A stretch of DNA of 26,491 nucleotides. Origin: Alphaproteobacteria bacterium. Its GTDB lineage: Bacteria > Pseudomonadota > Alphaproteobacteria > WRDZ01. This document shows, piece after piece, positions 1-26,491 of the stretch (position 1 is its first letter; each line of letters begins with the position of its first letter). Both the position numbers and the translations under genes were made by a program. Under the pieces are notes generated by a model that worked only from the letters and a program-made list of their open reading frames with translations, made no database searches and was not told where the DNA came from. The stretch covers positions 1 through 26,491 of the forward strand of contig WRDZ01000001.1 of NCBI GenBank assembly GCA_009779595.1, in the 5' to 3' direction.

Positions 1-549
1 GCCCAAAAACCCAGGCAAACCGGCGCAACCCTGTCGGCGGTGATGCTTACGTCCATATACGATTTCGCGGGCATATCGGCCATGGGCGACGAAAGGAAGA
101 CAAAGAAGGCCTTGGACGTGCACAACTTCATAGTGCGCAACGCCCTGGCCAGCTTCCACGGGACCGAGATACGCCACACGGGCATGGGCATAGCCGCCGC
201 TTTCCGCAAATGCGGCGACGCCGCTGCCGCTGCCAAGCAGATAACCGAGGATTTCGCCGTGCGCGTGAACGCCCTGGGCGACAAGAACGACAAGAGCTCG
301 CAGGCTTTGAAGCTTATGGTGAAGATAGGCGTCAACGCCGGACAGGGCGACACGGCGAACATTGACGCGCTGGAAAGCTCTTTGGCCACGGCGGCCAGGC
401 TATGTGATTATGCCGGGGCCGGGCAGGCCCTGCTGGCCGGGGATATAACTCCCGACGAAATAGGCGACAGGAAGGCGCGCCTGATAGATTTGGGTATAAA
501 AAGCGTGCCCGGAATTAACCAGTCGTTAAGGCTTTTTTCACTATACTAA
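1..549 (+). CDS. Adenylate/guanylate cyclase (class III) domain protein, degenerate; 5' end lies outside the window
   Basis: Frame +1 is open from base 1. It matches the cyclase pattern: VMLTSIYDFA (cf. VxFTDIVGF), EIRHTGMG (cf. KxxGDG), KIGVNAG (cf. RIGxxxG), TAARLC..A..GQAL. Confidence 0.8.
   Translation, partial: AQKPRQTGATLSAVMLTSIYDFAGISAMGDERKTKKALDVHNFIVRNALASFHGTEIRHTGMGIAAAFRKCGDAAAAAKQITEDFAVRVNALGDKNDKSSQALKLMVKIGVNAGQGDTANIDALESSLATAARLCDYAGAGQALLAGDITPDEIGDRKARLIDLGIKSVPGINQSLRLFSLY
515..529 (+). promoter_or_regulatory. CtrA-type box TTAA-N7-TTAA with -10 TATACT (542-547), upstream of the 605 ORF
   Basis: TTAA CCAGTCG TTAA is read directly, and the -10 hexamer starts after 12 nt. 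Confidence 0.6.
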
Positions 550-604
550 ACCAGTTGGAATGATTTTTGCATATCCTGCGGCATAAACTTGTAAGGAGCT
601 TGCC

Positions 605-1426
605 ATGACTGCATTCGGTGTACAGAGTGTACAGCCATCCCTTTTGGGAGTCTGGCGCAAAACGGTACAAGGACCGTTCAACAGCGCCGAAGGGATGAAA
701 TTCGCCCGCGACGTCGGGTTCATCCGCACCAACGTAAGCCGTTTGAACGTTATATCGTCCCTGACAAAGGGTAAGAATGAAAACTGGTTCAGATTCCAGG
801 TGCAGTCGTCGGGCAATTTCAGGCTGACGGTAAGGCACTCAAGCAGCGAGGCGAGTTCGGAAAACGCGCTTGCCAACCCCGACGGCGAGCCTGACTTCGA
901 CGACATCATGGACATGTTCCGCGCGGCCGGGATACGCGTCGAGGTGCACAGGCAGACCACGCGCGGCAGCACGGTCATCGCGTCCAACGACGAAACCGCA
1001 GGAAAGGCGTTCGAAGCTTTCGAACAGATGATGTATGGAGAGTTCCGGTTCCAGCAAGCCGACAGGGGCGAATACTTCATACGCATTGCGCGCATTGACC
1101 CAAGAAACAATAATTCCGAAGAATTCGTCGCCCTGCAGATGCAGATGGGCCAGTTTTTCAGGCATGACTATACCACCATACAGGCCCCTCCGCAAGGCCA
1201 GGACCCGGGGCCGCGGGGCAACATCGACCACCTGCTTAGCCAGGTCATGCACACCAGCATGATGACCACCATACAGGGAGCGTCCAATATCCTGGAAATC
1301 GGCGCGATGAACATGTCGCAGTTCACGGGCCCCAGGCAGCAGCCCAGCATTTTCGGCACAAGCATATTCGACATAATGGGCTTTGGCAACAGAGGAAACA
1401 TATTCGATATCCTGGGCCGCGCCTGA
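605..1426 (+). CDS. Hypothetical protein (273 aa), possible PPC-like beta-sandwich N-terminal region
   Basis: Long ORF with SD TAAGGAG. The segment ARDVG..RLNVISSL....NWFRFQV resembles Rhodospirillales hypothetical proteins (recalled, not searched). Confidence 0.75.
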   Translation: MTAFGVQSVQPSLLGVWRKTVQGPFNSAEGMKFARDVGFIRTNVSRLNVISSLTKGKNENWFRFQVQSSGNFRLTVRHSSSEASSENALANPDGEPDFDDIMDMFRAAGIRVEVHRQTTRGSTVIASNDETAGKAFEAFEQMMYGEFRFQQADRGEYFIRIARIDPRNNNSEEFVALQMQMGQFFRHDYTTIQAPPQGQDPGPRGNIDHLLSQVMHTSMMTTIQGASNILEIGAMNMSQFTGPRQQPSIFGTSIFDIMGFGNRGNIFDILGRA

Positions 1427-1462
1427 GCCTGAAGCAGCGGCTTGTTTTTCACATTATCGGCC

Positions 1463-1485
1463 TCTTAAACAATTTCTTAAACAAT
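1463..1485. promoter_or_regulatory. 11-bp perfect direct repeat TCTTAAACAAT x2 (period 12) upstream of the AIM24 gene
   Basis: Copies at 1463-1473 and 1475-1485 in AT-rich intergenic DNA. Confidence 0.45.
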
Positions 1486-1519
1486 ATGCCATATCATAAG
1501 CATATAGGAGGCTTTCCAT

Positions 1520-2494
1520 ATGTCCAACTTCTGGTACCTTGGCATAAACGGCAACAAAATCGGCCCCATGGAAGAGGCTCAGGCCAAAGCCATGGCCAAA
1601 GAACACCCCAAGGCGCTGGCATGGCGGCAGGGGTTCGAGCAATGGCGCCCTGTGCACGAGGTGCACGAGCTTGCCGGCATAGTGTATGACCCCGGGCAGG
1701 CGGACACTTCGCAAGTCCCCTTGATGAGCATGGAAACCCGCCCCGCGGAAGCCCATGATATCGAGTTCCGCGTTTTCGGCCACGACCTGCAGTTCCTGGA
1801 AATCTTCCTTGACCGCAGCAAAGGCGTCATCGCCCAGCCCGGGGCGTTCGTGTACAAGGACTCTGCGGTCAAGATGGAGGCCATAGTGGGAAGCGGCAGG
1901 TCGCGCGGCGGATTCTTAAGCAAGATATTCGCGGCCTCACGCCGGGTCATCGCGGGCGAGCGTTTCTTCCTCACCACCTTCACAAACACGTCCGCCAACA
2001 AAAGCAAAATCGCTTTCGGCCCCCCGTATCCCGGCCGCATAATGCCCATAAACCTCAAGCAGTCCGGCGGCAGCATCATATGCCAGCGCAGCGCCTTCCT
2101 ATGCGCGGCCCGGGGAATCAAAATCGACTTCTTCTTCCAGAGGAAGCTGGCGGTCGCGATTTTCGGCGGCGAAGGCTTCATCATGCAGAAACTTATCGGC
2201 GACGGGCTTGTCTTCGTCCACGCGGGCGGCATGATAAAGGAATTCGTGCTTCGCCCCGGCGAAACCATGGACGTGGAAACCGGCTCTTTGGTCGGGTTCG
2301 AAACCACCGTGTCGTTCGACATCGCCTTTGCCGGAGGGCTGAAAGCCCAGATGTTCGCGGGCGAAGGCTTCTTCATATCGCGCATGACCGGACCGGGCCG
2401 CGTGTGGATACAGTCCATGCCGTTCAACCATATCGTGAAAGAATTCTTCAAGGTGCTTGGCATAGACGCGCGGAAAATAAGCCGCCTGCGTTAA
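1520..2494 (+). CDS. TIGR00266/AIM24 family protein with N-terminal GYF_2 domain
   Basis: N-terminal WYL..NG.KIGP...LAWRQGFEQW (GYF_2), then GEGFIMQKLIGDG.VFVHAGG and GEG.F...TGPGRVWIQSMPF. SD ATAGGAG. Confidence 0.9.
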   Translation: MSNFWYLGINGNKIGPMEEAQAKAMAKEHPKALAWRQGFEQWRPVHEVHELAGIVYDPGQADTSQVPLMSMETRPAEAHDIEFRVFGHDLQFLEIFLDRSKGVIAQPGAFVYKDSAVKMEAIVGSGRSRGGFLSKIFAASRRVIAGERFFLTTFTNTSANKSKIAFGPPYPGRIMPINLKQSGGSIICQRSAFLCAARGIKIDFFFQRKLAVAIFGGEGFIMQKLIGDGLVFVHAGGMIKEFVLRPGETMDVETGSLVGFETTVSFDIAFAGGLKAQMFAGEGFFISRMTGPGRVWIQSMPFNHIVKEFFKVLGIDARKISRLR

Positions 2495-2505
2495 TGCTTT
2501 GTTAA
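2490..2505 (-). promoter_or_regulatory. CtrA box, full TTAA-N7-TTAAC match on the minus strand; -10 TAACAT at 2517-2522 for the SBP gene
   Basis: The minus strand reads TTAA CAAAGCA TTAAC. The -10 hexamer starts 11 nt after the box. Confidence 0.65.
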
Positions 2506-2567
2506 ACCCCGCTATGTAACATCATAATTACTTTTACAGCATATATTAAACTATAAAGAGAAGCGCC

Positions 2568-3323
2568 ATGAAAAAGCTTATATCATTTGCCGCGGTCCTG
2601 TCGGCAGTGTTCGGCCTGGGCACGGCAAAAGCCACGGCCATCAACGATATACGTTTTTATACCGAGCAGTTCCCGCCGCTTAACTTCAAGCAGGACGGCA
2701 AGCTTACGGGAATTATGGTGGACGTGCTGGAAATAATATTCGGGAAAATGGACTCGAGGCAGACCGTCGACAACATCACCCTGACCGAATGGAACATAGC
2801 GCTGGACAGAGTCATGTCCGGACCCAACACATCGCTGTTCGCCATCGTCAAAACTCCGCGGCGCGAAGCCGCCGGCTTGAAATGGGCGGGCGCGGTCCTG
2901 TCGGTAACCGTCGATGCCATCGCCAGGAAAGACAGCCATATCGTGATAAGCGATGACAGGGAGCTGGCCGATTTCAGCATTGTCGTCGTCAAAGACGACA
3001 TCGGGCACCAAAAAGCCATGGAAATGGGGCTGCCGGCAAGGAACATCACGGTAAAGAACACCGCCGAGGAAGCCATACAAGAGCTGCACGATGGCAGGGC
3101 GGAGTTCATGTTCTACACCGAAGTCGCCGCCAAGTGGATAATGAAGAACATGGGCCTGGACCCGGACGACTATGCCAAATCCTGGACTCTGCAAAGGACG
3201 CCGGTATATTATGCGTTCAGCAAGGACGTAAGCAATGATTTCGTCGAGAAGTTCCAGGAAGCCCTGGACGAAGTTCTGATAAGCCCCCAATACCAGGACA
3301 TAGTCGACAAGTACACCAGATAG
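2568..3323 (+). CDS. Orphan solute-binding protein, family 3 (amino-acid-binding type), with signal peptide
   Basis: Signal peptide; motifs YTEQFPPLNF..DGKLTGI.VDVL, R......KWAG, YYAFSKD. No permease or ATPase adjacent. Confidence 0.88.
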   Translation: MKKLISFAAVLSAVFGLGTAKATAINDIRFYTEQFPPLNFKQDGKLTGIMVDVLEIIFGKMDSRQTVDNITLTEWNIALDRVMSGPNTSLFAIVKTPRREAAGLKWAGAVLSVTVDAIARKDSHIVISDDRELADFSIVVVKDDIGHQKAMEMGLPARNITVKNTAEEAIQELHDGRAEFMFYTEVAAKWIMKNMGLDPDDYAKSWTLQRTPVYYAFSKDVSNDFVEKFQEALDEVLISPQYQDIVDKYTR

Positions 3324-3335
3324 CCTGCCGGCGGG

Positions 3336-3647
3336 CTATACGCGCGCCAGAATCTGGTACGCGGCGTTAAGCTTGGCCATGCGGGCCGTGCTGCCAAGCT
3401 CCGAGCTGTCGGGGTGGAAAACGCAAGCCAGCATCTTATAGCGCATCGCGACCAGCCGCGCGTCTATGGCCGTGTTGGGCGAAAAGCCGAACACGAACAT
3501 CGCGTCGGCCTTGTTGCGCACCTGGCTTACGCTGTCGAAGGCCAGCGCGCCAAGTATGACTTTCAGCCGCTCGTTCTGGTCGCGCAAAAGGCGGTTTTCG
3601 GCCTCAAGCTCTTCCGTATAGCTTTGTATCTTTATCACCTTAACCAT
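3336..3647 (-). CDS. Small J-domain protein with N-terminal coiled coil (103 aa; start moved to MVKVIK)
   Basis: RYKMLACVFHPD...MAKLNAAYQIL gives helix II-HPD-helix III. EELEAENRLLRDQNERLK is a heptad segment. Confidence 0.8.
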   Translation of the reverse strand: MVKVIKIQSYTEELEAENRLLRDQNERLKVILGALAFDSVSQVRNKADAMFVFGFSPNTAIDARLVAMRYKMLACVFHPDSSELGSTARMAKLNAAYQILARV

Positions 3648-3727
3648 GAACTTTAACCCTAATGCGATATTCCCGTCCAGTTGTATGCCATTATACAATA
3701 AAAACCTATATAAGGCAAGGAAGAAAT

Positions 3728-4819
3728 ATGCAACAACTTTTGCAGCAGGGACGGCTTTTATTGGCGGCTATCGAGGAAATACGCCGCAGCCCCGGCGGGT
3801 TCCGCGCGATGATAGTGCGCACCTCCAAGCTGGCCGCCGGGCAGAAAAGCCCCGGCAAGATGCTGCTGGCCGCAAGGATTTTCGATGTGAAGACCCGCGG
3901 GACGAACAACGCCCTGTACCTGCTGCCAAGCGGCGACATGGTGTTCATGGGGAGCGACATATCATCGGACGAGCTTGGGCAGCTGGCCAAACAGGCGGCC
4001 GAAGCCATTGCCCAAGGGGCGGACGGGATAGGCGTGCCGCAGGATTTTGCCGTCATATACAGGCTTGACCGGCAGTTCGACGACTTCTCCAAGGCGGCCG
4101 CGGACATGGCGACCTTAAAAGTCCGGGCTAAAAAGTGGGCTCCCGTTACAAACGCCCCGAAACTGGACGCGGGCTTGCTTGAGATGCTGGAATCCAGGCT
4201 GCCCAGCTTCAACATCACGGCGGCTTTGAAGACCCGCGATGTCTTCGACCTTGAAACAAGGTCCGCGGCGTTCACCGAGTATTACGTTTCGGTGGACACG
4301 CTGCGCGCGGTTTTGGGCTTTGCCGGGGTGGACATGCTGGCCGACTATTGGCTGTTTTCGTACGTCACCACCCTGTTCGATTCCATGATGCTGCGCGATT
4401 TCGACTGGAGCGCCGGACACCAGGCCATCGCGCTGAACCTTAACCTTATGTCCATGGGAAAGCTTGGGCAGGTGCTGGAACGGCCTTTGATAGCCAAGTT
4501 TTCCGTGCCCGACGTGCTGATGAACTATGAAACCTATAACGGGCTGAGCGGCGTGCGCAAGATGATAAGCCGCATCACCCTGACCGACATGGCGGCCCTG
4601 AACTGCGATGCTTTCAACGCCGATTTCATCCAGCTTTTCTGGTCCCACGAGTTCATACTGCCGGAAAACAAAAAAATGCTGGGGGAGAAAATAGGCCTTA
4701 TAGGGGCCGGGAAAATAGTGCTTGCGGGCGCCGATTCGCAGGATTCGATAACATGGGGCAAAAGAACGGGCATACGGCTTTACCAGGGACGGGCCGCTGA
4801 AAAAGAGGCCGGGCGATGA
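3728..4819 (+). CDS. Degenerate GGDEF-like/EAL-like domain protein 1 (363 aa)
   Basis: SD AAGGA before ATG 3728. EAL-fold pattern EYYVSV...WLFSYVT..FD....ALNLNL...IQLFW...IVL resembles Rhodospirillales EAL-like proteins. Confidence 0.65.
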   Translation: MQQLLQQGRLLLAAIEEIRRSPGGFRAMIVRTSKLAAGQKSPGKMLLAARIFDVKTRGTNNALYLLPSGDMVFMGSDISSDELGQLAKQAAEAIAQGADGIGVPQDFAVIYRLDRQFDDFSKAAADMATLKVRAKKWAPVTNAPKLDAGLLEMLESRLPSFNITAALKTRDVFDLETRSAAFTEYYVSVDTLRAVLGFAGVDMLADYWLFSYVTTLFDSMMLRDFDWSAGHQAIALNLNLMSMGKLGQVLERPLIAKFSVPDVLMNYETYNGLSGVRKMISRITLTDMAALNCDAFNADFIQLFWSHEFILPENKKMLGEKIGLIGAGKIVLAGADSQDSITWGKRTGIRLYQGRAAEKEAGR

Positions 4820-5982
4820 GCGGCCAGGGCAATAGCACGGACGTGGACGCGGGCTGGGCAAGCGGCATGCAGGGCAACCCGCTGCTGGATTTCCTGCAGT
4901 CCATGGAACCGCCGGACAAGCAGGACTGGCTGGCCGTGCTTCTAAGGTTCGGCTCTCTTGGGCTTGGACCGCACGACGACGCGAAAATAAAGCGCATGGA
5001 ACAGCTTTTCCAGCAGGCGGCCCTGCGCAAGGAATGTCGGTTCTTCCCGATACACGGCAGCGACTCGGCCGTATTGTACCGCCGCGGGAACGCCGACATC
5101 ATAGACGCCATGCTGATGAAAGCGGCGTTCATGTTCGCGGCCGACAAGGACAGCTTTTCCAAGGGTTACGACCTGGGCGGCGATTTCGACGCGCTGGCAA
5201 AAGAGGCCAGCCTGCTGCCTGTGGTCGGCGAACTGAAGGCCGCGGCCAAGGGAAGCGGCCGGGGCCTTGAGCCCGCCATATACGAACAGGGCCGGCTTAC
5301 GCCCGTTTCCCTGAAGATGCTGGAAGACCAGATAATGAACACCGACATGGCCGGCAGGATAAGGCGCAGCCCGGTCGCGGTCCTTGCCGGCGAATCGGCC
5401 CCTGTAAAGCTGTTCGACATGCTTGGCATACCAATCAGCGAAATCGAATCGGCCATAGACCCAAGCCTGGACCTGCGCGGGAACTGCTGGCTTTTGCAGC
5501 ACATAAAAGAGCTTTTGCAAATGGCGGCCGTCCGCCACATAATCCGCAGGCCGCGCAGGTCCGCAAGCGATTTCGGGCTGGACATATCGGTGCGGCAGGC
5601 CCAGGGCGAAGATTTCCTGCGCCTTGAAAGCATGATTGACAAAGGCGCGCGCAAAAGCATTGTCTTCAATTTCGACATTGTCGACATAGCCGCCGACGCC
5701 AAAGGATGGGTGGCGGCCAGCCAGCTTATAAGGCAGGGCGGCTTCCGCACGGCCGTCAGGCTTTGCAAGCCCGCCGCCTTGATAGACGTTGGTTTTTTAA
5801 ACCCGGACTTCCTGTTCGTTCCAGCGGAAATATATGCGGACGGCGGGGAACCGGCTCCTGCGTTCGATGCGGAAAGAATCATCGCCCACAACGTGTCCGA
5901 CAAGCAGCAGGCAGACCAGGCCGCCAGGGCAGGAATCAAGATGTTCTGCGGCGAGCATATAAACTCTTTGCTGAAAGGCTAG
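4816..5982 (+). CDS. Degenerate GGDEF-like/EAL-like domain protein 2 (388 aa), paralog of protein 1
   Basis: ATGA overlap with the upstream stop. LTP..L..LE..I...D....IRR...WLLQHI...IIAHNV.D..Q...A..AGI.MF.G matches an EAL C-terminus. Confidence 0.65.
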   Translation: MSGQGNSTDVDAGWASGMQGNPLLDFLQSMEPPDKQDWLAVLLRFGSLGLGPHDDAKIKRMEQLFQQAALRKECRFFPIHGSDSAVLYRRGNADIIDAMLMKAAFMFAADKDSFSKGYDLGGDFDALAKEASLLPVVGELKAAAKGSGRGLEPAIYEQGRLTPVSLKMLEDQIMNTDMAGRIRRSPVAVLAGESAPVKLFDMLGIPISEIESAIDPSLDLRGNCWLLQHIKELLQMAAVRHIIRRPRRSASDFGLDISVRQAQGEDFLRLESMIDKGARKSIVFNFDIVDIAADAKGWVAASQLIRQGGFRTAVRLCKPAALIDVGFLNPDFLFVPAEIYADGGEPAPAFDAERIIAHNVSDKQQADQAARAGIKMFCGEHINSLLKG

Positions 5983-5996
5983 GCTTTTGCCGGTTG

Positions 5997-7295
5997 TCAC
6001 TGCCAAGGCACGAAATAGTTCACGATATAATCGGCTATGGACAAAAGGAACAGGCCCGCGCCCAGCAAAGCTACCTTTTTCCAGTCCAGCTTGCCAAGCA
6101 TGCTGGCTATGGCAAAGCCGATGAAGGCCAGCAGCGCCGCAGTGTAAACAACGCCTTTAAGCCCCTCGTAAAGCTCTTTTAGCCTTTCGGTGATTTCCGC
6201 GAACGCGGAACCGCTGCCGCCCGGACCACCGGGGCCACCAGGCCCGCCAGGTCCACCCGGACCGCCGGGGCCGCCGGGACCACCAGTTCCGGGAGCGCTG
6301 GTTTCGGTCTGCACCATGCGGCCGTCAGGAGTCCTAAAATACGTTTGCCCGTCCAAGCCCCTATACGACCCGTCCGGGTTTCGCGTATAGAACCCCGAGC
6401 TTGCGTCCGCAGGCGCCCACTGGCCGCCGGGCGTCTGCTGGACCAGATTCCCGTTGCTGTCACGGCCAAAGCCCGGGGCGCCCGGAATCTCCGTCACTCC
6501 CGGTCCACCGGGTCCACCCGGACCGCCGGGGCTTCCGATACCGCCCGGCTGGTTCTGGTTATTTCCGCCCCCCGGACCGCCGCCTCCGGGAGCGGTCGTC
6601 CCCGGTGAATCACCGCCTGCCGTGCCTCCGCGCGGGGGACGGCCGGGGGGAGATACGTCCTGATTCTGTATGGGCACGCCGTCAGGACCTACCGTGGTCC
6701 CGCGCGGCGGGCGACCGGGGGGAGACGCATCCTGATTCTGTATGGGCACGCCGTCAGGACCTACCGTGGTCCCGCGCGGCGGGCGACCGGGAGGAGACGC
6801 GTCCTGGTTCTGTCCGGGAAAGCCGCCCGGCTGTTGTCCTGCCGTGTCGCCCCGCGCCGGCCGGCCCGGAGGGACATTGCCGCCTTGGCCGCCTCTGATA
6901 TCGAAATTCAGGTTCACGTCAAAGTTTATGGGCGGCCCGCTGCCGGACCCGCCGCCGGTCCTTGCGGGCTGTTGTTCGGGCAGCACCATGACCCCGGAGT
7001 TATTCCAATATATCCTTCCGTCCTGGCCTGTGAACGACCCGTCCCGATTCTGCGTGAAAAACCCGGACGCGGGGGACGCGGGCTCCCACCGGGCGCTGTC
7101 CCTGTTCCAGTGGAAAACCACGTTCTGGTAAACGCCGTAGCTGGGGTGGTCGATGATGATGTTGAATTCGGACTGCCTTGCGGACCCGCCACGCGCGCCC
7201 GTGTCCAAGCCTTCGCTGCTGAAACCGTACTGCGCCACCGCCGCGCTTCCTGCCGAAACAAGCGCCAAAAACAATAACGCAACAAAATTACGCAT
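5997..7295 (-). CDS. Secreted Gly/Pro-rich repeat protein with C-terminal TrbC/VirB2-like pilin domain (432 aa)
   Basis: SD GGGGA; signal peptide MRNFVALL..AVA. The last ~70 aa form two hydrophobic helices around a GKLDWKK loop, typical of VirB2/TrbC pilins. Confidence 0.75.
   Translation of the reverse strand: MRNFVALLFLALVSAGSAAVAQYGFSSEGLDTGARGGSARQSEFNIIIDHPSYGVYQNVVFHWNRDSARWEPASPASGFFTQNRDGSFTGQDGRIYWNNSGVMVLPEQQPARTGGGSGSGPPINFDVNLNFDIRGGQGGNVPPGRPARGDTAGQQPGGFPGQNQDASPPGRPPRGTTVGPDGVPIQNQDASPPGRPPRGTTVGPDGVPIQNQDVSPPGRPPRGGTAGGDSPGTTAPGGGGPGGGNNQNQPGGIGSPGGPGGPGGPGVTEIPGAPGFGRDSNGNLVQQTPGGQWAPADASSGFYTRNPDGSYRGLDGQTYFRTPDGRMVQTETSAPGTGGPGGPGGPGGPGGPGGPGGPGGSGSAFAEITERLKELYEGLKGVVYTAALLAFIGFAIASMLGKLDWKKVALLGAGLFLLSIADYIVNYFVPWQ
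6216..6284 (-). repeat. (Gly-Gly-Pro)x7-GG coding repeat
   Basis: Protein-level repeat encoded with varied synonymous codons. Confidence 0.9.
6659..6802 (-). repeat. 72-bp tandem repeat, 2 copies (70/72 identical) plus partial flanking copies; encodes QNQDASPPGRPPRGTTVGPDGVPI
   Basis: Units 6659-6730 and 6731-6802 aligned by hand, with 2 mismatches. Confidence 0.95.
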
Positions 7296-7318
7296 AGCCG
7301 ATTCCCCGCAAGCATGCC

Positions 7319-7334
7319 TTAGCAAGTTCTTAAC
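7319..7334 (+). promoter_or_regulatory. CtrA-type box TTAG-N7-TTAAC (1 mismatch) in the divergent promoter; -10 TAACAT at 7345-7350
   Basis: TTAG CAAGTTC TTAAC, followed by a -10 with 11-nt spacing as at 2491-2522. Confidence 0.55.
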
Positions 7335-7357
7335 TCTTGCATACTAACATAACATAC

Positions 7358-7855
7358 ATGGACGCAGAGTACAAGTCAAAAGCTTTCAAAATCCTGCAGC
7401 AGCAGATTGCCGGCACGAACATAAACCCGGTGACGCTGCTGGCCACCGACTATCTTAACCACTTCAACGAGGTCATCATGATGATGTCCCTGGTCCCCGA
7501 CAGCCCGGAACTGCTGGTCGACTGCAAAAGATGGCGGCCCAAAAGCTATCAGCAGCACTTCCGCGATTCCACGTTCAAGAACAAAGACCTGGCAATCGCA
7601 GCATATAATGTGATACCCGAACGCTATCGCAGTTCGTTCGAGGCCGCGGCGGCAGGAATGGACGAGATAATCATACGCTCGCTTATGGCGCTGTCCAAAG
7701 CCATGGCGGCGAACAACGCCGAGGCGGCCAAGCGCATAGTCGACGAGTCGCACAAGGCGCTGATGCAGCTTGAAGGCATACTGAACGGGATAATCAACGG
7801 CAACGAAAAAAGCCTGGCCCAGGCGCAGTCCGAGGCGGACAAGAGTTTCACATAG
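7358..7855 (+). CDS. Conserved alphaproteobacterial hypothetical protein (NINP.TLLATDYLNHFNE motif), 165 aa, probably leaderless
   Basis: I recognise the motif from alphaproteobacterial hypotheticals. The ATG lies 7 nt after the TAACAT -10 and has no SD. Confidence 0.8.
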   Translation: MDAEYKSKAFKILQQQIAGTNINPVTLLATDYLNHFNEVIMMMSLVPDSPELLVDCKRWRPKSYQQHFRDSTFKNKDLAIAAYNVIPERYRSSFEAAAAGMDEIIIRSLMALSKAMAANNAEAAKRIVDESHKALMQLEGILNGIINGNEKSLAQAQSEADKSFT

Positions 7856-7881
7856 CGTAATACAAAAAAAACACATTGATG

Positions 7882-8002
7882 GCGCGTTACGTCTAGGCAA
7901 GCGCGCAATTAGCGAGCCGGAAGCGAGCGTGCGCGCGCCGCCCCCCGGACGGGCGTAACGCGCGCGTCCTGCGGACCGCTTGGCGGTGCCGCTGGCGCGG
8001 CA
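7882..8002. repeat. Dispersed structured intergenic repeat, copy A
   Basis: Shares GCGCGTT...CGCGCG.GTCCTGCGGACCGC..GGCGGTGCCGCT..CGCGGCA with copies at 19595 and 24392. Confidence 0.88.
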
Positions 8003-8022
8003 AAATTCAATATTAAAGGAAA

Positions 8023-8724
8023 TCAACCCCCGGCGTGGGTGAAGCTGGCCAGCTGCAGCAGCTTGCCGTCGCGCAATGACAGCTTGCGGTCCATGCGGTC
8101 GGCAAGCTCGGCGTTATGGGTGGCGATAAGCGCGGCAAGCCCGGTCTTCCTTACCACCTCAAGCAGCTGCTTGAACACCACGCCCGCGGTGTTTGGGTCA
8201 AGGTTGCCCGTGGGCTCGTCCGCCAGCAGAAGCTGAGGCCGGTTTATAAGCGCGCGGGCGATTGCGACACGCTGCTGTTCGCCGCCCGAGAGCTCGGCCG
8301 GGCGGTGGGCTATACGGTGGCCAAGCTCCAGCGTTTCCAGCAGGGACATGGCGCGCGCCTTGGCGTCGGCCGGATTCGTTCCTGCGATATACGCGGGCAG
8401 CAGCACGTTTTCCAGAGCCGAAAACTCGGGCAGCAGGTTGTGGTACTGGTACACGAATCCGATATTGTCGCGCCGCAAAGCCGTGCGTCCGGCGTCCGGC
8501 AGGCCCGCGCACGAAACGCCGCTTACCGCCACGCTGCCCGACGTCGGGGTTTCCAGCAGCCCGCATATGTGCAGCAGGGTGGACTTGCCCGCGCCGCTTG
8601 GGCCGATAAGGGCCACTATTTCGCCGGGCATTATCCTTAAATCCACACCTTTAAGGATTTCCAGGGACTGCTTGCCCTGCCGGTAGACGTGGCGCACGTC
8701 TTCAAGTTCAAGAACGCCGGACAT
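8023..8724 (-). CDS. lolD: Lipoprotein-releasing ABC transporter ATP-binding protein (233 aa; start at MSGVLE)
   Basis: Walker A GPSGAGKS, signature [23 protein letters not shown]; starts directly after the permease stop. Confidence 0.95.
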
Positions 8725-8725
8725 A

Positions 8726-9973
8726 CTAACCATAGCGCAAAGCCTCCACAGGGTCCATGCGCGACGCTTTCCACGCCGGGTACAGCGTGGCGCTGAACGA
8801 CAGCGCAAGGGCCATTGCGGCCACGGCCGCGACCTCGGTCATGTCGACGCGGGAAGGCAGCTGGGACAGGAAATAAATCTCGGCGGCGAAAAGGTCGGTG
8901 CCGGTAAGGCCTTCCAGGAACCGGCGTATGCTTTCTATGTTAAGGCTTATCAGCAGGCCAAGCGTCACCCCAAGCAGGGTGCCGCCGACCCCGGTTATGG
9001 CGCCGTTAAGGAAGAATATCCGCATGACCGAGCCCTTGCTTGCCCCCATGGTGCGCAGCACGGCGATGTCGCGGCCTTTGGAGTTCACAAGCATTATCAG
9101 GCTTGAGATTATGTTGAACGAGGCGACAAGCACGATAAGGGTAAGCACCACGAACATGACGTTGCGCTCGACCTTTATGGCGTTGAAGAACGTCTGGTTC
9201 GAGTTCTGCCAGTTAAGCACCCGGGCGTCCTTGCCCGACGCGGCCATGATGCTTCTGACGGTCCTTTCGGCGGCCTCGACGCTCTCTCCCCTGTTAAGGA
9301 AGATTTCGAAATTGGACACGTCCTCGCCGTAATTGAAGAAGTCCTGCGCGTCCGCCAAAGGCATGAATATGAAGTTGCCGTCGTATTCGAACATGCCCAC
9401 GCTGAACGTGCCGACAATGGTGAACGCCTGCATCCTGGGCATCGTGCCGAAAGCCGTAACATTGCCGCGCGGTGATATCAGCGTCAGAGTGTCGCCGGTG
9501 GCCGCGCCAAGCTTTTCAGCCAGGCGGTACCCGACGATGATGCCGTCCGGCTCGCCTGAAATATCGCCCTGCATGCCGCTGGCGAACAAGGGCTGGCGGG
9601 CAAGCTGGGCAATGTCCACCCCGCGAATCACCGCTCCCTGGGTGGACCTGGCGCCCGAAACCATGACCTGTCCTTCGACAATGGGTATCACCTGGGCCAC
9701 GGACGGCAGCTTGGCTATCTGGTCGCGCACGTCGTGATATTCCGATATGCGGGCCCCGAATCCGTACACGCCAAGGTGGCCGTTGATGCCAAGTATGCGC
9801 TCCATCAGTTCGGCCCGAAAGCCGTTCATCACGGACATAACGATTATAAGGGCCATGACCCCGATGGCGATGCCAAGGAAAGAGAACAGGGTTATGACCG
9901 AAACCACCCCGTCCTTCTTTTTGGCCCGCAGGTATCTTGCGGCTACAACACATTCGAATCTTGAAAAAATCAT
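8726..9973 (-). CDS. lolE: Lipoprotein-releasing ABC transporter permease, LolC/E family
   Basis: ARYLRAKK...[55 protein letters not shown]; SD AAGGA. Confidence 0.95.
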
Positions 9974-10023
9974 ATTTTGTCCTTGTCAACGATATAAAAA
10001 ACTATATAACTGAATAAAACGAA

Positions 10024-11790
10024 ATGCAAGACTTTAAAGCGGATAATTCGAATACCTTTGCGCTGCTTGCCTTTATAGGCGGGGCGGCAGCATTTTTCGC
10101 CATGCCAATCGACCCGCCGTTTTGGGCGCTGGCGGCCTTGGCGGCCGGAGTCTTTGCCGCATGGTACAAGCATCGGACGCTGGTCCCGATTTTGGCGGCG
10201 TTCTCCATAGGCTTCGTGATGGTGTGGGCAAGGGCCGGAGCCATCGACTTTCCAAGAATCCAAGAGCCAATAGAAAAAACATGGCTGGAAGGCAAGGTCC
10301 TGGAAGCGGTCCCGTTTGGCGCCATGACCATGCTGACGCTGGAGCCCACGTTCATAAGGGCGTACAGGGGCAAGGACGAACCTCTGCCCCGAAAACTTGT
10401 GATATGGGGGCGCGGCAACGGGTTCATACCCGGCCAGCACATAGCCATGTTCGCGCAGCTGAACCCGATAGGCCCGCCCGCTGTACCCGGGTATAACGAC
10501 AGGCGGGCTGCCGACTGGTTCCGCAGCATAGGCGGGCGCGGGCAGGCCTTGTCCAGGGCGCGCATAACCGACGGCAGCCAGGCCAGCTTCTGGGAGGGGC
10601 TGCGCAACAAAATCCGCCTTAGGATATTCGAGGTCCTGCCCAAGGAGCAGGCCGGCATAGTCACCGCCTTAAGCATAGGCTGGCAGGGGTTCATACCTCG
10701 CAGCGTGCGGCAGGATTACCGGAATTCCGGCATATCGCACGTGCTGTCCATATCCGGGCTGCACATGGTGCTGCTTGCGGGCACGGTATTTTTCCTGGTC
10801 CGCAAGCCGCTGAACATGTTCGGCCGCTTCGACGCCATGGACACGAAAAAGTACGCTGCCATGGCCGCGCTGGCCGCAATGACGGGCTATCTTATGATTT
10901 CCGGGATGTCCGTGCCCGCGGTGCGGTCGTTCATCATGGCGGCCATAGCCCTGCTTGCCATGATGATAAACCGGCGCACGGTATCCAAGCAGCTGCTGGC
11001 CCTGGCGGCCGTGCTGATAATAATATACGACCCGCCGTCCATGCTGTCGCCGGTGTTCCAGCTTTCGTTCACGGCGGTGCTTGCCCTGATAACCCTGTTC
11101 GAGCAGGTCGATTTCACGCGGTTCAACCGGTGGGCGGCCGTCGCGCTGACCGTGCTGGGGGTCAATGTCGCGGCGATGCTGGCGACCCTGCCGATAATAA
11201 TGTACCACTTCGGGCAGGTAAGCACGCTTGACGTGCTGGCGAACTTCGCGATATCGCCGCTGTTCGGGATATGGATAATGCCCATGGTTTTCCTGGGCCT
11301 TGCCACCATGCCGCTTGGATTCGATTTGCCGCTGAAGCTGGCCGGAGCGGGGACAAGCATAATGACGTGGGTTGCCGGCACTGCGGCATCCATGCCGTGG
11401 GCGGTGTTCCCGACTTCGGCTATGCCCGGATGGGGGCTGGTCCTTGCCATGGCGTCGGTCCTGATAATTTCGCTGGTAAGGGGCAGGATAAGGTTCATAG
11501 CCGTGGGAATATGGGTAATGGCCGTGCTTAGCCCCATGACCGTCAGCCTGCCCGACATATATGCGGTTCCGGGGCTTGCGGCGGCGCGGAACGCAGACGG
11601 GCTGTGCTTTTCGGACGCCCGCAAAAAGGTAAGCGTAAGAAGGGAATGGCTGAAACACGCCGGTTTTAACGGACACAAGTCGGTAAGATGCAAGGAAACA
11701 CTGGATATCGACGTTGACCAGCCCACCCTGATATGGCTTGACCCGCCGCGCATAAAAACCGACGAGTGCAAAAGGGTCTGGTGCGGGTAA
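10024..11790 (+). CDS. comEC: ComEC/Rec2 competence DNA-uptake membrane protein (no clear C-terminal MBL domain)
   Basis: SGISHVLSISGLHM, SG.SVPAVRSFIM, P...LSPVFQLSF; multiple TM helices. Confidence 0.93.
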   Translation: MQDFKADNSNTFALLAFIGGAAAFFAMPIDPPFWALAALAAGVFAAWYKHRTLVPILAAFSIGFVMVWARAGAIDFPRIQEPIEKTWLEGKVLEAVPFGAMTMLTLEPTFIRAYRGKDEPLPRKLVIWGRGNGFIPGQHIAMFAQLNPIGPPAVPGYNDRRAADWFRSIGGRGQALSRARITDGSQASFWEGLRNKIRLRIFEVLPKEQAGIVTALSIGWQGFIPRSVRQDYRNSGISHVLSISGLHMVLLAGTVFFLVRKPLNMFGRFDAMDTKKYAAMAALAAMTGYLMISGMSVPAVRSFIMAAIALLAMMINRRTVSKQLLALAAVLIIIYDPPSMLSPVFQLSFTAVLALITLFEQVDFTRFNRWAAVALTVLGVNVAAMLATLPIIMYHFGQVSTLDVLANFAISPLFGIWIMPMVFLGLATMPLGFDLPLKLAGAGTSIMTWVAGTAASMPWAVFPTSAMPGWGLVLAMASVLIISLVRGRIRFIAVGIWVMAVLSPMTVSLPDIYAVPGLAAARNADGLCFSDARKKVSVRREWLKHAGFNGHKSVRCKETLDIDVDQPTLIWLDPPRIKTDECKRVWCG

Positions 11791-11792
11791 GG

Positions 11793-12332
11793 CTATCTTG
11801 GGACGAGCCGGATTCCATGTCCGGACAAGGCATTGTCCAGAAATTGTCCGGGCGCCAAAGTTATCCTTTCATACTCTTTTGCCGTTTCGAACAAATCCGA
11901 AAGCCGCTGCCATTCCGCGCGGCGGCGTTCTATGAACTCCTCGTTGTTGCCCCGGTTTTTGAACCGCATGGCATATTCCTGAAAATTATCCTTGGACGGA
12001 GCGGCCAATATAACACGCACGTCATGCCCTTTGGCCTTGAACCGGGCGCTGTCCACAGCGTCGAAAACGTGCTCTATGAACGGGGACACAACTATGCTTT
12101 TTCCAACCGCAAGCTGGTGCAGCACAGCGTCAATCCAGTTGCCGGGATAGTCGGGGTTTTCAGCGCGCAGAGCCGTATTCCCCTTCCTTTGTTCAAGCGG
12201 CAGGTGCGCGATGGATTTGTCATAGACGAACTTGAAATCCTGGAAGTCCATATCCAGGACATTCAAGTATCTTTTTTCGGCCTCGGTCTTGCCGCTGCCC
12301 ATATATGCCAGAATCAGGACTTTGTCTTTCAT
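11793..12332 (-). CDS. Small P-loop NTPase / nucleotide-kinase-like protein
   Basis: N-terminal Walker A AYMGSGKT, NPDYP.NWI, EY..RF.NRGN..EFI; SD AGGA, coupled to the rnd stop. Confidence 0.75.
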   Translation of the reverse strand: MKDKVLILAYMGSGKTEAEKRYLNVLDMDFQDFKFVYDKSIAHLPLEQRKGNTALRAENPDYPGNWIDAVLHQLAVGKSIVVSPFIEHVFDAVDSARFKAKGHDVRVILAAPSKDNFQEYAMRFKNRGNNEEFIERRRAEWQRLSDLFETAKEYERITLAPGQFLDNALSGHGIRLVPR

Positions 12333-12336
12333 AAGA

Positions 12337-13479
12337 TTATTCCTTTGCCTGCTCTTTCCTGACCACTATCCTGCGGCCGTCGGGGTCATAGGCGAACGCC
12401 AGCTCGCCGCGCTTTAGGGCCAGGGCGTCGTCGCCGAAAATCTGGCGCCTCCACCCGCCAAGAGCCGGAATATCTGCGTTGTCGTCGGCTGCCAAGGCGT
12501 GCAGGTCGTCGCTTGAGGCGATGACCTTTGCCGCGACCTTCCCATCGTGGGCCTTGATATGCAGAAGGACCGTCAAAAGCTGGATTATCGGGCGCAGCCT
12601 GCCGCTTTGGGCCGAGTCGTCGCGGACCGCCGGCTTGGCTGCGGGCGGGGCTGCTGCGATGACGTCCAGGACCTCTTGCCGCATCTTGGACGGCACGCCC
12701 ACGCGCACGCCCTCCAGCGCCTGGATATCCCCCGGCAAAACGCTGGCCAGGGCGACAATGTGCTCGTCCGTCAGGATGTGGCGGCGCGGCCTGTCAAGCT
12801 GCATGGCCTTGCTTTCGCGCCATTTGACCAGGGCGTCCAGCGCTCCGGCGGTCCTGGCGCTTGCGCGGGTGGGCATCATCTTGTGGCAGATGCGCTGGTA
12901 GTCCACGGCATAGTGCTGCCGCGTGAAAGCGTGCCGCGTTTCCTCTTGGGCCCAATCGGTGCGCCCGGCGTCCTCCAGCCGCTGTTTAAGCTTTGCGTAC
13001 ACGTCGCGCAGGTACGTCACGTCGGACAGGGCGTACTGCACCTGCTCGTCGGTCAGGGGGCGCTTGGACCAGTCCGTGAACCTCTGGCCCTTGTCCAGCG
13101 TGACCTTGCACAGCGACGACACCAGCGACTGATAGCTGGCGGCCTCGCCGAAACCCAGCATCTGCGCCGCTATCTGGGTGTCGAATATGGGCGAGGGGAT
13201 AATGTCATACAGGTGCAGGAAGATTTCCACGTCCTGCCCGCCCGAGTGCAGGACCTTGGTCACCGCCGGGTTTTCCAGCAGCTTGACGAACGGGGCCATG
13301 TCCAGCCCGGCCTTGGGGTCTATGCACGCCTGCCCGTCCGGCCAGCCTATCTGTATCAGGCACAGAACCGGCCAATAGGTTTTCTCGCGTATGAATTCGG
13401 TGTCGATTGTCATAAAGTCGCATCGCGCCAACTTTATGCACAAATTTTCTAGCTCTTTTTGCTCGTTTATTATTGTCAT
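12337..13479 (-). CDS. rnd: Ribonuclease D
   Basis: DEDDy motifs IDTEFIREKTYWP.LCLIQ, HSGGQD, DWSKRPL, YALSDV; divergent from aspS as usual in alphaproteobacteria. Confidence 0.95.
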   Translation of the reverse strand: MTIINEQKELENLCIKLARCDFMTIDTEFIREKTYWPVLCLIQIGWPDGQACIDPKAGLDMAPFVKLLENPAVTKVLHSGGQDVEIFLHLYDIIPSPIFDTQIAAQMLGFGEAASYQSLVSSLCKVTLDKGQRFTDWSKRPLTDEQVQYALSDVTYLRDVYAKLKQRLEDAGRTDWAQEETRHAFTRQHYAVDYQRICHKMMPTRASARTAGALDALVKWRESKAMQLDRPRRHILTDEHIVALASVLPGDIQALEGVRVGVPSKMRQEVLDVIAAAPPAAKPAVRDDSAQSGRLRPIIQLLTVLLHIKAHDGKVAAKVIASSDDLHALAADDNADIPALGGWRRQIFGDDALALKRGELAFAYDPDGRRIVVRKEQAKE

Positions 13480-13500
13480 AACGGTTTATTGTAGTATAAT
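13473..13500 (+). promoter_or_regulatory. Sigma70-type aspS promoter TTGTCA-N16-TATAAT; the -35 overlaps the rnd start codon
   Basis: Hexamers at 13473-13478 and 13495-13500. Confidence 0.6.
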
Positions 13501-13528
13501 CACAGGATAAAATAAAGGAGAAAAAATC

Positions 13529-15343
13529 ATGGCACTTTCAAGCATATACAGAACCCACACCTGCGGGCAGCTTACGGCGGCCCAGGCAAAGGCCAAAGTC
13601 AAGCTTTCGGGCTGGGTCGCGCGCAAACGCGACCACGGCAACCTTTTGTTCGTTGACCTGCGCGACCATTACGGCCGCACGCAGCTGGTGACCAGCGAAG
13701 GCGACAAGTGGCACGAGGCTTTGTCGAAGGTGCGGCTGGAAAGCGTGGTCATGGTCGAGGGCGAAGTGGTATTGCGCGCGCCCGAAACCGCGAACAACAA
13801 GCTGCCCACCGGCGAAATCGAGGTCCGCGTGACCGGGTACGAACTATTGTCCGAGGCCGAAACCCTGCCCATACAGGTGGAAACAACCGAAGACCAAAGC
13901 GAAGAGCTGCGCTTCAAATACCGCTTTTTGGACCTGCGCCGCCAGTTCCTGCACGACCGGATAATGCTGCGCACCAAGGTCATCGCGTCCATACGCAAAC
14001 GCATGGTGGACCTGGGGTTCAACGAGTACCAGACCCCTATCCTGACCTCGTCCAGCCCGGAAGGGGCGCGCGACTTCCTTGTGCCAAGCCGGCTGCACCC
14101 GGGCAGGTTTTACGCTCTGCCGCAGGCTCCGCAGCAGTTCAAGCAGCTGATAATGATTGCGGGCTTCGACAGGTATTTCCAGATAGCCCCGTGCTTCCGC
14201 GACGAGGACGCGCGCGCGGACCGCACCGCGGGCGAGTTCTATCAGCTTGACTTAGAGATGAGCTTCGTCACCCAGGACGACGTGCTGGAAGCCGTGGGTA
14301 CCGTTTTGCACGGCTTGTTCGACGAGTTCAAGGACGGCAAGGCCATCACCCCGTACAAGGAAATCCGCCGCATACCGTACAAGGAAGCCATGCTGGTCTA
14401 TGGCAGCGACAAGCCGGACCTGCGCAACCCGCTGGTTGTCAGCGATGCCACCGAAATCTTCCGCGGCAGTTCGTTCGGGGTATTCGCAAACGCCATCAAC
14501 GAGGGTGCGCAGGTGCGCGCCATACCCGCGCCCAAGGCAGCGGACAAGCCGCGCAGCTGGTACGACAAGATGGGAGAGTGGGCCAAGCACAACCGCATGA
14601 GCGGGCTTGGCTACCTGGTATATGAACAGGACGGCACCTTCAAAGGCCCCATTGCCAAAAACCTTGACGGGGAACGCGTGAAAAAGCTGGCGGAACTTGC
14701 CAACCTGTCCCCTGGCGACGCGCTGTTCTTCGTGTGCGCCAGCCCCAAGAACTGGGGGCTGGACAAGTCGGCCGGGTATGTAAGGAACAAGGTGGCTCAG
14801 GAACTGGACCTTATAGAAGCCAACGCCTTCCGCATGTGCTGGGTAGTGGACTTCCCCAAGTACGAATTCAACGAGGAAACCGGCAGCGTGGATTTCCACC
14901 ACAACCCGTTCTCGATGCCCCAGGGCGGCCTGCAGTCCCTTAACGAGAAAGACCCGCTGGACATCATCGCGTACCAGTACGACTTCGTGGTCAACGGCAT
15001 TGAAATCGCATCGGGCGGCATACGCAACAACAAGCCGGAAATCATGTACCGCGCGTTCGAAATCGCCGGATACAGCCGGGAAACCGTGGACGGCAAGTTC
15101 GGCGGCATGATAAGCGCGTTCAGGTTCGGGGCTCCTCCGCACGGAGGGTGCGCTCCGGGGATTGACCGCATCGTGATGCTGCTGGGCGACGAGGACCAGG
15201 TGCGCAACATCGTGATGTTCCCCATGACCCAGAAGGCCGAGGACCTGATGATGCAGGCTCCAAGGGAAGCTACGGAAAAACAGCTGAAAGAGCTGCACAT
15301 CCGCGTTGTCATGCCCCCGGCTCCGGGCGCGAAGAAGGAGTGA
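13529..15343 (+). CDS. aspS: Aspartyl-tRNA synthetase, non-discriminating (Asp/Asn) type
   Basis: YRTHTCG, RKRDHG (His marks ND-AspRS), [34 protein letters not shown]; SD AAAGGAG. Confidence 0.98.
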
Positions 15344-15345
15344 GC

Positions 15346-15885
15346 ATGAAAAGCCTGGTTATCGCGGCAGTCATATCGGCGTTTTCCACCGGCGCGACGG
15401 CCTTGGATATTACGGGGCCTACGCACAAAGAAGGGCTGCGGTGCGAGGTTGTCGCAAAGGTATTGAAAACCGAACCGGGCGATATTCCCGCCCCCCCATC
15501 CCCGCATACAAGCGCCGGATGGAACTGGAATACCGGCGGGAGCTGGAATAAATGCAAAGGGGACAAAATCACCGTCCAGGTCATAAGAGTCGGCAGGAAT
15601 TATCACTATGTGGATTTCTTTCGAAGAACGAACAAGATGAAAGAATGCCATTCCGTTCACCAAGACGGGCAGATTTTGGAACTGGCGTCGAATCGGCGCG
15701 ATACCGGCATAAAAGCCGGCGACACCCAAAGGTTTGCTTTCGTTAAAATGCTGCCTTTCAGCCCGGATTATGACGACGAATGCCTTTTGATAAAAAGCGT
15801 GACCCCCGACCTGGAAGACCCGGGCAAACCTTTGGATTATGAATGGAACAAGAAGAACTATACTTGCGAAGGATGTTTTGAATGA
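15346..15885 (+). CDS. Secreted hypothetical protein (179 aa, 6 Cys)
   Basis: SD AAGGAG; signal peptide MKSLVIAAVISAFSTGATA; its stop overlaps the xseB start (ATGA). Confidence 0.75.
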   Translation: MKSLVIAAVISAFSTGATALDITGPTHKEGLRCEVVAKVLKTEPGDIPAPPSPHTSAGWNWNTGGSWNKCKGDKITVQVIRVGRNYHYVDFFRRTNKMKECHSVHQDGQILELASNRRDTGIKAGDTQRFAFVKMLPFSPDYDDECLLIKSVTPDLEDPGKPLDYEWNKKNYTCEGCFE

Positions 15886-16118
15886 CGGAAACAGTTGAAA
15901 ACCTGACCTTCGAATCCGCCATGGCCGAGCTTGAGGAAATCGTGCGCAAGCTGGAGTCGGGCAAGGTCAAGCTGGACGAGGCCGTAAAGACTTACGAGCG
16001 CGGCATTGTCCTTAAGAAATTCTGCCAGAAGCGTTTGGAGGAGGCCAGTTTGAAAATCGAGAAGGTCATGCTTGACAGCGCGGGGCAGCCGCAGGGGGCC
16101 GAAAAGTTTGAGCCGTAG
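15882..16118 (+). CDS. xseB: Exodeoxyribonuclease VII small subunit
   Basis: LTFESAMAELEEIVRKLESG.V.LDEAVKTYERG..L...C...LEEA.LKIE. Confidence 0.95.
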   Translation: MTETVENLTFESAMAELEEIVRKLESGKVKLDEAVKTYERGIVLKKFCQKRLEEASLKIEKVMLDSAGQPQGAEKFEP

Positions 16119-16131
16119 CACCCCTTCAGCC

Positions 16132-17064
16132 ATGTCCGCGCTTGCAGCCGCCCTAAGCGGCCTTGCGCAAACCGACGACCGGGTGGTTGTCGTGACCACC
16201 GGCAATCCGGCGAAGATGGGCTTCAACCCGCGCGCCAAAAGGATGGACGGGCGGGTGCTTTCGTTTCCGGCCTCTCCGGCCCTGGCCGCGTCCTGCGCCA
16301 TAGAGCTTCTTCACAAGGAATACCGCCCGTTCCTTCTGATGCCCGATTCGTACGTGTACGAGGCCTATGCCATGATAGTCGAGGCCGTGGCCTGCAGCCT
16401 GCCACTTGGGGTGTGCCTGTTCGGCGCGGGGCTTGACCCCGGCGGAATCAGCATGCACAAGGGCGCGGACCTGGCGGCAGTAAGCCGCATACCGGACCTG
16501 GTGGTGGCCGCCCCGTCCGGCATGGAGGACGTGTGCAACATGCTGATGACCATGTACGGCAGCGACTGCCCCATGGTCATGCGCTTTTCCAGCGACATGG
16601 CAGGGGGCTGCCCGTCCGCCGCGGGCACGGCCATAACCATCGGCACGGGCCGGGTTGTCCGCAAGGGCAGCCGCGTGGCTATGCTGAACTTCGGCGCCTT
16701 GCTGCCCGAGTGCCTGAAGGCCTGCAACGCGCTTGCCGGCCGCGGCATCATACCCACGGTCGTGGACATGCGGTTCGTCAAGCCCCTTGACCTGGAACTG
16801 CTGACCCAGCAGTCGCTTATGCACCAGCTTCTGGTCATCGTGGAGGACAGCGTGGGTTCGGTGGGCAGCCTGGCGCTTGAATTCCTGGCCAACAACGGGT
16901 TCATGGACCACGGGCTGAAAGTGCGCACGGTGAAGATACCCGAAGGATTCTTCGCGTACGGGGACGGCGCCCAGCTGAAAGCTCAGGCGGGTGTTAACCC
17001 GCAGGGCATAATAATGACAGTGCTTGACGCCCTGGACGACGTGGACGGCAACATGGTGGTGTGA
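16132..17064 (+). CDS. DXS/transketolase-like protein: pyrimidine-binding and C-terminal domains only, degenerate (alternative TTG start at 16108)
   Basis: DDRVVVVT, IPDLVVAAPS, IGTGRVVRKGSRVAMLNFG, TVVDMRFVKPLD match the DXS C-half. It follows xseB, where dxs is usually found. Confidence 0.8.
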   Translation: MSALAAALSGLAQTDDRVVVVTTGNPAKMGFNPRAKRMDGRVLSFPASPALAASCAIELLHKEYRPFLLMPDSYVYEAYAMIVEAVACSLPLGVCLFGAGLDPGGISMHKGADLAAVSRIPDLVVAAPSGMEDVCNMLMTMYGSDCPMVMRFSSDMAGGCPSAAGTAITIGTGRVVRKGSRVAMLNFGALLPECLKACNALAGRGIIPTVVDMRFVKPLDLELLTQQSLMHQLLVIVEDSVGSVGSLALEFLANNGFMDHGLKVRTVKIPEGFFAYGDGAQLKAQAGVNPQGIIMTVLDALDDVDGNMVV

Positions 17065-17075
17065 GGGGGCGCAAA

Positions 17076-17570
17076 ATGGCCAGCATCGAAGTACCAAAAG
17101 CCGGCGATTATCCCAGAATCAATGAATTAGGGATACAAATAGCTGAACTGCACGCCGGGTGGCGGCCGGATATTTTCGTTTCCACCCGGACCTCCATATT
17201 GCAAAAATCATTCGACAAGCTTGTCGAAAACAAAGAGATTTACGCCATCTATGAAGACGGGGCCGTTATAGGCTACATGATTATAAAGTTCGAGGCCAGC
17301 GAATCCGCTATCAAGAAGCACAAGAAAAAGTGTGTTTTAGAAATCATATGCGTTGACAAGCAGCACCGGAACAAAGGATATGGCAAAAAACTTTTCGATT
17401 ATGCGATAGAGCTTGCCAGGAAAAACGGAGCTACATATTTCTACCTGGACGTATATCCGCAAAACGCAAGCGCCATCGCCCTTTACGAAAAGAAGGGCCT
17501 GACGGTTGAAAAGCCTGTTTATTCAATCGAGCTGGCAAAGCCGGATGTTGACGCGAGGGGAAACGTTTAA
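17076..17570 (+). CDS. GNAT family N-acetyltransferase (164 aa)
   Basis: Motif A CVDKQHRNKGYGKKL and motif B NASAIALYEKKG; AT-richer than flanking genes. Confidence 0.9.
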   Translation: MASIEVPKAGDYPRINELGIQIAELHAGWRPDIFVSTRTSILQKSFDKLVENKEIYAIYEDGAVIGYMIIKFEASESAIKKHKKKCVLEIICVDKQHRNKGYGKKLFDYAIELARKNGATYFYLDVYPQNASAIALYEKKGLTVEKPVYSIELAKPDVDARGNV

Positions 17571-17590
17571 ACTGCTTGGAGTAAATAAAA

Positions 17591-18169
17591 ATGCCTGATT
17601 CAAACATTATCAAGCCGGCGGAAAAAATCGCCGGCAAATTGATTACCTTGGAAAAGAACGCCGCAACCTTCAAAGAGGCGGAAAGGCGTTTTGCCGTAAT
17701 CGACGCCACGCGCGAACACTTGCTGCCATGGATGGAGTGGGCAACTCAAGACAAGACCAAGACCGCCGAAGACACCTATAATTTCCTTAAATCCTGCGAA
17801 GCCGAATGGGAAAAAGGCACAAAGTTCGATTATGGCGTATTCGAAAACTCGACCGGCGAATATGTCGGCGGCATAGGCGTTTTCAAAGTTTCTTTTGAAA
17901 ACAAATCCGCTGAAAGGGGCAGCTGGCTGGCCAAGCACGCGCGCGGGAAAGGTTATGCCCAGGAAGCCAGCGCTTTGCTGGAAGCCGAGTGCGACCGCAT
18001 GGGCTTTCAAAGGATTCACACCAAGGTCGACGCCGAGAATATAGCGTCGATAAAGAACATGGAAAAATCCGGCTATATACTTGAGGGGGTGCTGCGCAAC
18101 AAAAAATGGTGCGGCATCACGAAAAGCTTCCGCGACATGCGCATCTACGCAAAGGTCAAAGGGCGGTAG
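17591..18169 (+). CDS. GNAT N-acetyltransferase, RimJ/RimL type
   Basis: REHLLPWMEW, WLAKHARGKGYAQEA, ENIASIKNMEKSGYILEGVLR; SD GGAG. Confidence 0.9.
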   Translation: MPDSNIIKPAEKIAGKLITLEKNAATFKEAERRFAVIDATREHLLPWMEWATQDKTKTAEDTYNFLKSCEAEWEKGTKFDYGVFENSTGEYVGGIGVFKVSFENKSAERGSWLAKHARGKGYAQEASALLEAECDRMGFQRIHTKVDAENIASIKNMEKSGYILEGVLRNKKWCGITKSFRDMRIYAKVKGR

Positions 18170-18258
18170 ACATGCGCGACTTTGTATTATCCAAAAACAG
18201 CGGAAGTTAATTCTTTTTATATTTTTTGCCGTATAATAGTACCTAGTCACCACCATAA

Positions 18259-19551
<1,293 letters not shown>

Positions 19552-19594
19552 GCCGGACAATATAGGTTTGCGGGTGAAAAAACAGCGCGTCAAA

Positions 19595-19710
19595 GCGCGT
19601 TCCGCCCGAGCAAGCGCCAAAGCGAGCGAATGCGAAGCGACGCGCGCCGCCTTGTGGCGGGCGGACGCGCGTGTCCTGCGGACCGCCTGGCGGTGCCGCT
19701 TCGCGGCAGG
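19595..19710. repeat. Dispersed structured intergenic repeat, copy B
   Basis: 97/116 identical to copy C in an ungapped hand alignment. Confidence 0.92.
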
Positions 19711-19752
19711 AAATCAATTATATTGACGGCGCACATAAAATCCCGTTTTCGG

Positions 19753-19781
19753 TTGCCAGGGCGGCGGACAGGCGCTATACT
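19753..19781 (+). promoter_or_regulatory. Sigma70-type dinG promoter TTGCCA-N17-TATACT, leaderless geometry
   Basis: ATG 19789 lies 7 nt after the -10, with no SD. Confidence 0.75.
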
Positions 19782-19788
19782 GGCTATC

Positions 19789-22452
19789 ATGACTTTGCCA
19801 AAACTATATGGAATCGCCGGCAACCAGTTCGGGTTCATCAGCATCGACCATGCTGGCAACTGCCTTAAGGCCAAGGACGCCTGTGCGCTGATGAACCGTA
19901 TGCAAGCGGGCCAGCCGGTCGTGGTGAACCGCGCGTTAAGCGGCGTGGGGGACGCGCTGGAGGTGCTTGAGCTGTTCGCGCTTGCGCACCCGGTTGCAAG
20001 GATTACCCCGAACATCGCCGGGCTGTCCAGGTTTTTCAACCTGCCGCCGCCCGTCAACACCAAGGAAAAAGCCGCGGCCGCGATGAAAATCGCGGACATC
20101 CTGCTGAACAGCCTTGACGAAAGGGCGCTGTCCATCGCGGGCTGGATGGCGCAGCGCGGCTGGCCGTGGGGGCGGTTCATCCCCGGCATAGACCAGGCAA
20201 AGCCCGCGGTCCTGCCCATAATCGACCTGCCGGTGTGGGAGGAGGCTCCCCCGCGAGGACAGGCCGGGACAAAGCCTATTTCCGGCGAAGCTGCAGCGGC
20301 GGCCCTGCAAAAGCTTTTGTCCAGGAAACAGTCGGCCCAGCCGCGGCAGCAGCAGGTCGAGTACGCAGCCGCCATCGCGGCCGCCCTGTCCTGCAAGCCC
20401 GACGACGGGACCGCGGTAGTGCTGGCCCAGGCAGGGACCGGGGTGGGCAAAACCCTTGGATATCTTGCCCCCCTTTCGCTGTGGGTGCAGGAAAATCAAG
20501 GACAGGCCTGGATTTCGACATATACAAAAGCCCTGCAGAACCAGCTGCTGGACGAGGCGGCCGCGCTGGACGGCGACCTTAAAATCGCGGTCAAGAAGGG
20601 GCGCGAAAACTATATCTGCCTGCTTAACATCGAAGACCTGTGGAACAGCGCGTCCAAACAGTCGCCGAAACGCGTGCTTGCCGCGGGCCTTGCAAGCGCG
20701 TGGCTGGCCCACACCAAAAGCGGGGACCTGATGTCCGGCGACTGGCAAAGCTGGCTGAACGACATTGTCGGCGCCAACATCATAGCGGGGCTGACCGACC
20801 ACCCGGGAGAGTGCATATTCGCCGCCTGCCCGCATTTCTCGCGCTGTTTCATCGAGCGCAACTTCCGCCTTGCGGCGGCGGCGGACATCGTGATAACCAA
20901 CCACACGCTGGCCATGATGGACGCGGCAAGCGGAGCCCCTCTGCCCCCGAAAATCGTGTTCGACGAGGGGCACCTTTTGTTCAAGGCCGCGGACTCGGTA
21001 TGGACGGCGTGCGTTTCGTACCAGTCGGGGGTGCAGCTGCGCTATCAGCTTCTGGGGGTGGAAAACAACAGCGGCCGCTTCCGTTTGCGCGGGATAAAGC
21101 GCCGGCTGCAGGATGTGGCAGCCGTGGACAACGACGTCTTCAAGGCCTTGAACGACGTGGTGCATTACGGGCAGGCCCTGCCGCAATCCGGGGGGCTGCT
21201 GCGCGTCATAAACGGCGACGGCCCCATGGGCGAGTTCGAAGAGTTCCTGTCCGCCACATTCGCTGCCGTAAAGGCCGCCAACCCGGACGACGACGGCCTT
21301 TACACTATCGAGCGCGACACCCTTAACCTGCCGGATTCCCTGCTTGACAAGGCCGACGCCCTGCGCGCCAAGCTGGCCAAGCTGTCAAGGGCGGCGCGGC
21401 AGCTGGCCGTTGCCCTGACCGGGTTCCTGGACAACGACGACCTGGCCGCCAAAATCCATCCCAGCGAAAAGGTGAAGGCGCAGTCGGCGCTGAAGCACAT
21501 CGGGGCGCGGGTGTGCCCCACGCTTGAAACATGGACGCAGATGCTGTCCGCTCTGTGTTTGTCGGCGCAGACGCACAACCTTATATACAGCCTGAAAATC
21601 CCGCGCGAGCAGGGCCGCGTCCTGGACGCCGGTTTCTTCAGCAACTTCATAGACCCAATGCTGCCGTTCTGCGAAAGCCTGGACGGGCTTACCCAGACGG
21701 TGGCCATAACCTCGGCCAGCCTGACCGACCCGGTGACGGGCTGGGATTCGGCCATGTACCTTACCGGCGGCCGCCATTTCTGCAACCAGGCCGCGGCCGT
21801 CAAGCTTTCCTCGCCGTTCGACTATGCGAAAATGGCGCGCGTGCTTATCGTCAACGATGTGGACAAGAAGGACAGCGGGCAGGTCAGCGCGGCGATAAGC
21901 CTGCTGTTCAACGCAAGCGGCGGCGGGGCCATCGGCCTGTTCACCGCCATAACCCGCCTGAAATCCGTTTATAAGCAGCTTGGCCCGTGGCTGGAACGCG
22001 ACGGCGTGGACCTGTACGCCCAGCACGTGCAGGACGTGTCGCTTAGCACTCTGCTGGACATATTCAAGGCCGAAGAGGATTCATGCCTGCTGGGCACGGA
22101 CTCGCTGCGCGACGGCATAGACGTGCCGGGGCGTTCGCTGCGATTGCTGGTGTTCGACCGCTCGCCCTGGAGCAAGCCCGACCTGCTGCACAAGGCCCGC
22201 CGCAAGGATTTCGGCGACCCCGACCTTTACGACAAGATAATGCTGCGCGCCCGCCTTACCCAGGCGTTCGGCCGGCTTATACGCACCAGCCAGGACCGCG
22301 GGGTGTTCGTCATACTTGACCGCGCCGTACCCACCATAGCGCTGTCCGCATTCCCTGAAGGGGTGATTATCGACCGCCTGCCTATAAACCAGGCCTGCCT
22401 TGTGGTAAAGCAGCACCTTGATGGCCTTGACCATGCGGACGAGAATCCTTAA
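19789..22452 (+). CDS. dinG: DinG-family ATP-dependent DNA helicase with Fe-S cysteines (887 aa; start moved from 19630)
   Basis: Q motif RQQQ, AGTGVGKTLGYL, ISTYTKALQNQL, KGRENYIC, GEC...CP...CF, DEGH, GIDVPG, QAFGRLIR...DRGV. Confidence 0.92.
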   Translation: MTLPKLYGIAGNQFGFISIDHAGNCLKAKDACALMNRMQAGQPVVVNRALSGVGDALEVLELFALAHPVARITPNIAGLSRFFNLPPPVNTKEKAAAAMKIADILLNSLDERALSIAGWMAQRGWPWGRFIPGIDQAKPAVLPIIDLPVWEEAPPRGQAGTKPISGEAAAAALQKLLSRKQSAQPRQQQVEYAAAIAAALSCKPDDGTAVVLAQAGTGVGKTLGYLAPLSLWVQENQGQAWISTYTKALQNQLLDEAAALDGDLKIAVKKGRENYICLLNIEDLWNSASKQSPKRVLAAGLASAWLAHTKSGDLMSGDWQSWLNDIVGANIIAGLTDHPGECIFAACPHFSRCFIERNFRLAAAADIVITNHTLAMMDAASGAPLPPKIVFDEGHLLFKAADSVWTACVSYQSGVQLRYQLLGVENNSGRFRLRGIKRRLQDVAAVDNDVFKALNDVVHYGQALPQSGGLLRVINGDGPMGEFEEFLSATFAAVKAANPDDDGLYTIERDTLNLPDSLLDKADALRAKLAKLSRAARQLAVALTGFLDNDDLAAKIHPSEKVKAQSALKHIGARVCPTLETWTQMLSALCLSAQTHNLIYSLKIPREQGRVLDAGFFSNFIDPMLPFCESLDGLTQTVAITSASLTDPVTGWDSAMYLTGGRHFCNQAAAVKLSSPFDYAKMARVLIVNDVDKKDSGQVSAAISLLFNASGGGAIGLFTAITRLKSVYKQLGPWLERDGVDLYAQHVQDVSLSTLLDIFKAEEDSCLLGTDSLRDGIDVPGRSLRLLVFDRSPWSKPDLLHKARRKDFGDPDLYDKIMLRARLTQAFGRLIRTSQDRGVFVILDRAVPTIALSAFPEGVIIDRLPINQACLVVKQHLDGLDHADENP

Positions 22453-23077
22453 CCGAAAGGGCGCCGTTTGCCGCCGATGTTCCCGTTGCCCCCGTCCGCC
22501 GGTTGTTCAAAGCCTCGCTTTCGCACCTTTGCCTGAACTCGGACAGATGCCGGGCCAAAGACCACAGCTGCATATTGGGCATGCTGATGTCGTGCAGCTC
22601 TTGGATTTGCGTCGGGCTATCGGCAAGGCCATCCTGGAACCCTTGCGGCCTTCCGTCCTTGTCCACGTAAAGGCTTAGGCTGTCCTTGCCGCCGTCGTTG
22701 AAGAACATCATATATCCGCCTTCGGGCACCTTAAGCATGCCGAACAGATAAGAATCCCGGTCTTTTTCCATCATCCAGACATTGAAATTCTTGGCGTCTT
22801 CTTCGCCCATATAGCCGCACGCTTCCCAGTCCGGCAACGTTTCGCAGGATTTAAGGATATCGCCGTCCATAACCATGGCCGCGCATATGCCTTCGCAGTC
22901 ATCTGGCGCGCCTTCCTCGACGGTGATATGCGTAATCGCCTCGTCGCGGAAATAAAGGCGCGTGCGGAACGCGTTTTCTTCGGCGGCGTCCCGCTGCGCG
23001 CGCCGGCATATGTCCATATAGGCTATCTGGCCGTTATCATAGTGCTTTTCAACGCGCAGACCCGTACCCGTGCTCAT
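22382..23077 (-). CDS. Hypothetical acidic protein (231 aa); 3' end overlaps dinG by 71 bp
   Basis: Strong SD GGAGG and its own promoter; no family recognised. Confidence 0.7.
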   Translation of the reverse strand: MSTGTGLRVEKHYDNGQIAYMDICRRAQRDAAEENAFRTRLYFRDEAITHITVEEGAPDDCEGICAAMVMDGDILKSCETLPDWEACGYMGEEDAKNFNVWMMEKDRDSYLFGMLKVPEGGYMMFFNDGGKDSLSLYVDKDGRPQGFQDGLADSPTQIQELHDISMPNMQLWSLARHLSEFRQRCESEALNNRRTGATGTSAANGALSVKDSRPHGQGHQGAALPQGRPGL

Positions 23078-23110
23078 GGCTATCCTCCACTGTAAAAAAA
23101 ACGATGAGCC

Positions 23111-23139
23111 ATCATATCATAAATGCGCGCGAACGTCAA
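23111..23139 (-). promoter_or_regulatory. Sigma70-type promoter TTGACG-N17-TATGAT (extended -10)
   Basis: Read on the minus strand, upstream of the 23077 ORF. Confidence 0.7.
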
Positions 23140-23163
23140 AAAGATTTTTATCGGCCCGGCGCC

Positions 23164-23703
23164 CTACAGGGTGTATTCCCAGCCCGGCTGCCACTTGAAC
23201 GGCCTGGCCACCAGGTCCTTAAGCAGGGCTCCGCTGACAAAATGCTCGATGCCGTACTGCGTGGCGCGGTGGCCTATTATCAGGACCTTTTTGCCGTCAT
23301 AGTCCCGGCGCAAATCATGCAGGACTTCGCCCACCCTTCTGGCGGCACCGGCATAGCTTTCGCCGCCCGGGAATGGAGTGTCGACCCTTAAGGCCTTCTG
23401 TTCGTCCACCTCTTTCATCGGGAACCGGGTATAGTCGCCGTAATCGCACTCGCGCAGGCGCTTGTCCCTTATGATGGGCACGTCAATCCCGGCAAAGGCT
23501 ATTTCCGCGGATTTATAGCTGCGCTGAAGGTCGCTGCAGAAGACGGCAGCATATCCTTTATCCCGGCGCCTTTGCCCCAACTGCCCGGCCTGTTCGACGC
23601 CAAGCGGGGAAAGCTGCACATCGTACCAGCCGGAAGCCAGCTGTGGTTTTGCCTCATTGTCCAGCGTTGTGTTGTGTGATTCAAATGTCAGTTCTACGGC
23701 CAT
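23164..23703 (-). CDS. Histidine phosphatase (phosphoglycerate mutase-like) family protein
   Basis: FESHNTT.DN (variant RHG), SDLQRS, RLRECDYG, IIGHRA; SD AAGGAGG. Confidence 0.9.
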   Translation of the reverse strand: MAVELTFESHNTTLDNEAKPQLASGWYDVQLSPLGVEQAGQLGQRRRDKGYAAVFCSDLQRSYKSAEIAFAGIDVPIIRDKRLRECDYGDYTRFPMKEVDEQKALRVDTPFPGGESYAGAARRVGEVLHDLRRDYDGKKVLIIGHRATQYGIEHFVSGALLKDLVARPFKWQPGWEYTL

Positions 23704-23727
23704 GGCTTCCTCCTTGAAGGTAAGGGT

Positions 23728-23756
23728 TTTATAGCATTAACTGCCGTAATTTGCAA
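23728..23756 (-). promoter_or_regulatory. Sigma70-type promoter TTGCAA-N17-TATAAA (extended -10 TGC)
   Basis: Read on the minus strand, upstream of the phosphatase gene. Confidence 0.7.
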
Positions 23757-23788
23757 GGGGATTCAGGCATTATAACGATAGCAGAGGC

Positions 23789-24319
23789 CTATTTCCTTTC
23801 GTACAGGCCTGTTATTTCCGTTTCTTTCACCGCGCGGAGCCGGATTGCCTGGTGGACCTGGTAGGGGGTCATGCCGGCCGGCAGTTCGATTTTTTCGACG
23901 TCCAGGGCATACAGTATGAAATGGTAATGGTGGGGGCCGCTGCCCTTTGGGGGGCACGGCCCGTTGTATCCGGGCTTGCCGAAATCGGTCGGAAGCTCGC
24001 GCGCGGGCAAGGCGAATTTCGCGCCCTTTGCCACGCCGGCCACTGTCACGGGGATATCGGCCACCAGCCAGTGGTACCACCCGTGCGGGTGCGGGGCGTC
24101 GGGGTCGTGGACTATCAGCGCCAGGCTTTTCGCGCCCGCCGGCACGCCCGCGAACCGCAGGTCGGGCGAGATGTTTTCGCCGCCGCAGTCGTGATAGACC
24201 TGCTGGGCGGACATCGGCTGTTTGTCCTGCACGGCCGTGCTTGAAATTTCCAGAGCCGCCGCTGGGACCGCAGTCATGATAAGGACTCCCGCCAATATGG
24301 TTGCCGCAATCTTTTCCAT
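23789..24319 (-). CDS. YbhB/YbcL family (PEBP, Raf-kinase-inhibitor-like) protein with signal peptide
   Basis: CGGENISP.L, DPDAP..GWYHW, GYNGPCPPKG.GPHHY.F..YALD. Confidence 0.93.
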   Translation of the reverse strand: MEKIAATILAGVLIMTAVPAAALEISSTAVQDKQPMSAQQVYHDCGGENISPDLRFAGVPAGAKSLALIVHDPDAPHPHGWYHWLVADIPVTVAGVAKGAKFALPARELPTDFGKPGYNGPCPPKGSGPHHYHFILYALDVEKIELPAGMTPYQVHQAIRLRAVKETEITGLYERK

Positions 24320-24325
24320 GTTCTG

Positions 24326-24334
24326 ATTTTACCA
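24326..24334 (-). promoter_or_regulatory. Extended -10 TG-G-TAAAAT, 6 nt before the ybhB-like ATG (leaderless geometry)
   Basis: The minus strand reads TGGTAAAATcagaacATG; no SD. Confidence 0.55.
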
Positions 24335-24391
24335 CGGCGGGCAAAGCGGGCATATAGACAATAATGATATACGGCGGTTTTGCTTATTGCC

Positions 24392-24507
24392 GCGCGTTCC
24401 GCCCGGGCCAGCGCCAAAGCTCGCGATAAGCGAGCGACGCGCGCCGCCTCCCGCCAGGCGGACGCGCGTGTCCTGCGGACCGCTTTGCAGTGCCGCTGCG
24501 CGGCAGG
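24392..24507. repeat. Dispersed structured intergenic repeat, copy C
   Basis: Lies 4 nt beyond the serS stop; same length as copy B and colinear with it. Confidence 0.92.
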
Positions 24508-24511
24508 CCTT

Positions 24512-25771
24512 TTACAAAAATTCGGCATCCCCCATGAAGGGCCGGATAGCTTTGGGTATCCTGACCCTGGCGTCCCTGGTCTGGTGGTTTTCCAGCAGCG
24601 CCACGAAAATGCGCGGCGTGGCCAGCGCCGTGTTGTTCAGCGTATGCACGAACTTGACCTTGCCGCCCAAATTTTCGCGGTAACGGGTGTTGGTGCGCCG
24701 CGCCTGCCAGTCGTGCAGGGTCGAGCAGCTGTGCGTTTCTCCGTACTTCTGCAAAGCCGGGCGCCAGCATTCGATATCGTTCATGCGTACCTTGCCAGCG
24801 CCCATGTCGCCGGTGCAGCATTCGACCACGCGGTAAGGCAACTCAAGGCCTGCCAGGATTTCCTCGGCGCCGGCCAGCAGGAACGCATGCCATTTGGCCG
24901 ACTCTTCCGGGTCGTTCCTGCAGATGACGAATTGCTCGACCTTGTTGAACTGGTGGACGCGGTAAAGCCCGCGCGCGTCCCTGCCGGCCGACCCGGCTTC
25001 GCGGCGGAAGCACGGGCTGAACCCGGCATAGAGTATGGGCAGCCGGGCCTCGGTCAAGATTTCGCCGCAATGCAGGCTGTTCAAGACTATTTCGCAGGTC
25101 CCGCTTAGGTACTGGCCGTCCTTGGGCAGGAAATACATGTTTTCCTTGTCGCCGGGAAAATGGCCCGAGCCGAAGAACGCGTCCTCCATCGCAAGCGACG
25201 GCACGCTTATCGTGGTAAAGCCTTTTTGGGCCAGCTTGTCCAGGGCGTATTGCAGAAGGGCGAACTCGTACCTTAGCAGGCTGCCTTTAAGCGCGAAAGT
25301 CCTTGTGCCGCAGACATTCGTGATTTTGCCGAACTCGCCCCAGTTATTGCGCTGGATAAGGTCGACGTGGTCCAGGGGTTCGAAGCCGAAATCGGGCTTT
25401 TTGCCGACTTGCCGCAGCACCGTGTTATCCGCATCGGTCAGCCCGATTGGAGCGTTCGGCGCGGGAATCTGCGGCGTCAAGGCCATCATTTCGGCCAAGG
25501 CAAGTTCCGTGTCCTTCAGCTTTTTGTTGATTTTACCCTGCCGCTCCCCAAGCAGCCTGGCCTTTTCCTTCAGCGGCGCCTTGTCCGCGGCGGCCTTGAT
25601 TTCAAGCGTCAGGCGGTTTTTTTCGGTGGCCATATCCTGGCCGCGCTGCCTAAGGGCGGCAAGCTCTTTGTCGGCCTTAAGCAAGGCGTTCAGGTCAAGG
25701 GCTATACCCTTGTTCTTGATGGCCTCTTTTACGATTCCGGGGTTTTCCCGGATGAATTTGATGTCAAGCAT
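24512..25771 (-). CDS. serS: Seryl-tRNA synthetase
   Basis: MLDIKFIREN, coiled-coil arm, FRREAGSAGRD.RGLYRVHQFNKVEQF, ETHSCS, HTLNNTA; SD AGGAG. Confidence 0.98.
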   Translation of the reverse strand: MLDIKFIRENPGIVKEAIKNKGIALDLNALLKADKELAALRQRGQDMATEKNRLTLEIKAAADKAPLKEKARLLGERQGKINKKLKDTELALAEMMALTPQIPAPNAPIGLTDADNTVLRQVGKKPDFGFEPLDHVDLIQRNNWGEFGKITNVCGTRTFALKGSLLRYEFALLQYALDKLAQKGFTTISVPSLAMEDAFFGSGHFPGDKENMYFLPKDGQYLSGTCEIVLNSLHCGEILTEARLPILYAGFSPCFRREAGSAGRDARGLYRVHQFNKVEQFVICRNDPEESAKWHAFLLAGAEEILAGLELPYRVVECCTGDMGAGKVRMNDIECWRPALQKYGETHSCSTLHDWQARRTNTRYRENLGGKVKFVHTLNNTALATPRIFVALLENHQTRDARVRIPKAIRPFMGDAEFL

Positions 25772-25813
25772 TGCGTGTCTCCTGATGAAGTTACAATCTA
25801 TACGATTTTTCGT

Positions 25814-25864
25814 GAGAAATGCCCGAGAACGGGCGCAAGAATCCTACACCCCGGACGGGGAGGA
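25814..25864 (-). promoter_or_regulatory. Candidate attenuator hairpins in the serS leader
   Basis: 1:2 is TCCT-CCCC/GGGG-AGGA; 2:3 is CGGG(G)TGTAGG/CTTGCGCCCG; 3:4 is GCCCG-TTCT-CGGGC followed by ATTTCTC. Confidence 0.5.
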
Positions 25865-25903
25865 CTTGGAAGAGACAGCGATGTTAAAAAATGCCTTCAA
25901 CAT
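25844..25903 (-). CDS. Candidate serS leader peptide MLKAFFNIAVSSKSSPSGV (19 aa, 5 Ser in 7 codons)
   Basis: ATG TTG AAG GCA TTT TTT AAC ATC GCT GTC TCT TCC AAG TCC TCC CCG TCC GGG GTG TAG, starting 9 nt after the -10. Confidence 0.65.
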   Translation of the reverse strand: MLKAFFNIAVSSKSSPSGV

Positions 25904-25912
25904 AATAGATAT

Positions 25913-25941
25913 ATCTTACCACAGTTCCTGACACAATGCAA
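25913..25941 (-). promoter_or_regulatory. Sigma70-type serS promoter TTGCAT-N17-TAAGAT
   Basis: Hexamers at 25941-25936 and 25918-25913. Confidence 0.7.
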
Positions 25942-25977
25942 GTTGAAACTGGATTTTGCCAACAGCATAAGAAGATA

Positions 25978-26054
25978 TGGTGGGTCCGGAGGGATTTGAA
26001 CCCCCGACCAGAGCGTTATGAGCGCCCTGCTCTAACCAACTGAGCTACAGACCC
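25978..26054 (-). tRNA. tRNA-Ile2 (CAU anticodon, lysidine-modified, reads AUA); 77 nt with encoded CCA
   Basis: GGGTCTG TAGCTCAGTTGGTTAGAGC AGGGCG CTCATAA CGCTCT GGTC GGGGG TTCAAAT CCCTC CGGACCC ACCA. The GGGYCY acceptor stem and GCTCATAAC context fit Ile2, not Met. Confidence 0.9.
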
Positions 26055-26067
26055 ACGGCACTTTAAG

Positions 26068-26096
26068 AATTTAGCAAAAAACCCGCCGTGTGTCAA
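26068..26096 (-). promoter_or_regulatory. tRNA promoter TTGACA-N17-TAAATT (extended -10 TGC)
   Basis: Perfect -35 and 17-nt spacer upstream of the tRNA. Confidence 0.8.
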
Positions 26097-26130
26097 TATT
26101 AAATTAACCGGCCTGTGGCATAACGGTCAT

Positions 26131-26491
26131 ATGAGAAAGGGTTGCAAACAGAAGAAGAGGATGCGCAAGGCGCATGTGCGCTGGTATCTTGGAGGGGCGG
26201 CAGGGTTGGGCGCGGCCTTGTTCGGCGCCGGTTTGGTGATGCTTAACCCCTTTATGCTTGGCGACCCCAGGGTTATGTTCGAGCTGTACGCGCTTGGGAA
26301 CCGTTATCCCGCACAATATGCCCTGATTGCAGTCGCCTTGTTTGCCGTTGGTTCGGCGGTTCTGCTTTCCTATTTCTTTTATGAAAACCGCTTTTATGAC
26401 GACATGAAGTGCAACGAGGACGAAGAGCTGTACGACCGGCTTTACGGCCAGCACAAGCAGCTTATCGACGGCATACGCCGGGAAGCGTTCA
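26131..26491 (+). CDS. Membrane protein with two TM segments, truncated by the window end; absent from the ORF track
   Basis: Open frame MRKGCKQKKRMRKAHVRWYLGGAAGLGAALFGAGLVML...YALIAVALFAVGSAVLLSYFF...IRREAF with no stop; alternative start at 26161. Confidence 0.65.
   Translation, partial: MRKGCKQKKRMRKAHVRWYLGGAAGLGAALFGAGLVMLNPFMLGDPRVMFELYALGNRYPAQYALIAVALFAVGSAVLLSYFFYENRFYDDMKCNEDEELYDRLYGQHKQLIDGIRREAF

Follow-up and report, generated by a model that had tools for sequence, protein, structure and literature searches.

An uncultured termite-gut alphaproteobacterium encodes a type IV secretion system (T4SS) pilin of VirB2/TrbC type about three times the usual length. The gene occupies positions 5997..7295 on the minus strand of the window, the 26,491-nucleotide stretch of DNA analysed here, and specifies an extended pilin precursor of 432 aa, as supported by the translated open reading frame, a PF04956 match and metagenomic unitigs. 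The pilin core lies at the C-terminus; between it and the signal peptide come about 340 residues made up of two small modules that fold and of floppy linkers rich in Gly and Pro. A non-exhaustive search of the literature turned up no paper on VirB2 proteins with N-terminal extensions in Alphaproteobacteria.

Gene structure and protein architecture

The open frame spans 5997..7325 on the minus strand, and the gene is intact. Translation starting with the ATG at position 7295, where a putative ribosome-binding site (GGGGA) lies 9-13 nt upstream, yields 432 aa and ends at the stop codon in 5997-5999. A promoter-like site, TTGACT-17-TATGTT (7351..7379, minus), lies upstream in the short divergent intergenic region, and it comes from a consensus scan only, which is not evidence of function. 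The locus was found in no RNA run searched. Independent unitigs from two termite-gut metagenome runs, belonging to two studies, cover 5800-6687 and 6763-7500 with zero differences, and in both runs a single unitig carries the pilin core together with about 230 residues upstream of it. The fusion is not an assembly chimera. Since the unitigs break only within a 72-bp repeat, only the copy number of that repeat is unverified.

The precursor begins with a Sec-type signal peptide (aa 1-21; 7233..7295, minus), read from its basic n-region and hydrophobic core; hydropathy peaks at aa 2-7 (window starts), and a helix is modelled over aa 2-22. The junction between AVA and QY is the likely signal peptidase I site, where cleavage is predicted. 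Aromatic beta-rich module 1 (~aa 43-97; 7005..7169, minus) is defined by AlphaFold2 strands with pLDDT 62-81 and by its alignment to module 2. It is followed by a Gly/Pro-rich spacer (aa 107-263; 6507..6977, minus; 29% G, 19% P) that is predicted to be disordered, with pLDDT ~40. The spacer carries four PPGRP(P/A)RG motifs together with a tandem repeat of 24 aa, which Tandem Repeats Finder places at 6628-6813 as 2.6 copies of the 72-bp unit. Aromatic beta-rich module 2 (aa 267-332; 6300..6497, minus) is modelled at pLDDT 72-90; the alignment has no depth over this stretch.

A flexible (GGP)n linker (aa 336-362; 6210..6290, minus; pLDDT <50) immediately precedes the pilin core, is encoded by a 9-bp tandem repeat at 6217-6286, and includes seven GGP units at aa 338-358. 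The VirB2/TrbC core itself (aa 363-432; 6000..6209, minus) consists of an amphipathic start, a first helix, the loop GKLDWKK and a second helix, and is assigned by PF04956, a family profile and the structural model. This analysis confirms the layout given in a first-pass annotation, which listed a signal peptide, two aromatic modules, PPGRPPRG repeats, GGP linkers and a GKLDWKK hairpin.

The two modules align with a score of 121, compared with 34.8 +/- 5.9 for shuffled sequences, and by this alignment module 2 is a real duplicate of module 1. Module 1 has no match in Pfam, and an ESM feature search with it gave no usable match; a word-based search with module 2 found no homologue. The full-length model reached TM scores no higher than 0.25 against the PDB, AlphaFold DB clusters and the ESM Atlas. 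No homologue of the modules is detectable and they match no known fold, so calling them adhesive is a guess. Likeness to RHS, choline-binding or carbohydrate-binding repeats was also considered for them, and the hints were weak and not significant.

The pilin core and its extended relatives

The curated gathering score of PF04956 (27.9 bits) is exceeded by the C-terminus when it is scored separately, with 31.2 bits (E 2.5e-7) for aa 340-432 and 31.9 bits for aa 352-432, so the TrbC-like character that had been proposed for this end of the protein is borne out. The full-length protein scores 26.4 bits, slightly below the cut-off. A whole-genome PF04956 scan gives the pilin gene 30.1 bits, in a search that also yields weak matches in 12 of 14 control genomes. 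The family was retrieved by an exhaustive profile search built from the core; the resulting profile scores the core at E 1e-21, and 48 of the 51 aligned family members match TrbC. At the invariant or near-invariant positions of this 51-sequence alignment, the core carries the family residue (F365, F376, F389, G401, W405 and L415).

Structurally, the core is modelled as a helical hairpin with pLDDT 81. Its two hydrophobic helices, aa 362-399 and 405-428, are joined by the basic GKLDWKK loop, and hydropathy peaks at aa 378-386 and 407-411 (window starts). A word-based search with the core alone returned nothing, and a full-length homology search returned low-complexity noise only. The family profile matched no pilin by sequence among solved structures, and core fold searches of the PDB (Foldseek; VIA-align wide) recovered only generic helical hairpins and designed bundles.

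Canonical VirB2/TrbC/TraA pilins (PF04956; Agrobacterium T-pilin, RP4 TrbC, F TraA) share with this core two hydrophobic helices and a short basic loop in which Gly and Trp are conserved and, as in those systems, the host genome encodes VirB4, VirB8, VirB9 and VirD4. Their precursors measure about 100-145 aa, with the leader cut right before the core, whereas in this 432-aa protein residue 21 is the last of the signal peptide, the core starts at about residue 363, and some 340 residues with folded modules intervene. Because it departs from this small-precursor form, the protein is a variant of the family. Single-domain family representatives have a median length of 133.5 aa and a core start at residue 35, against which the length of this protein is unusual. 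Head-to-tail cyclisation, as in the T-pilin, seems implausible here.

Long forms recur in relatives. A representative library contains 750 family matches, and among the best 150 of these, 28 single-domain proteins have a core start at residue 75 or later, including 14 with a core start at residue 150 or later. Those extended representatives that were read have N-terminal signal peptides. Their extensions include RHS/YD-like repeats, coiled coils and Ser/Thr/Pro-rich linkers, types that are typical of surface proteins. In genome G056, VirB2 genes of 122 aa, 226 aa and 1073 aa lie directly upstream of virB4; a 489-aa form shares a gene string with virB9 and a pair of virB8 genes; and in genome G037 a 274-aa form stands in tandem with two short ones. 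The subfamily is present in 26 of 301 genomes of the class, nearly all of them 1.1-2.5 Mb in size, and the sampled relatives are related to the source organism at class level only. Because such forms recur, the protein is less singular than the first-pass annotation implied.

Among five relatives that encode an extended VirB2, four gave no VirB5 match with the Pfam VirB5 model, which is insensitive. Most extended proteins have a full-length TrbC score under the Pfam cut-off, and a source name was present for only one of ten representatives looked up, a three-domain fusion. For annotation, this means that the pilin repertoires of uncultured symbionts are probably under-counted.

Secretion genes in the genome and comparison with known systems

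Around the gene, the 26-kb window encodes LolCDE-type proteins, ComEC, RNase D, AspRS, enolase, SerRS and several unknown proteins; no T4SS gene occurs there, as had been noted from the sequence. The genome is a fragmented metagenome bin with short contigs, 64% complete, and its T4SS genes lie on other contigs. VirB4 and a VirB3-like protein (weak match) are encoded on contig C107, VirB8, VirB9 and VirD4 on contig C2, and two VirB6-like proteins (weak TrbL matches) on contigs C92 and C36. The VirB6-like proteins are enlarged: one, of 648 aa, includes an M23 peptidase domain, and the other has 491 aa. VirB4, VirB8 and VirB9 were each found in one copy in this 64%-complete genome, which gave no match for VirB10 (TrbI) and in which VirB11 was not identified; the sole ATPase of T2SSE type is encoded 13 kb away from VirD4. 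VirB5 was not found in the genome with the Pfam VirB5 model, which is insensitive (0 of 14 control genomes above cut-off).

The T4SS contigs match the window in GC content, tetranucleotide profile and an unusual ATA-rich Ile codon usage. Comparison of VirB8 and VirD4 with solved structures did not place the T4SS type, and a beta-flower protein adjoining VirB9 showed no similarity to the N-terminal extension. The genome-wide search for T4SS genes yielded part of the expected set, namely VirB3-like, VirB4, VirB6-like, VirB8, VirB9 and VirD4. The C-terminus matches TrbC and the genome does contain T4SS genes, so neither of the findings that the first-pass annotation named as refuting occurred, and the description as a VirB2-type pilin that carries a giant extension at its N-terminus holds.

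Three VirB2-type genes are present in the genome: the 432-aa form, a 171-aa paralogue whose core is 62% identical to that of the 432-aa protein, and a canonical short VirB2, in which the signal peptide abuts the core and whose gene is cut by a contig end. This set fits one major pilin plus variant pilins. The two complete genes, one on a 26-kb and the other on an 11-kb contig, have non-T4SS neighbours only. Their lack of linkage to T4SS genes is a point against the pilus-associated role preferred below.

One organisational parallel is with the Rickettsiales rvh systems. In Rickettsia, virB2 normally lies apart from the other vir genes (PMC2653234), and the Anaplasma VirB2 paralogues, which have a signal peptide of about 27 aa followed by two helices, are thought to be surface-exposed and variable (PMC3556328). 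Multiple virB2 genes, and virB2 located away from other vir genes, are features that the present genome shares with rvh systems of Rickettsia, Anaplasma and Wolbachia (PMC2653234, PMC3556328, bioRxiv 10.1101/2025.08.29.673095). As in rvh islets, the vir genes are split and virB2 stands alone, within the limits that short contigs set on a test for other islets. The enlarged VirB6-like proteins, known from weak TrbL matches, and a likewise enlarged VirB9 also recall rvh systems, as does a VirB5 that was not found with the insensitive Pfam model. However, rvh paralogues are short whereas the 432-aa protein is long, and the duplicated VirB4, VirB8 and VirB9 of rvh systems were not seen in this 64%-complete genome. 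Enolase is 66-72% identical to that of diverse non-rickettsial Alphaproteobacteria, with no close named relatives, and by these matches the source organism is not evidently a rickettsia.

Patescibacteria offer a second comparison. Their arrays of VirB2-like pilins (PF18895; PMC12102498) also include divergent paralogues, in small-genome, host-dependent bacteria. Yet these pilins belong to another phylum with a single-membrane envelope and to another Pfam family. The cell studied here is enclosed by two membranes, and a non-enzymatic design of repeats and linkers precedes its pilin core on the N-terminal side. As cited in PMC12102498, the Bartonella Trw system has multiple variant pilus subunits (trwL, trwJ) thought to broaden host-surface binding. 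Unlike Trw, which varies through many short paralogues, the protein described here adds a large domain to one pilin.

Proposed role and alternative explanations

The evidence favours, with moderate confidence, a variant and probably minor pilin that displays a lineage-specific contact module on a pilus or on the cell surface. The product would act as a VirB2/TrbC-family variant of a chromosomal, dispersed T4SS. After removal of the Sec signal peptide behind AVA, the C-terminal hairpin would enter the inner membrane, leaving the Lys-rich GKLDWKK loop in the cytoplasm and the 340-residue N-terminal part in the periplasm. The T4SS, including VirB4, VirB6-like proteins and their partners, would then pull the hairpin out into a pilus or surface-exposed channel alongside the short VirB2. 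Solved structures of conjugative pili place the termini of the pilin on the outside and its loop along the lumen, so the extension would project from the fibre. The pair of folded, aromatic beta modules, borne on disordered tethers of Gly and Pro, may thereby serve as a lineage-specific contact or adhesion module.

The extended pilin would probably be present at low stoichiometry or at the tip. A folded 340-residue appendage appears sterically awkward unless the subunit is rare or sits at the tip, because a subunit added at the pilus base must traverse the outer-membrane complex. FimH, an Ig-like pilin domain protein of the chaperone-usher route found in type 1 pili, and VirB5, a helical protein of the T4SS pilus tip, are analogous in combining an N-terminal binding part with a C-terminal part that fits the polymer; neither is homologous, and by this analogy the 432-aa protein might sit at a tip. 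The idea of a minor pilin, raised in the first-pass annotation, gains support from the short VirB2, the 171-aa paralogue and the extended relatives in T4SS operons. The elastomeric adhesive stalk also suggested there would go further, since disorder is all that the model predicts for the Gly/Pro parts.

A rather doubtful alternative is that the hairpin merely tethers a periplasmic protein to the inner membrane, possibly where the T4SS has its base, so that the modules and tethers never leave the cell. Every VirB2 first resides in the inner membrane (PMC2653234), the 432-aa gene is not linked to T4SS genes, and a bulky N-terminal part would be hard to move through the outer-membrane complex. 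In some relatives, moreover, the core lies mid-protein or N-terminally (1073-aa and 428-aa forms), which is more anchor-like. However, the core retains every conserved pilin residue, beyond what mere hydrophobicity would call for, and the extended forms of G056 sit at the virB2 position next to virB4. Repeat-rich, fast-changing and lineage-specific extensions are also commoner in exposed proteins.

It is improbable that the extension is a giant propeptide, removed by a protease from between signal peptide and core to leave an ordinary pilin of ~70 aa and acting as a chaperone, timer or released product. The classical signal peptidase site is at residue 21 and not beside the core, the extension contains a duplicated, confidently modelled module, and no protease partner was identified. 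Independent relatives bear very different large extensions, which would be costly for small genomes if discarded. These points outweigh the small-residue motif GSGS-AFA before the core, which has a counterpart (NSAFASA) at the same place in the 171-aa paralogue, and the trimming of canonical VirB2, TrbC and TraA precursors at their ends (PMC2653234).

Still less probable, and largely refuted, is a generic two-helix membrane hairpin whose TrbC match is an artefact of hydrophobic composition. The sub-threshold full-length score, the weak PF04956 matches in control genomes and the non-specific fold searches would fit such a protein, yet the isolated core exceeds the cut-off. A search with the profile made from this core recovers proteins of 100-135 aa with canonical layout by the hundred, nearly all aligned members match TrbC, and family members adjoin virB4 or accompany virB8 and virB9. 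A chimeric join or a repeat-expanded pseudogene is hardly credible, for although the genome is a fragmented bin, the unitigs break within the 72-bp repeat and GC-rich repeats hold frames open by chance, a single unitig joins core and upstream residues without differences in runs from two studies, and the frame opens with a proper start behind a ribosome-binding site, encodes a signal peptide and retains a conserved core.

The interpretation as a displayed variant pilin bears on two questions that a Wolbachia cryo-tomography preprint (10.1101/2025.08.29.673095) leaves open for dispersed T4SSs: why several VirB2 paralogues are kept, and how the pilus works without a VirB5 tip adhesin. A pilin with its own large outer module, recurrent in reduced alphaproteobacterial genomes, suggests one testable answer to both. 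It would also give a natural precedent for the display of large cargo on conjugative-type pili. A bolder and rather unlikely extension of this idea is that N-terminally extended VirB2s form an unrecognised pilin-adhesin class of small-genome, host-associated Alphaproteobacteria. Such proteins might seed or cap the pilus and carry a host- or partner-binding module where the VirB5 tip protein is absent, and swaps of the extension could retarget the secretion machine. The parts to be swapped would be Gly/Pro-tethered aromatic modules here; in other genomes they would be coiled coils, repeats of RHS-like type or linkers resembling mucins.

Architecture of the giant pilin

The giant pilin P0001 is encoded by a single open frame spanning window positions 5997-7325 on the minus strand. 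With the ATG at 7295 as start codon, preceded by GGGGA at a distance of 9-13 nt, it gives a protein of 432 residues (window 5997-7295). A classical Sec signal peptide (residues 1-21, ending in AVA before QY) is followed by a beta-rich aromatic module (about residues 43-97), a Gly/Pro-rich stretch (107-263; 29% Gly, 19% Pro), a second aromatic module (267-332), a (GGP)7 run (338-358), and a C-terminal pilin tail of 70 residues in which two hydrophobic helices flank GKLDWKK. Local alignment of the two modules scores 121, against 34.8 ± 5.9 for shuffled sequence, and they are true duplicates of each other. The Gly/Pro stretch holds four PPGRP(P/A)RG motifs and 2.6 copies of a 24-residue unit, the latter encoded by a 72-bp repeat (window 6628-6813, 92% matched). 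In an AlphaFold2 model, with family alignment depth for the tail only, the tail forms two helices (residues 362-399 and 405-428) at pLDDT 80-89, module 2 reaches 72-90, module 1 62-81, and both Gly/Pro stretches fall below 50.

Every PPGRP(P/A)RG motif (window 6627-6872, minus strand) also contains PxxPxR, the form of eukaryotic class II SH3-binding ligands. That may point to contact with a eukaryotic host, for instance a gut protist, and could equally arise by chance in Pro/Arg-rich sequence. Just downstream of the pilin gene, and convergent with it, two overlapping genes (window 3662-5982, plus strand) encode proteins of 385 and 388 aa, neither with a Pfam or NCBIfam match. Farther along, window 1520-2494 (plus strand) encodes a 324-aa protein combining GYF_2 and AIM24 domains.

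The VirB2/TrbC core and its recurrence in relatives

The first-pass annotation expected the C-terminus to match TrbC/VirB2, and the tail scanned alone does so, scoring 31.2-31.9 bits against PF04956 (cut-off 27.9). When the tail and six relatives were combined into a profile and searched against 1.84 billion representatives, 750 matched at E <= 1e-3, of which 346 also passed E <= 1e-10; most of the matches are proteins of 100-135 aa whose core starts near residue 35. TrbC is matched individually by 48 of the 51 aligned family members, and P0001 has all invariant or near-invariant columns (F365, F376, F389, G401, W405, L415).

Extended forms recur. A single core is present in 116 of the best 150 representatives; it starts at or beyond residue 75 in 28 of these 116, residue 150 in 14, and residue 300 in three. 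All long family members inspected begin with a signal peptide, and their extensions are mutually unrelated, comprising RHS/YD-like repeats, coiled coils, and Ser/Thr/Pro-rich linkers. Among 301 sampled genomes of the class, 26 contain the subfamily; nearly all of these measure 1.1-2.5 Mb, and several have extended forms. Gene context ties such forms to type IV secretion systems (T4SS) in relatives: genome G056 has consecutive VirB2 genes of 122, 226, and 1073 aa immediately 5' of virB4, a 489-aa form lies in the same run of genes as virB9 and a pair of virB8 genes, and in G037 a 274-aa form and two short forms make up a tandem group. VirB2 is portrayed in reviews and genome papers as a small protein in which two helices follow the leader (PMC2653234, PMC3556328, PMC12857230), and nothing in the literature searched describes VirB2 with an N-terminal extension in Alphaproteobacteria. 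The extended design is real and recurs, is apparently undescribed, and touches on an open question; its function is putative.

Core placement also varies. The 1073-aa protein of G056 (L045:2454-5675, plus strand) carries its core mid-protein (residues 690-729), and a 428-aa protein of G077 (L046:4454-5740, plus strand) carries it N-terminally. Some predicted proteins join three to six cores head to tail (P0004, P0005; L016:1213-2088, minus strand, G021), and G021 and G173 have arrays of 7 to 13 VirB2 matches; the largest multi-core fusions may be real or may be gene-calling merges. In G031, a 570-aa extended VirB2 is followed immediately by a multi-helix membrane protein of >366 aa (L015:2139-3236, plus strand), which has no Pfam match and may be a divergent VirB6.

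Secretion genes and paralogues in the source genome

At 64% completeness, the bin that represents the source genome G000 comprises 0.86 Mb in 151 contigs. The T4SS expected there is represented by VirB4 on contig C107, with a weak VirB3-like gene immediately upstream, and by VirD4, VirB8, and an enlarged 484-aa VirB9 on C2. Two enlarged proteins give weak TrbL/VirB6 matches, one fused to an M23 peptidase domain, and a distance of 13 kb separates VirD4 from the sole T2SSE-type ATPase. This 64%-complete bin gave no TrbI/VirB10 match, and none to VirB5, whose model is insensitive. Of the two observations that the first-pass annotation named as refuting its reading, no TrbC/VirB2 match for the C-terminus and no T4SS in the genome, neither was borne out. 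GC content and tetranucleotide profile agree between the T4SS contigs and the window, as does the unusual ATA-rich isoleucine usage, and so these contigs belong to the same organism. In a check of six genes on four contigs (C1, C2, C12, C107), T4SS genes included, ATA is the top isoleucine codon in eno, virD4, virB9, and virB4 despite a genome GC of 56%; it is joint first with ATT in the paralogue P0003, and ATC is foremost in the giant pilin gene (8 versus 6 ATA).

The M23 fusion (L006, C92:34-1980, plus strand; 648 aa) has an N-terminal peptidase (E 4.8e-20) before its weak TrbL/VirB6 match, and may join a wall-cutting enzyme to a T4SS channel or platform protein, in place of a VirB1-type enzyme. 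In locus L023 (C2:3-4583, minus strand), which includes the enlarged virB9, the gene next to virB9 is truncated by the contig end. Its product, >1022 aa long, has a cytoplasmic start, a single membrane helix, and four stretches of 5-fold beta-flower (PF21785); gene position and protein topology are consistent with a VirB10 that carries a large insertion and whose TrbI domain is unassembled.

Two further VirB2 genes occur in G000. P0003 (C12, 171 aa) is 62% identical to P0001 over the core, is extended by about 75 residues of unrelated, Cys-containing sequence, and neighbors LonB-like, Usp, response-regulator, and ABC genes. A canonical short VirB2, its signal peptide leading directly into the core, is truncated at the end of C30. 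One ordinary and two extended pilins fit a system in which variant subunits accompany a major one.

The metagenome runs holding the locus come from termite gut, and the enolase is 66-72% identical to those of diverse non-rickettsial Alphaproteobacteria, gut MAGs among them; every relative sampled shares no closer rank than the class. G000 resembles the Rickettsiales vir homolog (rvh) pattern in its scattered vir genes, the enlarged size of its VirB6 and VirB9, its multiple VirB2s, and the lack of a VirB5 match; we call the system rvh-like in organization only. Rickettsia keeps virB2 in an islet of its own (PMC2653234), and the VirB2 paralogues of Anaplasma are its most variable, presumably exposed parts (PMC3556328).

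Proposed display on the pilus and alternatives

P0001 is best explained as a variant, probably minor pilin displaying a putative contact module. The analysis shows the architecture, the family of the core, the T4SS genes, the paralogues, and, in relatives, recurrence and linkage; the path that follows is inferred from these. Signal peptidase would cleave at residue 21, and the positive-inside rule would keep the Lys-rich loop cytoplasmic, with the 340-residue part periplasmic. The hairpin would then be extracted by the T4SS and copolymerized with the short pilin. Conjugative pili of solved structure have outward-facing pilin termini and a lumen lined by the loop, so the extension would project outward, its two small folded modules flexibly tethered, as a contact module. 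An appendage this bulky would pass the outer-membrane complex with difficulty if every subunit bore one, and a low stoichiometry or a location at the tip is therefore expected. The tip is attractive because VirB5 matches are lacking in G000 and, among five relatives that have extended VirB2, in four; the VirB5 model is insensitive, which makes this only a lead.

Alternatively, P0001 could be a periplasmic protein anchored in the inner membrane, a reading we consider unlikely. As first noted, no T4SS genes adjoin the pilin gene, the window holding only housekeeping and unknown genes; some other extended forms are likewise isolated among housekeeping genes, and others have the T4SS linkage described. 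Distinctly less probable is a giant propeptide that is removed. A spurious pilin call is a slimmer prospect still. Full-length P0001 scores 26.4 bits, below the PF04956 cut-off, the family profile reached no solved pilin by sequence, and structure comparison is uninformative because helical hairpins resemble countless unrelated ones; membership of the VirB2/TrbC family is accepted on sequence and context, not fold.

An artefact or pseudogene is very improbable. Unitigs from two termite-gut metagenome runs of two studies, either of which may itself be the source of the window's assembly, match window 5800-6687 and 6763-7500 with zero differences. The join of the pilin tail to 230 or more residues upstream of it is therefore real. 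Unitig breaks are confined to the 72-bp repeat, and the assembly of the gene is firm except for the copy number of that repeat.

Follow-up and report, generated by a model that had tools for sequence, protein, structure and literature searches.

Seryl-tRNA synthetase is usually controlled by a T-box in Firmicutes, and outside that group we know of few genes for which synthetase levels are matched to tRNA charging: E. coli pheST, through attenuation, and thrS, through its operator. How, then, might serS be controlled in a termite-gut alphaproteobacterium? The 26,491-nucleotide stretch of DNA analysed here (hereafter the window) raises this question, as an initial annotation of its letters had proposed that a Ser-rich leader peptide encoded just upstream of serS works as a serine-sensing attenuator.

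Layout of the serS locus

The promoter, open reading frame (ORF), Ser codons, 72-nt spacing and three helices on which that proposal was built are present in the sequence in every detail. The parts of the locus needed to follow the argument are these:

25936-25941 (minus strand): TTGCAT, -35-like hexamer of the leader promoter, assigned from sequence
25913-25918 (minus strand): TAAGAT, -10-like hexamer, after a 17-nt spacer from TTGCAT and 9 nt from the leader ATG
25844-25903 (minus strand): leader ORF, 19 codons plus TAG, MLKAFFNIAVSSKSSPSGV; ATG at 25903-25901, TAG at 25846-25844
25853-25873 (minus strand): control codons 11-17, TCT TCC AAG TCC TCC CCG TCC, five of the seven Ser
25776-25783 (minus strand): Shine-Dalgarno (SD) region of serS, AGGAGACA, assigned from sequence and fold
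24512-25771 (minus strand): serS, seryl-tRNA synthetase of 419 aa, with Pfam domains Seryl_tRNA_N and tRNA-synt_2b
25978-26054 (minus strand): tRNA-Met(CAT) gene with its own promoter (26096-26068), directly upstream; context only

The leader stop lies 72 nt upstream of the serS ATG (25771). All five Ser codons of the control run are UCY, for which the reader is tRNA-Ser(GGA), and Ser accounts for 5.6% of codons across this genome. There is no SD between the -10 hexamer and the leader ATG. In nearly all relatives the homologous ORF is preceded by TTGCAT/TTGCAA/TTGATT-N17-TATAAT, with 7 nt between the -10 box and the ATG in the related loci L031, L032 and L286, and 9-10 nt in the 'Ca. Enterousia' order, where a second promoter-like box is also present. 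Because the ATG follows a conserved -10 box by 7-10 nt and has no SD, the leader ORF would be effectively leaderless or near-leaderless. In Alphaproteobacteria, mRNAs without a leader are widespread and translated well (PMC4117421). The window promoter was left unflagged by a simple consensus scan (7/12 matches). As a whole, the window leader folds better than its shuffles (z = -2.6).

No terminator was found between the tRNA-Met gene and the leader promoter. Read-through from the tRNA-Met promoter would yield transcripts in which the ORF is not leaderless, a consideration that counts against the model of ribosome-binding site (RBS) unmasking set out below.

Conservation of the Ser-rich leader

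Forty-seven distinct serS leaders were found to share a short ORF with a Ser run, a GC hairpin (P1) and a stop 60-100 nt before serS, and these leaders span at least four deep lineages: the window clade, two metagenomic clades and the Enterousia order. Homologous ORFs lie upstream of serS genes whose products are 74% (L031), 71% (L032), 60% (L286), 59% (L288) and about 46% identical to the SerS of the window, with peptides such as MFMKKNIVNFSKSSPSGV in L032, MFIRHVTFFASFISSPFGE in L286 and the consensus ..FxFFSxSSSP[LF]G[EV] in the Enterousia leaders. Conservation of a Ser-rich small ORF in relatives, which the initial annotation had named as a check on its proposal, was thereby borne out, with ORF, frame and Ser run kept across deep lineages; it is mainly because of these conserved ORFs before serS that a chance origin of the window leader can be excluded. 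Across 43 distinct leaders, Ser occupies the anchoring codon in 100% (by construction) and the four codons upstream of it in 95, 60, 35 and 76%. The codon run is the sole conserved coding feature, and no conserved nascent-peptide arrest motif was seen outside the Ser run.

A generic genome scan for small ORFs rich in a single amino acid proved too noisy in this 58% GC genome and was replaced by two structured scans, one of which returned serS only and the other serS and thrS. Within the Enterousia order, a pattern for the P1 motif gave 32 matches in 31 of 151 genomes, each of them 90-110 nt before a serS copy (in genome G126 both serS copies are so preceded), a linkage exclusive to serS; reversed-pattern controls gave 0 matches in the same 151 genomes. 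The distribution of the leader is nonetheless patchy, since it was not found at SerS relatives of 57-61% identity (P0005, P0008, P0010, P0012 and L113). It was found in none of 40 relatives from the GTDB class, including the unpublished G039, whose SerS proteins are at most 40% identical. The core claim, that the leader ORF would sense seryl-tRNA supply via its Ser codons and so control serS, is well supported by these comparisons of sequence, and we regard Ser-tRNA sensing by the ORF as very probable.

A threonine twin before thrS

In the Enterousia order, all four of four genomes carry the same module before thrS with six or seven Thr codons in place of Ser. The genome of the window carries such a twin as well (contig C79), where MNKNKVQPLPAFIATITTP and a CCCC-GUAA-GGGG hairpin precede thrS, with 6 nt between the -10 box and the ATG, a stop inside the P1 loop and UUUUC directly after the stem; within this genome the module architecture was found at serS and thrS only. 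The Thr codons of the thrS module therefore tie the codon run to the cognate synthetase. Leaders of this serS/thrS family have a hairpin of the form CCCC-N3-6-GGGG, in which the last control codon and the one after it make up the 5' arm, a stop in or just after the hairpin, and a class II aminoacyl-tRNA synthetase gene 60-105 nt downstream. The window has each of the family's items: a -10 box 6-10 nt before the ATG, a cognate codon run, the hairpin, the stop and the downstream synthetase gene.

These comparisons bear on the idea that the ORF is translated without sensing Ser, either as a constitutive enhancer that opens the serS RBS by coupling or as the source of a functional small protein. 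The helix described below would open transiently whenever a ribosome crossed the ORF. Upstream ORFs have been proposed to raise downstream translation (PMC4833913). A non-sensing ORF is nevertheless hard to square with the pattern of change, in which the N-terminal half of the peptide varies across leaders while the Ser run is kept as an amino acid through AGT/TCT/TCA/TCG/TCC changes (AGT and TCN, that is AGU and UCN in the RNA, alternate at one position), the run turns to Thr before thrS, and the peptide C-terminus shifts whenever the hairpin covaries (PSG to ASA, AMRG). We consider it very improbable.

The P1 hairpin

25842-25864 (minus strand): hairpin P1 (helix 1:2 of the initial annotation), UCCUCCCC-GUCC-GGGG-UGU-AGGA, -11.1 kcal/mol

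In the window, P1 pairs 25864-25857 with 25852-25842, so that its 5' arm is made of the last Ser and Pro codons and its 3' arm holds the stop codon. The CCCC/GGGG core is present in 40-42 of 43 leaders, and compensatory variants were seen as CCGC/GCGG (L031, L288) and UCCGC/GCGGA (L267); the outer pair is U-A in the leaders of serS but A-U in those of thrS. By alignment count, the core is almost invariant, with one in-register compensatory pair, and the predicted hairpin rests on conservation and a few out-of-register compensatory variants. No structure besides P1 was recovered by RNAalifold from 39 Enterousia-type leaders. The hairpin may hold back the ribosome at the Ser codons, or it may serve to organise the fold. 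P1 is the most conserved part of the leader and is given no job in the RBS-unmasking model, which counts against that model.

One reading of P1 is that SerRS binds it as an operator that mimics tRNA, as the thrS operator of E. coli does, with the ORF incidental. The hairpin has a short GC stem, a loop of 3-4 nt and a nearly invariant sequence, and is superficially like the long variable arm of tRNA-Ser. However, P1 has the same core and loops in serS and thrS leaders, and what sets the two apart is the codon run, which places specificity in the codons and not in the hairpin. Conservation also extends to where the ORF starts and stops, to its frame and to the constant spacing between it and the -10 box. 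A SerRS-binding operator was rejected because the two kinds of leader share P1 and differ only in their codons; we hold it to be extremely improbable.

Alternatively, P1, or a Rho site after it, could end the transcript, and a ribosome on the Ser run would let polymerase carry on by blocking P1 or the loading of Rho. P1 alone among the structures is kept across all leaders, the stop within the P1 loop and the UUUUC after the stem in the thrS twin of this genome fit such a role, and some transcriptional or stability output is needed in the Enterousia-type leaders because their RBS is open (see below). A similar layout is on record in Streptomyces, where the leaderless ThrL has one hairpin and no U-tract (PMC8079986). 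Against this, the sequence after P1 in the window, UGUAGGAUUCUU, is no U-tract, and the geometry points to a poor timing logic: if polymerase runs ahead neither state can act, and since a ribosome reaching the stop also melts P1, the replete and starved states would both block it. A starvation-relieved terminator at P1 was judged unlikely on this timing logic, and we would assign the whole reading a low probability.

Evidence for and against a transcription-attenuation switch

25830-25839 (minus strand): segment 3, CUUGCGCCCG, partner of the P1 3' arm in helix 2:3; antiterminator segment
25814-25834 (minus strand): hairpin P2 (helix 3:4), GCCCG-UUCU-CGGGC plus an AUUUCUC tail, -9.9 kcal/mol; weak terminator-like

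The initial annotation had favoured attenuation of the trp/his/pheST type, in which a Ser stall masks segment 1 and lets 2:3 form, giving read-through, while a ribosome at the stop masks segment 2 and lets 3:4 form, giving termination. E. coli pheST is an established precedent for an attenuator of a synthetase gene. From Streptomyces, candidate trpS and leuS attenuators have been published (PMC1262725). In the window all of the helices are available: 2:3 pairs 25853-25843 with 25839-25830, the GC hairpin of P2 spans 25834-25821 and is followed by ATTTCTC, and masking of segment 1 switches the MFE fold to 2:3 (-12.9 vs -9.9 kcal/mol). L031 has GCCC-GCUU-GGGC followed by UUUUUAC at the corresponding place, and L032 has UGCC-UAAAA-UGGCA followed by CAAAUCUC.

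The exclusive helices of the proposed switch thus make sense in the window, but as a conserved mechanism the switch found no support, as 2:3 wins on masking of segment 1 in the window only and 3:4 persists in L031 and L032. Folding under ribosome constraints, which had been suggested as a check, gave a split answer even for the window, with 2:3 obtained when the ribosome stalls at codons 11-12 and 3:4 returning for stalls at codons 14-17. The U-tract had been described as weak, and with its AUUUCUC tail this is what it proved to be; the tail in L032 is CAAAUCUC, the stem in L031 has just four pairs, and a terminator scan called none in the window, L031 or L032 leaders. Enterousia-type leaders lack a GC hairpin with a U-tract, and the antiterminator is absent from them. 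Transcription attenuation, alone or on top of RBS unmasking, is therefore an explanation that we consider unlikely, although it is the strongest of the rivals.

Pairing of the leader ORF with the serS ribosome-binding site

25870-25877 (minus strand): anti-SD segment UGUCUCUU, leader codons 9-12, which pairs with the serS SD in the MFE fold
25890-25903 (minus strand): leader ORF 5' end, AUGUU..AGGCAUU, which pairs with the serS start-codon region
25761-25772 (minus strand): serS start-codon region, A-AUG-CUUGACAU, which pairs with the leader ORF 5' end

Translational control, which the initial annotation had kept as a fallback, fits better than the terminator switch because the leader ORF is predicted to sequester the serS SD and AUG in the window, in L031, L032 and L286 and, before thrS, in the twin. 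The MFE folds of the four serS leaders contain this pairing. The full duplex between ORF and TIR reaches -19 to -20 kcal/mol as compared with -9.7 kcal/mol with a shuffled TIR (p about 0.005), and across the window-type leaders such duplexes lie at -17 to -20 kcal/mol with z = -3.3 to -5.6. The unpaired probability of the TIR (-16 to +3) is 0.25 in the window, against 0.42 with the upstream sequence shuffled, and 0.15 in L031 and 0.24 in L032, with shuffled-upstream values of 0.40-0.42 across leaders. In the thrS twin of this genome, UAUCACC/GGUGAUA and GUUCAUC/GAUGAAC pair at -17.3 kcal/mol (p = 0.01).

Helix covariation had been put forward as a further check, and the pairing of the ORF with the SD and AUG does covary among relatives, where the anti-SD and SD read GUCUCC/GGAGAC, AUUUCUCC/GGAGAAAU and UUAUCUCCU/AGGAGAUAA; cognate anti-SD:SD duplexes have -12.0 to -12.9 kcal/mol. 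This pairing is inflated because UCY Ser codons inherently complement the GGA/AGA of an SD, a bias that is answered in part by shuffling the flanks with GGAG kept (p = 0.03, 0.11 for L031, 0.01 and 0.012). Support for the helix comes from four independent window-type leaders and one thrS twin only. In constrained folds, the SD is released when the A site is placed at Ser codons 11-15 (a matter of geometry only), and it is masked again by the re-formed sequestering helix when the A site is moved to codon 17 or to the stop. That a stall at codon 17, the last Ser codon, leaves the SD masked counts against the RBS-unmasking model.

We propose the following course of events. Transcription would begin no more than about 2 nt from the leader AUG, and a ribosome would for that reason load on the nascent leaderless ORF. 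In naked RNA, codons 9-12 would pair with the SD and the first codons of the ORF with the serS AUG region, so that serS translation is closed. When charged tRNA-Ser is short, the ribosome would dwell on Ser codons 11-15, and its footprint would cover the anti-SD and keep the serS site open, leading to more SerRS. When Ser-tRNA is plentiful, the ribosome would reach the stop and depart, and the long-range helix would close. In this genome the weak P2 hairpin may contribute a degree of transcription termination. The translation of the ORF, the stalling of the ribosome and the direction and size of the response are all predicted. We give about an even chance to stall-dependent unmasking of the serS RBS as the main output in this genome, and the best explanation as a whole, a ribosome-read seryl-tRNA(Ser) sensor that controls serS through RBS unmasking, could equally well prove right or wrong.

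As an output for the whole family, RBS unmasking was rejected, because the Enterousia-type leaders and L288 share the ORF and P1 and have an open serS RBS (0.53 vs 0.48) with no pairing between ORF and TIR (z about 0). The same sensor might act through another output, with a ribosome stalled at the 5' end protecting the mRNA from 5'-end-dependent decay, or through some other post-transcriptional route. Stall-induced stabilisation is known for erm mRNAs. The ORF begins at the 5' end and has only 17-19 codons, so one stalled ribosome and its queue would cover that end, and such protection would also suit Enterousia-type leaders, in which there is neither a terminator nor RBS sequestration. It leaves the covarying anti-SD:SD helix of the window-type leaders unexplained, however, and seems to us improbable.

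Comparison with known control systems

Rfam gave no match in the window leader at E <= 10, and none at gathering score in seven related loci, on which ground the T-box and the known leader families were rejected; in particular, no T-box covariance model matched. The remark in the initial annotation that Firmicutes use a T-box for serS does not apply here, since the organism is an alphaproteobacterium. The leader resembles a T-box in that serS would be regulated by the charging of tRNA-Ser, whereas a T-box recognises uncharged tRNA by direct binding, independently of translation. The annotation also knew of no described serS leader peptide; we likewise found none in Rfam or in the literature searched, the coverage of which is incomplete, nor did that literature yield a control element for serS in Proteobacteria.

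Like pheM-pheST and trpL, hisL, thrL and leuL, the leader has a short ORF with a codon run for the amino acid with which the downstream gene is concerned and alternative hairpins that overlap the ORF end, and as in pheM-pheST the downstream gene encodes an aminoacyl-tRNA synthetase. Unlike these classical attenuators, it has no convincing intrinsic terminator, its antiterminator is not conserved in the closest relatives, it is concerned with serine, its ORF is leaderless, and direct pairing is predicted between the control-codon region and the SD and AUG of the gene for the synthetase.

Leaderless leader peptides precede synthetase genes in Streptomyces lividans (LeuL2-leuS, TrpL2-trpS, AlaL-alaS and ThrL-thrS; PMC8079986), and a small translated CDS lies before trpS in Caulobacter (PMC4117421). 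These share with the leader described here a leaderless ORF of 12-22 codons with cognate codons before a synthetase gene, and S. lividans ThrL (…ETTPGF…), reported to have one hairpin and no U-tract (PMC8079986), is like the TTP-hairpin thrS twin. They differ in phylum and in that no serS leader is listed and no SD-sequestering helix described there; the mechanisms are predicted in both.

In ermC, cat, cmlA and secM-secA, as proposed here, the downstream SD and AUG are locked with the leader and an arrested ribosome opens the helix. Arrest is brought about in those systems by a drug or a nascent-chain motif, whereas here it would result from a shortage of charged tRNA at the codon run, and the peptide outside that run is not conserved. 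Pairing of a codon run with an SD also has a parallel in the LEU element before leuA in Actinobacteria, where the Leu codon run of an upstream ORF pairs with the SD of the regulated gene as the base stem of a compact structure (PMC1262725). The LEU element is a pseudoknot of unrelated sequence and structure and controls a biosynthetic gene rather than a synthetase gene, and published mutagenesis argued against codon-dependent control (PMC1262725).

Implications for reduced-genome Alphaproteobacteria

These data suggest, tentatively and with somewhat less than an even chance in our estimation, that reduced-genome gut Alphaproteobacteria have modular leaderless 'codon-cassette' leaders (Ser for serS, Thr for thrS and perhaps Pro-stop for proS), in which the codons before an invariant GC hairpin would set specificity. 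In the lineage of the window the control codons would be the anti-SD itself, and one pioneer ribosome would decide co-transcriptionally whether the RBS is open or locked. If so, amino-acid starvation would be sensed here by translational, not transcriptional, attenuation. As the window type suggests, a leader that senses starvation may act on the RBS directly, with no need of a terminator, which would broaden the rules by which attenuators are searched for. The leader would also supply a compact, portable sensor part for levels of charged tRNA, and the Ser and Thr twins constitute a natural specificity-swap experiment.

For a large uncultured host-associated group, the leader offers a testable, sequence-defined answer to how serS and thrS may be controlled. 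The group comprises Alphaproteobacteria of termite, ruminant and human gut with genomes of about 1 Mb, and the locus itself is present in termite-gut DNA sequencing runs.

A serine-codon leader ORF precedes serS

Upstream of serS on the minus strand, the initial annotation had placed a promoter, a 19-codon ORF rich in Ser codons that stops 72 nt before the synthetase start, and three helices (1:2, 2:3 and 3:4). All were found as described, and the observation of a Ser-codon leader before serS is confirmed.

25941-25936, minus strand: -35-like hexamer TTGCAT, read from the sequence
25918-25913, minus strand: -10-like hexamer TAAGAT, after a 17-nt spacer
ATG 25903, TAG 25846-25844, minus strand: leader ORF MLKAFFNIAVSSKSSPSGV, its ATG 9 nt after TAAGAT

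The serS ATG lies at 25771, codons 11-17 of the leader read TCT TCC AAG TCC TCC CCG TCC, and the window sequence holds no Shine-Dalgarno (SD) motif between TAAGAT and the leader ATG. On folding, helix 1:2 (P1, at the end of the ORF) reaches -11.1 kcal/mol, helix 2:3 -12.9 kcal/mol, and helix 3:4 (P2; GCCCG-UUCU-CGGGC, followed by AUUUCUC) -9.9 kcal/mol, with the leader as a whole being more stable than shuffled sequences (z = -2.6).

A tRNA-Met gene with its own promoter adjoins the leader on the upstream side. No terminator was seen between this tRNA-Met(CAT) gene and the leader promoter (25942-25977), and transcription reading through from the tRNA promoter (26096-26068) could yield RNAs in which the leader ORF has a long 5' extension. 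A PEBP-family gene and a histidine-phosphatase-family gene follow serS on its strand (23164-24319) and are retained in identical metagenomic copies.

The leader is conserved across distant SerS lineages

Within an 862-kb metagenome-assembled genome (MAG; 64% complete), the window is the longest contig, and identical copies of the locus come from termite-gut metagenomes. The organism, which possesses LolCE, RNase D and an AspRS whose best named hits are alphaproteobacterial, is an alphaproteobacterium without a close GTDB relative (only 'same class'), so that expectations of a Firmicutes T-box do not apply. The SerS of the window (24512-25771) shares no more than 40% identity with those of 40 same-class genomes, and 55-61% with a scattered set including Bacteriovoracaceae, some Alphaproteobacteria MAGs and others; these sequence comparisons suggest a distinct, horizontally spread subtype common to leader-bearing lineages. 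Outside the window, the same MAG holds a second serS-like fragment (G000:C14:10601-10900), an open frame of 107 aa with 46% identity to SerS residues 319-418, which may be the remnant of a pseudogene, another copy truncated by the assembly or bin contamination.

Conservation of a Ser-rich ORF upstream of serS, which had been put forward as a check, was borne out. The contigs with the two nearest SerS relatives, L031 (74% identity) and L032 (71%), carry the same ORF in the same place (MFNAIFNIVVSSKSSASAV and MFMKKNIVNFSKSSPSGV), and two more clades, with SerS at 60% and 59%, have leader ORFs MFIRHVTFFASFISSPFGE and MQVILTSRLFSSAGARK. Unexpectedly, the leader is also widespread in the 'Candidatus Enterousia' order of gut Alphaproteobacteria (consensus M..F.FFS.SSSP[LF]G[EV]), which have AT-rich genomes of ~0.9 Mb and a SerS ~46% identical to that of the window. 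A strict pattern of one Ser codon, hairpin and stop gave 32 matches in 31 of the 151 genomes of this order, each immediately before a serS gene; the one genome with two serS genes has a match at both. The reversed control pattern gave none in the same 151 genomes. The leader was absent before serS in the other SerS relatives examined at 57-61% identity, so its distribution is patchy.

Across 43 distinct leaders, the share of Ser at the five codons before the hairpin is 100% at the anchoring codon, by construction of the count, and then 95, 60, 35 and 76% going upstream. One control position is AGT in 21 leaders and TCN in 11, which shows that selection acts on the decoded amino acid and not on the RNA sequence. 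The P1 core, CCCC/GGGG, is nearly invariant (40-42 of the 43), the few compensatory variants being CCGC/GCGG in L031 and a further leader-bearing contig, L288, and UCCGC/GCGGA in L267. Given its position, P1 would be unwound by the ribosome during decoding of the control codons, which might lengthen the ribosome's dwell time there. A conserved promoter, TTGnnn-N17-TATAAT, ends 9-10 nt before the leader ATG in Enterousia, the corresponding distance being 6-9 nt in the window clade, thrS twin included. With a -10 box 6-10 nt before the ATG, the ORF is effectively leaderless; such mRNAs are common in Alphaproteobacteria and are translated efficiently there (PMC4117421). We conclude that the Ser-codon leader ORF is real, conserved and dedicated to serS.

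In L031, an integrated element abuts the leader locus: a phage-type integrase and a tRNA 3' fragment (L031:1192-2600), then a terminator, lie ~300 nt upstream of the serS leader.

A threonine twin precedes thrS

In all four Enterousia-order genomes examined, a leaderless Thr ORF such as MNLFKSFFTTTTTTPLGV precedes thrS and ends in the same CCCC-GUUG-GGGG hairpin as the serS leaders. A structured scan of the whole window MAG located just two cases of this architecture ahead of a long ORF, those at serS and thrS.

Contig C79 (locus L298) of the window's MAG, outside the window, ORF 1328-1387: Thr leader ORF MNKNKVQPLPAFIATITTP, with the thrS ATG at 1456

The stop of this ORF sits in the loop of CCCC-GUAA-GGGG, and the stem is followed by UUUUC. 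The outer hairpin pair is U-A (UCC...GA) in serS leaders versus A-U (ACC...GU) in thrS leaders. As codon run and outer pair switch together between Ser and Thr, it is the codon run that confers specificity, a hallmark of ribosome-mediated sensing and an argument against both a synthetase-binding operator and a functional peptide. That the leader ORF is a Ser sensor controlling serS is well supported and probable.

In L031 (5616-5760, minus strand), a -10 box lies 6 nt before a short ORF, MFVQAHTFYFRP, that ends Pro-stop upstream of proS; its UACUUC is complementary to the proS SD, GGAGUA. With a single Pro codon, it may, tentatively, extend the family to a third amino acid, proline.

Predicted pairing of the leader ORF with the serS ribosome-binding site

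In the minimum free energy folds of the window, L031, L032 and a third contig, L286, the leader ORF pairs with both the serS SD and AUG. These duplexes with the translation initiation region (TIR) reach -17 to -20 kcal/mol versus ~-9 for shuffled targets (z = -3.3 to -5.6), and the unpaired probability of the ribosome-binding site (RBS) is 0.15-0.25, as against 0.40-0.42 with the upstream RNA shuffled. The anti-SD:SD core covaries (UGUCUCUU/AGGAGACA, GUCUCC/GGAGAC, AUUUCUCC/GGAGAAAU and UUAUCUCCU/AGGAGAUAA); with GGAG fixed and the flanks shuffled, p = 0.03, 0.11, 0.01 and 0.012 (Fisher combination ~3e-4). Independently of the serS case, UAUCACC (Ile-Thr codons) in the thrS twin of the same genome pairs with the SD (GGUGAUA), and GUUCAUC with the thrS start (GAUGAAC), at -17.3 kcal/mol (p = 0.01). 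This long-range helix is the conserved feature of the window-type leaders; it also buries the leader's own 5' AUG.

The initial annotation had proposed trp-style transcription attenuation, with 2:3 as antiterminator and 3:4 as terminator. On paper this switch operates in the window, where masking segment 1 in constrained folds lets 2:3 replace 3:4, but in L031 and L032 the 3:4 hairpin persists despite the mask, stalls at codons 14-17 bring it back in the window itself, and a terminator scan calls none of the tails that follow it (AUUUCUC, UUUUUAC and CAAAUCUC). For these reasons the switch fails as a conserved feature and is not the conserved output, although P2 may add some termination in the window genome.

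In constrained folding, a ribosome footprint at Ser codons 11-15 frees the serS SD, and one at the stop permits re-pairing. A ribosome stalled at the Ser codons would thereby unmask the serS RBS, one at the stop codon would let the SD re-pair with the leader ORF, and the open-or-closed decision would be taken co-transcriptionally by the first ribosome. RBS sequestration, covariation and footprint geometry favour such stall-dependent unmasking; of the mechanisms considered it has the best support in the window genome, and it is about as likely as not to operate there.

For pheST, control of a synthetase gene by a leader peptide is established. In Streptomyces, candidate attenuators have been described upstream of trpS and leuS (PMC1262725); RNA-seq annotation of S. 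lividans placed leaderless leader ORFs in front of leuS, trpS, alaS and thrS, its ThrL (...ETTPGF...) having one hairpin and no U-tract (PMC8079986); and Caulobacter has a small translated CDS upstream of trpS (PMC4117421). The codon run of the actinobacterial LEU element was likewise proposed to pair with the SD (PMC1262725). Such control is known in kind, while the serS case is apparently undescribed, no serS leader peptide having been found in the literature searched, the coverage of which was incomplete. No Rfam family matches the window leader, and none matched in seven related loci.

Enterousia-type leaders probably differ in their output

Enterousia-type leaders and L288 share the sensor and have an open RBS (0.53 vs 0.48), with no ORF-TIR pairing found in either; RNAalifold recovered only P1 in the Enterousia-type leaders. 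These leaders might act through termination, Rho or stabilisation of the mRNA when a ribosome stalls. In many, a further promoter-like box stands between the ORF and serS or thrS (TTGCGA, TTGCGG or TTTACA, N16-17, then a TATAAT-like TAnnAT), 30-45 nt before the synthetase ATG (L201, L202, L261, L262, L257, L292-L296 and others). A covarying palindrome or hairpin (GCGAA..UUCGC, GCGG..CCGC, GUGC..GCAC), located where P2 lies in the window, overlaps this box, and the two together could represent an RNA hairpin, a DNA operator or a tandem promoter.
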